A stretch of 64,000 bases of DNA, taken from positions 19,470 to 83,469 of the forward strand of contig DAORAL010000012.1 in assembly GCA_035344155.1 (NCBI GenBank), read 5' to 3'. Every line of letters starts with the position of its first letter. The first letter of the stretch is position 1. The position numbers were made by a program, and so were the translations under genes. This document shows, one piece after another, positions 1-64,000 of this stretch. The stretch is from Phycisphaerae bacterium. Lineage in GTDB: Bacteria > Planctomycetota > Phycisphaerae > UBA1845. The notes under the pieces were generated by a model, which had not been told where the DNA came from, made no database searches, and saw only the letters and a list, made by a program, of their open reading frames with translations.

Positions 1-564
1 TATGGCCCTTTGACGTGCAGGTTGACGGATTGGATGCCGGCTTCTTCACCTTCCTTCATTGCCAACTGCTCGACTTCGAAGCCATTGCGTTCGAAATATC
101 GCAGGTACATCCGCATCATCATTTCGGCCCAATCCTGCGCATCAGCACCGCCGGTTCCGGCTTGTATGTTGAAGTAGCAGTTCTGGGCGTCGTGCTCGCC
201 TGATAGCAGGGTGATCCGTTCGACACGATCGACTTCGGCGTCCATCTTGTCGAGTTCGGAACCCAACTCGGCTGCGAGCCCGTCATCCGATTCCTCCTCG
301 AGCATTTCAAGCATTGCCTCGCCGTCCCCGATGCGAGCAAGGAGCTTGCGGATGGGTTCGACGGTGCTTTTGAGTTGCTTGAGTCGCTGGACGGTTTTTT
401 GCGCAGCGTCAGGATGGTCCCAGAAATCCGGAGCGGCCATCCTTGCGTTGAGTTCTTCGAGTTCTGCTTCTTTGGAAGGGAAGTCAAAGAGAGTCCCGGA
501 TGGCGATGATCCGGGAAGCTAGAGATTCGAGGCGGCTTGGTGCGTCTTCGATGTTGATGCTCAT
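1..564 (-). CDS. prfB: Peptide chain release factor 2, 5' part (gene runs off the left edge); two frames joined by a programmed +1 frameshift
   Basis: On the minus strand, ATG at 564-562 is followed by 26 codons (MSINIEDAPSRLESLASRIIAIRDSL) and an in-frame TGA (486-484). The +1 frame from 485 is open to nt 1. It reads DFPSKEAELEELNARMAAPDFWDHPDAAQKT...LSGEHDAQNCYFNIQAGTGGADAQDWAEMMMRMYLRYFERNGF, a typical RF2 pattern. It is absent from the ORF track because it is split and open-ended. Confidence 0.9.
483..489 (-). other. Programmed +1 ribosomal frameshift heptamer CTT TGA C of prfB
   Basis: The reverse complement of 483-489 is CTTTGAC, identical to the canonical RF2 autoregulatory shift site. 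The context is CGG GAC TCT CTT TGA C, with only a weak GGGA purine patch upstream. Confidence 0.85.
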
Positions 565-740
565 TTGCAGATTCTCTTGGTTGAAGTTCCGTCAGCCAGT
601 TGTCTTTCAGCTAGCTGACGGTGCAGGCTGTCGAAGTTGCGCCATTGTCGCCACAATTTGAGTTAATTCAAGTAAGCGGCCTGTATGGCATTGGCATTCA
701 TTTTCATCTGGGCGCCCATTTTCTCCTGGGCGTCGGGCGA

Positions 741-2834
741 CTATTGTTCAACCCGACGGATCTCGCTGATGATAATGTCGTCGCTTGGCACGTCGTTTTT
801 CAGTCCTTCGCTTCTCGTTTTGACCGCGCCGATCTCATCGACCACATCCAAGCCTCGAATCACGTGGGCAAAGACGGTAAAGGGCGGGGGGCCGGTGTCG
901 AGATTGGTGTTGTCAACGAGATTGATGAAGATTTCGCTGTTGGCGGAATCCGCATCCTGACCGCGCAGTGCGAAAGCAACGGTGCCGCGTTCGTTGCTGC
1001 GACCGTTGTTCGCTTCGCTGACGATGGGATCGCGAATGCCCTCAGATCGAACAAGTTCTCCGCTTTCGGAATCGCGGCGGAAACCGCCCATCTGAATGAC
1101 AAAATCTTCGACCACCCGATGCCACAAGATACCCTCATAGAATCCTGAATCGACGTATCGAAGGAAATTGGCACATGTGATCGGCGCATCTTCGGTGAAC
1201 AGTTCGAGCGTAATTTCACCTTCGACGTCCCCGCCGTTGACGATGATGACCCGGGGAAGGGCTGACGGAATGCCAACCACGACTTGTTTGCCTGTGGCAA
1301 TCACCGCATCATCAGGACCGCGAACATCAAACTGGAACACGATCGAATCGTTGGACTCGATGGTCGCGGTGGTTTCCTTGGCCGTCGCCGCGGTAATCGT
1401 GGCCATCCCATTGGAGGTCGTCCACAAATACGTGCTGCCTTCGGGTTCGTTTTCGATGGCTGCAGATAGCTCGACCGAATCGCCCAGGAGTTGTAGGGGA
1501 ACCGAGGCCGTGACCGTGGCGACGACCGGATCGGGTTCGTCCATTCCGTTGGAATCCACATCGTCCATGCCATTCGAATCAGCATCGTCGACGCCATTCG
1601 AGTCGGCATCCATCCCGCTGGTGTTCACCATGATGTCGTCGGGTGGTGACGTTGGGATTTTCTTGTCGGCGCGCGAGACGTTCATGATCACGTCTTCACT
1701 GGGTTGTTCGCTGTTCAGCACATTGTCCCCGCCGGTTGGCAGTTCGGACAGTTCATCCGCGAGTTCCATGCCTTCGATCACGCGGCCGAAAACGGTAAAC
1801 GGCGGATTGCCATCGTCGAGGGTGCTATTGTCGCCGAGGTTGATGAAGAACTGGTTGGAACCCGAGTTCGCATCCGTACCGCGTAGTGCCATCGCGATCG
1901 CCGTGCGCAGATTGCTGAATCCGTTGCCCGATTCGCTTTGAATCTCACCGCGTTTTCCAGGTTTTTCACGTACTTCCCCGTTGAACCGGTCGAAATTTCC
2001 GGTTTGGACCACGAAGTCTGGGACGACACGGTGCCAGACGATTCCGTTGTAATATCCCGCGTCGACATACTGAAGGAAGTTCGCACATGTATTCGGGGCG
2101 GCTTCCGTGAGAAGCTCCAACACCATGCGGCCTTCGACACCGCCAGTGTTGTCGATGATGACCTGGGGTGTGGCGTCTTCAACACCGACGACGAACACAT
2201 CCTTCAACCCGAATCTTTCGATTCCGTTTTCTTCACCTGAGATGCCGACGCGCAAACGAACGGTGTCTGCCGAATTGATCGTCACTTGCGGATTGGCGAT
2301 GGACGGGTCGTCGAATTCAGCTTCGCCGTCGACAACGGTCCATTCGTAGGTCAACTCAGAAAATCCGGTCGAGTCCGTATCGAGCACGGAATTCAATTGC
2401 GTGGATTCACCGACGATGCGCAACGAGTCCTCCGCGGTTGCGGTGATGTCAAGATCGCCACCGACCAGGACCTGTGCGAAGGATGCGTTGGATTGACCCG
2501 TTCGATCCGACACGAGAACCCGAAACAGGTATCGCCCGTTGACCGATTGCGGGGCGACCTGAAGCAACGAACTGGTGTTGGCATCGGTCAATTCGTAAGT
2601 TGATTCATCGGGTTGATCCTCAAGGCTCCAGCGATATCGGTATGGGCTACGTCCGCCGGTGGCAGATGCCTGAAGGGTGATTCGTTCATCGAGCGGAACA
2701 ATCTGATCCGGGCCGGCGTCGGCGTCGAGCTTTTTGGAATTGGCGTTGGGCGACAATTCACAGGCCGAGACGGCGACGAGTGCGCCCACCAATGCCAGGT
2801 AGAAGATCGACCAGTTATATGCGTTTGGTTTCAT
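741..2834 (-). CDS. Secreted lipoprotein with two cyclophilin-type peptidyl-prolyl cis-trans isomerase domains plus PKD/Ig-like modules
   Basis: 697-aa ORF with a signal peptide and lipobox (LVGALVAVSAC). Two cyclophilin cores: LELLTEAAPNTCANFLQYVDAGYYNGIVWHRVVPDFVVQTGNF and LELFTEDAPITCANFLRYVDSGFYEGILWHRVVEDFVIQMGGF. A PKD-like module (DAGPDQIVPLD...YRYRWSL) is present, and an AGAGGA RBS precedes ATG 2834. Confidence 0.85.
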   Translation of the reverse strand: MKPNAYNWSIFYLALVGALVAVSACELSPNANSKKLDADAGPDQIVPLDERITLQASATGGRSPYRYRWSLEDQPDESTYELTDANTSSLLQVAPQSVNGRYLFRVLVSDRTGQSNASFAQVLVGGDLDITATAEDSLRIVGESTQLNSVLDTDSTGFSELTYEWTVVDGEAEFDDPSIANPQVTINSADTVRLRVGISGEENGIERFGLKDVFVVGVEDATPQVIIDNTGGVEGRMVLELLTEAAPNTCANFLQYVDAGYYNGIVWHRVVPDFVVQTGNFDRFNGEVREKPGKRGEIQSESGNGFSNLRTAIAMALRGTDANSGSNQFFINLGDNSTLDDGNPPFTVFGRVIEGMELADELSELPTGGDNVLNSEQPSEDVIMNVSRADKKIPTSPPDDIMVNTSGMDADSNGVDDADSNGMDDVDSNGMDEPDPVVATVTASVPLQLLGDSVELSAAIENEPEGSTYLWTTSNGMATITAATAKETTATIESNDSIVFQFDVRGPDDAVIATGKQVVVGIPSALPRVIIVNGGDVEGEITLELFTEDAPITCANFLRYVDSGFYEGILWHRVVEDFVIQMGGFRRDSESGELVRSEGIRDPIVSEANNGRSNERGTVAFALRGQDADSANSEIFINLVDNTNLDTGPPPFTVFAHVIRGLDVVDEIGAVKTRSEGLKNDVPSDDIIISEIRRVEQ
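1539..1610. repeat. 3 x 24-bp in-frame tandem repeat inside the cyclophilin lipoprotein gene
   Basis: The + strand units are gtccattccgttggaatccacatc / gtccatgccattcgaatcagcatc / gtcgacgccattcgagtcggcatc. On the coding strand they encode DADSNGVDDADSNGMDDVDSNGMD, an acidic D-x-D-x-N-G-x-D loop pattern. Confidence 0.8.
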
Positions 2835-3168
2835 GGTTCCTCTGGGGTTGAGCTTATCGACGCGAAGGGGTATCGATCATCCTTTGGATTATCGTCCATT
2901 GCGGTATTTGGATTGAGCCTCGCTGCCTTGCACCGTTTTTGTTAATGGCTTTGCCTGATTGACTTTACGGGCGTGCACCGCACCTTTATGCTGGCTCCGT
3001 CCGTACGGGGAATCAACCATTTCAATGGTAACCCGCCGGCAATGTCTCGTCGAGTTGAAACCCGTTTCGCAGCACTGCCGGAGGGATCGGGCGGCTGGGC
3101 GGGATCGGGTTGCTGACCCGTATTGGTAGGGCGATGAGTCATCAATGCCCCCAACATTTTGAGAGAAC

Positions 3169-4602
3169 ATGAACACCGCGAACCAAATGTACGAATCGCC
3201 CCTGGTGGCCAGGAATGCATCCCGCGAGATGAGCGAGCTTTTCGGAGCGTACCGCCGAATCCACACGTGGCGGTCGCTTTGGATCGCGTTGGCCGAGGCC
3301 CAGCGGGAATTGGGTCTGCCGATCAGCGCCGGCCAGATCGCCGTGTTGAAGCGCAACATCGCGAAAATCGATTTCGATGTCGCCGCTGACTATGAGGCGA
3401 AGCTTCGTCACGATGTGATGGCCCACGTCCATGCGTTTGGTGATGTTGCTCCGTCGGCGCGAAGCATTCTGCATCTCGGCGCAACCAGCGCATATATCGT
3501 CGACAACGCCGACCTGATCATCATGCGCGACGCGCTGGAGCGGATTGCGTCGTGGTTGGCGAGTGTCATCGACGAATTGGCGACCTTCGCAAAAAAGTAT
3601 CGCGCGATGCCGACGCTTGGATTCACCCATTATCAACCGGCGCAGCTCACCACCGTGGGCAAACGGGCAACCCTTTGGTGCTGGGATCTGGTTCGCGACC
3701 TGGAAGAAGTCGAACTGCGCATCAGCCAACTGCGGTTTCGCGGCGTCAAAGGAACAACCGGAACGCAGGCGAGTTTCCTGGAGTTGTTTGAAGGAAGTCA
3801 CGCCAAGGTCAACCGGCTTGAGAAACTGGTCGCCGGCGCGTTCGGTTTCAAAAAATGCGAACCGGTCACCGGACAGACTTATTCCCGCAAGGTCGATGCA
3901 CAGGTGGCTGCGACGTTGGCGGGCGTGGCGCAATCGGCGCACAAGATGGCCAACGACCTTCGCCTCCTGTCCAATCTCAAGGAAGTCGAAGAGCCCTTTG
4001 AAAAATCGCAGGTCGGTTCGAGTGCGATGGCCTACAAACGCAACCCGATGCGCATGGAGCGAGCGACGGGATTGGCACGCCTTGTGCTTTCGCTCGCAAC
4101 AAGCCCGCAGATGACGGCGGCTGAGCAGTGGTTTGAGCGGACGCTCGATGATTCGGCCAACAAGCGGGTGAGTATTCCGGAGTTGTTTCTGGCGACGGAC
4201 GGTATCCTGCGCCTGTTGCACAATGTCAGCGGCGGGCTGGTGGTTTATCCGCGGATGATTGAAAAGCATGTCGGCGAAGAACTGCCGTTCATGGCCACCG
4301 AGAACATCATGATGGCCGCTTCGAAGGCGGGTGGTGATCGGCAGGAACTTCACGAACGCATTCGCGTGCATTCCCATGCGGCCAGCGCGCAGGTCAAGCA
4401 ACATGGCAAGGCCAACGACTTGATCGAGCGATTAAAAGGGGATCAGCACTTTGCGGGGGTGGCGTTTGATAAGCTCATGAATCCCAAGGCATACGTCGGG
4501 CGAGCGCCGCAGCAGGTGGATGAGTTCATCTCGAAGATCGTCACGCCGATTCGCAAACGATACGCACGCTCCAGAAAAATTTCATCGAAGCTCAGTGTTT
4601 AA
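3169..4602 (+). CDS. purB: Adenylosuccinate lyase
   Basis: 477 aa with the fumarate-lyase family signature GSSAMAYKRNPMRMERA. The N-terminus YESPLVARNASREMSELFG is typical of PurB, and the length is right. Confidence 0.92.
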   Translation: MNTANQMYESPLVARNASREMSELFGAYRRIHTWRSLWIALAEAQRELGLPISAGQIAVLKRNIAKIDFDVAADYEAKLRHDVMAHVHAFGDVAPSARSILHLGATSAYIVDNADLIIMRDALERIASWLASVIDELATFAKKYRAMPTLGFTHYQPAQLTTVGKRATLWCWDLVRDLEEVELRISQLRFRGVKGTTGTQASFLELFEGSHAKVNRLEKLVAGAFGFKKCEPVTGQTYSRKVDAQVAATLAGVAQSAHKMANDLRLLSNLKEVEEPFEKSQVGSSAMAYKRNPMRMERATGLARLVLSLATSPQMTAAEQWFERTLDDSANKRVSIPELFLATDGILRLLHNVSGGLVVYPRMIEKHVGEELPFMATENIMMAASKAGGDRQELHERIRVHSHAASAQVKQHGKANDLIERLKGDQHFAGVAFDKLMNPKAYVGRAPQQVDEFISKIVTPIRKRYARSRKISSKLSV

Positions 4603-4637
4603 CGAAACCACTCGACCCAAGAAGGGGGAGTCAACCC

Positions 4638-5165
4638 GTGACCCGAGACGAACTCATCGGACGTATCAAAGAAACCGCGTATCTCGAAGGTGATTTTCTT
4701 CTGCGGTCGGGCCGGCGCAGCAACTATTACCTCGACAAGTATCGCTTCGAAACCCAACCGGACATCTTAAAGCAACTGGGCGCGATGTTCGCCGAATACG
4801 TCACGCCCGCGACCACCCGCATCGCCGGTGCGGAACTCGGGGGCGTGTCGCTGGCGGCAGCCGCTTCGATGGCGTCGGGCAAACCGTTCGTCATCGTGCG
4901 AAACGCGAAGAAGGAATACGGAACGAGCAACGCGTTTGAAGGGGTGATCGAAACGACAGACAAGGTGCTCATCGTCGAGGATATCGCCACGACGGGCGGT
5001 CAAGTGCTCGAAGCTGCCCAGCAAATCGTTCAACTCGGCGCGAGTGTCGTTGCGATTGTCGCGGTGATCGATCGGTTGGAAGGAGCCCGTGAGAATATCG
5101 AGTCAGCCGGTTTTCGCTTCGAGTCGTTGATGACGACATCCGATCTGGGAATCAAATCCAATTGA
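4638..5165 (+). CDS. pyrE: Orotate phosphoribosyltransferase
   Basis: 175 aa with a GTG start preceded by AAGGGGGAG. It has the PRPP-binding loop VLIVEDIATTGGQ and an N-terminal GDFLLRSGRRSNYYLD motif. Confidence 0.88.
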   Translation: MTRDELIGRIKETAYLEGDFLLRSGRRSNYYLDKYRFETQPDILKQLGAMFAEYVTPATTRIAGAELGGVSLAAAASMASGKPFVIVRNAKKEYGTSNAFEGVIETTDKVLIVEDIATTGGQVLEAAQQIVQLGASVVAIVAVIDRLEGARENIESAGFRFESLMTTSDLGIKSN

Positions 5166-5585
5166 ACGCGTTGACCAGTTGCACGGGGACCAGCCACACG
5201 GGGAGCAACCGCACTGGCAGTAGTGCAAACGCGGTGTCGCCGCCATATCAATGCTGGATCGCGGGGTGGCGGCTTGGCGGATGAATGCCGATGTGGTGCA
5301 TCTTGTTAATGTGAAGGTGGTCAGTCACATCGCTGCGAACGTCTCGAATTCCAATCTGACAGTACGAACCGATACACCTTCATAAGGAAGGCGCACGACG
5401 TCGAGCGCAGATTCCGCGCATGATGCAACAGAATAACGAATTCAAAAAAGTACTTCATCACTCCATCAATCGCGATTGCGATCAAGCCAACCGGCATTTA
5501 TTGCCGACAACCCTGTACCACTTTGCGGACCCGCCTGGGGACGCGACTCACGAGCATGGATGCTTCATTGAGGAATGGGCTCAGG

Positions 5586-8000
5586 ATGAGCGACGCGTAC
5601 GAATTTCGCATGACGTTTGCCGAACAGGTGTCGGGGAAATGGCAGATCCCCGCGTTCCTGTTTTCGGTGGCTGCGTTGACGGTCGTCGCGCTTCAACTCG
5701 AATCGCCCACGCGCAAGATCGGGATTGATGAGAATCTCAGTCGCATCAATCGCCTGATCAATGCGCAGCTATTTGTCCCCGCACTCGACTTGACACGCAC
5801 CATTCAAACCTGGGACGACATCAGCGATGAAGATCGTAGCCGACTAAACGCTTACGAAGCGCGGGCGATTTTCGAGCGGGCGAAGAGTTCCGGCAAAGTC
5901 ACCGCGAAGGAAGCCGGCGAAACCCTTGAACAATACAAACAAGCCCTTGACTTGAAATTCCCGCTCAGCGCGGTGGATCATCGACGCATTGCAGAGTGTC
6001 ATGAAGCATTGGGGCAACTTTTGCTCGCCCGATCACACTACCAAGCCGCCGTCGACATGGGGGTTCCGCCGGCATTCGCAGATCGGCGCAAGATCATTTC
6101 GCTGGGAATTCAACTTTCCAACGTTTCCGACGACGAAACGTTTGCGTTGCTGGCGTCGTATTGCGATGACGCAGCCGACTCGCCGGACGATTTGTACTGG
6201 GGTGTCGAGCAGCGCGTGAAACTTCTCGATCGACAGGGGGCTTCAGAGGACATTGCGGCATTGCTGGATCGATACCGCGGTGAGTTCCAGGACACGAACT
6301 ACGAGCCATACATTCGGTATCTGACGTTGCTCGGATTGCGAAGCGAAGGACGTTACGACGAAGCGGAACTCGGCTTGCGGGCGCTGCTCAACGACATTCC
6401 TGACGATCATCCGGTTTGGGATCGAGCAACGTGGCTGCTTGGTTCGGTCGTGCTCAACGATGGCGGGGCCCAACGTCCGGAAGAAGCCTTGTCCATCTTT
6501 GGCAACGTCGTCGCCGATCGACGGGACCGGGACTATGTCGTCGCGAGCATGCTGGGGATGGCCGAAGCCTCGGCGTTGTTGCAGCGATTCGACGAAGCCG
6601 CAAAGTCATACGCAAAAGTCATCGACGAACTGCGACGCCCGCAAGGTCTTGAGCAGGTGACGCCCGAGGGTCTGCTGGCCGCGATCAGTGCAAGTGCCGA
6701 CCTGGCCCACGCAACCAATGACATTGATCATGCCATCGAATTCCTGAAGCAGGCAGTCGGGCTTATTGATCCTGAAGACAATGACACGATGGCCCGTGTT
6801 TACAGTCGCCTCGGTCATTTTCAGTCGATCAAGGCACGCGCCTACAACGCACTGCGCCCTGGTTCGGAAACGTCAGGCGACCCGGAAGTCGCAAATTCAG
6901 TTGGCGGTGCGCCTTCCGAAGAGTGGTCCGCAGAAACCGCACAGTCCATGTTCGACGAAGCCGGTGAGTCATTCGTCAAAGTCGCCTGGCTTAGCACGCT
7001 GAACGAGGAACGTGCCAGCGACATGATGTGGACGGCGGCTGGCTTGTTCGACGAAGGTGGTAATCACGAACGGGCAATTGAAATTCTGCGTGCCTTTGTG
7101 CGCGATCGAGCAGATGCAGAGATCATTCCCCGCGTCCTGTTTCGATTGGGCAAATCATTGCAGGCGATGGGACGCTGCGAGGAGGCCGTCGAAGCATATC
7201 AACAGAATATCAGCAGTTTCCCGCGATCGCCTTTTGCCAACTCGGCGCTGATTCCATTGGCCGAATGCCTCATGGAACGTGGCGGCGAGTACGAATTGCA
7301 AGCCGAAGAAGCGCTCCTGCAAATCAAACGCGATTCAGAAATCTTCACGCCCGATGCGGTGGAGTATCGCGATGCGTTGTTTCTGCTGGGTGAATTGTAT
7401 GGTCGTCGAGCTGCCTACGAGAAGGCGATCCCCGTCCTGGAAGAGTTTATCCTGCGCTACCAGGACGATGAACGGCGCACGCGGTGTCGCTTTCTGTTGG
7501 CCGATGCCTATCGACAGAGTGCGCTGGCGATCAAAGAGGAAGTCCTGCAACCGGAGTTTGTCGGCGAAAGCAAACGCCTGCGGTACGAAATCGATCGCCG
7601 GTTGGGAATTGCAGCCGGTCACTTTCGGCAACTCATTGATGACCTGGCAGTCCGTGAATCGAATCTCGATGAACTCGATTATGTGTATCTGCAGGACGCG
7701 CGACTTTACGAAGCGTCATGCCTATTCGAATTGGAGCGCTATACGGAGGCGCTGAGCCTCTACGAGCGCATTGCATGGGTGTACAAGGATCGACCGGTGG
7801 CGCTCGGCGCGTATGTGCAGGTGATCAACTGCTACGTGCTGTTGGGCAAACCGACCGAGGCGGCGTCGGCCCTTCGTCGCGCTCAGTATCTCGTTGACGT
7901 GATCGACGAGAAGTATTTCAAAGCCACCGGAGAGTTGGAAACACGCGAGAGTTGGCGGGAACACTTTGAGTGGGTCGCCGAAGTTCTCGCCGACGAATAA
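5586..8000 (+). CDS. Membrane-anchored TPR-repeat protein (about 800 aa), function unknown
   Basis: The long ORF is 5523-8000. ATG 5586 is preferred (GAGGA 11 nt upstream), but the start is uncertain. There is one N-terminal TM helix (WQIPAFLFSVAALTVVALQL), followed by degenerate TPR-like helical repeats throughout. It lies directly upstream of the flagellar regulatory genes on the same strand. Confidence 0.7.
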   Translation: MSDAYEFRMTFAEQVSGKWQIPAFLFSVAALTVVALQLESPTRKIGIDENLSRINRLINAQLFVPALDLTRTIQTWDDISDEDRSRLNAYEARAIFERAKSSGKVTAKEAGETLEQYKQALDLKFPLSAVDHRRIAECHEALGQLLLARSHYQAAVDMGVPPAFADRRKIISLGIQLSNVSDDETFALLASYCDDAADSPDDLYWGVEQRVKLLDRQGASEDIAALLDRYRGEFQDTNYEPYIRYLTLLGLRSEGRYDEAELGLRALLNDIPDDHPVWDRATWLLGSVVLNDGGAQRPEEALSIFGNVVADRRDRDYVVASMLGMAEASALLQRFDEAAKSYAKVIDELRRPQGLEQVTPEGLLAAISASADLAHATNDIDHAIEFLKQAVGLIDPEDNDTMARVYSRLGHFQSIKARAYNALRPGSETSGDPEVANSVGGAPSEEWSAETAQSMFDEAGESFVKVAWLSTLNEERASDMMWTAAGLFDEGGNHERAIEILRAFVRDRADAEIIPRVLFRLGKSLQAMGRCEEAVEAYQQNISSFPRSPFANSALIPLAECLMERGGEYELQAEEALLQIKRDSEIFTPDAVEYRDALFLLGELYGRRAAYEKAIPVLEEFILRYQDDERRTRCRFLLADAYRQSALAIKEEVLQPEFVGESKRLRYEIDRRLGIAAGHFRQLIDDLAVRESNLDELDYVYLQDARLYEASCLFELERYTEALSLYERIAWVYKDRPVALGAYVQVINCYVLLGKPTEAASALRRAQYLVDVIDEKYFKATGELETRESWREHFEWVAEVLADE

Positions 8001-8087
8001 CCAAAAATCAGAATCGACCCAGAAGAAAAGTACCAGGCGCAATACAAGACCGTGTGTCGCACTTAACTTTGGCGCAGCAAGGAGGCC

Positions 8088-8564
8088 ATGATGACCTACG
8101 ATGACAAGAACTCATTTCGGCAGGCGACCGAGATCGTTGGACTGCTTTCGAGGCAGCTTTCGCTCTACGATCAGTTGACGTCACTCGCAGAGAAGCAGCG
8201 AAAGCTGGTGGCGGCAGAGGATACCCGCCCGCTGATGAAAGTATTGGCCCAGCGGCAACGCCTGACGATTGAGCTTGAGGCGCTCAATGCGCGGATGGCT
8301 CCTTTGCGCGACACCTGGCCAACCGTTCGGGACGGACTGGATGCGCAGGATCGCTCGATGGCGGATGATCTGATTTCCAAAGTCAACTCACGTTTGAAAA
8401 CCCTTCTGGATGGCGATGCGGCTGACGTGGAGTTGCTTCAACTACGCAAGCAGCGGGTGGGAACGGATCTCGGTACGGTTCGAAATCGCCGCAAGGCGGT
8501 GGCTGCGTATCAGATCACGGTCAATAACCCGACTCATTTTGATCGTCTGCACAACGAGGTTTGA
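8088..8564 (+). CDS. FlgN-like helical protein (putative flagellar export chaperone)
   Basis: 158-aa all-helical ORF with an AAGGAGG RBS. The pattern LLSRQLSLYDQLTSLAEKQRKLVAAEDTRPLMKVLAQRQRLTIELEALNARMAPLR resembles the FlgN family. Its stop overlaps the kinase start. The assignment rests on pattern and context only. Confidence 0.45.
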   Translation: MMTYDDKNSFRQATEIVGLLSRQLSLYDQLTSLAEKQRKLVAAEDTRPLMKVLAQRQRLTIELEALNARMAPLRDTWPTVRDGLDAQDRSMADDLISKVNSRLKTLLDGDAADVELLQLRKQRVGTDLGTVRNRRKAVAAYQITVNNPTHFDRLHNEV

Positions 8565-9451
8565 AACCAGTGACCACAACGATGCAGCACAATTCCAAAG
8601 AGTCGTCAACTTCGTTGGCTCCGAAGATCACCCATCGCGAACGCGAGTTGGGGGCGATTATCAACTCGTACAACGAAGTGACCGAACGCCTCAAGCAATC
8701 GCACGATCGACTGCGTGATGAGGTTGTGCGGCTTCACGATCAGCTTGACGAGAAGAACCGCGAGTTGGCGAGGCGCGAACGGTTGGCAGCCTTGGGAGAG
8801 ATGGCTGCCGGCGTCGCCCACGAGATTCGCAATCCGCTCGGTGGGATTCGGTTGTACGCGGACCTGCTGATCAAGGACCTTTGCGAGATGCCGAAGTCGC
8901 AGCAACTCGCGCGTCGCGTTTCAGATGGCGTCAGTGTTTTGGAAAGCATCGTTGGTGATGTGGTTGAATTTGCGGGCGAATCAATGCCGGACGTTGCACC
9001 GGTTCGCGCTGCGACACTTTTGGAAGAAGCGATCGGGTTGGCGGCTCCGGCAGTGTCTTCGCGTGGATGCGACCTGCGGGTTAAACCCATTGATCGGGAA
9101 CTTTACGTTCAGGCGGACACGAACCAAGTTCTCAGAGCGCTGTTGAATTTGCTGCTGAACGCGGTGGATGCAGCCGGCGCGAATGGATCGATTCGAATCT
9201 CGGTCAGGTTGAACGCGTCGGGCACGCACTGCGATTATCTGATTGCAGACAGCGGTCCGGGGATTTCGGCGGACCTGATGAATCGCATCTTCCATCCGTT
9301 CTTTACGACGAAGTCGTCCGGTACGGGATTGGGGTTGGCGATTGTGCATCGGATCGCGGACGCGCACGGAGGTTCGGTGCGTGCACGCAATCGCGACGGT
9401 GGCGGCGCAGAGTTCTGTCTGTCGCTGCCGGTTGGCAAGTCGCCGCGATAG
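8561..9451 (+). CDS. Cytoplasmic, sensor-less histidine kinase (NtrB/FlgS-like)
   Basis: H-box AAGVAHEIRNPLGGI, N-box LLNLLLNAVDA, G1 DSGPGI, F-box IFHPFFTTK and G2 GTGLGLAIV. No TM segment or PAS-type input is present, only a coiled-coil leader. The start is TTG 8561, GTG 8570 or ATG 8582. Confidence 0.85.
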   Translation: MKPVTTTMQHNSKESSTSLAPKITHRERELGAIINSYNEVTERLKQSHDRLRDEVVRLHDQLDEKNRELARRERLAALGEMAAGVAHEIRNPLGGIRLYADLLIKDLCEMPKSQQLARRVSDGVSVLESIVGDVVEFAGESMPDVAPVRAATLLEEAIGLAAPAVSSRGCDLRVKPIDRELYVQADTNQVLRALLNLLLNAVDAAGANGSIRISVRLNASGTHCDYLIADSGPGISADLMNRIFHPFFTTKSSGTGLGLAIVHRIADAHGGSVRARNRDGGGAEFCLSLPVGKSPR

Positions 9452-9494
9452 GGAAAAGCGAACACAAGAAAGCGATAGTCGGAGATTTGAAGGT

Positions 9495-10889
9495 ATGGCG
9501 AGTATTTGTGTTGTAGACGATAAGGAATTGCTCCGCGATTCACTCAGCGCGACGCTGGAACGCGAGGATCATCGGGTGACGACGTTTGGTTGCCCCGAAG
9601 ATGCGCTGCCGAGCATCACCGACGGTCAGTACGAACTTGTATTGACCGACCTGAAGATGCCGGGGATGGATGGCGTGAGCATGCTGCGCGAGATGCGGGC
9701 GGCTGGCTGCGAGACGCCGGTGATCGTGATGACCGCGTTCGGTTCGGTGGCGTCGGCGGTTGAAGCGATGAAACTTGGCGCGTCGGACTATGTGCAGAAA
9801 CCGTTCGATGCGGACATGATCGTGGTGCAGGTTGAACGGGCGATCAGTCAGGCGCAACTCGTCAAGGAAAACGAGGCCCTCCGCACGAGTGTGAGCGACA
9901 TGCAGGCGTCGCGCGACATGATCGGTGACAGCGACCCGATGATCGAAACCCGTATCCACATCGCCCAGGTGGCCAACAGCAATGGCACGGTGCTGATCTC
10001 CGGCGAATCCGGGACCGGTAAGGAACTGGTGGCCCGTGCGATTCACGCGTCGTCATCGCGTGCAGCAAAACCGATGCTGTGTCTCAACTGTGCGGCGCTC
10101 AGTGCCAACCTTCTGGAAAGCGAACTGTTCGGTCACGAGCGCGGGGCCTACACCGGCGCCGACCGCGCCCGCAAGGGGCGATTCGAGATGGCCGACGAAG
10201 GCACGCTGCTCCTCGATGAAATTTCCGAAATGGCCTTGCCGCTTCAGGCGAAATTGCTTCGCGTCCTGCAGGAAGGTGAATTCGAGCGAGTTGGCAGCAG
10301 TGCGACGCGCCGGGCCAACGTTCGCGTCATCGCGACGACCAACCGCGACCTGATGGATTGGGTGCGCAAGGGTGAGTTCCGCGAAGACCTGTTCTATCGC
10401 CTCAACGTTTTGCCCGTGACCCTGGTTCCGCTTCGTGAAAGGGTTGGCGATGTTGCCCAACTGGCGGCTCATTTTTTGAAGCAGATCGCCAAGCGCGACG
10501 GACGCGAACCGGCAAGCTTTGATCGAAGCGCTCTGGCACTTCTCAGTGAATACGATTGGCCGGGCAACGTGCGCGAACTGGAAAATGTCTGTGAACGGGC
10601 GGCGGCTGTCGCGACCGATCGAATCATCCCCGCCAGCGTGGTTGAAGGTTGGCTGGTGAACACGCGGCAGACGACGGATGCGTTTGAGGGTTTGCGTCCG
10701 GGTCGAATGCTTGAGGATATGGAACGCCGGTTGATCGAATATGCGTTGAAGAAGCACGGCGGGCACCGCGAGAAATCGGCAAAGACGCTGGGCATGGGCG
10801 TTCGGACGCTCGGCATGAAGCTGAAGCAGATGCGTGAAGAGAAAGAACGTCACGAGAATCGCAATGCGCTCGTTTCGAGCGCGATGTAG
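9495..10889 (+). CDS. Sigma-54-dependent response regulator (NtrC/FlgR/FleR type)
   Basis: Receiver domain (VVDDKELL...LVLTDLKMPGMDG...KPF). The AAA+ domain has Walker A GESGTGKELVARAIH, ESELFGHERGAYTGA (a GAFTGA variant) and Walker B GTLLLDEI. There is a C-terminal HTH. ATG 9495 with a GGAG RBS is preferred over the track start at 9342. Confidence 0.9.
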   Translation: MASICVVDDKELLRDSLSATLEREDHRVTTFGCPEDALPSITDGQYELVLTDLKMPGMDGVSMLREMRAAGCETPVIVMTAFGSVASAVEAMKLGASDYVQKPFDADMIVVQVERAISQAQLVKENEALRTSVSDMQASRDMIGDSDPMIETRIHIAQVANSNGTVLISGESGTGKELVARAIHASSSRAAKPMLCLNCAALSANLLESELFGHERGAYTGADRARKGRFEMADEGTLLLDEISEMALPLQAKLLRVLQEGEFERVGSSATRRANVRVIATTNRDLMDWVRKGEFREDLFYRLNVLPVTLVPLRERVGDVAQLAAHFLKQIAKRDGREPASFDRSALALLSEYDWPGNVRELENVCERAAAVATDRIIPASVVEGWLVNTRQTTDAFEGLRPGRMLEDMERRLIEYALKKHGGHREKSAKTLGMGVRTLGMKLKQMREEKERHENRNALVSSAM

Positions 10890-10965
10890 GGTGGGCCATG
10901 CCCACCGCAGTTGAATACGAATGATATGACGAAGGCTAACGACATGGTGGCCACGGCCCACCCAA
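10887..10965. repeat. Palindromic intergenic repeat, GGGTGGGCCGTGCCCACC family, degenerate long copy
   Basis: The sequence is tagggtgggccatgcccacc-(39-nt core gcagtt...aacgacat)-ggtggccacggcccaccc. The left arm begins with the TAG stop of the response regulator. It is related to the copies at 42783, 49709 and 55842. Confidence 0.75.
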
Positions 10966-11069
10966 CGGACACGCGGGTGACGAAGTGACAGTCGGCAGTT
11001 TTTGCCGATCGCGCAGGAATTGCGCGGGTTGGAGAGGTCTTGGCAGCATGACTGGCGCGATTGCACCGG

Positions 11070-11085
11070 TGGAATGGAACATGCA
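11070..11085 (+). promoter_or_regulatory. Candidate sigma-54 (-24/-12) promoter upstream of flgB
   Basis: TGGAATGGAACATGCA matches TGGCACG-N4-TTGCW at 9 of 12 specified positions with correct GG-N10-GC spacing. It lies about 75 nt upstream of the flgB ATG and downstream of a sigma-54 activator gene. This is a weak, sequence-only call. Confidence 0.3.
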
Positions 11086-11160
11086 AGCCGAGCCTGGGAG
11101 TGAGTAGCGAGAGCGGTACGTCCGCTGCTTGGGCGGGCGAATCTTTTGAGAGTGAACGTG

Positions 11161-11601
11161 ATGGGAAGCTTTTTTGCGGAATTGACGAGCGGCGGGGCGA
11201 TGCCGGCATTGCAGACGACCTGGTCGTTTGCCCAGCAGAAGCACCGCGTCATCGCCGACAACATCGCCAATATCTCGACGCCCAACTACAAGGCGAAGCG
11301 TCTTGACTATGGCGAGTTTCAATCGGCGCTCGGTGAAGCACTTGAAGAGCGAAAGGGAAAGCCAAACACCCCGTTTGCCCTCAAAGCCAGCGATCAATTT
11401 CGCATGAACGAGCGAGGTCAGCTTGAAACGACGCCGTCGATCAAGCCGGGACGCAACGGTGTGTTTCATGATGGGACGAACCTGTCGATCGAAGCGGAAA
11501 TGTCAGACCTGGCGGCCAACGCCATGTTGCACGAGATGACGACGACGTTGGTGAACGGGTACTTCGGTTCGCTACGCAAGGCAATCAGCGGCCGACTCTA
11601 A
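11161..11601 (+). CDS. flgB: Flagellar basal-body rod protein FlgB
   Basis: Rod N-terminal motif VIADNIANISTPNYKAKRLDY and C-terminal NLSIEAEMSDLAANAMLHEM. ATG 11161 is preferred over TTG 11146. Confidence 0.9.
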   Translation: MGSFFAELTSGGAMPALQTTWSFAQQKHRVIADNIANISTPNYKAKRLDYGEFQSALGEALEERKGKPNTPFALKASDQFRMNERGQLETTPSIKPGRNGVFHDGTNLSIEAEMSDLAANAMLHEMTTTLVNGYFGSLRKAISGRL

Positions 11602-11624
11602 CGGGTTGGTCTGAAGGAGTTTGA

Positions 11625-12050
11625 ATGATGTTGATGTCAACGATGGATATCAGCGCGTCGGCACTGGTGGCGCAGCGAACGAATCTGGACACGATCGCGC
11701 AGAACATCGGAAACATGCACGCGACGCGCGACGCCGATGGCAACCCGAATCCGTACCGCCGCAAGATCGCCCTGTTTGCACATGGGTCGCCCGGTGCAGG
11801 TCGCAACGGCACGGGTGTGCGGGTGGACAGTATCGTCGAGAGCAAGGATGCGTTTCGATTGGTCTACGATCCGACGCATCCCGATGCGATCAAGAGCGGC
11901 GAAAAGGAAGGTTATGTGCGCTATCCGAATGTTGATCAGAGCACGGAAATAGTCAACGGCATGATGGCTGCCCGGATTTATGAAGCGAACATCACAGTGA
12001 TGGAAATCACCAAGACGATCGCGGCGGCCAGCCTTCGGGTGATGGCGTAA
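11625..12050 (+). CDS. flgC: Flagellar basal-body rod protein FlgC
   Basis: MDISASALVAQRTNLDTIAQNIGNMHATRD and YPNVDQSTEIVNGMMAARIYEANITVM, with a GAAGGAG RBS. Confidence 0.92.
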   Translation: MMLMSTMDISASALVAQRTNLDTIAQNIGNMHATRDADGNPNPYRRKIALFAHGSPGAGRNGTGVRVDSIVESKDAFRLVYDPTHPDAIKSGEKEGYVRYPNVDQSTEIVNGMMAARIYEANITVMEITKTIAAASLRVMA

Positions 12051-12086
12051 GTAAGGAAGTAAAGTCATACGCAGTAAAGAAAACGT

Positions 12087-12410
12087 GTGGAAGCGAGATT
12101 GATCATGATTGATCCAACGGGAATCAATGACATTTCGAGGGTGGCAGCACCCGCAAGTCCGACGACGCAACCAGTGACGCCGGCTGGCGAGAAAGGCTTC
12201 TACGAGGTGATGCTCAACAGCCTCGACGAAGTCAATCGCCTGCAGACCGAAGCCGACCAGGGCGTGCAGGATTTGTACAGCGGTAAGACCGACGATGTGG
12301 CCAGCGTGTTTACCGCGGTTAACAAAGCCGGCGTGGCGTTCGATTTGCTCATGGAAATGCGAAACAAACTGATGGATGCCTATCGCGACATCCAGCAGAT
12401 CAGAGTCTAA
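12087..12410 (+). CDS. fliE: Flagellar hook-basal body complex protein FliE
   Basis: The C-terminus LQTEADQGVQDLYSGKTDDVASVFTAVNKAGVAFDLLMEMRNKLMDAYRDIQQIRV is typical of FliE. The start is GTG 12087 or ATG 12105. Confidence 0.85.
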   Translation: MEARLIMIDPTGINDISRVAAPASPTTQPVTPAGEKGFYEVMLNSLDEVNRLQTEADQGVQDLYSGKTDDVASVFTAVNKAGVAFDLLMEMRNKLMDAYRDIQQIRV

Positions 12411-12535
12411 CGAAGATTGACTTCGGGCGCAGCGGCGCGGTCGGGCGTGTTCAGATGGAGTTGAAACGCCGATCGCCAAGCTCGGGTCAATAGCGTGTAA
12501 ACCAGCAATTTGGTCGTGGTCATGGATGATACGAC

Positions 12536-14203
12536 ATGGATTACCTCAGGCGGACGATAGCCCAGGTTTCGCGGCAATTGGAAGTGCTCAATCGCTCGCA
12601 GCGCATCGCCATCGCGTTGTGCGCGGTGTTGGTGATGGGTTCGCTTTTTTGGCTTGTGCAGTATTCGGTGGAGCCCGAGATGGTTCCACTGATGAGCGAG
12701 AACTTCCAATGGACCGAACTCGAAGGCGCTGTCAGTGCGCTGAAATCTGAAAACATCACGATCAAGCAAATCGGCAGTCAGCTCTATATCAAACCCGACG
12801 ATCGCAGCCGGGCGATGATGGCCCTCGCCCAAGCCGACGCACTTCCCGAAGACATCAGCGTCGGATTCGCCGAACTGATGAAGGACGAGAATCCGTTTCG
12901 ACCCAACGACGAAAACGCCTGGCGAAGACAGCGGGCGCTCGATGTGGAATTGGCGCGGATGATTGCCTCCAGCAGCGCGGTGACGTCAGCCCGGGTGATC
13001 ACCCAGTCCAAGTCACGACGTCACGTCGGCGCGATGAGCAACATTGTTCCGAGCGCATCGGTGTACGTGAAGATGGCCCACGGTCAAACCCTGACCCGCA
13101 ACATGGTGGAAGGCTTCGCCCGTCTCGTGGCGTCTGCGATCCCCGGTTTGAGTCCGCACAAAGTGACCGTGATGGATGCGGCGACGAACATGGCCGCCTC
13201 ACCGCCCGACCCGGAAGACGCGATGGGTGCGGGACTCCTTGAAGAGAAGAAGCAGAACGAACGGCACATTGCCCAAAAGTTGGCGACCGCATTGCAGTCG
13301 ATCCCCAACGTGTTGATTTCGGTGTCGGTCGAGTTGGACGTGCAGCACACCAAGTCCACGTCGCAAATCTGGGACAAGCCGCAACCCAAGTCGGAATCCT
13401 CAACCAGTTCAAACAATCGGGAAGTCAGCGCGCCGGGCGAAACAGGCGTGAATCCGAACGTGGGATTGGCGGTCAACGCGGGCGGGGCGGGCACATCGAA
13501 CGAATCCGAAGAAAGCAAGACCGAGTTCTACGATGTCAAAGCGACCAAGATCGAGAACACCGTCAAGGTGCCATTTAATGTCACTCGATCGATGGCGGCG
13601 ATCAGCATTCCCAGAAGTTTCCTGGCTGGGGTGTATCAGGCGCGATTCGGAGAAATCGCCGATCCCTCCAAGCTCGACGACGAACCGGAATTTCAAAAGC
13701 TTCGCCAGGAAGAAATTGAACGCGTTCGTCTGACGGCGATGAAGATCCTGATGACGGATGCAGCCGACGATGTGGACGTGGATATCTACTACGACCTTGC
13801 AGAGGACGCGCCGACGCTCCGGGCGTTTCCCGGTGATGGCATGGCTGTCGCATCGACGGATACCGGATTTGGCGGATATGCAAAGCAGTATGGCATGCAG
13901 GTCGGGTTGATCGTGTTGGCGCTGATCAGCTTCACGATGATGTCGCGGATGACGCGTCAGTCGGCGGCGGCTGCCCGGGCGACATTGGGCCGCGATCAGA
14001 AGCTGGACCCGGAAGAAGATTTGCACATTGTCAGTGGGCCGGTAGGAAAAGCCGACCTGTCCGACGGCATGTTGATCGGGCAGGAGTTGGATGAAGAGAC
14101 GCTTCGTATCGGTCAATTGAGCGATCAGATCGCGGAGATGGTAGAGAACGATCCGGAAGCGACGGCAGAATTGATTCGTCGGTGGGCGGAATCAGAGAAC
14201 TAG
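12536..14203 (+). CDS. fliF: Flagellar M-ring protein FliF
   Basis: 555 aa with an N-terminal TM (IAIALCAVLVMGSLFWLV), a periplasmic YscJ/FliF-type ring region, a second TM (VGLIVLALISFTMM) and an acidic C-terminal tail. It sits between fliE and fliG. Confidence 0.9.
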   Translation: MDYLRRTIAQVSRQLEVLNRSQRIAIALCAVLVMGSLFWLVQYSVEPEMVPLMSENFQWTELEGAVSALKSENITIKQIGSQLYIKPDDRSRAMMALAQADALPEDISVGFAELMKDENPFRPNDENAWRRQRALDVELARMIASSSAVTSARVITQSKSRRHVGAMSNIVPSASVYVKMAHGQTLTRNMVEGFARLVASAIPGLSPHKVTVMDAATNMAASPPDPEDAMGAGLLEEKKQNERHIAQKLATALQSIPNVLISVSVELDVQHTKSTSQIWDKPQPKSESSTSSNNREVSAPGETGVNPNVGLAVNAGGAGTSNESEESKTEFYDVKATKIENTVKVPFNVTRSMAAISIPRSFLAGVYQARFGEIADPSKLDDEPEFQKLRQEEIERVRLTAMKILMTDAADDVDVDIYYDLAEDAPTLRAFPGDGMAVASTDTGFGGYAKQYGMQVGLIVLALISFTMMSRMTRQSAAAARATLGRDQKLDPEEDLHIVSGPVGKADLSDGMLIGQELDEETLRIGQLSDQIAEMVENDPEATAELIRRWAESEN

Positions 14204-14227
14204 TCATTTTTGACAAGAGGTGGTTCG

Positions 14228-15268
14228 GTGGTGGCTGACAAAAACAAACAATCTGAATCCGAGTCAACTGAGATTCCGGGTATTAAGAAGGCGGCGATCT
14301 TGCTGACGGCGCTCAATGCCGACGTGTCTTCGCGGATCTTGAAATTCCTCGACCCGGATGTCATCGAAGACATCACGCGTGAAATCGCCCAGCTCGACAT
14401 TGTCGATCCGGTGATGCGCGGCCGAGTCATCGACGAATTCTATCACCTTGCATTGGCGCGGCAGTACGTGGACGCGGGTGGATTTGGGTATGCCAAGACG
14501 CTCCTTGAGAAAGCGCTGCGTCCCGATGAGGCCAAGCGCATCATCAGCGTCATCGAGCACCAGGTTTATCAGCAGCCATTCGCCTTCCTTCAAAAGGCAG
14601 AGAGCGAAAGTCTGTTTACGTTTATTCAGGAAGAACATCCCCAGACCATCGCTTTGGTGCTCGCCCACATGCCGCCAAGCAAGTCGGCGGAAATTCTGAT
14701 GGGACTGCCAGCGGCCAAGCAGTTGGAGGTCGTGTCGCGCGTCGCCAACATGGAAACGACGAATCCGGAAGTCATCAAGGAAGTGGAAATCGGGCTGGAA
14801 AAGCGACTGGCTGGTATCACGTCGCAGCGATTGATGAAAGTCGGTGGTGTGGAGTCGGTGGCGGAGATTCTGAACCTTGCGGATCGTGCGACGGAGAAGG
14901 CGATCATGGAAACGCTGGAGTCGGAAGATCCGGATCTTGTCGAACAGATCAGGCGACTGATGTTCATCTTCGAAGACGTCCTGCTTGTGGACGACAAGGG
15001 TATTCAGTCGGTGCTCAAGGAAGTGGACAACGACGAATTGGCGTTGGCATTGAAGACGGCGAGCGACGAACTGAAGGAGAAGGTTTTTGGCAACATGTCC
15101 GAGCGTGCGGCGACGTTGATTCGCGAAGACATGGATTACATGGGACCGGTGCGTTTGAAGGATGTCGAAAACGCCCAGCAGAAGATCGTGGATATCGTGC
15201 GCCGTCTGGAAGATGCCGGCGAAATCATCATCTCGGGTCGCGGTGGCGAAAGGGACTTGATTGTCTAA
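14228..15268 (+). CDS. fliG: Flagellar motor switch protein FliG
   Basis: GIKKAAILLTALNADVSSRILKFLDPDVIEDITREIAQL and C-terminal MGPVRLKDVENAQQKIVDIVRRLEDAGEIII. GTG 14228 after an AGAGG RBS is preferred; the track starts at TTG 14210. Confidence 0.92.
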   Translation: MVADKNKQSESESTEIPGIKKAAILLTALNADVSSRILKFLDPDVIEDITREIAQLDIVDPVMRGRVIDEFYHLALARQYVDAGGFGYAKTLLEKALRPDEAKRIISVIEHQVYQQPFAFLQKAESESLFTFIQEEHPQTIALVLAHMPPSKSAEILMGLPAAKQLEVVSRVANMETTNPEVIKEVEIGLEKRLAGITSQRLMKVGGVESVAEILNLADRATEKAIMETLESEDPDLVEQIRRLMFIFEDVLLVDDKGIQSVLKEVDNDELALALKTASDELKEKVFGNMSERAATLIREDMDYMGPVRLKDVENAQQKIVDIVRRLEDAGEIIISGRGGERDLIV

Positions 15269-15272
15269 CACC

Positions 15273-15998
15273 ATGGATACCGTCAAGTCGACCGTCATCA
15301 AGCTCAACGATCAGAATCCGCGCGTGATCACGCGGCTGGAGACGGTCAACGTCGCCGACCACCTTAGCGAGGCGAAGGTCGTTCTGCGTAAGTCGCGCGA
15401 GCAGGCCCGCGAAATCCTTCGCCAAGCACAGATCGATGCGGCTGAAGCGCAGGAAGTCGCCAGGGCAAAGGGGTTTGAAGCCGGTTTCAAGAAAGGATAC
15501 GAGTCCGGTCAGAAGTCGGGCTACGATGCCGCGTTTGAAAAAGCCAAAGAGGAATTTGCCGAACGCCAAGGCGAACTCATCAGCACGTTCATCGCGACGG
15601 TTGAACAGTTCGACGCACATAAGCGAGACCTGTTTATCAAAGCTTCGGGCGACATGCTGGAACTGGCGATGGAAGTTGCCCATCGCGTGACCAAGCGCGT
15701 CGGTGTTGTCGATCGAGATGCCGCGAAGGAGAACCTGCAAGCCGCGCTGCGACTCGTTGAAGTCAAGACAGACCTGACCGTTTACGTCAACCCCGCCGAC
15801 GCCGAGTCGATTCGGGATTTCGCCGAGACTGCCGGTGGCGTATTGGATGATGCCGCCCATTTCCGTATCGAAGAAGATGAGACGATTGCGCCGGGCGGAT
15901 GCCGGTTGACGACGCCGACGTCTGAAGTCGACGCGACGTTGGAAACACAGCTTGAACAAATCGAAGCGCTGGTCACCGGCGGAACGTCGGATGCATGA
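15273..15998 (+). CDS. fliH: Flagellar assembly protein FliH
   Basis: It lies between fliG and fliI, with a charged coiled-coil N-half. The C-terminal GGCRLTTPTSEVDATLETQLEQIEALV resembles the FliH/T3SS stator C-domain. ATG 15273 (track TTG 15261). Confidence 0.7.
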   Translation: MDTVKSTVIKLNDQNPRVITRLETVNVADHLSEAKVVLRKSREQAREILRQAQIDAAEAQEVARAKGFEAGFKKGYESGQKSGYDAAFEKAKEEFAERQGELISTFIATVEQFDAHKRDLFIKASGDMLELAMEVAHRVTKRVGVVDRDAAKENLQAALRLVEVKTDLTVYVNPADAESIRDFAETAGGVLDDAAHFRIEEDETIAPGGCRLTTPTSEVDATLETQLEQIEALVTGGTSDA

Positions 15999-17394
15999 TG
16001 CGTCGCACCAGTGCCCATGGAGGGGACGTTCGCACGTGAGTTTCTTCGCCCATCAAAAACAATTGATTCAAAGTACCGAGCCGATGCGGGTTTCGGGAAA
16101 GCTCTCTGGTTCAACCGGATTGATGATGCTCGCGGATGGACTGCGCGCGCCGGTCGGGACGATGTGTTCGATCTTTCCGCGGTACGGTGGTCCGGTCGAT
16201 GCCCAGGTTGTGGGGTTTCGCAATGGTCAATCGCTGTTGATGCCGCTCGGTGGCGACCAGGGTTTGTCCAATGGCGATCGCGTCGAGACGAGTGCGGCGC
16301 GGATGTACGTTCCGGTTGGCCGACAGATGCTGGGGCGGGTGGTCAACGGCCTGGGTGAACCGATCGACGGGAAGGGCGGGTTTGCGGTCGAATCGCATTA
16401 TGCCGTCCATGCCGACGCGCCGGCGCCCATGTCGCGACTGCCCATCGAAGAACCGCTGTCACTCGGCGTCCGGGCGATCGATGCGTTTCACACGATCGGA
16501 CAAGGTCAGCGTATCGGACTCTTTGCTGGTACGGGCGTGGGCAAGAGTGTGCTGCTCGGCATGATCGCACGCGGCACATCGTCCGACGTCAACGTCCTCG
16601 CGCTGATCGGTGAGCGTGGCCGCGAAGTCGGCGATTTTATTCGACGCGATCTCGGCGAAGAGGGGATGAAGAAAACGGTGATGGTTGTCAGTACGTCTGA
16701 CGAATCGCCGGTGATGCGGATTCGCGCGTGCTTCGTTGCCACTGCGATTGCAGAGTATTTTCGCGATCAGGGTTCGCAGGTGCTCTTGATGATGGACTCG
16801 GTCACGCGCGTCGCAATGGCGCAGCGACAGGTCGGGCTAGCCGCAGGTGAACCGCCCGCAACCAAGGGCTTTACGCCGAGTGTGTTTTCGATGATGCCCA
16901 AAATCCTCGAACGCGCTGGGCGTACGGAAAAGGGAAGCATCACAGGCCTTTATACGGTGCTCGTTGAAGGCGATGACGTCAACGAACCGATCAGCGATGC
17001 GGTTCGCGGGACGCTTGACGGGCACGTCTGGCTGTCTCGCAAACTCGCCAACCGCGGGCACTATCCCGCAATCTCGACCGTCGAAAGCATCAGCCGCGTG
17101 ATGAACGAAGTCGTCTCACCGGAACATCAAATTGCCGCCCGCGATGTCCGGCGCGTCCTGGCGATCTGGGACGACATCGAAGATCTGGTCAACATCGGCG
17201 CGTACGCATCCGGCAGCAACGTTGACTATGACATCGCCGTCGAGATGAAACCCAAGATCGATGCGTTCCTTCAGCAGGGCATCGACGAACGACCCGACCT
17301 CGATTCGACCGTGGCCGGCATCTGTGGGTTGGCCCGCATGATCAACGAAATTCGTGCGCGGCGAACCGGCGGAACGGGCACACAAAAGAAGTGA
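15991..17394 (+). CDS. fliI: Flagellum-specific ATP synthase FliI
   Basis: Walker A GLFAGTGVGKSVLLGMI, Walker B VLLMMDSVTR and a T3SS/F1 beta-like core. ATG 15991 overlaps the fliH stop by 8 nt. Confidence 0.93.
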   Translation: MHDASHQCPWRGRSHVSFFAHQKQLIQSTEPMRVSGKLSGSTGLMMLADGLRAPVGTMCSIFPRYGGPVDAQVVGFRNGQSLLMPLGGDQGLSNGDRVETSAARMYVPVGRQMLGRVVNGLGEPIDGKGGFAVESHYAVHADAPAPMSRLPIEEPLSLGVRAIDAFHTIGQGQRIGLFAGTGVGKSVLLGMIARGTSSDVNVLALIGERGREVGDFIRRDLGEEGMKKTVMVVSTSDESPVMRIRACFVATAIAEYFRDQGSQVLLMMDSVTRVAMAQRQVGLAAGEPPATKGFTPSVFSMMPKILERAGRTEKGSITGLYTVLVEGDDVNEPISDAVRGTLDGHVWLSRKLANRGHYPAISTVESISRVMNEVVSPEHQIAARDVRRVLAIWDDIEDLVNIGAYASGSNVDYDIAVEMKPKIDAFLQQGIDERPDLDSTVAGICGLARMINEIRARRTGGTGTQKK

Positions 17395-17435
17395 TTCACG
17401 ACGCAGTAACCCGATCGTCATCCTAGAGAAAACCT

Positions 17436-17903
17436 GTGGCTCAGAAATTCAAATTTCGGCTGGAAACCGTGCGACGTGTGCGCCAACTCGAATTCGAGGC
17501 GAAGCAGCGGATCGTCGCAAATCGATTGCGCAAAATCGGCAGCGAACAGGCGATCATTGCCGCCCTGGAGCGAGAGCGTGAGTCGATGAATGAAGAGACC
17601 AAGCGGATGCTGTCGGGCGGTCATGTCAATATTGACGGGGTCAGCCGATACCGCGTGCGGGTTGGATACTTGCGGGGGCAGATTCTTGATGCTGAGAATC
17701 GGATTTTGGCCCACGAGCGCGAGTTGAAAGCCGAACGGGCGGCGATGGTAAAGGCTTCAGTCGCCGTGAAGGCGCTCGATAAACTCGAGGAACGGCAGCT
17801 GGCGGCATATGAATTGCAGCAGAGACGACTTGAGACGGTTGAGCAGGATGAAACGGCGCAGCAGATGCACCGCAGAGTGGAACACGGAGCAAAGTTGGTT
17901 TAG
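17436..17903 (+). CDS. fliJ: Flagellar export protein FliJ
   Basis: 155-aa coiled-coil protein starting AQKFKFRLETVRRVRQLEFEAKQR, immediately after fliI. This matches the FliJ pattern and position. Confidence 0.65.
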   Translation: MAQKFKFRLETVRRVRQLEFEAKQRIVANRLRKIGSEQAIIAALERERESMNEETKRMLSGGHVNIDGVSRYRVRVGYLRGQILDAENRILAHERELKAERAAMVKASVAVKALDKLEERQLAAYELQQRRLETVEQDETAQQMHRRVEHGAKLV

Positions 17904-17915
17904 GCGAGTGGCTGG

Positions 17916-18635
17916 ATGAAGCGGTTTGGAAAATTCTATCAGTTCATCGCTCTCGTCGCGTTGATTCACTTCGCCGCGATCCTGGTGGGCGTGGGTTGGT
18001 TGATCCAATCCGGAAAGCTCAACAAGGAAAACGTCCTTGCGATCGCGGGCGTGTTGGGGTTTGGCGACGACGCAGGGACGGACGACGGAGCCGACACTGA
18101 CGAATCCACGGCGACCGAAGCGGCTTCCCCACAAAAAGGCAAGTCGTCGGCGCCGGTGACGAATTCGGTTCAGGAGGAGTTGGCCCGTCGAAGTTTGCAG
18201 CGTGCGGTGACACAAGCCGAACATCGCCGGGAGTTGGCGCAGCGGGCGATGCTGGATGTCCGACGTCGGCGCGAAGAGTTGGAACGATTGGCCGAGCAAC
18301 AGACGACCAAGGTTGAAAAACAGACCAAAGAAAAGGCGAAGGAAGGTTTCAAGAAGGATCTTGAAATTCTCTCTTCGCTGAAACCAAAAATCGCCCTCGA
18401 CAGTTTGTTGGCCCGTTCGGTGGACGATGCTGCACAGATGATGCTCCTGATGGAAACGCGGCAGGCCAAGAAGATCATGGAAGCCGCCCGAAAAGATGAC
18501 GGCAAATGGACGCAGATGATTGCCATTGAAAACAAGATGCGGGAAGCGACCACGCTTGACGGTGAAGTTGAAGAGGTCGTCGAGTCGGAACCTGAGTCGG
18601 CAAGTGTCAGCGAACCGTTGGCGCAAAACAACTAG
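17916..18635 (+). CDS. YlxF/MotE-like membrane-anchored coiled-coil protein (flagellar, function unknown)
   Basis: N-terminal TM (FYQFIALVALIHFAAILVGVGWLI) and a charged coiled coil. The C-terminal LKPKIALDSLLARSVDDAAQMMLLMETRQAKKIMEAA resembles MgtE-N-type helices. It occupies the slot of ylxF in Firmicute/spirochaete operons. Confidence 0.4.
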   Translation: MKRFGKFYQFIALVALIHFAAILVGVGWLIQSGKLNKENVLAIAGVLGFGDDAGTDDGADTDESTATEAASPQKGKSSAPVTNSVQEELARRSLQRAVTQAEHRRELAQRAMLDVRRRREELERLAEQQTTKVEKQTKEKAKEGFKKDLEILSSLKPKIALDSLLARSVDDAAQMMLLMETRQAKKIMEAARKDDGKWTQMIAIENKMREATTLDGEVEEVVESEPESASVSEPLAQNN

Positions 18636-18640
18636 TTGCA

Positions 18641-20011
18641 TTGGATGGATTTCGTCTTATGACGCCAGTTGATCTTGGACAATACACGCCCAATCGCCCC
18701 GGCGGAACGCGATTTGCGACCGGCGGTGATTCGGCGCGCTTCGATGATCTGCTGGCGCAGGTGCAATCGCTGCAGTTCTCGGCGTTTGCGAATACGGGCA
18801 TGGTCCAGACGATGACACCGGATGAAACGGCTGATCCGACTGGCGGATCGACTGGCGGGAATGCACGCGAAGCGCGCATCAACCAGGAAACCCAGTCCGC
18901 GCGACAAGCCGAAGTGGCATCGCACGGCACGCGCGGCGCTGATCCCAGTTCGGTTCAAAATGGCGTGGTGAGCGAGCGACACGAACGCGTCCTCACCCAG
19001 GAAAAACTTGCCGCGGAAGGCAAGCCCTCGCCGGAAGCGAAGCTCGCCACCAATTCCGCAGAAGCACCTCGCACGTCAGAATTGCTCTCCGCCGCAGCCG
19101 CTGGCGAATCGAAACCGGTCAATGAGAAAAACGCGACTCAGGTAACAAGCCAGCCGGGTGCTTCGCATCAACCGGTTGCCTCCAGCGAAACCACGACGTC
19201 CAATCACCAACAGCAACCTGGCGCCGAGTCCGGAACCGATCGATCGAATTCAAACACCGCACCGTCAAAAGCCATATCCGTTCCAACCACCGGTGCAGCC
19301 GCCGCGGCTTCTGCCGATCAAGCAAGCGGTAAACAGGCGTCGCCCGCTCAACGGATCGGTGAGATCCTCGCGGGAAAAACGTCGGGCCAGGTGACGAGGA
19401 CTTCGGGAACGGAAGTGCAAACGCAAGTCGGGAAAGAACCCACGGCTAAGAATGCAACGCTGAATCAAAGTGCGAAGGTTCGTACAAATGGCCAGCCGCA
19501 AGGTCGCGCGACTGCGGAAGGTCCGGAGCAAACCAAGCGCAGCGAATTTGAGAATCTCATCAAGAGCATTCGCCTCAATCGCGGAACAAAGTCTTCGTCG
19601 GCGACGATCCGACTGAATCCGCCCGAACTCGGGAAGATGAAGATTCACGCCCAGATGAGTGATAGCGTGCTCCGCGTTCGTGTCGAGGCTTCGTCGTCGG
19701 AGGCGCGGCAACTGCTGAATGAACGGTCGAGTGAATTGCTCAATGCGCTTCGCGAACGCGGGATCGATGTGGATCGGTTTGAAGTGGTTCGACCCGAGTC
19801 CGATCGAACTGATTTCCAGCAGGGAAATGGGCAGGGGGCGAACGTCGCCGACCAATCGCTGGCCGCACAAAGCGACGGGCGACAGGCGGCTGACACGAAC
19901 ACAGGAAACGATCGCGACGTTCCGCAATCCTTTGCAGGACAGGAAGAGTCGCCGGTTCAAAACGAAATTGCACCGGTAGCGCACGATGCGCGACTGGATG
20001 TATTGGTCTAA
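18641..20011 (+). CDS. fliK: Flagellar hook-length control protein FliK
   Basis: The N-part is S/T/P/Q-rich and disordered. The C-terminal Flg_hook-like region reads IRLNPPELGKMKIHAQMSDSVLRVRVEASSSEARQLLNERSSELLNALRERGIDV. The start is TTG 18641 or ATG 18659. Confidence 0.75.
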   Translation: MDGFRLMTPVDLGQYTPNRPGGTRFATGGDSARFDDLLAQVQSLQFSAFANTGMVQTMTPDETADPTGGSTGGNAREARINQETQSARQAEVASHGTRGADPSSVQNGVVSERHERVLTQEKLAAEGKPSPEAKLATNSAEAPRTSELLSAAAAGESKPVNEKNATQVTSQPGASHQPVASSETTTSNHQQQPGAESGTDRSNSNTAPSKAISVPTTGAAAAASADQASGKQASPAQRIGEILAGKTSGQVTRTSGTEVQTQVGKEPTAKNATLNQSAKVRTNGQPQGRATAEGPEQTKRSEFENLIKSIRLNRGTKSSSATIRLNPPELGKMKIHAQMSDSVLRVRVEASSSEARQLLNERSSELLNALRERGIDVDRFEVVRPESDRTDFQQGNGQGANVADQSLAAQSDGRQAADTNTGNDRDVPQSFAGQEESPVQNEIAPVAHDARLDVLV

Positions 20012-20093
20012 AAAATTCAGGCGAGGTCAAACGCAGCCGGCGACGTGGTTTGTCGGATCAGCGGTTTTAAGAAACAAACGGGAAACGAGATTC

Positions 20094-20714
20094 ATGGAAA
20101 CGCAAACGGTTAACAGTGTCGCAGGTGCAAGTCCCATCAGCCAGACGTCGAGTGCGACATCGGCGTTGGGCGGTGATGATTTCTTTAAGCTGCTTATTGC
20201 GGAACTGACCAACCAGGACCCGCTCGAACCGACGAGCAATCAGGATTTGCTCAACCAGATTTCTTCGATCCGCGATATCGAGTTGTCGTCGAATCTCTCG
20301 TCATCGCTGAATTCTCTGACCGAGCAACAGCGCTTTGCATCGTCGGCTGGCTTGATCGGACGCTACGTCAACGGCAAGTCTGACGAAGAAGGCGCTCCAC
20401 CGGTCAGCGGTACGGTGACGGCCATCCGCTTTGACGCCGAGGGCAATGCGATTCTCGAACTTGAAGGCGGCGAGACGCTTCCGCTTGATCGCGTGTCGTC
20501 GGTGATGGATGCGGATCGGGCGGCTGACGCGCTGGTGGGTAAGTACGTGACCGGATTGAACCGCGACGATCCTGAAGATCCGCAGATTGTTGAAGGTGTG
20601 GTCACGGGCAAGACGACCGATTCTGAAGGACGCGTTGTGCTGGAACTCGACACGGGTGACGACCTTCTGCTGCGTGACGTTGTCGGAACGGAAGTCGTCA
20701 GTTCAGAGGCATAG
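20094..20714 (+). CDS. flgD: Flagellar hook capping/assembly protein FlgD
   Basis: DDFFKLLIAELTNQDPLEPTSNQDLLNQISSIRDIE. ATG 20094 is preferred over the track start 19986, which would overlap fliK. Confidence 0.88.
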   Translation: METQTVNSVAGASPISQTSSATSALGGDDFFKLLIAELTNQDPLEPTSNQDLLNQISSIRDIELSSNLSSSLNSLTEQQRFASSAGLIGRYVNGKSDEEGAPPVSGTVTAIRFDAEGNAILELEGGETLPLDRVSSVMDADRAADALVGKYVTGLNRDDPEDPQIVEGVVTGKTTDSEGRVVLELDTGDDLLLRDVVGTEVVSSEA

Positions 20715-20774
20715 TCAACGGTCGTATCACCGCGCCGCGTTGGGCGTCGTTTGCAGGATCAACAGGAGAGAGAG

Positions 20775-22460
20775 ATGGGATTGACTTCCGCGATGCTGGT
20801 TGGATTCACCGGCATCAAATCCAATCAATACACGATCGATACCGTCGGTGACAACGTCGCCAACGTGAACACCACCGCCTTCAAGAATCAACGGGCGCTG
20901 TTTGAAACGGTTCATTACAACACGATCGCAGACGGAACCGCGCCAAATGGTCCTACCCAGGGTGGAACGAATCCGCGCCAAACCGGATTGGGTTCACGAT
21001 TGGCCGCATTGGATCGCAACTTCGAACCAGGATCGATCGAAGGCACCGGGTCGAAGTCAGACGTCGCGATCGACGGCGATGGATTTCTCATTGTCGAGAC
21101 GCCGGACAACACGCAGCTCTATACGCGTGACGGTTCGTTTCGACTCGACGCCGAGAACAAACTCGTTGCCTCCAACGGCTATGTCGTTCAAGGTTTCGCA
21201 GCCGACTCCAACGGCGAGATCATCACTGGTGCGCTTTCGGAACTAACGATTCCGCTGGGTACGGAGAGTGCAGCCGTCGCCACGACAGTCGCGGAATTCG
21301 ATGGCAATCTTGATGCCGGTGCATCGCTGTCGACCCGTGGGGCTGAATCTCGAACCGAACCGTTGCTGACTGCCAGCGGGGTAGCCAGCGCATCAACGGC
21401 GCTGACGTCGCTGGTCGACGATGACGGTGTGGCGCTCTTCACCGACGGTGACGTGATTCAAATTCGCAACATTCAAAAGGGCGGAATCGACCTTGCGGAT
21501 GGAACGTTTGTTGTTGGGACCGACGGATCGTCGCTGGGTGACTTTGCGACGTTCCTGCAAAACCAGATGGCGATCGATACATCGCTGACGACGGCTGACG
21601 GTCAGACGCCGGGCGTGACGGTGGACGATACCGGCGCGTTGGTCGTCGTATCCAATGCCGGCGAACCGAATGCAATCAGTATCGATGCATCTGACATCCG
21701 CAATGAAACTTCGGGCCGACTGCCGTTTGCATTTTCGACGACACCGGCGACGGGCGAAGGCGTTTCGACGGCGATGGTTGTGTTCGACTCGCTGGGTAAT
21801 CCGGTTGAAGTGCGCTTGCGTGCGTCGATGGAGTCGCGTAACGAGTCGGGAACCGTGTGGCGGTTTTTCGCTGAAAGCACGAATGATTCAGATCCCACGC
21901 CGCTGCTTGGCACCGGGACGCTGACCTTCGATCAAGACGGGCAGTTGGTGGCGAGTTCGGGCACGGACTTGACCATCGATCAGACGCAGGCCGGCTCTGC
22001 GACACCGCTGAGTTTTTCGATCGACATGAACAACGTCACCGGTTTGAATTTCGGCAACAACGCTTCGTCGCTGGTACTGGCCACCCAGGACGGATCGCCG
22101 GGCGGAACGCTGATCGACTATGAAATCAACAACCAGGGAATCCTGGTCGGAACGTTCAGCAACGGTCGCACGCAGCAGTACGGTCAGTTGGCAGTCGCGA
22201 CGTTTCGCAACAATGCCGGTTTGACTGCCCTCAATCAAAACAATTATGCGGTGGGTATCAACTCCGGTGACGCGCAGATTTCTGCGCCGCAGGTGCAGGG
22301 GGCTGGTGCGATCGTGTCGAATTCGTTGGAGCTCAGCAACGTCGATCTGTCGCGTGAATTCGTAAACCTGATCACCGCATCGACGGGGTTCTCTGCCGCA
22401 AGTCGGGTTGTGCGAAGCGCCGACGACATGTTGCAGGAGCTGTTGTTGTTGGCCCGATAA
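20775..22460 (+). CDS. flgE: Flagellar hook protein FlgE
   Basis: N-terminus FTGIKSNQYTIDTVGDNVANVNTTAFK and C-terminus SNSLELSNVDLSREFVNLITASTGFSAASRVV. It follows flgD, with an AGGAGAGAGAG RBS before ATG 20775. Confidence 0.88.
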   Translation: MGLTSAMLVGFTGIKSNQYTIDTVGDNVANVNTTAFKNQRALFETVHYNTIADGTAPNGPTQGGTNPRQTGLGSRLAALDRNFEPGSIEGTGSKSDVAIDGDGFLIVETPDNTQLYTRDGSFRLDAENKLVASNGYVVQGFAADSNGEIITGALSELTIPLGTESAAVATTVAEFDGNLDAGASLSTRGAESRTEPLLTASGVASASTALTSLVDDDGVALFTDGDVIQIRNIQKGGIDLADGTFVVGTDGSSLGDFATFLQNQMAIDTSLTTADGQTPGVTVDDTGALVVVSNAGEPNAISIDASDIRNETSGRLPFAFSTTPATGEGVSTAMVVFDSLGNPVEVRLRASMESRNESGTVWRFFAESTNDSDPTPLLGTGTLTFDQDGQLVASSGTDLTIDQTQAGSATPLSFSIDMNNVTGLNFGNNASSLVLATQDGSPGGTLIDYEINNQGILVGTFSNGRTQQYGQLAVATFRNNAGLTALNQNNYAVGINSGDAQISAPQVQGAGAIVSNSLELSNVDLSREFVNLITASTGFSAASRVVRSADDMLQELLLLAR

Positions 22461-22497
22461 TGGGGCGTGATGATGCAAGTCGAAAGGTTGTGAACCC

Positions 22498-22692
22498 GTG
22501 ATCGTCGTGACCAAACTCAATGGCAAACCCGTGGTCGTCAACGCCGAGTTGATCAAGTTGATCGAGTCGACGCCAGACACGCTGATCACGCTGACGTCAG
22601 GCGATCACTTCATGGTGAAGGAAGAAGTTGAGGAAGTCGTCGAACGTGCGGTCGAGTATGCCCGCCGTATTCGCAGCTTTCAAGTCGTTTAA
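22498..22692 (+). CDS. flbD: Flagellar protein FlbD
   Basis: 64 aa, MIVVTKLNGKPVVVNAELIKLIESTPDTLITLTSGDHFMVKE, a typical FlbD/SwrD sequence. It lies between flgE and motA as in spirochaetes. Confidence 0.85.
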   Translation: MIVVTKLNGKPVVVNAELIKLIESTPDTLITLTSGDHFMVKEEVEEVVERAVEYARRIRSFQVV

Positions 22693-22790
22693 TCGGACGT
22701 TGGTCGTGAGCTAACCTTCGAGGAAATGGCAGTCGATAGCAACAGTGATGTGCGCCGCCGCGGATTCGGTCGGCACTTTGGATAGGTCTT

Positions 22791-23570
22791 ATGGATATCG
22801 CCACAATTATTGGTCTGATTGCAGGCAGCGGCTTGGTCCTTTGGGGCATGTTGTCGGGTGCTTCGCTGGAGATGTTTGTCGACTATCCGTCGGTCGCCAT
22901 TGTGCTCGGTGGTGCGAGCGCGACGGCGCTGATCAGCTTTCCGCTCAAGGATGTGTTCAAGATCGCCAAGGTCGTCAAGCACACGATTCTGTTCAAGACG
23001 CGCGACAAGTCAGAGCTGATCAAGGAACTGGTCCATTACGCCGAAGTCGCCCGTCGCGATGGAATCCTCTCCCTTGAAAACTCCGTCCGCGAGATGGATG
23101 ACGAGTTCCTCGTGTCCGGCATTCAGATGGCTGTCGACGGCACCGATCCGGAACTTATCGAAGCCGTTCTCGAAAGCGAAGTCGATGCCATCGAGGAACG
23201 ACACGCACAGGGCAAGGCCATCTTTGACAACATCGGTCGATTCGCTCCGGCATTTGGCATGATCGGAACGCTCATCGGTCTGGTGAAGATGTTGGCGAAC
23301 ATGGACGACCCGAGCAAGATTGGTGCAGGTATGGCCGTCGCACTCCTCACGACGATGTACGGCGCACTGGTTGCCAACTTGATCGCGCTGCCCATCGGCG
23401 AAAAGCTCGGTCGTCGCAGCGCCGAGGAACTCATGATCAAGAGCATCATCGTTCGCGGCGTGATGGCCATCCAATCGGGTGACAATCCGCGGGTTGTCGA
23501 ACAGAAGCTTCTAACGTTCCTGCCGGTTTCGCAACGGGTGACGGCGGACGATGCGGCTGAAGCGGCATAA
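22791..23570 (+). CDS. motA: Flagellar stator protein MotA
   Basis: 259 aa with four TM segments. It has the MotA/TolQ/ExbB-type C-terminal helices FGMIGTLIGLVKMLANM and VALLTTMYGALVANLIALP. Confidence 0.88.
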   Translation: MDIATIIGLIAGSGLVLWGMLSGASLEMFVDYPSVAIVLGGASATALISFPLKDVFKIAKVVKHTILFKTRDKSELIKELVHYAEVARRDGILSLENSVREMDDEFLVSGIQMAVDGTDPELIEAVLESEVDAIEERHAQGKAIFDNIGRFAPAFGMIGTLIGLVKMLANMDDPSKIGAGMAVALLTTMYGALVANLIALPIGEKLGRRSAEELMIKSIIVRGVMAIQSGDNPRVVEQKLLTFLPVSQRVTADDAAEAA

Positions 23571-23585
23571 GGCGGGTGACAGTTC

Positions 23586-24335
23586 ATGGCACGCAAGAAA
23601 AAACAAGCTGAACCCGAAGCCGGCGCACCAGAGTGGATGGTGACGTTTGGCGACATGATGTCGCTGCTGCTGTGCTTTTTCGTCATCATCGTGTCGATGA
23701 GCGAAATCAAGAAGGACGAGAAGTTTCAGCAGGTCATGCAGTCATTGCGGAAGGCATTCGGAAACTCGGGCGAGATTCACGCGGTGATGACCGAACCGCT
23801 GGATCCGAATTCGCTCCTGCAGAAGTTGCAGGAGATCGTGATTCCGCCCAAACCGGCCCACGGTGATGCCGACGATCCGGGGATTCAGGGGCGGGTGTTT
23901 CGAGTCACTGACGTGCGTGAAGGCATTCATGTTGAAATCGGTGGGCGAATCACGTTCGATCGATTCAGCGATGTGCTGAAACCGGAAGCTGAGCGGCTGA
24001 TTGAGCAGGTGGCTGCAAAGACAGTGGGGCACAACACGATTATCAAGATCACCGGGCATACGACGCGCGAACCATTGCCGAAGGACTCTGCGTGGAGCGA
24101 TCAATGGGCATTGAGTTATGCCCGCGCCGATGCGGTGAAACGTGTGCTGGTGCGCAATGGCATTCGACCCGCCCGCATTCGCCTGGTGGCAGCAGGTGCA
24201 GAAGCCCCGGTGCTTCGGCAGGCGTACGAAGAGCGCGAGATTGCCTTGAATCGGCGCGTTGAAATCGTGGTGACGGAAGCCACGATCGACGACTACAACG
24301 AGACGAGCAAGCAGGAAAACATTCAGGAGAGGTGA
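23586..24335 (+). CDS. motB: Flagellar stator protein MotB (OmpA-like C-domain)
   Basis: N-terminus PEWMVTFGDMMSLLLCFFVIIV with the conserved Asp before the TM. The C-terminal OmpA-like region reads WALSYARADAVKRVLVRNGIRPARIRLVAAGAEAP. Confidence 0.88.
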   Translation: MARKKKQAEPEAGAPEWMVTFGDMMSLLLCFFVIIVSMSEIKKDEKFQQVMQSLRKAFGNSGEIHAVMTEPLDPNSLLQKLQEIVIPPKPAHGDADDPGIQGRVFRVTDVREGIHVEIGGRITFDRFSDVLKPEAERLIEQVAAKTVGHNTIIKITGHTTREPLPKDSAWSDQWALSYARADAVKRVLVRNGIRPARIRLVAAGAEAPVLRQAYEEREIALNRRVEIVVTEATIDDYNETSKQENIQER

Positions 24336-24338
24336 CCA

Positions 24339-24869
24339 ATGGCCGACCAGTCCGACAACACTGAATTATCAGTGGCGCCAGCGAGTGGCGGGAAAAGCAA
24401 GCTCAAGGTCATGTTGCTCATTTTTGGGCTGCTGGGTCTTGAAGGTGGCGGTATCTTTTTCGCGACCAAGATGATGTACAACAAGCCCGAGGCGACCATG
24501 GCCAAAGAGGTCTCCGACGAGGATAAGACGATCCAGTCCCTCAAGGATCACGTCGAAATTGCGATACCGGAACTGAACGCCTACAACAAGCGGGATGGGC
24601 GACTTTTCCTGTACAACGTGCAGGTCACGATCCGTGTTCAATCTGATAAAAAAGAGCAGGTTGAAGAGATCATCAGCATGCGGGAATCGACCATAAAGGA
24701 CCGTTTCAATACTGTTATCCGCAGTGCGGACTCCAAATACCTCAACGAACCCGAGCTGAAGACCATCCGCCGGCAGCTTCAGCACGAGCTCGAGAATGTT
24801 ATGGGGGACGATCAATTGATTGAAGAATTGCTGATTCCCAAATTCTTTCAGTCGCCAGCAAACGTTTAA
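24339..24869 (+). CDS. fliL: Flagellar basal body-associated protein FliL
   Basis: Single N-terminal TM (VMLLIFGLLGLEGGGIFFA) followed by a FliL-like periplasmic region (LFLYNVQVTIRVQSDKKEQVEEIISMRESTIKDRFNTVIRS...IEELLIPKFFQ). It follows motB by 3 nt. Confidence 0.7.
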   Translation: MADQSDNTELSVAPASGGKSKLKVMLLIFGLLGLEGGGIFFATKMMYNKPEATMAKEVSDEDKTIQSLKDHVEIAIPELNAYNKRDGRLFLYNVQVTIRVQSDKKEQVEEIISMRESTIKDRFNTVIRSADSKYLNEPELKTIRRQLQHELENVMGDDQLIEELLIPKFFQSPANV

Positions 24870-24977
24870 TTACGGTTGCCCCACCTGCAGTACCGATAAT
24901 ACACGTGCGCCAGACGGAGCGATTGCGAATGCCGCAATTGCCCAGCACGTTATTGTCTTTATACGAGCCATTCACCA

Positions 24978-25673
24978 ATGGATCAGAACGAAATCGATGC
25001 GCTGATGGGTGACGACTCGGGCGACGATTCTCCGAACGAAAACGATTCGGGTGAATTGTCGCAAGCCGATATCGATGCCGCGATGGGCGGAGCCTCCAAT
25101 CAACCAGTTGCATCCGATGATTCGTCGGACGCAGGCGACGACGTCGGTTTCAGCCAGGCCGATATCGATGCGCTGATGGGTGGTAAACCTTCAACAAGCG
25201 CCCCCAAAGAAAACGTACCGGCTGCCGCAGAGGCGCCCGCGCTCGACTCGGAAGGGCGACCGCTGGACGAAATGGGCGCAGCAATGGCGGCTGCGATCGC
25301 TGAAGAAAAAGCAGCAGCAGAAGCCGCAGCGGCTGCCAATCCAAAACCCGCCGATCTTCCCCTGGAAGAAATCGAACTGCCATCATTCGATCAGGAAGAA
25401 GTCTATACCGAATACACGCAGCCGCTCAGCTTGCTGCATGACGTTCAACTCCACGTCAAAATTGAACTCGGTCGAACCCGCATGTTTGTGGAAGACGTGT
25501 TGCGTCTCAGTGAAGGCAGCGTTGTCGAATTGGACAGACTTGCAGGTGACCCTGTGGACGTCTTTGTCAACGACCGATTGATCGCCCGGGGGGAAGTCCT
25601 GGTGCTCAACGACAATTTCTGCATTCGCGTCAGCGAGATTGTTTCAAATTCAGAAGACCGTGCAGCCGGCTAG
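24978..25673 (+). CDS. fliN: Flagellar motor switch protein FliN with an N-terminal triple EIDAL-type motif region
   Basis: C-terminal SpoA/FliN domain [71 protein letters not shown]. The N-terminus carries [20 protein letters not shown] and [12 protein letters not shown], separated by acidic linkers. Confidence 0.88.
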
Positions 25674-25717
25674 CCCGGAATCTGCGATCAACACTCAAGT
25701 CAAAAGCGAGGTGTCGA

Positions 25718-26728
25718 ATGGAGTCGACCAAACGTTTCGCAATCACTTTCGTCGCGACAGTGACCGTGCTCACGTTACCTGCATTGGCTGACAATCAATC
25801 ACGGGCCAATACGCCCGTCGAATTGTCCGAGCACGTACAGGCGGCTGCAACACTTGATGAGCAACAGTTTGTCGATGCCGACTCGGGTGAAATCCGATAC
25901 GCCATCAAGCAAGCCGACGAAGGTCAGGTCGAAGCGGACATCGATGCGACGATTGAGACTGCGCCTTCTCAATTGGAATATGAAGGAGCGGACGAAGCGG
26001 TCGAGAATACTGTGCTTTCGGGCATGGGTGAGGACGCAGTGATCCCACGGCGCGTGTCGCATCAATCGTCAGAAGAAATCGTCCGCGCCGGACAGGCGTC
26101 GGTTCCTTGGTATCGCAGTCCGTTCATTGCACTGGTGGTTGTGCTCGGTGTTATCGCCGCAGTGGCGACCGGTGTTCGACGTTGGGTGCCCGCTGCACGT
26201 TCGGTGTCTTCTGATCAACTGCGCGTGGTGGGGCGGACGGCGATTTCGTCAAAACAGTCAGCCGTCCTGCTACACGTTGGCAAGCGCGTCGTACTTTTGG
26301 GCGTGACGTCCGACCGGGTCAATACGCTGGCCGAGATCACGGACGAATCAGAGGTCGCGCAATTGGTCGGGCAAGCCAAGTCGGCGGAATCGAAGGCAAG
26401 TGGTTTCGACACTAGCGGTATCGATTCAATCGGCATTAAGTCGAGTGAATTCGACGCAGCGTTGGCCCGTGAATTCGAGCAGTACGAAGAGTCCGAAGCC
26501 AACACCCAAACGCCCCAAGCCGACAGCCAGCCGACGGAAGTCGCCACCCATCCAGAGGTCGAAGTGGCGCTGCCCCAAGACGTTGTGGAGGTATCCGAAA
26601 CGCCAGAACCCATCGAAGCGCCCGTTGCATCTGAACCCGTGACGGCGGAGGCCAAGAAGTCCAACGGTCAGCCCCCCAAGCATCTGAATGATCTGCTGGC
26701 GAGGCTCCGGTCGTTTCAAAAGTCGTAA
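25718..26728 (+). CDS. fliO: FliO-like flagellar export-gate protein with long acidic N- and C-terminal extensions
   Basis: It sits directly before fliP. A TM helix (FIALVVVLGVIAAVATGV) is followed by DQLRVVGRTAISSKQSAVLLHVGKRVVLLGVTSDRVNTLAEI, which matches the FliO core pattern. At 336 aa it is much longer than usual. Confidence 0.55.
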   Translation: MESTKRFAITFVATVTVLTLPALADNQSRANTPVELSEHVQAAATLDEQQFVDADSGEIRYAIKQADEGQVEADIDATIETAPSQLEYEGADEAVENTVLSGMGEDAVIPRRVSHQSSEEIVRAGQASVPWYRSPFIALVVVLGVIAAVATGVRRWVPAARSVSSDQLRVVGRTAISSKQSAVLLHVGKRVVLLGVTSDRVNTLAEITDESEVAQLVGQAKSAESKASGFDTSGIDSIGIKSSEFDAALAREFEQYEESEANTQTPQADSQPTEVATHPEVEVALPQDVVEVSETPEPIEAPVASEPVTAEAKKSNGQPPKHLNDLLARLRSFQKS

Positions 26729-26787
26729 TCCGCGCTGCATTCACGGCAGCGTGAATACACAATCGATTTGGCGCTAAGGAGTGGCGC

Positions 26788-27615
26788 ATGTTTTTCGAGC
26801 ATGGATGCTCAAATCGCAGACGTTGGTTGATGTTCGCCCTGATCACGCTGGTCGTGGTCAGCGCGACCTCGTCTGTTTCTGCGCAGACGTCGACCGGTAT
26901 CGACAATCCGGCAGGTATTCCAGACCTGCGCGGCGTGTTACCGACGGCTGACAGCGCCAAGGGCGTCACCTCCACGCTCCAAATCCTCGTATTGATGACG
27001 GTGCTGACGTTGGTGCCGGCATTGCTCGTTTTGATGACGAGCTTCACCCGCATCATCGTCGTGCTAGCGCTGCTTCGACAAGCGTTGGCCACCCCGCAAT
27101 TGCCTCCGAGCCAGGTGCTACTGGGGCTTTCGATGTTTATCACCATCGCGGTCATGGCTCCAACGTTCGACAAGGTCTACTCCGATGCCGTGACGCCATA
27201 CCTGAACAAGGAGCTTTCGCAGCGTGAGGCCCTCGACATCGGCATGGGACACATGCGCGATTTCATGTATCGCCAGATCGAAGCGTCAGAAAACCACGAA
27301 GACATCTATCTGTTTGAAGAGTACCGGCGGGGCGCACCGATTCCCGAGGATCAGAGTCTGCGGTTGGCCGACGTCAAGACAACGTCGCTGATTCCCGCAT
27401 TTATCCTGAGCGAATTGAAGACCGCGTTTGTCATGGGATTTCGGATCTACCTTCCGTTCCTGGTGATCGACATGGTCATCGCGTCGATTCTGATTTCGAT
27501 GGGCATGATGATGCTGCCGCCCGTGTTGATTTCATTGCCGTTCAAATTGTTGCTCTTTGTCCTGGCAGACGGTTGGCACCTGATTGTGCAATCGCTTCTG
27601 TATAGCTTCATGTAA
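26788..27615 (+). CDS. fliP: Flagellar T3SS export-gate protein FliP
   Basis: Signal peptide, then LRQALATPQLPPSQVLLGLSMFITIAVMAP and FVMGFRIYLPFLVIDMVIASILISMGMMMLPP. Confidence 0.93.
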   Translation: MFFEHGCSNRRRWLMFALITLVVVSATSSVSAQTSTGIDNPAGIPDLRGVLPTADSAKGVTSTLQILVLMTVLTLVPALLVLMTSFTRIIVVLALLRQALATPQLPPSQVLLGLSMFITIAVMAPTFDKVYSDAVTPYLNKELSQREALDIGMGHMRDFMYRQIEASENHEDIYLFEEYRRGAPIPEDQSLRLADVKTTSLIPAFILSELKTAFVMGFRIYLPFLVIDMVIASILISMGMMMLPPVLISLPFKLLLFVLADGWHLIVQSLLYSFM

Positions 27616-27650
27616 CCAGAGACTTTCCGCCTGTTGGGTCGGGCGGTGAA

Positions 27651-27926
27651 ATGAAAGCAGGCGATATGGAATTCACCGAAGCACTCGATATGGGTCGTGA
27701 CGCCTTCATGATGGCGTTGATGACGGCTGCCCCCATTCTGCTGATCGGGTTGGTGGTCGGTCTGATTATTTCACTGTTTCAGGCGGTCACGCAGTTGCAG
27801 GAGCAGACGCTGACGTTTGTTCCAAAGATCGCGGCGATGATTATTGCGGCGATGTTCTTTATTCCCTGGATCGCGACGCGAATGCTCGACTACACGCAAT
27901 CGCTTTTTCACTTTAATCAATGGTAA
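27651..27926 (+). CDS. fliQ: Flagellar T3SS export-gate protein FliQ
   Basis: APILLIGLVVGLIISLFQAVTQLQEQTLTFVPKI. The start is ATG 27651 or ATG 27666. Confidence 0.9.
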   Translation: MKAGDMEFTEALDMGRDAFMMALMTAAPILLIGLVVGLIISLFQAVTQLQEQTLTFVPKIAAMIIAAMFFIPWIATRMLDYTQSLFHFNQW

Positions 27927-27932
27927 AGCAGC

Positions 27933-28718
27933 ATGGCCAACGATGACATCATCATGCTGATTGCACGCGGCCCGCTCTTTCTGCCGCTTTATACGCTGGT
28001 CATGTTCCGCATCAGCGGACTTATGATCTCGGCGCCGCTGTATGGCAGCACCACCGTTCCAGCTCGAATTCGCGTGGGCTTGGCCGCGGTGATCGCGCTG
28101 GCGATGTTTCCCGTTGTCGCGCCGAGCCTTCCGACCGATTTGAACTGGGCGACCGGGCTCGTTGGTGTGTTTGGCGAGTTGATCATCGGTCTGGTGCTGG
28201 GGTTGACCACGACGATCGTATTCACCGGAATCCAGTTGGCTGGCATGGTCATCGGTCAGCAAGCCGGTCTTGGATTGGGACAGGTCTTCAATCCGGCGCT
28301 CGATTCAAACACAACCATCATCGGACAGTTGTTTTTCCTTGTCGCGTTGACGTCGTTCATCCTGATGGGCGGACATCGCGAATTGATGCGGGCGCTGCTC
28401 GACACGTTCAGTTCGATTCCGGTCATGTCGTATCGGAGCGAGCCCAAGATTCTGGAACTGCTGGCCGACGTGCTGACCACGAGCATGGTGACGGCGCTGC
28501 GATTGGTCGCGCCGGTTCTCATGTCACTGTTTGTCACAACGCTCGTGCTCGGGTTTGTGTCGAGAACGATGCCGCAAATGAACATCCTGTCGGTCGGTTT
28601 TGTCGTTCGCACGCTCGTGGCGCTCGCGGTGGCTGGGCTTGCGTTGTCAGCGGCAGATGGACTTTTTGATTCGGTCTTTTCAAAAACGATCATGGACAGC
28701 CGACTGTTCTTCAATTGA
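27933..28718 (+). CDS. fliR: Flagellar T3SS export-gate protein FliR
   Basis: 261-aa polytopic membrane protein between fliQ and flhB. It has the FliR-like pattern LPLYTLVMFRISGLMISAPLYG. Confidence 0.88.
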   Translation: MANDDIIMLIARGPLFLPLYTLVMFRISGLMISAPLYGSTTVPARIRVGLAAVIALAMFPVVAPSLPTDLNWATGLVGVFGELIIGLVLGLTTTIVFTGIQLAGMVIGQQAGLGLGQVFNPALDSNTTIIGQLFFLVALTSFILMGGHRELMRALLDTFSSIPVMSYRSEPKILELLADVLTTSMVTALRLVAPVLMSLFVTTLVLGFVSRTMPQMNILSVGFVVRTLVALAVAGLALSAADGLFDSVFSKTIMDSRLFFN

Positions 28719-28762
28719 TCGAACGATTCAGGCAAAGCAATCGGATGGGAATGTAAGAGTCA

Positions 28763-29848
28763 ATGGCAGATCAGGCTGGAGAAAAAACTGAAGCCGCAAC
28801 GCCCAAACGCAGGCAGGAAGCCCGCGAAAAGGGACAGGTGGCGAAGAGTCAGGATCTTTCGGCTGCGGTCGTGACACTGGCGGCGCTGCTGGCGATCCAG
28901 TTTTTTGGCCCGGCGATGTGGAAGAAGTTGCTGGGATTGATGGAGATTGGGTTGCAGCCGGCGGATTCGCTGACCGGTGGCGAGTTGGGAGCGTTGGCTG
29001 GCTCGTTCGCGGGCGTGATGATGTGGATGTTGGTGCCGATCATGGTGATCGTGTTCATCGCGGCACTGGTGACGCTGTACTGGCAGGTCGGTTGGCTCTT
29101 TACCTGGCATCCGGTGACGCCGTCGCTCTCGAAGATCAATCCGCTGCAAGGCATCAAGCGGATGTTTTCGCCGCGGACGGCTGTCTCGACCGCGATCAAC
29201 ATCGGCAAGATGACGCTGATGGTCGGCGTCGTTTATTGGACAGTTTCCAGCACGATCAGCCAGATCCTGTACGCATCGAGCATGGCCTACATCGACATTT
29301 ATCGATTGGCGGCGTCGATGGTGTTCGACATTGGTTTGCGATTGGCGATCGTGATGCTGATTCTCGCGTTGATCGACTACACGTATCAAAAACGGCGTCA
29401 TGAAAAAGACCTCCGCATGAGCAAGGAAGAAGTTCGCGAAGAACTCAAGCACATGGAAGGCGATCCGCTGATGAAACGCCGCCGCCGCGAAGTGCAGATG
29501 AAACTGGCGATGCAGCGGTTGCAACGTGACGTGCCCAAAGCCGACGTCATCATCACCAACCCGACGCACTTGTCGATCGCCCTGCGCTACGATGCTGAAA
29601 CGATGGCCGCTCCAAAGGTCATCGCCAAAGGCGCGGACTGGATGGCGATGCGGATTCGGCAGATTGCTGCCGCCCACGCGGTGCCGATCGTCGAACGCAA
29701 GGAACTCGCCCGCATGATGTACGACGTGGTCGACGTGGGGCAGGAAGTCCCGCATCGATTCTATGAAGCCATCGCGGAAGTGTTGGCATATGTCTATGAA
29801 CTGTCCGGTAGAAAGTTGGGACCGCGTCCGGTTTCATTGGCGTCCTAG
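28763..29848 (+). CDS. flhB: Flagellar T3SS substrate-specificity switch protein FlhB
   Basis: N-terminus GEKTEAATPKRRQEAREKGQVAKSQDL, four TM segments and the NPTH autocleavage motif (VIITNPTHLSIALRY). Confidence 0.93.
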   Translation: MADQAGEKTEAATPKRRQEAREKGQVAKSQDLSAAVVTLAALLAIQFFGPAMWKKLLGLMEIGLQPADSLTGGELGALAGSFAGVMMWMLVPIMVIVFIAALVTLYWQVGWLFTWHPVTPSLSKINPLQGIKRMFSPRTAVSTAINIGKMTLMVGVVYWTVSSTISQILYASSMAYIDIYRLAASMVFDIGLRLAIVMLILALIDYTYQKRRHEKDLRMSKEEVREELKHMEGDPLMKRRRREVQMKLAMQRLQRDVPKADVIITNPTHLSIALRYDAETMAAPKVIAKGADWMAMRIRQIAAAHAVPIVERKELARMMYDVVDVGQEVPHRFYEAIAEVLAYVYELSGRKLGPRPVSLAS

Positions 29849-29862
29849 GAGAACGCGAGTAG

Positions 29863-31977
29863 ATGGCCGACACCCCTACAGTTAATTCCAAGAAGTTCGA
29901 TGTTCCAGCGCTCGTTGGAAAAATCGTCGATGCGCGCGGATTGCTTCTGCCGATCTTCGCACTCGCGCTGATCGTCGCAATCCTGACGCCGCTGCCCACG
30001 CCGCTGATGGATTTCTTCCTCGCGACCAACATCACCCTGGCCGCCGTCATCATGGTGACCGTGATGTACATTCGCAGCCCGCTGGAATTCTCGTCTTTTC
30101 CGTCTTTGTTGTTGGCGATGACGCTGTTTCGTCTCGTGCTCAACATCGGAACGACCCGGTTGATTTTGACCAATGCCCAGCAAGGTGAAGCGGCTGCTGG
30201 CAAGGTCATCATGGTGTTCGGAAACTTCGTATCCGGTGGATCGATCGCGGTGGCGATGATTATCTTCGCGATCATCGTGGTCATTCAGTTTGTGGTCATC
30301 ACCAAGGGCGCCACGCGAATCGCCGAAGTGGCTGCACGATTCACGTTGGACGGCATGCCCGGTAAGCAGATGGCGATTGATGCCGACCTCAATGCCGGTA
30401 CGATCGACGAAGGTGAAGCAAAACGTCGCCGCAGCGAAATCACCCGCGAGTCAGATTTCTACGGGGCGATGGACGGTGCGAGTAAATTCGTGCGCGGTGA
30501 CGCCATCGCAGGCATCATCATCACGATCGTGAACATCCTCGGCGGTCTTTACGTCGGCATGGTGGAACTCGACCTGTCAGCCGCCGATACGCTTCGCATC
30601 TTTACGAAGCTGACGATTGGTGACGGGCTCGTTTCACAGATTCCGGCATTCATCGTTTCGGTGGCGGCTGCGATGATCGTGACACGCAGCGCGTCGAAGT
30701 CCAACCTGGGTGGTGAGTTGCTGTCGCAGGTGACGGCGCAACCGGTCGCGCTGATTCTTGCCGGTTCGTTTATGGGCGTGTTGATGTTCACGCCGCTTCC
30801 CAAGGTGCCGCTGTTTATGCTCGGTACGGGTTGCGTTTCGATTGCGTTGCTGCTGCGACGTGAAGAAGCCCGTGAAAAGCAGAAGGCGAGCGACAAAGAG
30901 AAAGCCAAGCCGAAAGCCAAGGACCGTCCGGAATCGTTCCTCGCCGTCGAGCCGATGGAGTTGGAAGTTGGTTACGGTCTGATCAAACTCGTCGATCGCA
31001 AGCAGGGCGGTGATCTGCTCGATCGCATCACCAACATGCGGCGTCAGATCGTGCAGGAGTTGGGCATCGTCGTGCCGCCCATCCGCATACGCGACAACAT
31101 TCAACTGCAACCCAACCAGTACGCGATCAAGATGAAGGGGATGGAAATCGCCCGCGGCGAATCGGTACCCGGTCATCTGTTGGCCATCGATTCGGGAACC
31201 GTCACCGACAAGATTCACGGGATGGAAACCATCGAGCCTGCGTTCGGTTTGCCGGCCCTTTGGATTCCGGAATCCGACCGACAGAAAGCCGAAATCCGCA
31301 ACTACACGGTGGTTCCGCCGACGAGCGTGATGGCCACCCACATCACCGAGATCATCAAGCGGCACGGCGATGAACTGCTTACGCGGCAGGAAGTCAATCG
31401 CTTGCTGGATAATCTTCGGGAGCGTGCGCCGAAGTTGGTGGAGGAAGTTGTTCCGAACGTGCTCAAACCGGGCGAGATTCAATCGGTTCTGCAGCGGTTG
31501 CTCCGCGAGCGCGTGCCGATCCGCGACCTTGAAACGATTCTCGAAGCGATGGGCGATTGGGCGCCGCGCACCAAGGATCCCGAGTTGCTCACGGAATATG
31601 TGCGCCATTCGTTGGCCCGGACGATCTGCCATCAGCATCGCGATGACGATGGCAACATCAACTGCATCACGCTGGACCCAGGCATCGAAGAAATGATCAC
31701 GGGGAGCGCCCAGTCGTCGGAGGGTCGGTCGGTGCTGACGCTGTCGCCGGAATTGCAGAAGCGTATTTTGGATGCGATCCGCAAAACGGTTGATCGGGTG
31801 ATGCCTTCGTGCAATGGAAAGACGCCGGTGATTCTCTGCCCGCCGCAACTGCGCATGTGGGTGCGTCGAATCATAGAAGGTTCCCTCGGTTCTGTTCCTG
31901 TGTTGTCGTACAACGAAATTGTCCGAGACGCGGCGATCGAGTCGCGCGCCATGGTGACGATGGATGAAGAATCTTAG
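29863..31977 (+). CDS. flhA: Flagellar T3SS export-gate protein FlhA
   Basis: 704 aa with a FHIPEP-type TM region (RFTLDGMPGKQMAIDADLNAG) and a large C-terminal cytoplasmic domain. Confidence 0.95.
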   Translation: MADTPTVNSKKFDVPALVGKIVDARGLLLPIFALALIVAILTPLPTPLMDFFLATNITLAAVIMVTVMYIRSPLEFSSFPSLLLAMTLFRLVLNIGTTRLILTNAQQGEAAAGKVIMVFGNFVSGGSIAVAMIIFAIIVVIQFVVITKGATRIAEVAARFTLDGMPGKQMAIDADLNAGTIDEGEAKRRRSEITRESDFYGAMDGASKFVRGDAIAGIIITIVNILGGLYVGMVELDLSAADTLRIFTKLTIGDGLVSQIPAFIVSVAAAMIVTRSASKSNLGGELLSQVTAQPVALILAGSFMGVLMFTPLPKVPLFMLGTGCVSIALLLRREEAREKQKASDKEKAKPKAKDRPESFLAVEPMELEVGYGLIKLVDRKQGGDLLDRITNMRRQIVQELGIVVPPIRIRDNIQLQPNQYAIKMKGMEIARGESVPGHLLAIDSGTVTDKIHGMETIEPAFGLPALWIPESDRQKAEIRNYTVVPPTSVMATHITEIIKRHGDELLTRQEVNRLLDNLRERAPKLVEEVVPNVLKPGEIQSVLQRLLRERVPIRDLETILEAMGDWAPRTKDPELLTEYVRHSLARTICHQHRDDDGNINCITLDPGIEEMITGSAQSSEGRSVLTLSPELQKRILDAIRKTVDRVMPSCNGKTPVILCPPQLRMWVRRIIEGSLGSVPVLSYNEIVRDAAIESRAMVTMDEES

Positions 31978-33064
31978 AACAATCAAAGCGAACTCCATGC
32001 CGGAAGCGCTGGCATTGGTGAAAAAGGAACTCGGTAGCGACGCCGTCATCCTGCACACGCGAACGCACCCAAGGCGCAGGCTGCCCGGGGGAGCGTCGAA
32101 GCACGTCGTTGAAGTGACGGCGGCTACCTCGTTGGACGCGGTACCGGAGGCGATGCGCCGGGCGATGTCGCAGGACGGTCAGCCCAGACGCGACTCGGTC
32201 GTTCGTTCGGGAAAGGTGATTCCGTCGAGAGCCTCTGCGGAGAATGCCCCAACGAACACAGCGCCGGATGCGCTCTTTGATGTCTACCGCCGTCTGATCG
32301 AGTCGGACGTTGCCCACGAAATTGCGAGCCAGCTGATTGCGCGCCTGGAAGAAGACCTGTCGCCAACCGACCGGGCGGTTGAAGCAAATGTTAAGACCGC
32401 GCTATCCAAACGGCTATTGAACATGCTCCCTCCGGTCTGTGAAATTGACCTTGCACCGAAGTCCGGACCGGTGGTGGTGGCGCTCGTTGGGCCTACAGGT
32501 GTGGGGAAAACGACGACGGTCGCGAAACTGGCGGCAGACTTTTCGCTGCGTAAGGATCGGTCGGTGGGTTGCATTGCGCTCGACGCCCGCAAGATCGGGG
32601 CGACCGCGCAAATCGAGGCGTATGCAAATATCATTGATGTGCCATTGCAGGTTATTGAGAATACGGCAGAATTACAGGCCGCGATCGCAACCTGGTTTGA
32701 TCTCGATGTGATTTTGATAGACACGCCGGGTTTAAGTCCGCAGGATACAGCCGGTCTGATCGCGCTGACGAATCAGTTGGAGTCCATCGAAGTGGATGAG
32801 ACGCACCTGGTGTTGCCGGCGACGATTGGCGGACGGGCGATGCGCGACGCGGTCGAACGTTTTGCGACGGTGGGGGCGGATCGTTTGCTTCTGACCAAAC
32901 AAGACGAGGCGATCGGGATGGCTGTGATTCTCAACGCGGTCCATCAGACGCAGATGAAGATATCTTACATGACGACGGGCGACGACGTGCCGGATGGAAT
33001 CAGTCTGAGCGCACGCGAGTCGTTGGCCGAATCGATTTCAGCGCAGGTCGCGCTGATGGAGTGA
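31964..33064 (+). CDS. flhF: Flagellar SRP-type GTPase FlhF
   Basis: N-terminus MKNLRTIKANSMPEALALVKKELGSDAVILHT, G1 LVGPTGVGKTTTVAKLA and DTPG. It overlaps flhA by 14 nt. Confidence 0.88.
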   Translation: MKNLRTIKANSMPEALALVKKELGSDAVILHTRTHPRRRLPGGASKHVVEVTAATSLDAVPEAMRRAMSQDGQPRRDSVVRSGKVIPSRASAENAPTNTAPDALFDVYRRLIESDVAHEIASQLIARLEEDLSPTDRAVEANVKTALSKRLLNMLPPVCEIDLAPKSGPVVVALVGPTGVGKTTTVAKLAADFSLRKDRSVGCIALDARKIGATAQIEAYANIIDVPLQVIENTAELQAAIATWFDLDVILIDTPGLSPQDTAGLIALTNQLESIEVDETHLVLPATIGGRAMRDAVERFATVGADRLLLTKQDEAIGMAVILNAVHQTQMKISYMTTGDDVPDGISLSARESLAESISAQVALME

Positions 33065-33948
33065 ACGCAGTGACCCGTTTGCGAAATCCATTTTCGCTGA
33101 AACCCGATGCCGGTCGGAAACGACACGACGCGGCAGCACCGCAGCGCACTCACTCGCCGAACAAACCAATCACCATTGCGATCACCAGTGGCAAGGGCGG
33201 CGTCGGTAAGAGCAACATCGCTGTCAACCTTGCGACGAGCATTCAGCAGCGCGGCCAACAAGTCACGCTCGTCGATCTCGACATGGGGCTCGCCAATGCC
33301 GACGTTCTGCTCAACGCATCACCCGCGCACAACCTCGGACACGTCATTCGTGGATCAAAAAGTGTTCAAGAAGTCGCCCACCGGGTGGGGCAGGGACTGA
33401 CGTTGATCGCGGGCGTCCCAAGTGGCGCCGAAGGCATTCGCAACACGACGCAGATTGACCAGCTTGTTAGCGAGATCAAATCGGCATCGAGTGAATTTAT
33501 CATTTTTGATTGTGCGGCCGGCATTGGTTTCAATGTTACCCATTTTGCGCGGGCTGCCGATGTTGTCCTGGTGGTAACGACCCCAGAACCGACCGCTTTG
33601 GTCGATGCGTACGCTACCGTTAAAACATTATGTAAAGAGGGTTATGACGGTTCTGTTCGGCTTTTGGTCAATATGGTTGAGAGTCGACAGGAAGCTCGCA
33701 AAGCATTTAGTCGTGTGCGAGATGCTTGTGAAAAATTCATAAACTTTGATATTGCGGAAGCCGGCTACGTTCTGCATGATACTCATGTTGAACTTGCGGT
33801 TCGTCAACGCGAGCCGTTTGCTCAGCGGTACCCAAAATGCTCCGCCAGCCTTTGCATCTCTGTCATTGCGACACGATTGGTGGGAGCGCACGCTGGAACC
33901 AACGGACAAAACAAAGGTATTTTTCAGCGCGTCGCGGGAATGTTTTGA
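33061..33948 (+). CDS. flhG: MinD-type ATPase FlhG (YlxH/FleN)
   Basis: Deviant Walker A ITSGKGGVGKSNIAVNLA and a C-terminal amphipathic tail GIFQRVAGMF. It overlaps flhF by 4 nt, and the exact start is uncertain. Confidence 0.85.
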   Translation: MNAVTRLRNPFSLKPDAGRKRHDAAAPQRTHSPNKPITIAITSGKGGVGKSNIAVNLATSIQQRGQQVTLVDLDMGLANADVLLNASPAHNLGHVIRGSKSVQEVAHRVGQGLTLIAGVPSGAEGIRNTTQIDQLVSEIKSASSEFIIFDCAAGIGFNVTHFARAADVVLVVTTPEPTALVDAYATVKTLCKEGYDGSVRLLVNMVESRQEARKAFSRVRDACEKFINFDIAEAGYVLHDTHVELAVRQREPFAQRYPKCSASLCISVIATRLVGAHAGTNGQNKGIFQRVAGMF

Positions 33949-34245
33949 TTGGGGCTTGTCCCTGTGATTTTACAAGATTCGACCGCATGAATGTTTGCGG
34001 TCATTGGAGTTAGGATCAGGCATCGCGAAATCGAATGAGTCGGTTTCGCCAACACCGTCGGCAAGGATGCTGACTGTCACGCTTGATCAGGCGAGTTCTT
34101 CGCCAACGAAGTTTTGGAAGTACGAAACACGGCTTGGTTGACGAGAAAGGATTCTCAATGCTGCCGCATCTCTTTGAGTTCGCCACCATAGCCCTATTCC
34201 AACGAAGGCCCGTCCGCTCATGATGTGCGCGGAGGATGGTGAACC

Positions 34246-34551
34246 ATGGTCGCTCGTTATACAGGCGCGGTGCTAAGCCTCTTTGCATTTGGGTTGGCAT
34301 CCATTGCTGGATTGATTGCCGGGAATCCGCCGGAGGTCGTGTTGTCGCGCGCGTTGTGGGCGCTGGCGGTATTCTGTGTCATTGGGTTGGCAGTGGGAGC
34401 AGCCGCTCAAATGGTGTTGGGCGAGTACGCGATCGAACGCGCTGCGGCTGTCATGCCGAATGAGGATGAAATCGCTCCAGCTATCGATCATGACGAGATT
34501 GTTGATGCCTCGGTTCTTGAACCAGAAGGCAAGGTCAAACCAGGGGCGTAA
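34246..34551 (+). CDS. Small two-TM membrane protein with acidic tail, unknown function
   Basis: 101 aa with a GGAGG RBS 10 nt upstream of the ATG. Two hydrophobic helices (AVLSLFAFGLASIAGLIAG and ALWALAVFCVIGLAVGAAAQMVL) are followed by an acidic C-terminus. It lies between flhG and fliA. Confidence 0.5.
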   Translation: MVARYTGAVLSLFAFGLASIAGLIAGNPPEVVLSRALWALAVFCVIGLAVGAAAQMVLGEYAIERAAAVMPNEDEIAPAIDHDEIVDASVLEPEGKVKPGA

Positions 34552-34730
34552 CGTTTTTTGATTTGTATGGCAGTTCTTCTCGCGGTCGAACTGCAAATTC
34601 TGGACTTGGCGTAAACTGATTTTGCGACAACGGGATTGGCAGGGACGCCGATCTTGACAGCCCGGGTAAAAAATAGGCTGACGCGCAACATCGAAACACA
34701 AATGCAATCGTATCTCACGGAGGAGAATCG

Positions 34731-35513
34731 ATGCCCGCTTTAAGAACCGGTTCGGATGTGCTTGAGGTTTGGAAAGAGTACAAGCTTGCGGGAGGTCGTC
34801 CTCTTCGCAATCGACTGATGGAAACGTATCTGCCCATCGTCAAGTACACTGCCGACCGCATCAGCACGAAACTGCCCGACGAGGTTGATGTCGATGACCT
34901 TGTGTCGGCTGGCATTTTCGGATTGGTCGATGCCATCGAAGCCTATGACATGGAGCGGGGCGTGAAGTTCGAGACATACTGCGCGCCGCGTATTCGCGGG
35001 GCCATGCTCGACGAACTGCGTGCGATGGATTGGGTGCCGCGCCTGGTTCGAAGTCGCGCCAACAAGTTGCAACGCGTATGCAGTTCGCTCGAAGCCGAAC
35101 TTCGCAGGCAACCAACCGACAGTGAGCTCGCGAAAAAGCTCGGCGTCTCCAAAAGTGAACTCGCCAAGATCGTTCGCGATGCGACGGCTGTCTCGCAGAT
35201 TTCGCTTTCACGCAAACACTTTGAAACCGATTCAAGCCGCGACGTCTGCGAGATCGATGTGCTCGAAGACAAGCGTGGCCGCAATCCCGTCGCTGAAGTG
35301 CAGAAGCGCGACCTCAAGAGCTTGATCACCCGAGGGCTCACCCGTGCGGAAAGGCTCATCCTGATTCTCTACTACTACGAAGAGATGACGATGAAGGAAA
35401 TCGGCGCGACGCTCGATCTGTCTGAAAGCAGGGTCAGCCAGATGCACTCGGCGATCTTGAATCGACTGAAATCGCAACTCAAGAACCGTGAACGCGAATT
35501 GTCGCGGGCTTAG
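34731..35513 (+). CDS. fliA: Flagellar RNA polymerase sigma factor (sigma-28, FliA/SigD/WhiG family)
   Basis: Region 2 YLPIVKYTADRI...DLVSAGIFGLVDAIEAYD, region 3, and region 4 LILILYYYEEMTMKEIGATLDLSESRVSQMHSAIL. A GGAGGAG RBS is present. Confidence 0.9.
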   Translation: MPALRTGSDVLEVWKEYKLAGGRPLRNRLMETYLPIVKYTADRISTKLPDEVDVDDLVSAGIFGLVDAIEAYDMERGVKFETYCAPRIRGAMLDELRAMDWVPRLVRSRANKLQRVCSSLEAELRRQPTDSELAKKLGVSKSELAKIVRDATAVSQISLSRKHFETDSSRDVCEIDVLEDKRGRNPVAEVQKRDLKSLITRGLTRAERLILILYYYEEMTMKEIGATLDLSESRVSQMHSAILNRLKSQLKNRERELSRA

Positions 35514-35580
35514 AGCACCTTGAGTCCAAACGCAGCGGCGCGACAGCGTCGTCATTCCCGCGCAGGCGGGAATCCAGGGG
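35511..35580 (+). repeat. 70-bp intergenic repeat, copy 1 (core hairpin ATTCCCGC-GCAG-GCGGGAAT)
   Basis: tagagcaccttgagtccaaacgcagcggcgcgacagcgtcgtcattcccgcgcaggcgggaatccagggg. It starts at the fliA TAG stop and differs at about 5 positions from the copy at 37378. Confidence 0.85.
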
Positions 35581-35924
35581 AAAAACACTGCGATTGGATT
35601 GAGTTCGCCATAGACCGATCGTGACGGCTGCTCCAATCGTTGAATGGCCGTCCCCCGTATCCGCAATCAGCGAGCGTCGACCGCCAATACCCGCGCGGTC
35701 ACGCCATCTACGACCGATAACTCGATTCGAACCGGTCTTCCGCTCGCTCCACGCCACATTGGCGCCCTTGAAGCCAGAATGCCTGGTTCGCTATGTTATG
35801 GTTTCAGGGGGTGTGTCGTCGTTTCACTTTGCGTCATGGCGCTACCAATGCATCGCCGATAAAACCATGAGGCCAGTCACTGGGAAAGAGCGTACGGTTC
35901 ACCTCGACGCACAGGAGACTGGAA

Positions 35925-36239
35925 GTGTCAGATGTGCCTCCAAACATCCTGGGAGCCGCAGCACAAGCCGGATTCGTCGCCGGCATCGCATCACGTGCGC
36001 GCGACGCCGACAGGACGGGCCAGGCCCGAACCGCGGCCAAGCAGATTGAGCAGGCGAGCGACTCGGCCAATAGCGTCGAGACGACCGATGGCGATACAGC
36101 CGTCTTCGCGGATGCTGAAGGGGCTGGCGGTCAGGGGCGTGCATTCGGTGAAGGCGACCAACCTGCGGAAGAAATTGAAGACGTAAAGCCAGACACGGAT
36201 CCAGACGATACGCAGTCACACCTCGACATCAAAATCTAG
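35925..36239 (+). CDS. Small acidic, probably disordered protein of unknown function
   Basis: 104 aa with a GTG start 8 nt after an AGGAG RBS. The N-terminus is amphipathic (NILGAAAQAGFVAGIASRA) and the rest is D/E/G/A-rich (SVETTDGDTAVFADAEGAGGQGRAFGEGDQPAEEIEDVKPDTDPDD). I recognise no motif. Confidence 0.5.
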   Translation: MSDVPPNILGAAAQAGFVAGIASRARDADRTGQARTAAKQIEQASDSANSVETTDGDTAVFADAEGAGGQGRAFGEGDQPAEEIEDVKPDTDPDDTQSHLDIKI

Positions 36240-36408
36240 CGCCATACGCGCTTGATCCAAATCATTGGGAGAGAATGAGCTGGCTCAGCCTGAAATATGG
36301 CTGGGCCACCATTTTTTGTACACCCTGGTGGTCCGGATTCCGCGGTCATTGATGGGCGAAATCGGTCAAACGCTGGGCTGGGAAATGGTCAATTGGTAGA
36401 CTGATTCC

Positions 36409-37380
36409 ATGCAATACACGCACATGCACGGCTGCGGCAATTCGTTCTATGTCATCGACGCGCGCGATGGCGGTCCTGATGATCGCGCCGCCATCGATAC
36501 GGTGCGCAGGCACTGCGGCGACCCGTTTGATCTTGACGGCATTGTGATGATCCATCCATCGGCCATCGCTGATGTTAAAACCGTGATCTACAACTCAGAC
36601 GGCTCCCGTGCGCCAATGTGTGGCAATGGCGTCCGCTGTCTCAGCAAGTTCGTGGTCGACCATACGCCCGATGCATCAACGCTGCTGGTGGAGCCGACGA
36701 CGATCGGCGAGTTGACGCGAGCACTGGCGACATCAGCCGAGGGACTTCCACCTCAGGTTCGGCGGGTTCTGCTCGCTTCAATCATGCAAACGGAATGGAC
36801 GGTGGACGATCGCGTTACGCTGCGCCGAATGACGGCTGAGACTGATTCGGGAATCAAAACGCACTATTGCGTGTTACGGGCGGATGGGGTGATCTGGGCG
36901 ACGGTATCGCTTGGAAGTCCTGAAACGCGTCTTGCGAGATTGAATTGTACACTCGACGGAGACGAAGCGTTCGACCGCATGGTCCGCGTTGGCGATGGCT
37001 GTTTCCAAGTGTCCGTTATCGGACTTGGCAACCTCCACTGCGTCGTGTTCGTGGATGATGTCGAAACCGTCAACGTGGAAGCGCAGGGGCGATTGATCGA
37101 AACGTGCGCTGAGATATTCCCCGACAGTGTCAACGTGCATTTCGTTCAAACGTTTAGCCCCACGCATCTTCGAATCCGCACTTGGGAGCGGGGAGCGGGT
37201 GCTACGCTGGCGTGCGGGACGGGCTCATGTGCGTCTGTGATCGCCGGAATGAAGACGGGACGATGTCAATCCAACTGCCGCGTGGATCAGCCGGGAGGGA
37301 CGATTTACGTGGATGTGGCCGACGATGTTCTGATGTCCGGACCGGCGGTCGAAGTTAGTCAGGGGGAATGGCCCGACTAG
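36409..37380 (+). CDS. dapF: Diaminopimelate epimerase
   Basis: MHGCGNSFYVID, first catalytic Cys in NSDGSRAPMCGNGVRC, second in TLACGTGSCA. At 323 aa it is about 40-50 aa longer than typical, with an insertion after the first Cys motif. Confidence 0.88.
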   Translation: MQYTHMHGCGNSFYVIDARDGGPDDRAAIDTVRRHCGDPFDLDGIVMIHPSAIADVKTVIYNSDGSRAPMCGNGVRCLSKFVVDHTPDASTLLVEPTTIGELTRALATSAEGLPPQVRRVLLASIMQTEWTVDDRVTLRRMTAETDSGIKTHYCVLRADGVIWATVSLGSPETRLARLNCTLDGDEAFDRMVRVGDGCFQVSVIGLGNLHCVVFVDDVETVNVEAQGRLIETCAEIFPDSVNVHFVQTFSPTHLRIRTWERGAGATLACGTGSCASVIAGMKTGRCQSNCRVDQPGGTIYVDVADDVLMSGPAVEVSQGEWPD

Positions 37381-37447
37381 GGCACCTCGAGTCCAATCGT
37401 AGCCGCGCGACAGCGTCGTCATTCCCGCGCAGGCGGGAATCCAGGGG
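37378..37447 (+). repeat. 70-bp intergenic repeat, copy 2
   Basis: tagggcacctcgagtccaatcgtagccgcgcgacagcgtcgtcattcccgcgcaggcgggaatccagggg. It starts at the dapF TAG stop. Confidence 0.85.
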
Positions 37448-37689
37448 CAGAACGAAGGCACTCCAGGTGGGGTCCGGCATCCGTGCTGTGAGGAATGGGC
37501 GAGCAAAACGCGACGCCTGGATTGGGATCGCTATAGCAACGAGGTCGATGTCGCCGGTGTTTTGTCTGGATTGACGCCGGGGGGCAGCTTGGGTCGATTT
37601 GTTTTTCATCACTGGGTTGATTCACCCGATAAACCAAGGACAGGCCCAATCCCTGAACCCGCGTAGAAGGTTCACAATCGGAGAGAGAG

Positions 37690-38616
37690 ATGAATCCGAA
37701 CGTCGTCGAAGCGATTCGCAAGTCCGCAGCCGTCCCATCCATGCCGCAGGTTGTCACGCGATTTCTGGAGGTCATTCAGGATCCCAACTTTGATTACAAC
37801 AGTGTGGTCAAAGTGTTGAGCGTCGATGCCGGTACGGTCAGCGAGATCCTGCGCCTCTCCAACTCGGCGCTCTTTGGCGTGTCGCGGAAAGTGACTTCGT
37901 TGAAGCAGGCCCTCACGTTGCTTGGACCTCGGCGCACGCGCTCATTGGTGCTGGGACGATACCTTGTCGAAGCGATCGGCGACAATTGTGGTGGTGCGCT
38001 TGATACGAGTTACTACTGGCGACGGTCGCTGTCGGCTGGCGTCATTGCTGCGCGCATCTCAGACAAGGCATGTCCACGACTTCGCGACGAAGCGTTTCTG
38101 ACCGGTCTGCTGGCCGACATTGGCGTGGCGATCTTGTCGCAGGCGATGGGGGACAAGTACGAACCAATCGTCAGCCAATACACGCCGCACGGTTCGCCTT
38201 ACACGGAGCAGGACGAACAGAAACTTGTCGACACGAGTCACAGCGAAGTGTCCGCGATGGTGTTGTCCGAGTGGGGTTTGCCCGAAGCGATGTGCGATGC
38301 GGTCAAAGAAAGCCACAACAACGAAATCGACGTGACGGACAATGCCTCGCAGATGGCCCGCGTGGTGAATGCGTCGGACCGGATCGCGAAAATCCTCTGC
38401 GAGATTCCCGACGTGAACACCTGCGTCGAGACCTGCGCCAAAGCCGCGGCGTTTTCGGGCGTTGAGCTGACCGACCTGGTCGAGATTCTCGACAGCGTCG
38501 AATCAGACGTCGAAGAGCTCGCTTCGGTGCTCAAGATCGATGTGATCCCAAGTGCCGTCTACGAAAAAATCGCCCACGCGATTCGCGAACAATTGTCGGT
38601 TGCAACCGGTTCGTAG
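37690..38616 (+). CDS. Stand-alone HDOD-domain signalling protein
   Basis: MPQVVTRFLEVIQDPNFDYNSVVKVLSVDAGTVSEILRLSNSALFG...SLKQALTLLG is the HDOD N-terminal pattern. There is a degenerate HD-like core (SHSEVSAMVL) and a GGAGAGAGAG RBS. Confidence 0.85.
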   Translation: MNPNVVEAIRKSAAVPSMPQVVTRFLEVIQDPNFDYNSVVKVLSVDAGTVSEILRLSNSALFGVSRKVTSLKQALTLLGPRRTRSLVLGRYLVEAIGDNCGGALDTSYYWRRSLSAGVIAARISDKACPRLRDEAFLTGLLADIGVAILSQAMGDKYEPIVSQYTPHGSPYTEQDEQKLVDTSHSEVSAMVLSEWGLPEAMCDAVKESHNNEIDVTDNASQMARVVNASDRIAKILCEIPDVNTCVETCAKAAAFSGVELTDLVEILDSVESDVEELASVLKIDVIPSAVYEKIAHAIREQLSVATGS

Positions 38617-38668
38617 CCGCAAACACGGTTCCAGCACAACCCCAATCATGCAAGATGTTGCGCAAGGA

Positions 38669-39355
38669 TCACGCGGGTGGATCAAGAAATTCCCGCACGT
38701 CCATATTCTTGTGATGCGCACGCATTTTCTCAATGAATTGTTCGAATACCTTCAGTCTCGAACAGGCGATTTTGCGCGTTGAGTCAAACCTGAACGAATC
38801 ATTGATCTTAGCTGCCCAGAAACCGTACTTATTCTGGTTGTCCCACGTATCGATGACGGCATCGACCGATCGACCAGTGATAATCTGCTTAAACACTTTG
38901 GTGCACAGGGTGACGACGTTGAATTCATCGAGGTGGTCGGCTTCTGCGACGATCTGGGCACAAGGCTGGAGGATGTCGTGATCGCTCAGTACCCGAATGC
39001 ATTCCGCTGAGTATTCCAGAACGTCGGGCTTGGCAAAATTCTTCAATCGCTCGAGCATGAATGTCGCTGCGAGTGTGCGTTGGATGGCCGTGGTCACGGT
39101 GGCGTGAATGTCGTTGATATCGATTTCACCCGATTCATGTTGGACGGCCCAACCGGCATCGTGGTAAAGCGCGACGATGATGAGTTTGCCGGGATCGACA
39201 TCTTTTCCGGAAAACTCGGGGAGGCCCGCGATCAGTTGGGCGCTATCGTACACGCGATCGGCGTGGTCCCACAACATTGTGCGGGTCTTGCCTTCGGTGC
39301 ATTTCAGCACAAGGTCTTGCTGTGCCTGTTTTCGGATGGCATCCAGGTTAACCAT
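38669..39355 (-). CDS. HD-domain metal-dependent phosphohydrolase
   Basis: WDHADRV, LIIVALYHDAGW and EADHLDE give an H...HD...D pattern. G+C is lower than its neighbours. Confidence 0.75.
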   Translation of the reverse strand: MVNLDAIRKQAQQDLVLKCTEGKTRTMLWDHADRVYDSAQLIAGLPEFSGKDVDPGKLIIVALYHDAGWAVQHESGEIDINDIHATVTTAIQRTLAATFMLERLKNFAKPDVLEYSAECIRVLSDHDILQPCAQIVAEADHLDEFNVVTLCTKVFKQIITGRSVDAVIDTWDNQNKYGFWAAKINDSFRFDSTRKIACSRLKVFEQFIEKMRAHHKNMDVREFLDPPA

Positions 39356-39851
39356 GCCTGACTCCGAATCCCCAAAACAATCATCGGCGCAATGCGCGCC
39401 GGCTGATCGGGCGTACCTCCGCCGATCAGATGCACATGTTTCCGACCATTTACCTGACTTCGTTTGCGGCAGCCATTGCCCCGGCCTGCTACGTTGCCAA
39501 CAGAACCCAGATTGGATTGTGAATTCGCCTTGAATGCATCAAGGCACCGTTAGAAGTGTGTGCCTTTCCCAATTGAGCGACGTTACGGCTGATGCACGAA
39601 CGTTGCGATTCAATCTGAATTCGCGACACCTAACTTCCGACCCATGATTCAGTATAGCAGGACCTGCGCGGATAATTCAACACTTCGCCATGCGTCCAAA
39701 GGCAGTGAAACGAGGTGATTTGGCGTAAATCCGAAACAGTGTCGGCGTGTGGTACCGGCATGGAGGATAAGTATCGCTTGGACGAAATTCAGTGTGTGCG
39801 GAGGGGGGCGTTCATCGAGAAGCGCTTTGAAAACCGATTTGCGGCTGATCC

Positions 39852-41000
39852 TCAGTCAATTAATTCATAGTAGCAATTTCGCTTCTGCGGTTGCCAACCC
39901 GTATCGGTGATCAGATCGCGAATCTCCTGCTCAGCGAGGCAATAGGTCGTTCCGGCAGCCGACACGACGTTTTCTTCCATCATGACCGAGCCCATGTCGT
40001 TGGCGCCGTAGAACAAGGCGAGTTGGCCGATGGTCGGACCTTGCGTGACCCAACTGGATTGCACGTTGTCGATGTTGTTCAGGAAAATGCGCGACAGCGC
40101 CAGCATGCGCAGGTATTCATTCGAGTCGGCCAACATCAAATGCTTGCCGTCGGGAAGACCCTGATAGCTGGGCGGGAACTGCTTCATGCGGCCCAGGGGT
40201 GTGTTGTCCGGTTGGAATGTCCAAGTAATAAAAGCCGTGAATCCGCCGGTCTCGTCCTGCAGATCGCGAATGACCTGTAGCGATTCGATGCGCTCCTGAA
40301 CGGTTTCGATGTGTCCGAACATCATGGTGATGCTCGTGCGCATGCCGATCCTGTGCGCCTGACGCATGACTTCCATGTACTCGGCTGTGTTGGTCTTGCC
40401 CTGGCCAATCTTGTCGCGGACGCGATCGACGAGAATTTCGCCGCCGCCACCGGGGATCGTGTCCAGGCCCGCTTCTTGAAGACGCAGCAGCACGTCGCGA
40501 ATCGGCATGTCGAAAATCTGATGCAACCCATGGATTTCGGGCGGACTGAATGCGTGGATATGGATGCTCGGATAGTTCTTCTTGATAAACCGCATCAAGT
40601 CGAGATACCACTCAAACCTCAAAAGTTCCTTGGGCACCAATCCGCCTTGCATCAAGACTTGCGTGCCGCCGATTGCGAGCAATTCCTCTATTTTTTCAGC
40701 GATTTCTGCGAATGAAAGGACGTATCCATCGGGCAGATCGCGCCGTCCCGAATCCATCCCGGGTGGGTCGGCTTTGAAATTGCAGAAGATGCAACGGGCC
40801 GTGCAATAGTTGGAATAGTTGATGTTGCGATCGACGACGTAGGTGCGGTAGGGCTCAGGGTGTTTTTGTAGCGTGACGTCGTGGGCGAGCCGGCCGATCT
40901 CGTGAATCGAAAGGTCGTTGTACATCTGCCATGCGTCGTCAGCGCTGATGCGTGAAGTCGCGGGTGTCTGCGCCGGAATGGTTGAGGTTGACGAAATCAT
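39852..41000 (-). CDS. Radical SAM enzyme of the futalosine menaquinone pathway (MqnC/MqnE family)
   Basis: CxxxCxxC cluster motif in NINYSNYCTARCIFCNF, and the length and overall pattern fit the MqnC/MqnE family. Its ATG overlaps the mqnA stop (ATGA). I cannot separate MqnC from MqnE by eye. Confidence 0.8.
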   Translation of the reverse strand: MISSTSTIPAQTPATSRISADDAWQMYNDLSIHEIGRLAHDVTLQKHPEPYRTYVVDRNINYSNYCTARCIFCNFKADPPGMDSGRRDLPDGYVLSFAEIAEKIEELLAIGGTQVLMQGGLVPKELLRFEWYLDLMRFIKKNYPSIHIHAFSPPEIHGLHQIFDMPIRDVLLRLQEAGLDTIPGGGGEILVDRVRDKIGQGKTNTAEYMEVMRQAHRIGMRTSITMMFGHIETVQERIESLQVIRDLQDETGGFTAFITWTFQPDNTPLGRMKQFPPSYQGLPDGKHLMLADSNEYLRMLALSRIFLNNIDNVQSSWVTQGPTIGQLALFYGANDMGSVMMEENVVSAAGTTYCLAEQEIRDLITDTGWQPQKRNCYYELID

Positions 41001-41803
41001 GCAAACACCAACTCCTGCTTGTTGGGGACCAGATCAAATTCCTGAGCCAACGCGATGAAACGCGTGAGGCCTTCCTTGTGTCGCGGTGTAATCGTGAAAC
41101 GCAATCGATGCGTGAGGTAGCGTTGGGCAAGCTCCACCGGCCAACCGAGTCCCGGACCGATGTTGCTCGCGATCTCATTGGCGTTTTTCACGCCGCGATC
41201 GCGGGCGGATGCCAGCACTTGGTCGAGATTGCCCGCGTCGTAATCCTGGTCGGCAGCCCATGCCGCAAAGACGAACGGCAAACCAGTCAGCGATTTCCAC
41301 GCGCCGCCCAGATCGATTTGCATGTCGAGATGCGGCAGGTGACTGGTGATGACCTTGTCGCCGATCAAAAGAATTGCGTCGCACTGGTTGCGGTCGATGC
41401 TGTCATCCAATTGCACAATGTTGAGTCGCCTATTGAACTGTTGAAGCCAGATGACCTGCGCCAGCGCCACCGACGTATGCGAATCGCCATCGACGTAGAG
41501 CGTTTCGACTTCAGATGCCGGAATGTTCGAGAACACACGGACGGTCAGCGTCTCGCCATCGCAGCCGATGCACGCGTCGGAGATGATCTTCCACTTGCGG
41601 TCAGGTCCGACGAGGTCAATCACGGGCACGAGGGCGACATCGACATCGCCCGCGTCGAGCATGGGGGCCAGCGCTGCGGGGACGGCATGCGTCAATTCCA
41701 GGTTTGCGTCGGAATCAAGGCCATCGGTCAGGGGCTTGGCATTGAGATACGAAACGACTCCGAGGCGATGTTTGCGTGATGAACCATCGAGGCTGTTGGG
41801 CAT
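40997..41803 (-). CDS. mqnA: Chorismate dehydratase MqnA (futalosine pathway)
   Basis: HRLGVVSYLNAKPLTDGL is the MqnA N-terminal signature. The product is 268 aa from ATG 41803. The 195-codon upstream extension in the track (to 42388) has no coding character. Confidence 0.8.
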   Translation of the reverse strand: MPNSLDGSSRKHRLGVVSYLNAKPLTDGLDSDANLELTHAVPAALAPMLDAGDVDVALVPVIDLVGPDRKWKIISDACIGCDGETLTVRVFSNIPASEVETLYVDGDSHTSVALAQVIWLQQFNRRLNIVQLDDSIDRNQCDAILLIGDKVITSHLPHLDMQIDLGGAWKSLTGLPFVFAAWAADQDYDAGNLDQVLASARDRGVKNANEIASNIGPGLGWPVELAQRYLTHRLRFTITPRHKEGLTRFIALAQEFDLVPNKQELVFA

Positions 41804-42088
41804 GGCTGATTTCCAGCGGTGTTTTGAACCGGACAGAATCCTAGAATTCTCAAGCGTCGATGTCTCATGCCAGCATGCACGAGCCGCCCGTCTGCCTGAG
41901 ATTATTTTGCTGGGATTATAAGGATGATTCCGACACCTCACCAGCATTTGCACAACTTGCGACAGGCTTTCAAGTTTTTTGAAATCTCGGGTTGGTCGGC
42001 TCCGGATTTGTTTGACGCGGTTTTGGGGCGTTGATACTGTTGCCCAACGCATTGATTGGAACGAACCGCCCCGGGATCGCAGGCCGCC

Positions 42089-42751
42089 ATGTCGCAAGTC
42101 ACCAAATCTGTGTGCAGTAAACACCTCAGCCGAGCCAGGCGTATGCCGATCTTCGCCGTCATGACCTACGGATTGCTCTTGGGGATGGCTTGGGTGTGCG
42201 GTTGCCACAAGCCGGCAGGTTACTTCGAGATCACCAACCATGTCGATGTCGGCGAGTCGGAGCAGCTGCACGAGGTTTTCGACGAGGCCTATTACATGAC
42301 GTCGCCGGATGGCAATATGGACGTGGTGGTGCGGCGGAGCAGTCAAAACGACATCAACGACCCCAACCGCGTTGCACAAATCGTTCATATCCGCAGCGTG
42401 TTTTCGCCGGTGGAAGATCGCAACAAGATCGAAAGCACGATGATCAACGGCGTGGTCGCGTATTCGATCATCGGTGATCTGGGAGCCGTGTGCTTTCAGG
42501 GGGCTGGCTTCTCATCGTTTTCGGAGAACCGCAAGGGCGACACGTTGAAAGGCGAGTTGGAGCAGTCCAACCTGCGGCTCGTCCGGCGCGTGGGGGAGAT
42601 TGGCGACATCTTCAACCGCACGCGATTGTCGGGCGAATTCAAAGCCACTCGCGATGAAAAAGCCGTGGTCAGAATCCTGAACGAAATGGACCGGTTCCTC
42701 GGGCCGCAACCGCGATACATCCCACCACCGCCCGGCACAAATCCGTTGTAA
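42089..42751 (+). CDS. Hypothetical lipoprotein
   Basis: Signal peptide with a lipobox-like GMAWVCGC. I recognise no domain. The start could be TTG 42056, ATG 42089 or ATG 42143. Confidence 0.55.
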   Translation: MSQVTKSVCSKHLSRARRMPIFAVMTYGLLLGMAWVCGCHKPAGYFEITNHVDVGESEQLHEVFDEAYYMTSPDGNMDVVVRRSSQNDINDPNRVAQIVHIRSVFSPVEDRNKIESTMINGVVAYSIIGDLGAVCFQGAGFSSFSENRKGDTLKGELEQSNLRLVRRVGEIGDIFNRTRLSGEFKATRDEKAVVRILNEMDRFLGPQPRYIPPPPGTNPL

Positions 42752-42782
42752 TGGCGATCAAGTTAAGAACGCGCGAGCCGTT

Positions 42783-42847
42783 GTAGGGTGGGCCGTGCCC
42801 ACCATTGTCGTTGGCAACCAAACAGCGGTGGGCACGGCCCACCCTAC
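42783..42847. repeat. Palindromic intergenic repeat, full copy (inverted core orientation)
   Basis: gtagggtgggccgtgcccacc-attgtcgttggcaaccaaacagc-ggtgggcacggcccaccctac. The 21-bp arms are perfect inverted repeats and each arm is itself a hairpin (GGTGGGC-cgt-GCCCACC). It lies between convergent genes. Confidence 0.85.
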
Positions 42848-42856
42848 GCGATTCCT

Positions 42857-43099
42857 CTATGGCAATTTGATTTCGTCCGTCGCTATATCAAGCGGGACAT
42901 GATGGTGGTCGCTCGGTTTGCTTTCCGAGAAAATCCGCACAATGCAAAAGATGCAAAGCGCTGTAACCAGCCCTATGCTGCCGAGCATCATCGCCCAACC
43001 GCCCGGAGTCAGCCCCGTGATTTCGGAAGCATCAGTCGGTGGTGTGTTGGCCAGCATTTGTGCCGACACGAATTGAATGAATGTCCATCCTGATAGCAT
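42857..43099 (-). CDS. Small membrane protein, possible NSS-transporter small subunit (MetS-like)
   Basis: 80-aa ORF starting 3 nt after the transporter stop. It has a single TM, GGWAMMLGSIGLVTALCIFCIVRIF. A shorter product from an internal Met (MLANTPP...) is possible. Confidence 0.45.
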   Translation of the reverse strand: MLSGWTFIQFVSAQMLANTPPTDASEITGLTPGGWAMMLGSIGLVTALCIFCIVRIFSESKPSDHHHVPLDIATDEIKLP

Positions 43100-43102
43100 C
43101 GT

Positions 43103-44893
43103 TTACGCCTCCATCAAGCTTTCAAGATGTTCTCTATGGGCAATGGTCTGTCCGATCCGATTGCGACATGCGATATCAATTGCGGCTGTGATGATGATAA
43201 ACAGCAACCCCACGCCCACGATGCTGAAGCGCGCGATGTTGGCATTGAGTCGGGCGTCGGCGATCTTCGCTTTGACCGCTTCGGTTGGTTGCGTGTACCA
43301 GGTTGGTTTGGTCGCACGCGGTTTTGACTGGATTTCACGCACGCGTTCGATTTTTTTCTTCGCCCCGTCCTCACCGGTGAATTCATCCGGGAATTCCGCG
43401 ACGAGGGCGGCTTCGATGCCCTTGTATTCCGGGCTCATGCTTCGGAGGCGGTCCGGGGCGTTGTAGTAACACCACAGCGACAACACGATGATGAGGAATG
43501 CCGGCGTGAGGTACCTGATCATAAAGGGCATGAAACTCGGGAGCTTAAAGTCGGACCCGCGGTTGGTTTCGTTGACCCCGCGTTCGGCTCCGATGACCCA
43601 GCCGAAAATCAAGACCTGGGCGAGTCCGGCGACGATCATCATGAATTCGCAGGCAAAGTCCGTGAAATCCAACGCCTGGGCGTTGAGGCTGAAGTACATC
43701 ACCAGGGATGCACCAGCCGCAGTGATAATCGCCAACAACGTCACGCTCACCGGACGTCGCAATCCAAACCCATCTTCAAGAAACGCGATCGCCGGCTGCA
43801 ACATGCTGAGCGAACTCGTGACGGCAGCGAGGAACAACAATCCAAACCACATCCCGCCAAAGAAGTTCCCGCCAAACGGCATCAGGTGCATGATCGCCGG
43901 GACGGTGAAGAACCCAACCTGGAAGGTGCTTTCCGGTGTGTGTGACGATCCCAGAAAAAGAAAAGCAGCCGGGACGACGATCAATCCGCCGAGGATGACT
44001 TCGCAGAACTCGTTGGCGCTTGAAGCGCTCAGCGACGTCAGCACAACGTCATCGCTGGGTTTCAAGTAACTTGAATAGCAGAGGATCAATCCGAAACCGA
44101 CGCTGAGGCTGAAGAATATCTGACCAGCCGCCCGCATCCAGACTTCCGGGTTCTTAAGTAGTTCCCACTTGGGGTTCCACATGAATCCCAGCCCGGTCCC
44201 GATGTTGTCGAGCGTGAGTACGCGGACAAGAACGATGATTGCACATCCGATCAACAGCGGCATGGCGAACTTGCAGAACGTTTCGATGCCGCGCGTGACG
44301 CCGCGATAGATGATCACAAAGTTGACGAGGAAACACACGCACACATACCAGAGCATGCTGGACTCAAACATCGCGCCGTTGGACTTCAGCGCGAATTGAT
44401 CCATCGCATATTCGACGGATGCACCGGCAACGGCATCGTTGTATGCCGCCGTGTTCTTGGCGATGCCTTCGACGGCCGCACCGATGTGCGCGTCAAACCC
44501 GCCCGTGAAATACGCCACCGAATAACGCAGGCAAAGCGCTTCGAGCAACACGTAATACATGTAGACAACGATCGGAACGAGCAGCGTCAGTGCGCCGATT
44601 CCCTTGGCCGGCGCCTTTCGCCAGATGGCGTAGAGGATGCCCGCGCCATTGTTCTGCCCGTAGCGACCACCGAGGCGGCCCATGGTCCATTCGCACCATA
44701 CGATGGGAATGCCCAGAAGCAGAAAGCTGATGATGTATGGCACCATGAAGGCGCCGCCGCCGTTGTTGACGGCTGTCCCTGGAAAGCGAAGGAAGTTTCC
44801 AAGCCCGACAGCCGACCCTGCGACGGCGAGGATCACGCCGGCTTTTGAACCCCAGCTTTCCTTTTGTTGATGTTGAAGATCCGGACTGGTCAT
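43103..44893 (-). CDS. Sodium-dependent transporter, neurotransmitter:sodium symporter (NSS/SNF) family
   Basis: 596 aa. The N-terminus WGSKAGVILAVAGSAVGLGNFLRFPG is the NSS signature, followed by about 12 TM segments. Confidence 0.92.
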   Translation of the reverse strand: MTSPDLQHQQKESWGSKAGVILAVAGSAVGLGNFLRFPGTAVNNGGGAFMVPYIISFLLLGIPIVWCEWTMGRLGGRYGQNNGAGILYAIWRKAPAKGIGALTLLVPIVVYMYYVLLEALCLRYSVAYFTGGFDAHIGAAVEGIAKNTAAYNDAVAGASVEYAMDQFALKSNGAMFESSMLWYVCVCFLVNFVIIYRGVTRGIETFCKFAMPLLIGCAIIVLVRVLTLDNIGTGLGFMWNPKWELLKNPEVWMRAAGQIFFSLSVGFGLILCYSSYLKPSDDVVLTSLSASSANEFCEVILGGLIVVPAAFLFLGSSHTPESTFQVGFFTVPAIMHLMPFGGNFFGGMWFGLLFLAAVTSSLSMLQPAIAFLEDGFGLRRPVSVTLLAIITAAGASLVMYFSLNAQALDFTDFACEFMMIVAGLAQVLIFGWVIGAERGVNETNRGSDFKLPSFMPFMIRYLTPAFLIIVLSLWCYYNAPDRLRSMSPEYKGIEAALVAEFPDEFTGEDGAKKKIERVREIQSKPRATKPTWYTQPTEAVKAKIADARLNANIARFSIVGVGLLFIIITAAIDIACRNRIGQTIAHREHLESLMEA

Positions 44894-45188
44894 TTAAGTT
44901 TCTGCCAACTTATGAATTTGCCAACTTAAGTTTTTGCCAACTGTTTGATGAAGGAGCCGAATCAGCCGGACCCAATTGACATTGCGGGCCCGTTCGCCAT
45001 TTTGAACCGATAGCGTAAACGTCGAGGGGATAGCCCACAAGGGGGTGGATTGCAAGTAAAAATGAATAAGATCGGTAAAGACGAATCATCGACAGATCGT
45101 TTTGGTCTGTGTTAGACTGCGTTGTTTTTAACATGCAGCCCCAGCTATTTTCAGATAAGCAGATGGGGCGTTCAGATCAACGGATGGA

Positions 45189-46982
45189 TTGAGCGTGAAA
45201 CGGAATTCATTTTTCACATCCAAGGCATTTCTCATCATCTTTGCAGCCGTCATGTGCGGGTGGGGCATTCATGCTGGCCCGCGACTTGGCGATCACGAAA
45301 GCATCAACGCCCAATGTGCCCGGCAGGCGATCGAAGAAGGGCATTGGCTAATCCCCAGATTTCAGGATCAATCCCGTGTCCGCAAATCACCGCTCGGCAT
45401 CTGGCTGATCGCCGCGTCGTCGGTGGTTGTCGATGGCGTTCGTGGCGTCGAACCGGTGTCGGAGTTGGCCGCACGATTGCCACAGGCGCTGGCCGCTGTG
45501 CTGAATGTGCTGGTCATCGCGTGGATGGGGCGGCGCATGTATGGCGACCGGGCCGGGCGGTTGGCGGGATGGATGGCGGCTGTAAGCGTCGCGACCATTT
45601 ACTTCAGCCACAGCGCGCTCATCGAGATGACACTGACCTTGTTCATCACGCTGTCGTTCGCGTGCTTCTGGCGGGCGTGTGAAGAACCGAAAGTCAGCGG
45701 GAAATGGCTCATCGGATTCTACGCGTCGTTCGCGATGGCGATGATGGCCAAGATGCCACTGCCGCTGATGATCATCGCGCCACCACTATTTATCTATTGG
45801 GTGTTCCTAAGGCCGGCAACGATGAACCCCGACGAAACGTTCGAGACCAATGCCGAGGAAGGCGCCACCGCGCGGAACCTCAATTGGGTCGACCAACTGA
45901 AGGCCATTCCGTCGCTGCTTTCGGTTCCGGGCATCCTGCTGTTCCTGTTGATCTGCGGGGCCTGGCCGCTTTACGTCTATCTGAATGTCGACGGTGTGTT
46001 GTCGCTGTGGCAAGCCGAGTACATGGGGCGGTTCTCCGGTGAGATGGACGATCGGGCGATGCCGTTTTGGTATTACATTCCGATCGTGTTCGGATTCGTC
46101 GCACCGTTTGCACTTTTTCTGGGCGAGGGCACGATCGCGGTTTTTCTCAAACCATACGCCCATCGAAAGCACGCGCTTGGATTCCTGTTTGCATGGGCGA
46201 TCTGGGGATTGTTCTTCTTAAGCCTGTCATCGTTCAAGCGGCCCCACTATGTCGCGTCGATCATTCCGCCGTTTATCTTGATGATGGTGCCCGTCGTCGA
46301 GCGGATGTATTTCGAGGCATTGGCTTATCCCAAGCGCATCATAAAGGCCTTTTGCGACATTTGCGTGATCGTCATCATCGTGTTGGTCTTCGTTGGCATT
46401 GCGAATTTGAAGGGCAAGAGTTTCGTTTCACCTTCGACGCTTTACGTCGTTGTCGGCTTGATTGCGGCTTGCTGGTGCGGTGCTGCGATTGCATATCGAA
46501 TCGACAGGCGGATGGCGAGTCTGGTGCTGTTGATTGCGAGTGGACCAGTGATGTTGGCGGCTGGCTGGGGCGGAGCCGCCCACATGGATGCCAACGATCA
46601 ACGCATTGAGGCTGTGACCACCGCGTTACACGATCTTGGTGTAACCTCTGAAGATAAAGTGGTGTTGGTGGATGGGCGGGTGGACGCGCGGTTCCCGTTT
46701 TATGCCGACCTGCGGATCGAGCGGTTGTTCACACCGGTCGAAGTCGCGTCGATGCGAACCAGTCGCAGCGAAATGCCGGTTGAACTCTTGCAGGCCGCGG
46801 CAGACAAGATGCGTGATTTGATCACGACCAACCCACGAACGTTTTTCATTATGGATGCGCAGCGGTTTGATTACCTTAGCGGTGATTATGACATGCCGGT
46901 TGCGGAACTTGCCCGTGTGAAGTTGACGAAAGAGAAAAAGGGCAAGAGTTGCGTCATCCTTGGGAGCGAAACAAAATCGTAA
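45189..46982 (+). CDS. GT-C fold membrane glycosyltransferase (family 39 / ArnT-PMT_2-like)
   Basis: Polytopic protein whose first loop, GDHESINAQCARQAIEEGHWLIPRFQDQSRVRKSPLGIWL, fits the ArnT/PMT pattern (acidic D/E loop residues followed by a K-[PS]-P-L segment). The start is TTG 45189 or GTG 45195. Confidence 0.8.
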   Translation: MSVKRNSFFTSKAFLIIFAAVMCGWGIHAGPRLGDHESINAQCARQAIEEGHWLIPRFQDQSRVRKSPLGIWLIAASSVVVDGVRGVEPVSELAARLPQALAAVLNVLVIAWMGRRMYGDRAGRLAGWMAAVSVATIYFSHSALIEMTLTLFITLSFACFWRACEEPKVSGKWLIGFYASFAMAMMAKMPLPLMIIAPPLFIYWVFLRPATMNPDETFETNAEEGATARNLNWVDQLKAIPSLLSVPGILLFLLICGAWPLYVYLNVDGVLSLWQAEYMGRFSGEMDDRAMPFWYYIPIVFGFVAPFALFLGEGTIAVFLKPYAHRKHALGFLFAWAIWGLFFLSLSSFKRPHYVASIIPPFILMMVPVVERMYFEALAYPKRIIKAFCDICVIVIIVLVFVGIANLKGKSFVSPSTLYVVVGLIAACWCGAAIAYRIDRRMASLVLLIASGPVMLAAGWGGAAHMDANDQRIEAVTTALHDLGVTSEDKVVLVDGRVDARFPFYADLRIERLFTPVEVASMRTSRSEMPVELLQAAADKMRDLITTNPRTFFIMDAQRFDYLSGDYDMPVAELARVKLTKEKKGKSCVILGSETKS

Positions 46983-47118
46983 TCACCTCGACCTCTGCGA
47001 GGCGGTCACTAAAATCCTGCGAGGCGCGGTGATTGAAGTTATTTAATGGCAACATTCAGTCGCGGGTTTTCAATAACACCGCGCCACACTTGGAAAAACT
47101 TTACAAGGAGAAATTCTG

Positions 47119-47589
47119 ATGAAGCGACAGATGATGGCGCTGGCCACTGTGGGCTGCGTGGTGCTCGGTACAACAATGGTGACGATGAACGTTCGGACGC
47201 AAGTCGCCGACGCTCACTGCCAGGTTCCCTGTGGGATTTACGACGATGCGGCCCGTGTCACCCGGATGAAGGAAGACGCCACGACAATTGAGAAGGCGAT
47301 CAAGAACATCAACGAGTTATCCGGCCAGCACGATGCTCAGGCACTGAATCAAGCTGTTCGCTGGGTGAATACGAAAGAAGAGCACGCTTCGCACATCATC
47401 GAAGTGATCTCGCAATACTTCATGGCCCAGCGGGTCAAGCCGGTTGCGAAGGGTGCGGATGGTTATGACGCCTATGTTGAATCGCTCACCAAGTATCACG
47501 CGGTCATGGTTGCGGCAATGAAGACGAAGCAGCAGGCCAATCAGGAAGCGGTTGATGCACTGAAGAGTGCGATCGAAGCGTTGCCATAA
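47119..47589 (+). CDS. sodN: Nickel superoxide dismutase precursor
   Basis: The Ni-hook HCQVPCGIYDD (canonical HCDLPCGVYDP) follows a 32-aa leader, MKRQMMALATVGCVVLGTTMVTMNVRTQVADA. The mature length of about 124 aa fits NiSOD, and an AAGGAG RBS is present. Confidence 0.9.
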   Translation: MKRQMMALATVGCVVLGTTMVTMNVRTQVADAHCQVPCGIYDDAARVTRMKEDATTIEKAIKNINELSGQHDAQALNQAVRWVNTKEEHASHIIEVISQYFMAQRVKPVAKGADGYDAYVESLTKYHAVMVAAMKTKQQANQEAVDALKSAIEALP

Positions 47590-47612
47590 ACCATTCGACA
47601 AGTAAACAAGGT

Positions 47613-47657
47613 AACGCGGCACGACCGAATTGTTTCGATCGTGCCGCGTTTGTTTTT
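47613..47657. terminator. Intrinsic, probably bidirectional terminator between sodN and the PEP-CTERM gene
   Basis: 17-bp stem with one mismatch (aacgcggcacgaccgaa / ttcgatcgtgccgcgtt) and loop ttgt, followed by tgttttt on the + strand. The flank on the other strand is moderately T-rich. Confidence 0.7.
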
Positions 47658-47690
47658 GATTCTCGTCTGCTTAGGGCAGTCGTCTATTGT

Positions 47691-48362
47691 TTAGCGATTT
47701 GAACGACGACGCAGTGCCGCAATTCCGCCAAGGGCGAGCAACCCGAGTGTTGCGGGTTCGGGTGTGGCCGTGATGTTGTCGATGCCGAGTTGGCCGACAA
47801 CCGATGGCGAACCAGCCACGCCCTGGGGCGCGCCCGGCTGATGTCGAATCAAGAGAGTTTGTACGCTCGACAGCGCCGTGGCGACATCCGGTGTTACACC
47901 GCCGACAAGCGTCATGTTTGGCGTGGTCAGATCAAAAACAACGTGAATCCAATTTCCACCGGCGGGGACCACAATCGTCGACGTTGACGTGTATTGCGAC
48001 GCGAATCCGCTTTCGATTGCGAGCACGCGCAGTTCGAGGTCCGTCGCGCCGAAGTTGGCGACGTCGGCTTCGATGGAGGTGATACCTGCGCCGGTCAGAT
48101 CACCGATCCACTGATTTTCATTCTTCGTACCGATCGGCTTGGTGCCCGTGGAGGACAATTGCAAGTACTGATCGCCCGCGCCGGCTGGTCCGCCCGTGGG
48201 GATGTTGGTCGGGCCTGATCCACCCGCCCACGATTGCGTTGTCCCGTCCTGAAAATCATCCACGTGGCCCAGGGTCACTGTGGCGTTTGCCTGAGCGGTA
48301 AGCAACATTGCCGTCGCGAACGCGCCGACAACCATGCTTGACTTTGCTGAGAACAGCTTCAT
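47691..48362 (-). CDS. PEP-CTERM sorting-domain secreted protein
   Basis: Signal peptide MKLFSAKSSMVVGAFATAMLLTAQANA and C-terminal TPEPATLGLLALGGIAALRRRSNR (PEP motif, TM, basic tail). ATG 48362 follows a GAGGGG RBS; the track ORF extends spuriously to 48515. Confidence 0.8.
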   Translation of the reverse strand: MKLFSAKSSMVVGAFATAMLLTAQANATVTLGHVDDFQDGTTQSWAGGSGPTNIPTGGPAGAGDQYLQLSSTGTKPIGTKNENQWIGDLTGAGITSIEADVANFGATDLELRVLAIESGFASQYTSTSTIVVPAGGNWIHVVFDLTTPNMTLVGGVTPDVATALSSVQTLLIRHQPGAPQGVAGSPSVVGQLGIDNITATPEPATLGLLALGGIAALRRRSNR

Positions 48363-48674
48363 GAATTTCCCCTCTTGATGTCGAAGTAGGTTCTTGTAAC
48401 CCAGTCCCTGGATCACAGGGACGCCATGCCCGGCTACAAAAAAAGAGACACATTGGCACCGCGATTTTGCCCGGTGAATGTCTCTCTCAACAGTTGCGCT
48501 TCTTGGCAACCTCAATACGTTGGCGATTCAGGAGTTCTCCACTCCAGCCTGATCGCCGCTTCAACTGAATTCCCTTATGATAGTGATCTCGGGAGGTCCG
48601 GGTCAACCACGAACCCGGCGATTCAGGACGCTAATGCGGACGCAAAGTGGACACGATTGCGGGTGAATGAATCG

Positions 48675-49712
48675 ATGATTCAACCATGCGACACGACAAA
48701 ATCAAGCATTTCAGGGGCGCTGCGTATCGGACCACTCGCAGTCGCCCATCCGTTTGTGCAAGCCGCGTTGAGCGGTTACACGGACTTGGCCATGCGCCGT
48801 ATTGCCCGCATGCACGGTGCGGATTACTGCATCAACGAGGTTGTGTTGGATCGCTCGGTGCTTCACGACGGACCTTGGCAGCGCAAACTTCTGACCGTTG
48901 AGCCCGACGATCATCCGGTCGGGGCGCAGCTTATGGGCGGTGATCCGACGACATTTGGACCAGCCGCCGACCGCATGGTGTCGGCTGGTTATGACGTCAT
49001 CGATATCAATTTCGGATGCCCGGCGCCGAAAGCGCAAAATCGTTGTCGCGGTGGATTCCTTCTGTCCGAACCGGAGACAGCCGCGGCCATCGTTCGCAAC
49101 GTCGTCGATGCAGTGGGGGATCGTTGTCCGGTCACCTTAAAGATGCGGCGCGGGTTGGATGATTCCGCCGCCAGCGAGCGCAGCTTCTTTGAGATTTTCG
49201 ACCTGGCGTTTTCGTTGGGAGTGTCGGCGATCACGGTTCATGGGCGCTCGGTGGAACAGCGTTATCGCGGGCCCAGTGATTGGCAATTCCTTGCGCGGGT
49301 CAAAGCGCATGCCGGTTCGCGCACCGTGCTTGGAAGTGGTGATCTGTTCACAGCCGACGATTGCATTCGCATGATGGAAGAGACCGGCGTCGATGGCGTG
49401 ACCATCGCGCGGGGATCGATGGGCAACCCGTGGATCTTCAACCAGTGCCTCGCGCTCGCGCGTGGAGAATGCGAAGCGGCAGAACTCAAAGGTCCAGGGA
49501 TCGCCGACCAGCGCGACACGATCATCCAGCATTTCGAAGAGACGGCCAAATTGCATGGACACGAGAAAGCCGGCAAACTTATGGGCAAGTTCGGCGTTCG
49601 CTACGCATCGCACCACCCCAAGTGCAAACGCATCCGAGAAGCCTTTAGCCGCGGCAGTTCAACCGAGCAATTCCTCGAAACAATCAAAGTCTGGTACGAA
49701 GACTACGCGTAG
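48675..49712 (+). CDS. tRNA-dihydrouridine synthase (Dus family)
   Basis: FVQAALSGYTDLAMRRIARMHGADY, VIDINFGCPAPK and ITVHGRS are Dus motifs. ATG 48675 is preferred over the track start 48426. Confidence 0.85.
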   Translation: MIQPCDTTKSSISGALRIGPLAVAHPFVQAALSGYTDLAMRRIARMHGADYCINEVVLDRSVLHDGPWQRKLLTVEPDDHPVGAQLMGGDPTTFGPAADRMVSAGYDVIDINFGCPAPKAQNRCRGGFLLSEPETAAAIVRNVVDAVGDRCPVTLKMRRGLDDSAASERSFFEIFDLAFSLGVSAITVHGRSVEQRYRGPSDWQFLARVKAHAGSRTVLGSGDLFTADDCIRMMEETGVDGVTIARGSMGNPWIFNQCLALARGECEAAELKGPGIADQRDTIIQHFEETAKLHGHEKAGKLMGKFGVRYASHHPKCKRIREAFSRGSSTEQFLETIKVWYEDYA

Positions 49713-49772
49713 GGTGGGCCGTGCCCACCGCAGTTTGAGCGCCAACGACATGGTGGGCACGGCCCACCCTAC
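49709..49772. repeat. Palindromic intergenic repeat, full copy
   Basis: gtagggtgggccgtgcccacc-gcagtttgagcgccaacgacat-ggtgggcacggcccaccctac. It contains the dus TAG stop and ends 2 nt before the stop of the convergent gene. Confidence 0.85.
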
Positions 49773-49774
49773 AG

Positions 49775-51886
49775 TTACTGCACCGACAAGTTGTTCAGAT
49801 AGTCCGCCAGCGCCTGGCGCTGCTGGTTGACCTCTTCCTGCAACTTGGCGACGGTGGCTTGTTCTTTTTCGATCGTCGTTTCCTGATCGTTCAGTTTGGT
49901 CAGCAGGCGGGTGTAATACTCGCTGTTTTGCTTGACCGACTTCATGTTTTCGCGGATGCGTTCCTGCTCGCGCGAGATGCTTTCGATGGACTCGCGGTGT
50001 TGATCGAGGTTCATCTGCGTCGTGCTGAGAATCTGCTTGAGCTGCATGGTCTTTTCAAGCGCGTCGCGCACCTTGGCGGGCAGTTCCTTTGCCCGGACGA
50101 AAAACTCGATCCGATCCGTGTCGGTCGTCAATAGGGCCATCTGTACGTCGCGGATATACTCCTGCGTCACCTTGAACTCACTCGACGCGCCGGCATCGAC
50201 GTTGGTCTTGAAGCGATAGATTGCTTCGGTGGTCTCAAACGGTTTCGCCGAATCGACCAATTCCCAGTTCGCCATTCGCGGATGCTCGATCACCAGCGTT
50301 TTCTGGTGGCCGCCCTTGTTCTCCAACGTATAGACCTGCGTGTGGGCGAGCTTTCGTTTGAGCATCAGCACGCCGTTGACCAAGCTGCCGGTTTGAAGCG
50401 TGTCGGTCGAGTTCAACTTTGTCGCATCCACCCGCATGTCCAGGTCCACCGCATAACTCAAGAGTCGCGACTGCCCGGGCGGGAAGTGGTCGATCTGGGC
50501 ATCGCCTGCATAACCGCCATCATCAAGCACGGTGATCGGGCCCTGTGGTAAATCCTTGCCCGTCGAATTCGTCAGACGTGCGCCATTGAGGGGATGCTTC
50601 GCGAGCACGCCCTGGTTGTAAATGCTCAACCGCTCGACATCGATGTCATCGGTCACGATCGGAATCATCGCCGACCGCTGGCGGGGCAGGGTGACGCCGC
50701 CCACCTTGTATTGAAACAACTCGCCCATGTCGGCTGCATCGGCGATTGAAGAGACACTACTGACGTAATCGGCCTCCTCGTCGCTGTCGAACGTCGGTGC
50801 GGCCAGTTCTTCGCTGATTTGTATACCCACACTCGTCTCGGCTGGGCGCATTTTCGCTCTGCCCCTCCGAGCCGGCGCCGCAGCAGGCGCCTTTCCGAAG
50901 TAGCCATTGCTATTTCCACCGGCGAGACCGCCTCCTCCACCAAACCCGCCGCCGCCAGTTCCACCCTCATAAGTCTGCGGTGACAAGCTTGCATAAAGCT
51001 CAGGCCGTACGACAGGGCGGTGAATGTAGAGCGGCTGATACAAATCCTGCACGAACGAGATGGGCCGACCGCTGACCAGCGACAGTTCGACGTTGTTCCA
51101 ATCGCTTTCAGTTTGATTTTCAACGACCGCCCAGCCTTGCAGCGAACCCTTGGCATCCTTCGTACCCGCATCCGGCATCATCAGACGATAGGTCGTCTTC
51201 CAAATGGGCGTCTCAACGACGTACCCAAGGCGAACGCGTCGGTTTCCGTCGCCAGTGAATTCGATGGTGACCGGTTTCTTGTCCTGATCGCGCGATTGGG
51301 CGAGGACGAGCAGCGCCTTGGCCAACTCTTCCTGAAGTTCCTTGTCCTTCAATTCGATGCGTGACGTGTCGGCAAGGTCCACCGAGCGGATCGTCCCGCC
51401 TTCGATGATGTTGAGCACCCACGTTTCGAGGGTCTCGTCGTCGCCGATTCTGACTTTCTTTTTTTCCAGACCCAGGATCGTGCCTTCGATCGTGGTGCCT
51501 TGCGCTTCGACGAGCAGGTCAGCGCCGCGAAGCTGATTGAGCAATTCGCCCAACGACGGATTGGTCCGGATGTCCACCTGAAAACTACGCAGCGTCTTGG
51601 AAAGTGGGTCCTGCGATGGATACACGACGCTGCCGATCTTCCCGCCGTCAAGATCCTGAAGCACGAGCGATTTAAGAATGTCGTTGATCTGCTCGGTCTT
51701 GAATCGAAGTTCGGTCTTGGTATTCCCGTCGACCTTACCGCGATGTTCGAAGAATCCGACCCCGCTGCTGAACAGGATCACGCGCTCGACCGGTACGTCG
51801 GTTTGAGGTTCAGTGCCAGCCCGCACGAGGGAAGCAGCGATCAAGAGCAGGGCGGTGGCGATGATGGGGCGGCGATTGGATGACAT
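49775..51886 (-). CDS. Secreted DUF4139-like protein with C-terminal coiled coil
   Basis: Signal peptide MSSNRRPIIATALLLIAASLVRA. The N-terminal VERVILFSSGVGFFEHRGKVDG...INDILKSLVLQD and the central WAVVENQTESDWNNVELSLVSGRPISF resemble the DUF4140/DUF4139 patterns from memory. There is a Gly-rich loop (GGTGGGGFGGGGGLAGG). AAGGAAA RBS. Confidence 0.55.
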   Translation of the reverse strand: MSSNRRPIIATALLLIAASLVRAGTEPQTDVPVERVILFSSGVGFFEHRGKVDGNTKTELRFKTEQINDILKSLVLQDLDGGKIGSVVYPSQDPLSKTLRSFQVDIRTNPSLGELLNQLRGADLLVEAQGTTIEGTILGLEKKKVRIGDDETLETWVLNIIEGGTIRSVDLADTSRIELKDKELQEELAKALLVLAQSRDQDKKPVTIEFTGDGNRRVRLGYVVETPIWKTTYRLMMPDAGTKDAKGSLQGWAVVENQTESDWNNVELSLVSGRPISFVQDLYQPLYIHRPVVRPELYASLSPQTYEGGTGGGGFGGGGGLAGGNSNGYFGKAPAAAPARRGRAKMRPAETSVGIQISEELAAPTFDSDEEADYVSSVSSIADAADMGELFQYKVGGVTLPRQRSAMIPIVTDDIDVERLSIYNQGVLAKHPLNGARLTNSTGKDLPQGPITVLDDGGYAGDAQIDHFPPGQSRLLSYAVDLDMRVDATKLNSTDTLQTGSLVNGVLMLKRKLAHTQVYTLENKGGHQKTLVIEHPRMANWELVDSAKPFETTEAIYRFKTNVDAGASSEFKVTQEYIRDVQMALLTTDTDRIEFFVRAKELPAKVRDALEKTMQLKQILSTTQMNLDQHRESIESISREQERIRENMKSVKQNSEYYTRLLTKLNDQETTIEKEQATVAKLQEEVNQQRQALADYLNNLSVQ

Positions 51887-52096
51887 CGGGTTTCCTTTCC
51901 GGAAGAGGTCCGCAAGTTGCACAACTTTGGCTGACGCTATGGTATTGGACACGCCAACCCGCCGAAAGTTTCATCAGCGTTTCACGACCAGCCGATCATG
52001 ATAGCGGCAACAAAAAACGCGGCTGGGAACGTATCTCCAACCGCGTTGATTTTTCGAACTGAAAGAAGTGCGAATTCAAAAAGCACTTCGAGGCGA

Positions 52097-54256
52097 CTAG
52101 TTTTCGACGGCTTCCATCTCGACGACTTCAATGTCCTCTTCAATCTTGGCAGAGTCACTGTCGTCTGAATCGTCGTCACCCGCATCTTCGATCGGCTTCA
52201 TTTCCAAAACCGCTGGTTCGATTGCCTTCTGCGGTGCCGGCGCCTTGGTCACGTTGCTTGCCGGCATGGCCTGGGTTTGCGGCTGAGGTGCAGGAGCAAC
52301 GGGAGCCATTCCGACCTTGCCCATGGGCCGCACTTCGACCTGATCCGCATTTGACTTGTGCGTCGCGGTGCGGGCCTTTTTCGGGGCTTCAGTCGTACCG
52401 GGTTCAACCGGCTCGACCGATTCGATTTCCGACAGGTCAGCCGTCATTGACGCGTTGTCCTGCGGCTGAGCCGGTGTCATGCTCGACGCGCTTTGCTGCT
52501 GCGTTTGAACACGTTCGTAGGGTTGACCCGACTTGCGGCTCGGTGCATAGGTTTCTTCAACCGGGGTGGCTTCAAGGACCAACGCATCTGACTTCTGAGT
52601 CTGGTTTGAAGTCGCTGGCTGGGTCTGGTCGACCACCGGGTGAGTCTCGAAAACTGGTTGCGTTGTGGCAACGTTCTGCGTCTGAACCGGACGCGGAGTC
52701 GGTTTCAACTGAGTCGGCGTTTGTGACGGCTGGTTCGATTGGTTCTGTCCGGCGACAAACACCGGTTGGACTTCTTCGATTTCGTCGACAGGCTGATTCT
52801 GCTGGCCGGTCGACGGCTGGCTACCGACGAAGTGTGACTGATCCCACTGCACTGGTTCGGTCTGCGAATCTTCCGTCTGCGTCTGCTCCTGCTCGACTGA
52901 GTCGACAGGTTCGGTTGACGCCACTTCGACGTTGTCTGCTTCGTGCGAATCCTCTTCGGCCTGTTCGGTGGCACTGGCGACCGGATAGGTTTCGTAGGCT
53001 TCCACCGCCGAGTTGTTCGACCAATCCTGCTGGTTCTGCTGGTCGGTCGCGTTCGATGCGGTCTGATCTTCGGTGTTCGACGCAGTATCCTGGGCGAATA
53101 CCGGGGCCGTGTCGTCGTGCTGCGTGACCGACTGCGACGCTTGATCTTCGACGGGCTGCATCGGCAGAATCGCGGGCGAGCTGGCTACCGGCTCGTTTGC
53201 GTACTGCGTACTCGAATACTGAGTGTTTGAATTCTGCCATTCCTGTGCAGGAGCTGCTTCGACCGGCTGCGTGTTCGTTGAAGAAGCGGTTGAAGCGTTC
53301 GACCACGATGCGGTCTGAGCGTTCTGCTCGGAAGTCGCGACCGACTGCGATTCGACGGGCTGCATGGCGTACGACTGATTCGTCCGAACATTCGACGAAT
53401 TGTTCTGCTGCCACTGCTGCTTCGAGTTATTCGATGCGGCAAATTCGGTCGATTGCGGAGCCGGCGCATCCGCGGGATATTCGCGGGTACGCTCAAGCTG
53501 CAACTTCATGCGATCGAGCTGCTGCTTGGCCAGGGTCATTTCAGGTTTGCGTTTCAGCGCGGTTGCGAACGCGCCGGCGGCCTCCTCGTAACGCTGAGCG
53601 CTACGGTACAGCAGCCCGAGGTTGTAATACGCCTCGGGTTCGGGGACCGCCAGTTTGAACTCCCCCAGGGCTTCATCAAACCTGTTCAGCTTGGAGAGCG
53701 CCATGGCCAGGTTCACGCGTGCCCGAATAAACGACGGGTCAAGCTTCAGGGTGTTGCGAAACTCTGCTTCGGCGTCATACCAACGTTCCTGCATGACGTA
53801 GCAGAATCCGAGGTTGTTGCGCGCCTGCGGTGAGTTCGGCCAAAGCTCGACGGCTTTTTGCAGATACTCTTCCGCCTGCGGATAGTGTCCCTGCTTGGCG
53901 TAGATCATGCCCAATCGACTGATCGACGGAACATGATTGGGATCGCGGAGCAATGCCTTCTTGTATTGCTTCGCTGCCCGCACGACCGCGCCTTGTTTTT
54001 CGAACAAGCGACCGGCTGCGTAGTGCGTTTGCGGCATGATGTCCGGCGTTTCTTCGGGTTCAGCTCCCGCGAGTGCTGCCGGGTCTGCGGACTTCCAATT
54101 GCTTTGCGATTGGCTGGATACGAATTCTGTTTTCTCTGAACAGCTCGTAAGCCAAATCACGCTGACGGCCATGATTAGATAAGTGCTGGCTTTTTGTTTC
54201 ACGGTACGTACCCCAGTTTCACAAAGTAGCAGTTCTGTCGCGTTTCCGTTTTTCAT
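52097..54256 (-). CDS. TPR-repeat lipoprotein with a ~460-aa Q/T/S/N/E/P-rich disordered C-terminal region
   Basis: Lipobox VIWLTSC and clear TPR units (AAGRLFEKQGAVVRAAKQYKKALLRDPNHVP..., LGMIYAKQGHYPQAEEYLQKAVELWPNSP..., NLGFCYVMQERWYDAEAEFRNTLKLDPSF...). The sequence is low-complexity from about aa 261 to the end. Confidence 0.75.
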   Translation of the reverse strand: MKNGNATELLLCETGVRTVKQKASTYLIMAVSVIWLTSCSEKTEFVSSQSQSNWKSADPAALAGAEPEETPDIMPQTHYAAGRLFEKQGAVVRAAKQYKKALLRDPNHVPSISRLGMIYAKQGHYPQAEEYLQKAVELWPNSPQARNNLGFCYVMQERWYDAEAEFRNTLKLDPSFIRARVNLAMALSKLNRFDEALGEFKLAVPEPEAYYNLGLLYRSAQRYEEAAGAFATALKRKPEMTLAKQQLDRMKLQLERTREYPADAPAPQSTEFAASNNSKQQWQQNNSSNVRTNQSYAMQPVESQSVATSEQNAQTASWSNASTASSTNTQPVEAAPAQEWQNSNTQYSSTQYANEPVASSPAILPMQPVEDQASQSVTQHDDTAPVFAQDTASNTEDQTASNATDQQNQQDWSNNSAVEAYETYPVASATEQAEEDSHEADNVEVASTEPVDSVEQEQTQTEDSQTEPVQWDQSHFVGSQPSTGQQNQPVDEIEEVQPVFVAGQNQSNQPSQTPTQLKPTPRPVQTQNVATTQPVFETHPVVDQTQPATSNQTQKSDALVLEATPVEETYAPSRKSGQPYERVQTQQQSASSMTPAQPQDNASMTADLSEIESVEPVEPGTTEAPKKARTATHKSNADQVEVRPMGKVGMAPVAPAPQPQTQAMPASNVTKAPAPQKAIEPAVLEMKPIEDAGDDDSDDSDSAKIEEDIEVVEMEAVEN

Positions 54257-54340
54257 TCGCCCTCACTTGGGCGAAGGAGGATGACACAACACGCGGTTTA
54301 AGAAAAATTGCACTCGGGCAATTGTTATGTTCCCGCCGAC

Positions 54341-54874
54341 TTACGGCGCAGGTGGCGGACCTGCAGGTGCGCTGGCCGTTGATGCGCCGGATTGTGCAGC
54401 CGTGTTCGCCGGCGCCGACTGTTTGATGAAGATGGCGTCGTCAGCGCGGATGCCGATGCTTCGTGCCATGCCCGCTTCGACGCGAATGTTTGCGGTGTCG
54501 AAACCGGCAGCGTTGAGGAATTCACGAACCGAGTTGAGGCGTCCGGTGATCAGGAACTCATCGGTCGAATCGGTTTCGTAACGAATGATTCCACCGGAGA
54601 TGCTGAGCAGTTCGCCCATGCGCATGAGTGTGCGAATGCCGAGCCCGGAAAGCTCCGCCGTGTGCGGCTCAAAGTGAATGTCCGCCACCGCCGAGTCATG
54701 CAACATGGCGTTGTCATTCATGTAGATGAAATTCTTACCCATGGCGTGTGGACGATCCGAGTCGCCTTGTGGTGGCGCGTTCAGACGTTCATGGCGCTTG
54801 TCGCAACCGGCAATCGCAAACGCAACGCCCAAAGCGGACATACAAATCACACCGCGATAAGCACGATTCAACAT
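54341..54874 (-). CDS. Lipoprotein with a possible degenerate OmpA/MotB-like domain
   Basis: ATG 54874 follows a perfect AAGGAG RBS, and there is a lipobox AFAIAGC. IHFEPHTAELSGLGIRTLMRMGELL...IIRYETDSTDEFLITGRLNSVREFLNAAGFDTANIRVEAG loosely follows the OmpA_C pattern but lacks the GHTD/N..LS..RA residues. Confidence 0.55.
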   Translation of the reverse strand: MLNRAYRGVICMSALGVAFAIAGCDKRHERLNAPPQGDSDRPHAMGKNFIYMNDNAMLHDSAVADIHFEPHTAELSGLGIRTLMRMGELLSISGGIIRYETDSTDEFLITGRLNSVREFLNAAGFDTANIRVEAGMARSIGIRADDAIFIKQSAPANTAAQSGASTASAPAGPPPAP

Positions 54875-55329
54875 GGTCAAACTCCTTTTCAAACGCGACC
54901 GCACAACCTGCCCCGAGTTGGTTTACGGCGGTTGAGTGTCAAATGATTGAGGGCCTGTGGGCTGGGTACATCGACATTTAACTTCGTATATGCGCCAGCC
55001 GGATGCACGGGCGTCCTTCATTCAAATTTCCTTCCTGTTTATCGGTCACGACTTGAGCCGTCTTCCGAAGTTTGCAAATCAACTTCCCATTCGAAAATTT
55101 CATGCCCCCTTATTGGGGCTTCCGCACGTGGGTATCCACCGCATTTGTGGGGTGGTTGCTGAGATGATTGCTGAGGAATCTCGCTCGACAGTGCTGAAAA
55201 CGGCATTGGCGATTGCGGGCGAAAACTTGACGGAATGGGGTCGATTCGCGATGATCCGCGCCCCAAAAGAAGGCACGTCGCCTTCAATGCAAGTACCAAG
55301 AATTAAAGAGAAATTGGAGGTCTCCAACA

Positions 55330-55845
55330 ATGGCAGAGCGAGCAGGTGCAGTAACTTTCAAAGGCGGTCCAATGACGTTGGTTGGAGACGAAGTTAAAGT
55401 TGGCGACAAAGCCCCCGCATTCAAGGTGACCGGTCAGGACATGAGCGACATCACCAATGCCGACTATGCCGGCAAGGTGCTCGTCCTTTCCGTCGTGCCC
55501 AGTCTCGACACACCCGTTTGCGCCACGCAGACCAGAAAGTTCAACGAAAAGGCGGCTGATCTTTCCGGTGACGTTGGCATTCTCACCGTCAGCCTCGACC
55601 TGCCGATGGCCGCCAAGCGTTTCTGCGGCGCCGAAGGCATCGAAGCCGTCAAGACCGGCAGCGATTTCAAGTACCTCGGATTCGGCGAAGGTTATGGCGT
55701 GAAGATCAAGGAACTCGGTCTGCTTTGTCGTGCGGTATTCGTCGTTGGAAAAGATGGCAAGGTTGTTCACGCCCAGTACGTCGGTGAAGTCGCGGAAGAA
55801 CCGAACTACGACGCAGTGATGCAAGCCGTCAAGTCAGCGCTGTAG
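55330..55845 (+). CDS. tpx: Thiol peroxidase (atypical 2-Cys peroxiredoxin)
   Basis: GKVLVLSVVPSLDTPVCATQTRKFNEKA is the Tpx active-site motif. 171 aa with a GGAGG RBS. Confidence 0.92.
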   Translation: MAERAGAVTFKGGPMTLVGDEVKVGDKAPAFKVTGQDMSDITNADYAGKVLVLSVVPSLDTPVCATQTRKFNEKAADLSGDVGILTVSLDLPMAAKRFCGAEGIEAVKTGSDFKYLGFGEGYGVKIKELGLLCRAVFVVGKDGKVVHAQYVGEVAEEPNYDAVMQAVKSAL

Positions 55846-55866
55846 GGTGGGCCGTGCCCACCCTAC
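55842..55866. repeat. Solo hairpin unit of the GGGTGGGCC repeat family (likely terminator)
   Basis: gtagggtgggc-cgt-gcccaccctac, a perfect 11-bp stem. It contains the tpx TAG stop and lies between convergent genes. Confidence 0.8.
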
Positions 55867-55876
55867 GAGTTAGCAG

Positions 55877-57961
55877 TCACTCGCCGTGATTTGACAGCCA
55901 CGTCAGCGCCGGGCCGTTATCCGGATCAATCTCAAGCAGCCGTCTGAAATAGGCGGCTGCTTCTTTGCGCCGACCCTGCGCCTCTCTGATTGTCCCCAGG
56001 CGATCCAGCGCATTGATAACGCCCATGCCATTGGGATCCAAGTTGGTCTCAAGCTTGAGGGCGGTTTCGTATTCAATTGATGCGTTGTCCCATTGCCTCA
56101 GCTTCATATACAGCGTGCCCAAGGCGCGGTGATATTTGGGGTGCGCAATCTGGCCCGCCGACTTTCGCTCTTGCACGCACTGGCGAAACGCTGCGAGCGC
56201 CTCGTCGTATTTGCCGGCTTCGACCAACGTGTTGCCCATCGCGAAATACAGATCGGGCAGATGCGGTTGAATGGCGATGGCCTGCTTGTGCAAGTCGATC
56301 AACTTGTCGTAATCGGAGGGCTTGGGGGTGTCGGGCAGCTTTTCTCGCAGCGCCAAAGAAAGGTTGGCGAGCAGTGCTGCATTGTTTGGATCGATTCGGC
56401 GCGCCGCTTCGTAGTGGGTGATCGCAACGTCCACACTACCGCGCTGTTTTTCGAGCAGGCCCAGGTTCATCTGGGCAATGGCGCACTCCGGTTCGACTTC
56501 GACGGAATGTGCCCACAAGGTGTACGAATCCTTCCAATGGGTGCTCTGCTTCCAGGTCAACACAGACAGTCCGCCGACAATGATGATCGCGATCGCACTT
56601 GGCAGCGCAAAATGCTTCACGCCATCAGCGTTTTCAGACTGCTTGCGGACCAGCCACATCCAACCAAACCCGAACGCGATCGCCCACGGAATGCAGCCCA
56701 GGTAGGCGTACTTGTCCGCGACGAGTTGCGGTCCGCTTTGGGCAATACCGAGAATCGGGCTGAGGACGCCCACATAGCATATCGCCATCACCACCAGGCC
56801 TGGGACGCGCTTGCGATAGCGCACCAATGCAATGGCGGCTGCGATTACGACAACAGCCGCGATGACGTATCGCGCGGCGAACGGGTTGTTGGGGGTGGGC
56901 AGGGGGACAAGCGCGGCAAGATTAAATGGCGCGAGCGTCTTGTACGAATACCAGAAGAGTCCATAGAAAAACTGGGCGATTCGATCGTCGATGCCCCATT
57001 CGGCGAGCGATTTCATCGTCCCGCGTTGATTGGCCTGCGCTGCTTTCGCGAATGTCGCGAAGATCATCGCCAATACAAAAAACGGAATCTTCTCGATCAC
57101 GACGCCAAGCATGCGATTAATCGACCAGCCGCTTTTTCCACCAACGCGCTTTAGCGGATAAACGTCCAAGACCAGCATGACAGCCGGCAGGGTGATGCCC
57201 CATGCTTTCGACAGAAGCGACAACCCGAGCAACAAAATCGACGCAACATAAAACGCGATCTTCCGCCCGTCCCAGCGGTGCACCAGCACATAGCGCAGGT
57301 AGCAGTAGAGGCAGGGTATCAAGAACATCGCCGACAACACATCGCGCCGCTCCGTCACCCAGACCGCATTTTCAACACGCAGCGGATGGCAGCCAAAAAA
57401 CAATGCTGCGAAAGCAGCCGCCAAAGGCGTCAAGTAGTCCGCAGCAGCCGGCGGGTCATGAATCGTGATGCGCAGAATCAATCGCACCAGAAAATAGAAT
57501 GCAACGACGGTCAGAACGTGGTAAATCAGATTGGTCAAGTGGACGATCTTGGGATCAAGGCCGGCAACATAACGATCTTTGGCCTTTTGATTCAAATTTT
57601 CAAAACGCGAATGGCTGATCGCGTGGTCAATGGCGTACGACATCCAGGTCAGCGGATGGTAGTGACCCATCTTGTCCTTGGTGAACATCCAGTTGACGTG
57701 CTCCGATGTCAACCCACGGATTTGTGGGTTGTTGGTGATGACTTTGTCATCGTCCCAATTGGTGAATCCCGCGTCGAGAGCGGGCAGGAATGTCACGAAC
57801 GTACAAACGGCAAGCAAGATCGGAATCGCAACGTGAACCCAAACAGGAGCGCTGGTCGACTTGTCCCAGTGCGACAGGCTTGGGGCGACTCCTTGCGAAT
57901 CACCTGATCGGCGCGGTTCTTGCCGGTTGCGGTTTTTGCTTTTGGACGCTTTCTTGGCCAT
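55877..57961 (-). CDS. TMTC-like membrane protein: polytopic GT-C-like N-domain fused to C-terminal TPR repeats
   Basis: The first loop FTNWDDDKVITNNPQIRGLT is followed by more than 10 TM segments. C-terminal TPRs read AQMNLGLLEKQRGSVDVAITHYEAARRIDPNN..., YFAMGNTLVEAGKYDEALAAFRQCV.... ATG 57961 gives a basic N-terminus, MAKKASKSKNRNRQ. Confidence 0.75.
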   Translation of the reverse strand: MAKKASKSKNRNRQEPRRSGDSQGVAPSLSHWDKSTSAPVWVHVAIPILLAVCTFVTFLPALDAGFTNWDDDKVITNNPQIRGLTSEHVNWMFTKDKMGHYHPLTWMSYAIDHAISHSRFENLNQKAKDRYVAGLDPKIVHLTNLIYHVLTVVAFYFLVRLILRITIHDPPAAADYLTPLAAAFAALFFGCHPLRVENAVWVTERRDVLSAMFLIPCLYCYLRYVLVHRWDGRKIAFYVASILLLGLSLLSKAWGITLPAVMLVLDVYPLKRVGGKSGWSINRMLGVVIEKIPFFVLAMIFATFAKAAQANQRGTMKSLAEWGIDDRIAQFFYGLFWYSYKTLAPFNLAALVPLPTPNNPFAARYVIAAVVVIAAAIALVRYRKRVPGLVVMAICYVGVLSPILGIAQSGPQLVADKYAYLGCIPWAIAFGFGWMWLVRKQSENADGVKHFALPSAIAIIIVGGLSVLTWKQSTHWKDSYTLWAHSVEVEPECAIAQMNLGLLEKQRGSVDVAITHYEAARRIDPNNAALLANLSLALREKLPDTPKPSDYDKLIDLHKQAIAIQPHLPDLYFAMGNTLVEAGKYDEALAAFRQCVQERKSAGQIAHPKYHRALGTLYMKLRQWDNASIEYETALKLETNLDPNGMGVINALDRLGTIREAQGRRKEAAAYFRRLLEIDPDNGPALTWLSNHGE

Positions 57962-58193
57962 AGTCCTGCAACGGTTGTCTTGCCTGTGAACACTTGAAGC
58001 GGACAAGTTAGCGAGGCGCGTCGGGCTCGTCCAATTCAATTGTCGGTTTCAGGTCAATTGTCGGTTTCAGGTCAATCGTCGAAATCGGTCGGCTTGATTG
58101 GCTGCAAACTTGTGTGACTGCGGTCGATCCCTACACTGTCCGGCAAATCGGCAGTGATTGCGTGACTCAAGTTATCGCAACGGAACAAGACGC

Positions 58194-60914
58194 ATGCATC
58201 GGATGGTTTCAAACATACTCGGGCTTTCTCCAGAGGATTCGAAGCGAACGCCGACGGAGTGGATTCGTGCGCTGCTGCCCTTGATGGCGCCGCTCGCAAT
58301 CTGTGCGTCCGGTGTACGCGTTGAATTGATCTGGGTTGCGTTGGCTTGGATCGTGCTGCTGGTTCCGGGCTTGCTCGCGGTCAATCTGTTCTTTCCCGCG
58401 CCACATCCCTTTTCCGGAATCGCCGCCCGTTTCGGCGTAGCCACGCTCCTCGCGATGGTGCCGGCTGCCTGCGTTGGTTGGATGGGCTGCATGCTGCACT
58501 GGACGCTTTCCACGTACATGTGGACGTTTGGTTTGGTTTACGTCGGGCTCATCGCCGCGATCGCGCATTTCCTGGCGCACAAGAAAGAATCCGAGTCGCC
58601 TGACGCACCGCGCTGGCCAAGTTTTGATCTCGGGTTGAACGCGTCGAAGATCATCGCGGCGATCGTGTTGATTTGTCTCGGTGTCGTGATCGTCGGTGTG
58701 GTGATGGCCTCACCGCCTTCCGAAGAGTTTCAATTCAAGATCCGCTATGACCAATACAGCCGACCCGGCTGGTGGCATGGCGTTGTTGTGGGCGCGGTCG
58801 GTTCGATTCTGGGCGGATTGACCCTGCTTGTCGCCGGGTTGCGAAATAGGGCCGCCAAAATCGACGAGTCGGCTGACGAACACGGCGCAACGGCTGAAGA
58901 CAGCGGGCAAACCCGCAATCGCGGTAAGGGGGCCAAGTCGCGCAAGTCTTCGGAAAGCGCCCAAGCGCCGATTGCACTGTTGGGCAATTGGCTTTCGCTA
59001 CTCATCTGGATAGCGGCAGCTTGTTTGACGGTGCATCTGATGCGCGTCGTATATTCGGAGTCCGTGCCCGTCCCTTCAAAAAAGGCGTCGACGCTGCTTT
59101 GGAACGTGGACGACGTCGCCTATGTCTGCGAGGCGACGGACTATCTGTATGGCGCAGAGATGGGCAGGTTCGAACCATCGATCGGCAGCAACGTGCCGAT
59201 GAGCAGGGCGTCGATGTCGCCCATGATGGCGCCGCTGGTTGCGATGATCGCGAAATTCACCGGCATCACGCCACCCGCGCTGCATCACAGCGTCATGCCC
59301 CCGCTGATGATTCTGATCGGGGCGAGTTGTCTGGTCGCCGTCCTCTCCGTGATTTTTCGAAACGATCGATGGCTCGTGCCGCTCGGTTTGTTTGTCGCGT
59401 TGCTGCTTATCTACAAAACCTGGGATCATGCCCGTTGCGAAGTCGAGATGATCGCGTTTCGGGCGATGCAGTCCAAGGGGGTTCACCTGATCTGGGTGCA
59501 GCCCATGCAACTCGCGGCGCTGTTGCTGTTGGCCACCCGTCCGGGCAAGTTGCACCTTGCGTTTGCGTTCTGCACGGGCATCGTCGCCCATACGGTGCAC
59601 CCATTTGGAACGATCAACGCGATGGTCTGGTCCACGGCCATGGTTGTCGGTGCGATTCTGTTTGATCGAAAAGCCGTCCTGTATCTTCTGGCGATGCTGG
59701 TTTTCTCGTGCGGGCTGGCGGGCTTGTATTATACGGTGTCCAAGCAACCCAAGGACGGTCCAAAACTTTCGAGCGGTCGCGAAAAGGGCTCGCGGATTCA
59801 ATCGCGTGATGTCATCCGCATCGATGAAGAACTCTTTACGATTTATGGCGACCTGGAGCAGCAGCTTCAGCAAAGCACCCTAACCGATGAAGTTCGCGGC
59901 GCACTTTGGGCCAACAATGTGGGGCTTCCGCAGGATGTCATTCTCGAACCGGAAGCCGACGGCGTGTGGGCAATCATGTATGGCAAGCGCCCCCTGTACC
60001 GCATCAAGAAGATTGAGACGAAGCTCGTGGTCTACGAATGCGAGGGCACACCGATCCCGCAGTTGGATCCGTTCTGGTCCTTCGGTTTGACGACGCTTTA
60101 CACGATCGGGGCGCTGGCAGTCCCGCTGCTTCTGGGTTTTGGGTTCCGTCGCCGCGAAGTGTTTTACGTTGGTTGGCTGGGGGCGGCGGCGCTGCTTGCG
60201 TGCAACGTTGAACCGTTGGGGCATGTCCTCAACAAGGCGCTGCCGATGTCCATTTTCTGGCGCGGGCGTTGGATGCTGCCGCAACTCGTCAGTGGGGCGG
60301 TGCTGGCGACGATGATCTATTGGAGTGTCTGCGTGCTCATTCGTGGACGCCTTGAAAAGATGACACCGCTGATTTCGCTGGTGGCTTCGATCGTCACGCT
60401 CGCAGGTGTTGGCGGCATGCTGCTCAAAACATCGAGCATGCCCCTTCAGGTGGGCGACGCCCCAAAGAACCTGACCAAATTCTCGGATGACCTACACGGT
60501 CTCGTCGACTTACTCGGCTGTGTCGAAGCGAATCCATTTGTGTTCGGACCGTTTCTTGTGCATCACGAACTGCCGCAACTGATGCCGAATATTCAGCTCG
60601 TCTTCTCACGCGACAAGTTCATGCGGGCGGCTGACGCGGAGGATTTCCGAGATGTCGCTCTCGGCGTGTTCAATGCGATGCGCCAAGGCCGACTGGATGT
60701 GACTCTGTTTGATCAGCTGTGCGAGATGTACCCGATTGATCACGTGATTATTGATCGACCTGTGTCATCCGAGTCCGGGCGACGCGTACGCGGACAGATC
60801 GCACAAGTGTTGGCAAGCAAGGGCTGGGTCGATGTCGGTTATTCGGGGCGCTATCAGGTTTGGAGGGCGCCGACTGCAAAGGCAGCGGCAGCGGAAAATC
60901 CTGCAGACGAGTGA
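58194..60914 (+). CDS. Large polytopic membrane protein (about 900 aa), unknown function
   Basis: Many hydrophobic segments, a basic cytoplasmic loop (RNRAAKIDESADEHGATAEDSGQTRNRGKGAKSRKSSES) and a soluble C-terminal ~150 aa. I recognise no catalytic motif. The start is uncertain (58158, 58194 or 58203). Confidence 0.6.
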   Translation: MHRMVSNILGLSPEDSKRTPTEWIRALLPLMAPLAICASGVRVELIWVALAWIVLLVPGLLAVNLFFPAPHPFSGIAARFGVATLLAMVPAACVGWMGCMLHWTLSTYMWTFGLVYVGLIAAIAHFLAHKKESESPDAPRWPSFDLGLNASKIIAAIVLICLGVVIVGVVMASPPSEEFQFKIRYDQYSRPGWWHGVVVGAVGSILGGLTLLVAGLRNRAAKIDESADEHGATAEDSGQTRNRGKGAKSRKSSESAQAPIALLGNWLSLLIWIAAACLTVHLMRVVYSESVPVPSKKASTLLWNVDDVAYVCEATDYLYGAEMGRFEPSIGSNVPMSRASMSPMMAPLVAMIAKFTGITPPALHHSVMPPLMILIGASCLVAVLSVIFRNDRWLVPLGLFVALLLIYKTWDHARCEVEMIAFRAMQSKGVHLIWVQPMQLAALLLLATRPGKLHLAFAFCTGIVAHTVHPFGTINAMVWSTAMVVGAILFDRKAVLYLLAMLVFSCGLAGLYYTVSKQPKDGPKLSSGREKGSRIQSRDVIRIDEELFTIYGDLEQQLQQSTLTDEVRGALWANNVGLPQDVILEPEADGVWAIMYGKRPLYRIKKIETKLVVYECEGTPIPQLDPFWSFGLTTLYTIGALAVPLLLGFGFRRREVFYVGWLGAAALLACNVEPLGHVLNKALPMSIFWRGRWMLPQLVSGAVLATMIYWSVCVLIRGRLEKMTPLISLVASIVTLAGVGGMLLKTSSMPLQVGDAPKNLTKFSDDLHGLVDLLGCVEANPFVFGPFLVHHELPQLMPNIQLVFSRDKFMRAADAEDFRDVALGVFNAMRQGRLDVTLFDQLCEMYPIDHVIIDRPVSSESGRRVRGQIAQVLASKGWVDVGYSGRYQVWRAPTAKAAAAENPADE

Positions 60915-60962
60915 TCGGCGCCGATCTTCGATGCGTAGACCAACCACCATTCGCGAGACGAC

Positions 60963-62996
60963 ATGGCCAGGAAATCGCGATCCAAAAAAGCAAATACCGA
61001 GCAACCCAGTTCAAAGTCGGCGGGCGCTTCTGCAAAGGGAGCGATCCTCGCGGTCGTGGGGCTATGCATCGTTCATTACGTGCTGGCCGTCACCAGCGTC
61101 CTGAACAAGTCCAACACCTACGACGAAATCGCGCACCTGACGCGGGGATATAGTTATTTACTTACCGGCGACTTTCGATTGGAACCGCCGCATCCGCCAC
61201 TTGCACACGTGTGGGCGGCGATCCCCGGGCTTGGCAATGACGTGAAGTTCCCCCAAAGCTGGATGCAGCACGCATCGTGGTACACCTCCGACGTGTGGCA
61301 GGTCGGCCGTGCATTCTTCTATTACGCCAAGAGCGGGAACGATGCGATCATTGACAGTTTATTGTGGCGTGGGCGCGCGATGATCGCGCTGTTGAGTGTT
61401 GCGCTGGGACTGCTCGTTTACTCCGCATCATCAAAGCTGTTCGGACAGGTGGGCGGACTAATCTCGCTGACGCTCTATGCGTTCAGCCCGACGATGCTCG
61501 CCCATGGTCGATTGGTCACGACCGATTGCATCGCGGCGCTGTTTTTTGCGGCATGCCTGCTGTCGATTTGGTGGATGCTGCACCGTGTCACGATCGCAAG
61601 TGTGCTGGTAAGTGCGCTGTGCCTGGCCGGTTTGTTTCTGTCAAAAATGTCCGCGGTCCTGATCATCCCGGTGGGGCTGGTGATGTTGACCGTGCGATTG
61701 ATTTCGCGACAACCGCTTGAAATCAAACTCGGGAACGTCAGGCGACAATTCTCTGGAGTCGCAGGGCAACTCGGTTGCTTTGGGGCGGTGCTTGTCGTGT
61801 GGGTTCTCGTGGTGTGGGCGTGCATCTGGGCGGCATACGGATTTCGCTATGACTCGATGCGTGGCGCAGAAGCAGGGCGCGATCGATATTTTTGTCCGAA
61901 TGCGATCCCCGAGGGGCAGGATGTCTGGCAGTGGCAACTGCGAAGCCTCGATCACCTCGAACCAACTGTGACATTCCTACGCGAGCATCGGCTGTTCCCG
62001 GAGGCATACATCTACAGCGCCGTCATGTCGGCACAGACGGCTCGCGGGCGCATGGCGTTCATGAATGGAAGCATCGACCTGTTCGGACACCGCTGGTTTT
62101 TCCCGTGGGCATTTCTGATCAAGACGCCGCTGCCGCTATTCGCATTGCTGCTCGTGCTGCTGTTGTATGCGATCTTCAGCAAGGGCGGAGCCGATGAACG
62201 CCCGGGCTGGAAGAGCTGGCTGTATCGAACGACGCCGCTGTGGGCATTTTTTGCGATCTACTGGATTGCCTCAATGCGGACGCACCTGAACATCGGTCAT
62301 CGTCACATTCTGCCGATCTACCCGATTCTGTTCGTTGTCTGCGGCGCGGCAGCGTTTGTGATTCGCAGTCACATGCGCAGCGTGCGCGTGGGCGTGTATG
62401 CGTTGGTCGGATTATTCATCGCCTGCTCGCTGTGGACGTTTCCCAACTACCTGACCTATTTCAATTCGATCGTCGGCGGTCCGCAAAACGGTTACAAGTA
62501 CCTCGTGGACAGCTCGCTGGATTGGGGGCAGGATCTGCCCGGAGTCAAGCACTTCATCGATCACCGGAAGAATTCGCAGAATACCGCGCCCGTCTATCTG
62601 TCGTATTTCGGCAGCGGTGGGAGCAAGGCGATCGACCACTTCAAGATCGATGCGATCCAACTTCCCGAGGCGATGACAGATAAGTCGCAGCGCATCGAGA
62701 GCTACGGTCCGGGGACGTACCTGATCAGTGCCACCACGTTGCAGCAGGTCTACCAAACGTATCGCGGCGAAAGTCTCCACGATTGGACAGCGGAATTGGA
62801 GCAGCGCTACCAATCGCAAACGTCGGACAGCTCCGATCCCGGTAGCGCCAACGGGACCTACCGCTCACTGGCATTTGCGCGATTCTGCAGCTATCTCCGC
62901 ACGCGTGAGCCCGACGCCTGGATCAACAATTCGGTCCTGGTCTATGAGATTCCCGAGGCGGTCACGTGGGCCCCATTCGGTGATGAGCGTGATTGA
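60963..62996 (+). CDS. GT-C fold membrane glycosyltransferase (family 39 / PMT_2-like)
   Basis: The first periplasmic loop NTYDEIAHLTRGYSYLLTGDFRLEPPHPPLAHVWAAIPG (DE motif, PPL) is followed by multiple TM segments and a C-terminal soluble domain. Confidence 0.8.
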   Translation: MARKSRSKKANTEQPSSKSAGASAKGAILAVVGLCIVHYVLAVTSVLNKSNTYDEIAHLTRGYSYLLTGDFRLEPPHPPLAHVWAAIPGLGNDVKFPQSWMQHASWYTSDVWQVGRAFFYYAKSGNDAIIDSLLWRGRAMIALLSVALGLLVYSASSKLFGQVGGLISLTLYAFSPTMLAHGRLVTTDCIAALFFAACLLSIWWMLHRVTIASVLVSALCLAGLFLSKMSAVLIIPVGLVMLTVRLISRQPLEIKLGNVRRQFSGVAGQLGCFGAVLVVWVLVVWACIWAAYGFRYDSMRGAEAGRDRYFCPNAIPEGQDVWQWQLRSLDHLEPTVTFLREHRLFPEAYIYSAVMSAQTARGRMAFMNGSIDLFGHRWFFPWAFLIKTPLPLFALLLVLLLYAIFSKGGADERPGWKSWLYRTTPLWAFFAIYWIASMRTHLNIGHRHILPIYPILFVVCGAAAFVIRSHMRSVRVGVYALVGLFIACSLWTFPNYLTYFNSIVGGPQNGYKYLVDSSLDWGQDLPGVKHFIDHRKNSQNTAPVYLSYFGSGGSKAIDHFKIDAIQLPEAMTDKSQRIESYGPGTYLISATTLQQVYQTYRGESLHDWTAELEQRYQSQTSDSSDPGSANGTYRSLAFARFCSYLRTREPDAWINNSVLVYEIPEAVTWAPFGDERD

Positions 62997-63240
62997 CTCC
63001 CGAAACTTGCAGATGATCACAAGCTGGACTATGCTTCGGTTGTCGCTCTGGTTTCAAAACATGTCTGATGTGTATCCAAGAGCGAGCATTCCCGTACACC
63101 CGATCCGACAAAAGCGCCAAGGTGGTCGTTGTCGACGGCTGACTCCGCCACAATCGGATTGTAACTTCATTATTGGGCTGGCAAGGAAAACTACGCATGG
63201 TCGGAATCGATCAGTTTGTTGTGGTGGGGTGTGACCCACG

Positions 63241-64000
63241 ATGACCGACGCGGAACCAAAAAAAGACAACACCATCACCGGGACGTTTGAACCGTCTGGT
63301 GAGCGGGGGGGCGGTTTCATTCGTCTCGCCAAATCAAATTACCGCATGATGAGCACCGATCCGTTTGTGCCTGAGAAGATGCGGGCGGAGCTGCAACTGC
63401 GCGGCGGCGAAACGATCATCGGTGAAGCCGCCGTCTCCAAGAACAACAACCGCCCGCGCCAGAACAAAGGTCGCAATCAACGCAACGGACGCGGTCGAAA
63501 CCCTCGCGATCGGGGCGGCAGTCAGGACGCCCAGCCGGCATCCAAACTCCAACTCAAGAGCGTTGCGACGATCAACGGCAAAGTCTTTGAAGACTACGCC
63601 AGCGTTTCACCGTTCGAAGACCTCACCGCGATCAACCCCCAGGAGCAGTTGAAGTTCTCGACACCTGGCGGACCGTCGTCGATGCGTGTCGTTGACTTGA
63701 TGGCTCCAATCGGTCTCGGTCAGCGCGGTTTGATTGTCGCGCCGCCGCGAACCGGCAAGACGGTCTTGCTTCAGCAGATGGCCCACGGTATCGCGACCAA
63801 TCACCCCGACATTTACATGATGGTGCTGCTGATCGACGAACGTCCGGAAGAAGTCACCGAAATGCGTCGTACGGTCAATGGCGAAGTCATCGCGAGCAGC
63901 AACGACGAAAACGTCGCGAACCACATTCGCCTCGCCCGGTTGATGACGGCCAAGGCCAAGCGCCACGTCGAGATGGGAGAAAATGTTGTGATCCTCCTCG
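63241..64000 (+). CDS. rho: Transcription termination factor Rho, 5' part (runs off the right edge)
   Basis: CSD-like RNA-binding region GGGFIRLAKSNYRMMSTDPFVPEKMRAELQLRGGETIIGE, Walker A GLIVAPPRTGKTVLLQQMAHGIA and MVLLIDERPEEVTEM. It is not in the track because it is open-ended. An in-frame TGA at 63232-63234 fixes ATG 63241 as the earliest start. Confidence 0.92.
   Translation, partial: MTDAEPKKDNTITGTFEPSGERGGGFIRLAKSNYRMMSTDPFVPEKMRAELQLRGGETIIGEAAVSKNNNRPRQNKGRNQRNGRGRNPRDRGGSQDAQPASKLQLKSVATINGKVFEDYASVSPFEDLTAINPQEQLKFSTPGGPSSMRVVDLMAPIGLGQRGLIVAPPRTGKTVLLQQMAHGIATNHPDIYMMVLLIDERPEEVTEMRRTVNGEVIASSNDENVANHIRLARLMTAKAKRHVEMGENVVILL

Follow-up and report, generated by a model that had tools for sequence, protein, structure and literature searches.

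Tandem EIDAL-type peptides on FliN and a fliM gene missing from its usual slot in the flagellar clusters of Planctomycetota

In flagellar clusters of the Bacillus, Borrelia and Thermotoga type, fliM lies between fliL and fliN. The cluster analyzed here follows that order minus this one gene, and its FliN carries three copies of a peptide of the EIDAL type, which raises two questions: where FliM is encoded, and what the peptides on FliN bind. The 64-kb stretch of DNA that was analyzed (hereafter, the window) comes from a MAG of a marine bacterium of the Phycisphaerae (Planctomycetota), and the proteins at its edges are also encoded in assembly GCA_002338715.1. Pfam scans and reading of the open reading frames (ORFs) revealed one long plus-strand flagellar cluster, with the following genes and features.

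Cluster start, plus strand, in order: sigma-54 activator gene, flgB, flgC, fliE, fliF, fliG, fliH, fliI, fliJ
Cluster middle, plus strand, in order: ylxF-like gene (assigned by position), fliK, flgD, flgE, flbD, motA, motB
Then, plus strand: fliL, fliN, fliO, fliP, fliQ, fliR
Cluster end, plus strand, in order: flhB, flhA, flhF, flhG, a small ORF with a membrane-protein-like product, fliA
14633..14647, plus strand: EHPQT motif in FliG (motif match)
24339..24869, plus strand: fliL, 176 aa, directly upstream of fliN (PF03748 FliL, E = 2.6e-5)
24870..24977, plus strand: fliL-fliN spacer, 108 nt, no ORF inside
24978..25673, plus strand: fliN, 231 aa; a disordered acidic tail bearing three EIDAL-type peptides precedes a conserved helix and then the FliN-type SpoA domain
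33061..33948, plus strand: flhG (MinD/ParA-type ATPase), in the same cluster as fliN (Pfam ParA, CbiA, MipZ)

Just upstream of flgB lie an isolated FlgN/FliT-like chaperone gene (8088-8564) and the gene of a response-regulator-type sigma-54 activator (9342-10889); the activator gene near flgB suggests sigma-54 control of the big flagellar cluster. The small ORF between flhG and fliA (34246-34551, plus strand, 101 aa) has two hydrophobic stretches resembling membrane helices. Unannotated ORFs of 71-101 aa occupy the same position in four relatives (L001, L003, L103 and L104), with no family match on record. One of these, L104 (JGI contig Ga0187892_10000008), carries genes for a histidine kinase and a sigma-54 response regulator, then fliE, flhG, the small ORF and fliA, a fragmented arrangement without the fliF...flhF block. 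A FliI-like ATPase gene truncated at the right edge of the window (63241-64000; L008:12279-14080) appears from its sequence to encode Rho, and on L008 the gene of a 140-aa stand-alone CheY-like receiver comes after it.

An earlier note on this DNA had placed the end of fliL at 24869 and the start of fliN at 24978, with no fliM in the 108-nt gap, and our ORF calls agree. It had also stated that the window encodes no FliM middle domain, and every search of the window bore this out: Pfam on the larger ORFs detected no such domain in the 64 kb, and no FliM was found there with a local HMM built from seven FliMs or by phmmer and tblastn with two planctomycete FliMs described below; phmmer with E. 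coli FliM likewise gave nothing. The flanks, ~10 kb beyond the right edge and ~1.5 kb beyond the left, contained no FliM. A 239-aa ORF between fliJ and fliK (17916-18635) was considered as a cryptic FliM and rejected; its N-terminus resembles a membrane helix, the remainder is charged, and it occupies the ylxF position.

A scan with one genome per GTDB species yielded 80 Planctomycetota loci, spanning Phycisphaerae, Tepidisphaerales, Pirellulales, Planctomycetaceae and an Isosphaera MAG. In every locus with a readable upstream region, fliL (or motB plus a divergent gene) adjoined fliN, with no fliM between them. The immediate upstream neighbour of fliN was fliL in nearly all 80 loci, and the fliL-fliN gaps in the other Planctomycetota were typically 10-200 nt. 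With the same HMM and FliM queries, no FliM middle domain was encoded within about 10 kb of fliN in the 80 species, and two relatives had no fliM in the 10 kb that follow fliA; fliA was used as an anchor because of the order fliA-fliM-fliY of Helicobacter. The comparator locus L110 reads fliL-fliM-fliN-cheY-fliO, the same order with fliM in its slot. Across the loci surveyed, the empty fliM slot is a phylum-wide and ancient arrangement. Literature searches returned no description of a phylum-wide removal of fliM from this slot and no account of a planctomycete FliM.

The empty searches of the window, of the neighbourhood of fliN in 80 species and of the DNA downstream of fliA would suit a lineage without any FliM. 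In such a lineage FliN would link to FliG, perhaps via its helix at aa 98-120, and would take CheY-P by its peptides, giving a two-protein switch. The strong conservation of this extra helix (described below) speaks for such a switch, and there is a precedent in Aquifex aeolicus, reported to lack FliM (PMC7355467). Against it, though weakly, FliG of the window retains EHPQT, the counterpart of the known FliM-binding site EHPQR. Moreover, fliM is listed among the genes of two Phycisphaerae genomes (PMC9119077, PMC13514998), and canonical FliM is encoded in two Planctomycetota MAGs, as follows.

A profile search run exhaustively over 1.84 billion cluster representatives gave 10,941 FliM-like clusters, and the best 150 of these include two planctomycete FliMs, P0502 and P0499. 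The exact sequence of P0502 is MHC4606794.1, 'MAG: flagellar motor switch protein FliM [Planctomycetota bacterium]', and the 90% cluster of P0499/P0523 includes MBP5232248.1, 'FliM [Planctomycetes bacterium]'. PF02154 scored 213 and 225 bits on the two proteins, and SpoA is also present. P0502 and P0499 each carry one canonical N-terminal peptide, MADQDKILSQHEVDALLSAI and MANGKKTEVLSQGEIDDLLTTI (N-termini ILSQHEVDALL and VLSQGEIDDLL), and they have in common the signature YDFKRPERV..DQ.R....LHEVLAR. Both fliM loci are solitary: their 5-6-kb contigs hold no other core flagellar genes, the sole flagellar neighbour is a FliY-like gene, and housekeeping genes surround both. This FliY-like gene follows fliM on L106 and encodes a 321-aa protein with SpoA and no EIDAL peptide; its N-terminal region looks CheC-like by eye, and Pfam finds SpoA only. 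Directly upstream of fliM in both loci (L105:2483-2788; L106:1079-1456) is a gene for a protein of 98-130 aa with a hydrophobic N-terminal stretch, one of which gives a weak DivIC match and bears the JGI name FtsL, the other having no Pfam match.

Some further observations concern these and other FliM-like proteins. The synteny of fliM with a possible cell-division-type gene is conserved in L105 and L106. P0502 (L105:2804-4153) is 449 aa long, and its two SpoA (FliMN_C) stretches give the impression of a FliM joined to a FliN-like domain. P0457, P0461, P0376, P0385, P0508 and others are FliM-like proteins of about 605-650 aa that start at the YDF core and have no EIDAL peptide; as candidates for planctomycete FliM, those of ~610-650 aa were rejected, their one named member coming from a Spirochaetes MAG. 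Another 90% cluster of the ~605-650-aa proteins holds a fragment named FliG, which suggests that they may be FliM-FliG-like fusions. A FliM profile run against a set of 5.8 billion proteins gave a best 120 made up almost entirely of Treponema and Spirochaetes, the one other named match being E. coli; ranked protein searches of this kind list proteins from the clade of the query before all others. On metagenome contigs, a GC-rich DNA pattern written for the core of FliM gave one random match; the pattern demanded the F in HExFAR, and planctomycete FliM has HEVLAR. An AlphaFold model of a FliM intended for fold searches was set aside at pLDDT 43.

The two MAGs indicate that in Planctomycetota FliM exists, has left the big cluster and has kept its own docking peptide. 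Because the slot is empty phylum-wide and solitary FliM genes occur in two Planctomycetota MAGs, the evidence favours a FliM of the window's organism that is encoded elsewhere and was not lost. The earlier note had offered two options, a motor without FliM or a FliM elsewhere; the second gained from the two FliMs of the phylum with peptides of their own, and the first lost ground. We regard a lineage without any FliM as very unlikely, and it keeps its small probability because of the precedent reported for A. aeolicus and because the analysis covered about 100 kb of the species' genome.

The features of FliN itself are as follows.

24987..25010, plus strand: EIDAL-type peptide 1, aa 4-11, NEIDALMG (predicted helix aa 3-10; mean pLDDT 82 over aa 1-10)
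25056..25091, plus strand: EIDAL-type peptide 2, aa 27-38 (predicted helix aa 29-37; fits the family consensus)
25149..25184, plus strand: EIDAL-type peptide 3, aa 58-69 (predicted helix aa 60-68)
25242..25337, plus strand: second conserved element plus long helix, aa 89-120 (alignment A1 and AlphaFold2)
25431..25643, plus strand: FliN-type SpoA domain, aa 152-222 (PF01052, 84 bits; TIGR02480, 107.6 bits)

The protein is 100% identical to the database entry 'MAG TPA: flagellar motor switch protein FliN [Phycisphaerae bacterium]'. Pfam detected FliMN_C (PF01052) alone, well above its cut-off of 23.8 bits, and the NCBIfam fliN model TIGR02480 also exceeded its cut-off (84.05 bits), in agreement with the earlier description of a 231-aa FliN with a normal C-terminal SpoA domain. 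The closest solved structures were those of T. maritima FliN (1o6a and 1yab), aligned to aa 148-226 only, and the SpoA domain matched solved FliN chains with E-values of 1e-19 to 1e-23. The gene lies immediately upstream of fliO-fliP-fliQ-fliR, the operon position that characterizes fliN. The best NCBIfam match was the FliY model NF005995, aligned to aa 57-226 of FliN, which reached 120 bits, below its cut-off of 218, and covered only profile positions 213-374 of 376. PF02154 gave no match on FliN; the FliM model TIGR01397 reached 28 bits against 219.6, through SpoA only, and the match of the local FliM HMM was confined to HMM positions 246-325. Judged by all of its defining features that could be tested, the product of 24978-25673 is FliN. 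By the same profiles it is not FliM; nor is it FliY, since a test for the CheC-like domain showed this domain to be missing.

The N-terminal ~150 residues have no Pfam match; for aa 1-141 no domain appeared even at E = 10. Matches of PF28396 on some FliN homologues were considered as an N-terminal repeat family and rejected, this family being SepQ_C, a relative of SpoA. The first 150 residues contain 36 D+E against 5 K+R, and the first ~88 form a strongly acidic tail that was predicted with low confidence in the AlphaFold2 model, which was built on 61 homologues. In this model, the parts of the linkers at aa 21-23, 49-55 and 71-84 had a pLDDT below 50, and short helices coincided with all three peptides. 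The tail is followed by a long, confident helix at aa 98-120 (23 residues, pLDDT about 81-83) and then the SpoA fold. The second conserved element (aa 89-110) runs into this helix, and D90, G93, P95, D97 and M103 are invariant in alignment A1. The element was seen only in FliNs with arrays of the SQADIDA type, and the two occur together in 23 of 79 species.

The three motifs lie at aa 4-11, 27-38 and 58-69 with the residues that the earlier note had given, and the DNA similarity that it had remarked on for copies 2 and 3 extends to all three. The motif-coding stretches at 24984, 25062 and 25155 (spacing 78 and 93 nt) are 28-nt direct repeats of a single family, with 71-89% identity to the reference copy. 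Tandem Repeats Finder reported nothing for these repeats, and the linkers are not repeated. The linkers are unrelated at the DNA level, which argues that the repeats are not a recent tandem duplication, and the 71-89% identity between copies suggests that they are old and maintained. Of the three, peptide 3 is the one for which every one of the 17 A1 sequences has an aligned counterpart, and Q60, I63, D64 and A65 are invariant there. The peptides show the docking-motif consensus hydrophobic-S-Q-x-[DE]-I-D-x-L-L, in a disordered context and with helical propensity. The pattern [DE]IDA[AL][LM] is expected 0.025 times in a six-frame translation of the whole window, whereas FliN contains three matches and an antisense frame one more; in shuffled versions of the 75-residue FliN N-terminus, the probability of even one copy was 3e-4. 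A lone 10-residue unit gave i-Evalues of 54 and 74 against the FliM HMM. A single unit is too short to score with an HMM, so that homology of the units rests on the identity of the consensus and on context. Both their sequence and the predicted helices are compatible with a putative role of the three peptides in docking CheY.

The survey of relatives that the earlier note had proposed revealed repeated motifs widely: in 116 of the 120 closest database FliN homologues the peptide, with the consensus LSQADIDA[AL][LM], occurs between one and six times, with four homologues having none, 11 having one, 46 two, 38 three, 11 four, seven five and three six. The 314 units of the 120 homologues read [LFIMV]-S-Q(97%)-A-[D86/E13]-I(94%)-D(100%)-A(97%)-[A/L]-[L/M]-x-G, and the linkers between them differ freely in length and sequence. 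Conserved units in free linkers suggest selection on the peptide and not on the tail as a whole. Among the FliNs of 79 species, at least one EIDAL-like peptide was present in 52, at least two in 27 and at least three in 12. With no peptide in 24 species and at least three in only 12, the array appears dispensable within Planctomycetota. Three N-terminal types were distinguished: SQADIDA-type arrays with the second conserved element, in 23 species including that of the window; one or two 'IDQASIDELLKQASFEDP' units, in Tepidisphaerales; and no EIDAL-type peptide. The FliN of Pirellulales has two xQxEIExLL units.

A copy number that runs from 0 to 6, a motif missing from many planctomycete FliNs and a tail predicted to be disordered would also be expected if the repeats were a neutral expansion of a low-complexity acidic tail without a specific partner. 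This account is hard to reconcile with Q, I, D and A being 94-100% conserved over 314 units while the linkers vary freely, with the agreement of these positions with the known FliM/FliY motif, and with copies that at 71-89% DNA identity look old and maintained. We consider it highly improbable.

How far does this FliN depart from known proteins? FliY of B. subtilis and T. maritima is encoded at the corresponding place in the operon, between fliL(-fliM) and fliO/fliZ, and likewise joins an N-terminal EIDAL-type peptide to a C-terminal FliN-type SpoA domain. Unlike FliY, the FliN of the window has no CheC-like phosphatase domain in the middle, and it has three peptides instead of one plus the extra conserved helix at aa 98-120. 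Functionally, as read from its sequence, it resembles a FliY stripped of the phosphatase domain and with the docking peptide multiplied. The N-terminal peptide of FliM (E. coli MGDSILSQAEIDALL; planctomycete P0499 and P0502) has the same consensus as the FliN units, and in both a predicted short helix has a flexible linker behind it; in FliN, in contrast, there are three copies with acidic linkers of 19-25 residues, and no FliM middle domain follows. With ordinary FliN (E. coli, Salmonella, T. maritima) it has the SpoA domain in common, whereas the 50-residue N-terminus of E. coli FliN lacks an EIDAL peptide and the window FliN has ~150 Pfam-less N-terminal residues. The flagellar gene set of A. 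aeolicus, like the window, has no fliM next to fliN; Aquifex, however, is described as mostly smooth-swimming (PMC7355467), while Planctomycetota have FliM elsewhere and chemotaxis genes have been reported for Phycisphaerae (PMC9119077, PMC13514998).

The accessible text of Henderson et al. 2020 (PMC6946799) describes full or degenerate EIDAL motifs on some FliN/FliY proteins and calls them sporadic; it covers 12 species and no planctomycetes, and arrays are not mentioned there. Our literature searches found no account of tandem arrays or of variable copy number of the EIDAL peptide on FliN. The arrangement, which the earlier note had called unusual, is so in a wider comparison; within Planctomycetota it is the norm.

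EIDAL-type peptides were also seen in two other settings. Some FliMs of the Spirochaete type (L095:4899-6296, P0435 and P0367) have two tandem EIDAL-type peptides ahead of the FliM body, although in L095 the first copy may precede the true start codon; the docking peptide is therefore duplicated outside the FliN family as well. Two viral IMG/VR contigs (L101:4923-5375, L102:4914-5357) encode ~150-aa proteins with a FliM-like peptide, 'TEVLSQDEIDQLLTAIG' / 'TEVLSQNEIDQLLGAIS', 30-40 residues from the ORF start, no FliM body and a coiled-coil-like tail. They could be phage-encoded decoys for CheY or FlhG.

The peptide family has known partners. [quoted passage not shown] We favour a conventional FliG-FliM-FliN ring with FliM encoded elsewhere and with FliN tails that add docking sites for CheY-P, to which we give a probability of roughly 0.6. 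In the window's organism, an ordinary ring of this kind would hold about three FliN per FliM and hence roughly nine extra tethered docking peptides around each FliM, because FliM-FliN3 protomers form the lower rim. Gathered in a cloud at the ring's base, the tethered peptides would catch CheY-P, and perhaps other regulators of the CheY type, and would raise the capture rate of CheY-P and its local concentration near the surfaces of FliM and FliN at which switching takes place. Dimorphic bacteria have CheY-like regulators, such as the Cle proteins of Caulobacter, that could be further clients of the peptides.

The peptides might instead mainly dock FlhG and not CheY-P, the tails recruiting FlhG at C-ring assembly and setting the number and place of flagella in the swarmer. 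The genes flhF and flhG lie 6-8 kb downstream of fliN in the same cluster, and the C-terminus of FlhG (...GIFQRVAGMF) is a hydrophobic/basic stretch. Schuhmacher et al. (2015) reportedly found the FlhG site to be the EIDAL peptide itself. FlhG binds the FliM N-terminus in monotrichous bacteria and FliY in B. subtilis (PMC12826062). Recruitment of FlhG is the main rival because the peptide family contacts FlhG and flhF/flhG belong to the cluster. On the other side, flhF/flhG also occur in planctomycete loci with an EIDAL-less FliN, which argues that FlhG function does not require the array. As the main role we judge FlhG docking rather unlikely; it is compatible with CheY docking, and both roles may coexist.

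The conventional ring with added CheY-P sites has a stronger version, which we put forward as a tentative possibility. In this branch of Planctomycetota, FliN and not FliM would then provide the majority of the sites at which the chemotaxis signal docks, at three to six per FliN and 9-18 FliN peptides per FliM peptide, and the ring would act as a multivalent trap for CheY-P and FlhG. If true, the trap would be of high capacity, possibly also for several CheY-like regulators of the swarmer cell cycle, and switching or speed control would have a sensitivity unlike that of the E. coli model.

As matters stand from these searches, the headline of a missing FliM largely dissolves, and the multivalent FliN is real and widespread, with putative docking of CheY-P or FlhG. 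For annotation, the absence of fliM beside fliN in Planctomycetota should not be read as the absence of FliM, and motility calls that need fliG, fliM and fliN to be co-located will miss planctomycete FliM. Models of motor ultrasensitivity rest on the E. coli picture, in which each FliM offers a single docking peptide for CheY-P. In a large and environmentally abundant phylum, FliN, which is threefold more abundant than FliM, bears the peptide in 1-6 copies, and FliM is encoded separately. If these peptides bind CheY-P, the number and geometry of the signal-capture sites would differ from those of the model systems by about tenfold, and copy number would be an evolvable parameter.

Follow-up and report, generated by a model that had tools for sequence, protein, structure and literature searches.

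The closest described relatives of the repeats reported here are the GTAG-tagged REPs, a superfamily that is defined by a GTAG head and occupies extragenic sites after genes (Di Nocera 2013, PMC3733652; Nunvar 2010, PMC2817692). GTAG-tagged REPs, of which 24 families have been published, prefer the spacers between convergent or tandem genes, occur mostly as head-to-head dimers, and are reported to supply the TAG stop codons of upstream genes (PMC3733652), and all of these traits recur in the elements described below. REPs of this class have G+C-rich stems of 6–13 bp with a short loop and reach tens to hundreds of copies per host genome. The nearest single sequence, the Haemophilus influenzae REP GTAGGGTGGGCTTcAGCCCACC (Table 1 of Nunvar 2010, PMC2817692), has the same head and the same GGTGGGC/GCCCACC stem, but has a 4-nt loop where the loop here (CGT or CAT) has 3 nt. 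The REPINs of Pseudomonas fluorescens (Bertels and Rainey 2011, PMC3116915) share the organization, that is, an inverted pair of REPs with a short spacer that can form one long hairpin, a doublet that is the conserved unit, and singlets that look like decay products; they differ in that the REP sequence is another one, in that each arm here is also a perfect small hairpin, and in that the RAYT associated with the present motif is of the Escherichia coli type rather than the Pseudomonas type.

The REP/BIME system of E. coli and its enzyme TnpAREP (Ton-Hoang 2012, PMC3333891; Messing 2012, PMC3479197; PDB 4ER8) share with the present elements the GTAG tetranucleotide and the pairing of a REP with an inverted REP through a linker, and the RAYT associated with the present motif is homologous to E. 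coli RayT (37% identity). However, E. coli REPs are imperfect palindromes of 30–40 nt in which a stem mismatch is needed for binding, whereas those described here are perfect 17-nt hairpins, and the RAYTs linked to the present motif include a 191-aa form that has, unlike the E. coli enzyme, an extra segment of ~20 aa and a Cys-rich tail. The subterminal hairpins of IS200/IS605 and of its non-autonomous derivatives are likewise read, as a hairpin plus a guide tetranucleotide, by a Y1 HUH enzyme acting on single-stranded DNA; unlike in IS200/IS605, the enzyme associated with the present motif scores as a RAYT (NF047646) and only weakly as Y1_Tnp.

Here, we analyze four palindromic elements in 64,000 nt of genomic DNA from an uncultured Phycisphaerae bacterium. 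The dimers differ from published GTAG REPs in having a lineage-specific, oriented core and in their host. Their REP sequence was not found in the supplements of PMC3733652, and the 17-nt hairpins were not found in literature text, in which shorter strings match unrelated titles. We conclude that the four palindromes are very probably GTAG-tagged REPs and REPINs that are served by a RAYT-dependent mechanism of the kind proposed below.

Results

Seven hairpin units form four elements at gene 3' ends

The window (the whole 64,000-nt stretch of DNA that was analyzed; G+C 56.8%) contains seven GGTGGGC-NNN-GCCCACC units, at positions 10890, 10946, 42787, 42827, 49713, 49752, and 55846, vs. 0.20 units expected, and none of 100 shuffles reached seven (up to 2 mismatches allowed). 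The 11-mer head of the unit, GTAGGGTGGGC, occurs eight times vs. 0.33 expected (up to 1 mismatch allowed); GTAG or GTTG lies immediately 5' of the stem in all eight heads, and five of the eight are perfect over 21 nt. The unit comprises a 5' GTAG tag, a 7-bp G+C-rich stem, and a 3-nt loop. The seven units make up three inverted doublets, in each of which the GTAG tags face outward around a conserved, oriented core, and one singlet (Table 1), a density of 4 elements per 64 kb. The doublet layout is that of a REPIN, or head-to-head BIME. A profile search of the whole window (nhmmer, with a profile built from lineage copies) detected no site beyond the four, and an Rfam search of the whole window returned no match at the gathering score.

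A preliminary description of the window, made from its sequence, had listed four copies: two full copies with perfect 21-bp terminal inverted repeats and hairpin arms, a degenerate copy with a 39-nt core, and a solo hairpin. On re-reading of the sites, all four positions hold to within 1 nt and each element is of the kind described, with the degenerate copy having a right arm that has decayed to GGTGGCC and CCAAC and the solo hairpin being a lone perfect palindrome. The same description had traced the recurrent GRAHH and VGTAHPT peptides of spurious open reading frames to the repeats; these do follow from reading frames that pass through the arms. One ORF, 42788..43093, begins within the 42783 repeat and has no Pfam match.

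Table 1. Repeat elements of the window and one stop codon formed by a repeat head
Feature	Position	Strand	Composition
Full REPIN	42783..42847	- (core polarity)	REP 42783-42803, core 42804-42826, inverted REP 42827-42847
Full REPIN	49709..49772	+	REP 49709-49729, 22-nt core GCAGTTTGAGCGCCAACGACAT, inverted REP 49752-49772
TAG stop of Dus gene 48426..49712	49710..49712	+	Given by the GTAG head of the REP
Decaying long-core REPIN	10886..10966	+	REP 10886-10906 (CAT loop), 39-nt core, degenerate inverted REP 10946-10966
REP singlet, perfect 25-nt palindrome GTAG-GGTGGGC-CGT-GCCCACC-CTAC	55842..55866	.	Lone unit

The elements are positioned at gene 3' ends. All four loci in the 64 kb lie outside genes or at the very end of a gene, all four directly follow stop codons, and three of the four lie between convergent genes. 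At three sites (10886, 49709, and 55842) the GTAG tag itself supplies the TAG stop codon of the upstream gene. Thus, at site 10886, the TAG at 10887-10889 is the stop of a sigma-54 activator ORF (9342..10889), with a flagellar rod gene downstream; at site 49709, the element constitutes the entire spacer between the Dus gene (+) and a convergent DUF4139 gene (-, stop at 49775-49777); and, at site 55842, the TAG at 55843-55845 is the stop of a redoxin gene (55330..55845) that faces a convergent TPR gene with its stop at 55877-55879. Site 42783 lies between a gene for a 202-aa protein (+), ending at 42751, and a convergent gene for an 80-aa protein (-, 42857..43099), according to gene calls taken from a syntenic locus (L285).

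The repeated unit is a doublet with an oriented core

The 21-nt arms of each full copy are perfect inverted repeats (100% complementary at 49709), and the arms enclose cores of 23 nt (site 42783) and 22 nt (site 49709). The preliminary description had noted that the core occurs in two orientations, and we find that the 42783 core is the reverse complement of the 49709 core (inverted repeat of 45 nt, 91% complementarity), with the core polarity GCTGTTTGG...CAACGACAAT being read on the minus strand at site 42783. Scored with the profile of lineage copies, the two orientations at site 49709 obtain 70 vs. 32 bits; because the profile scores one orientation far above the other, the element has a polarity.

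We aligned nine doublets from the window, one sister strain, and the related metagenome-assembled genome MAG 8_bin.52 (JAUIEW01; 93.7% identity over 1436 nt at the one comparable locus, L091). The consensus reads GTAGGGTGGGCC(G/A)TGCCCACC - GCAGTTTGA..GCCAACGACAT - GGTGGGCACGGCCCACCCTAC, and the cores fall into two length classes, short (22–23 nt) and long (38–40 nt). The core ends, GCAGTTTGA...CCAACGACAT (the lineage core signature is also written GCAGTTTGA...CAACGACAT), are conserved and oriented across the nine doublets, and, since they are conserved in nine copies, we conclude that the repeated unit is the doublet together with its core. When copies are oriented by the core, the left-arm loop varies (CAT, CGT, or TAT) and the right-arm loop is always ACG, a pattern in the aligned sequences that hints at heterodimers. 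In E. coli, BIMEs are built from REP subtypes (Y and Z) that alternate and are connected by defined linker motifs, some of them bound by IHF. Several of the MAG 8_bin.52 copies carry 2–3 mismatches, and the MAG 8_bin.52 ortholog of the 10886 copy (in L091) keeps an intact right arm.

As single-stranded DNA, the doublets are predicted to adopt a minimum-energy fold in which the arms pair with each other over 21–22 bp, with energies of -30 to -32 kcal/mol and z scores of -8 to -9: a 21-bp stem with -32.1 kcal/mol and z -8.2 for the 42783 doublet, and -30.8 kcal/mol and z -8.9 for the 49709 doublet. As RNA, the predicted energies are -52 to -61 kcal/mol (-60.7 kcal/mol at 42783, -52.3 kcal/mol at 49709).

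RNA hairpins of such predicted stability, placed after the stop codon at all four sites and between convergent genes at three, would also be accounted for if the elements were non-mobile transcription terminators or stabilizers of mRNA 3' ends, kept by selection and similar to one another on account of a shared functional need, and the conserved occupancy of sites 42783 and 49709 across strains (see below) fits this explanation as well. Terminators, however, would not be expected to have the features that we observe: no T-tract lies 3' of the outer stems, the window has 20 terminator-like structures vs. 20.2 in shuffles, and the only matches within the elements are weak inner ones at 42787 and 42843. 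Neither a terminator function nor a stabilizer function explains why unlinked loci should have arms that are identical over 21 nt and a core in common that has a fixed orientation.

Strain comparison reveals one polymorphic site

The redoxin protein encoded upstream of site 55842 (171 aa) is encoded unchanged in 10 public contigs, with GCA_002338715.1, GCA_020427375.1, and GCA_041399145.1 among the assemblies that encode it, and the site itself is polymorphic between strains, the outcome of a check that the preliminary description had proposed: a singlet is present in the window and in two other contigs (L193 and L198), and a full doublet with a 38-nt core is present in seven others, with contig L200 ending 12 nt into the core. 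The singlet and the doublet differ by 56 nt, and the difference is bounded by direct GCCCACC repeats. Judged from the sequences, the doublet appears to have collapsed to the singlet, a direction that we infer, short of proof, since the additional 56 nt by themselves do not make up a complete unit. Replication slippage, with no enzyme involved, could account for this single polymorphism. Sites 42783 and 49709, that is, two of the three comparable sites, carry an element in all strains whose sequence includes them, and no transposition event was seen in the strain comparison of the three sites. At site 10886, polymorphism was judged against MAG 8_bin.52 (L091) only; when the sigma-54 activator ORF was used to look up strains, no recorded product matched it exactly, and the likely reason is an incorrect start, taken as that of the longest ORF.

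The flanks bear on whether the elements could be classical MITEs, that is, internally deleted derivatives of DDE-type insertion sequences that move by way of 21-bp terminal inverted repeats. An examination of the flanks for target-site duplications, also suggested by the preliminary description, came out negative: no target-site duplication or direct repeat flanks any of the four copies. The perfect terminal inverted repeats, the length of 64–81 nt, the absence of coding capacity, and the occurrence in both orientations are indeed MITE-like, but each arm is a self-contained GTAG hairpin that is also found alone, and the only gene family recurrently bracketed by the arms (see below) is that of Y1/HUH RAYTs, not that of DDE transposases. 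We consider classical MITEs to be an explanation with scarcely any probability. Accordingly, of the assignment to "REP/BIME- or MITE-like" elements made in the preliminary description, we retain the first part, as GTAG REPs that form head-to-head dimers, and discard the second.

Site 42783 shows a separate, local divergence between otherwise near-identical strains. Compared with three syntenic loci (L286–L288), the center of the core (42804-42826) has five clustered differences, ggcaacc vs. tgattca, and the 3' flank of the element diverges also, gcgattcctctatgg vs. gcgctgcgctagggc. The divergence at core and flank is far above that of the surrounding sequence.

The hairpin recurs in at least seven phyla

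We scanned a collection comprising one genome per species for GTAGGGTGGGC-NNN-GCCCACC. The scan yielded at least 120 blocks from at least 110 genomes in at least seven phyla; among the matches listed are genomes of 42 Cyanobacteriota, 35 Planctomycetota, 16 Pseudomonadota, 8 Desulfobacterota, 5 Poribacteria, 2 Nitrospirota, 1 Schekmanbacteria, and 1 unclassified organism, with four separate 8-kb blocks from MAG 8_bin.52. The number expected by chance over the whole collection is ~17, by our own calculation for uniform composition; because many of the matches are doublets, or occur several per genome, chance cannot explain the set, although a few lone matches could be fortuitous. At the listed loci the flanks are unrelated and the loops are variable. 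The motif is therefore, as had been supposed, a dispersed repeat that extends well beyond the four sites of the window. The terminator or stabilizer explanation considered above leaves unexplained why the same 18 specified bases should occur in at least seven phyla and should bracket RAYT genes; we regard it as very unlikely to account for the origin of the elements, and note that REPs can come to act as terminators or stabilizers secondarily, in which case such a role does not compete as an account of where they came from.

Across the family, the relation to stop codons seen in the window is found again. A TAG stop is given to an ORF of at least 150 codons by 16 of 142 heads, compared with at most 3 for any other single offset; in the other two frames, an ORF continues into the element in just 3 and 6 cases. 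The base that precedes GTAG is G in 8%, and the base that follows the hairpin is C in 5%, of 144 heads; the rarity of G before and of C after the hairpin fits a need for GTAG to remain unpaired.

When the 1744 ORFs located within 2.5 kb of the motif at 120 loci were clustered, no family was present at more than four loci, and the sole ORF family directly bracketed by the motif was that of RAYTs.

In a further set of sequences, 72 stretches of contigs catalogued as viral in IMG/VR (L121–L192) carry the GTAG REP motif, some of them many times over (for example L179, with seven copies in 15 kb); despite these 72 stretches, one IMG/VR contig alone encodes a RAYT relative. The contigs may come from regions next to prophages, or they may be pieces of the chromosomes of REP-rich hosts that were wrongly classified as viral. 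In two cyanobacterial loci, L094 (4034..., Leptolyngbyaceae) and L098 (5026..., Nostoc sp. T09), the REPs lie within a larger palindrome, ...ATTTGATTTTTGAAA.../...TTTCAGAAATCAAAT..., which matches the target palindrome described around the GTAG-15 dimers of Anabaena variabilis (Di Nocera 2013, PMC3733652).

RAYT genes are bracketed by the hairpin

In an Isosphaeraceae genome (L053) and a Nitrospirota genome (L072), two inverted copies of GTAGGGTGGGC-NNN-GCCCACC exactly enclose an ORF of 180–208 aa; in a Nostoc genome (L080), the RAYT ORF is cut by the end of the locus and the upstream hairpin copy alone is visible. These ORFs score 184–190 bits against NCBIfam NF047646 (REP-associated tyrosine transposase; cutoff 80) and only 20–28 bits against Pfam Y1_Tnp. 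A profile of 14 RAYT sequences matches E. coli TnpAREP (PDB 4ER8) with an E value of 2.6e-48, and, in the alignment of RAYTs with 4ER8, residues W94, Q95, E100, H101, and R104, which have been named as GTAG-contact residues (PMC6006769), are conserved. The motifs LPDHxHFL, RRFWEH, and YIHYNPVKHGLV show little or no variation among the 14 RAYTs, and the motifs DHxH, WE, and YIHYNP match subclass 2.2, which corresponds to Bertels group 2, the E. coli group (table of PMC6006769).

We assembled 83 RAYT loci; 80 are from metagenomes, one is a viral contig, and the other two are L053 and L072. At 52 of the 83, a GT[AG]G hairpin is present within 220 nt. The exact GGTGGGC stem is found at 19 loci (L053, L072, and 17 metagenome loci), on both sides of the gene in 14 of them; at the remaining 33, the GT[AG]G hairpin has a different sequence, in many cases one that is related to the GGTGGGC stem by compensatory changes (GGTGCGC/GCGCACC, GGTACGC/GCGTACC, GGTATGC/GCATACC, GGCGGGC/GCCCGCC, and GGTTGGGTTGA.../...AAACCCAAC). 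The stem variants cluster along the RAYT tree, co-variation that corresponds to the REP-RAYT pairing described by Nunvar 2010 (PMC2817692). The CGT loop does not occur on the exact GGTGGGC stem at any of the 80 metagenome RAYT loci; two loci (L235 and L236) have the CGT loop on variant stems.

Two features of these RAYT genes were observed in passing. In L235, an inverted REP, GGTGCGCACGGCGCACCCTAC, lies in frame inside the rayt gene (REP at 2161-2181, gene at 1889-2434), where it encodes the peptide VRTAHPT in a variable linker, and a matching type of REP flanks the gene on both sides. The 191-aa RAYT form that is tied to the GGTGGGC REP has an insert of ~20 aa and a conserved C-terminal W-x-C-x-C motif that ends in GE, at residues ~168–180; insert and Cys motif are absent from E. 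coli TnpAREP (165 aa).

The preliminary description had seen no transposase in the window, and tblastn with three RAYTs detected no match in the 64-kb window or in the loci compared. Its proposal to search for a RAYT was thus borne out in part: a cognate RAYT family flanked by the same hairpins exists in other genomes, but no member is in the window. No RAYT appears in the gene tables of the syntenic strain loci, and protein searches for RAYTs gave no Phycisphaerae-labelled match among the matches listed. Given that the window and the syntenic strain loci yielded no RAYT, the copies could be orphans of a lost enzyme, relics that decay or that serve a host function; the decaying copy at 10946-10966, the MAG 8_bin.52 copies with 2–3 mismatches, and the mostly stable occupancy of sites between strains are in line with this possibility. 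The perfection over 21 nt of five of the eight heads in the window argues against it. RAYT genes are typically single-copy and are not themselves mobile. For this lineage, the sequence examined comprised ~64 kb and its syntenic copies, out of a genome of several megabases, and the absence of a normally single-copy gene from such a sample carries no weight. We judge orphan relics to be improbable, and we favor REPs with a RAYT elsewhere in the same genome.

The window contains a second repeat family

A second dispersed repeat, of 76 nt, is present at 35511-35586 and 37378-37453 with 91% identity between copies. Each copy begins at the TAG stop of an upstream plus-strand ORF (34731..35513 and 36409..37380) and contains CGTC-ATTCCCGC-GCAG-GCGGGAAT-CCA, at 35550-35576 and 37417-37443, vs. 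0 expected by chance; the hairpin fragment of the repeat is also found in MAG 8_bin.52 (L108). CGTC-tagged REPs are described as having a CGTC tag, a stem that starts with AT, a 4-nt loop, and a CCA tail (PMC3733652), and the 76-nt repeat, to judge from these sequence features, fits that description.

Discussion

According to the mechanism that we propose, a RAYT whose gene lies at another chromosomal site, and which is an HUH/Y1 enzyme like E. coli TnpAREP, would recognize the hairpin together with the unpaired GTAG on single-stranded DNA and would cleave and rejoin the DNA, such that units are disseminated or excised. The REPIN, consisting of two inverted REPs and a core of ~22 nt or ~39 nt, would be the non-autonomous unit that is copied. 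Copies would persist at the 3' ends of genes, in most cases where two genes converge, and there the GTAG head would often turn into the TAG stop of the upstream gene and co-transcription of the copy would yield very stable RNA hairpins. Singlets would be doublets that have collapsed between direct GGTGGGC/GCCCACC repeats. By analogy with the RAYT loci of other genomes, the genome of this organism presumably contains a RAYT that mobilizes these copies; the copies are likely to be abundant genome-wide, and the RNA hairpins may affect mRNA 3' ends or termination.

For binding and cleavage, E. coli TnpAREP needs single-stranded DNA with GTAG and the REP hairpin, and also needs the mismatch in the REP stem (PMC3333891). 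The stems of the full copies in the window are perfect, without a mismatch, which is a point against the REP-RAYT reading.

Much of what we observe has precedents. GTAG REPs in Planctomycetes and Cyanobacteria, the supply of stop codons, the association with RAYTs, and the occurrence of families in distant organisms have all been published (PMC3733652, PMC2817692, PMC3116915, PMC5581495, PMC6006769). What is new here is a Phycisphaerae REPIN with a core of its own, and not a new kind of element.

The distribution of the hairpin raises the question of how it came to be shared. A single REP-RAYT lineage, with its 18 specified bases frozen, might be common to Cyanobacteriota, Planctomycetota, Poribacteria, Nitrospirota, Desulfobacterota, Pseudomonadota, and Schekmanbacteria and might have spread by repeated transfer of RAYT and REPIN between phyla, an idea that we put forward tentatively and regard as rather doubtful; the alternative to such transfer is extreme conservation. 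RAYTs of Planctomycetota and Cyanobacteria are 58–68% identical. A vehicle for RAYT transfer was not evident in plasmid records, in which 24 of 72,556 have a RAYT match, mostly E. coli rayT on large replicons, or in IMG/VR (one locus). If true, inter-phylum transfer would qualify the view that REPIN-RAYT systems are essentially vertical and that REPs are species-specific, and the excess of REP heads at TAG stops could mark a preference in insertion site rather than a survival filter.

For annotation, the results explain four intergenic palindromes and the spurious ORFs with GRAHH and VGTAHPT peptides. For gene expression in this organism, they indicate that three genes end in a TAG that is buried at the base of a very stable hairpin, such that termination or mRNA stability may be affected. 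For the family, they extend the host range of GTAG REPs to a Phycisphaerae lineage and reveal that one exact REP hairpin accompanies one RAYT clade across many phyla, which makes it a useful case in which to test by what route REP-RAYT systems spread and how tightly the enzyme constrains the hairpin.
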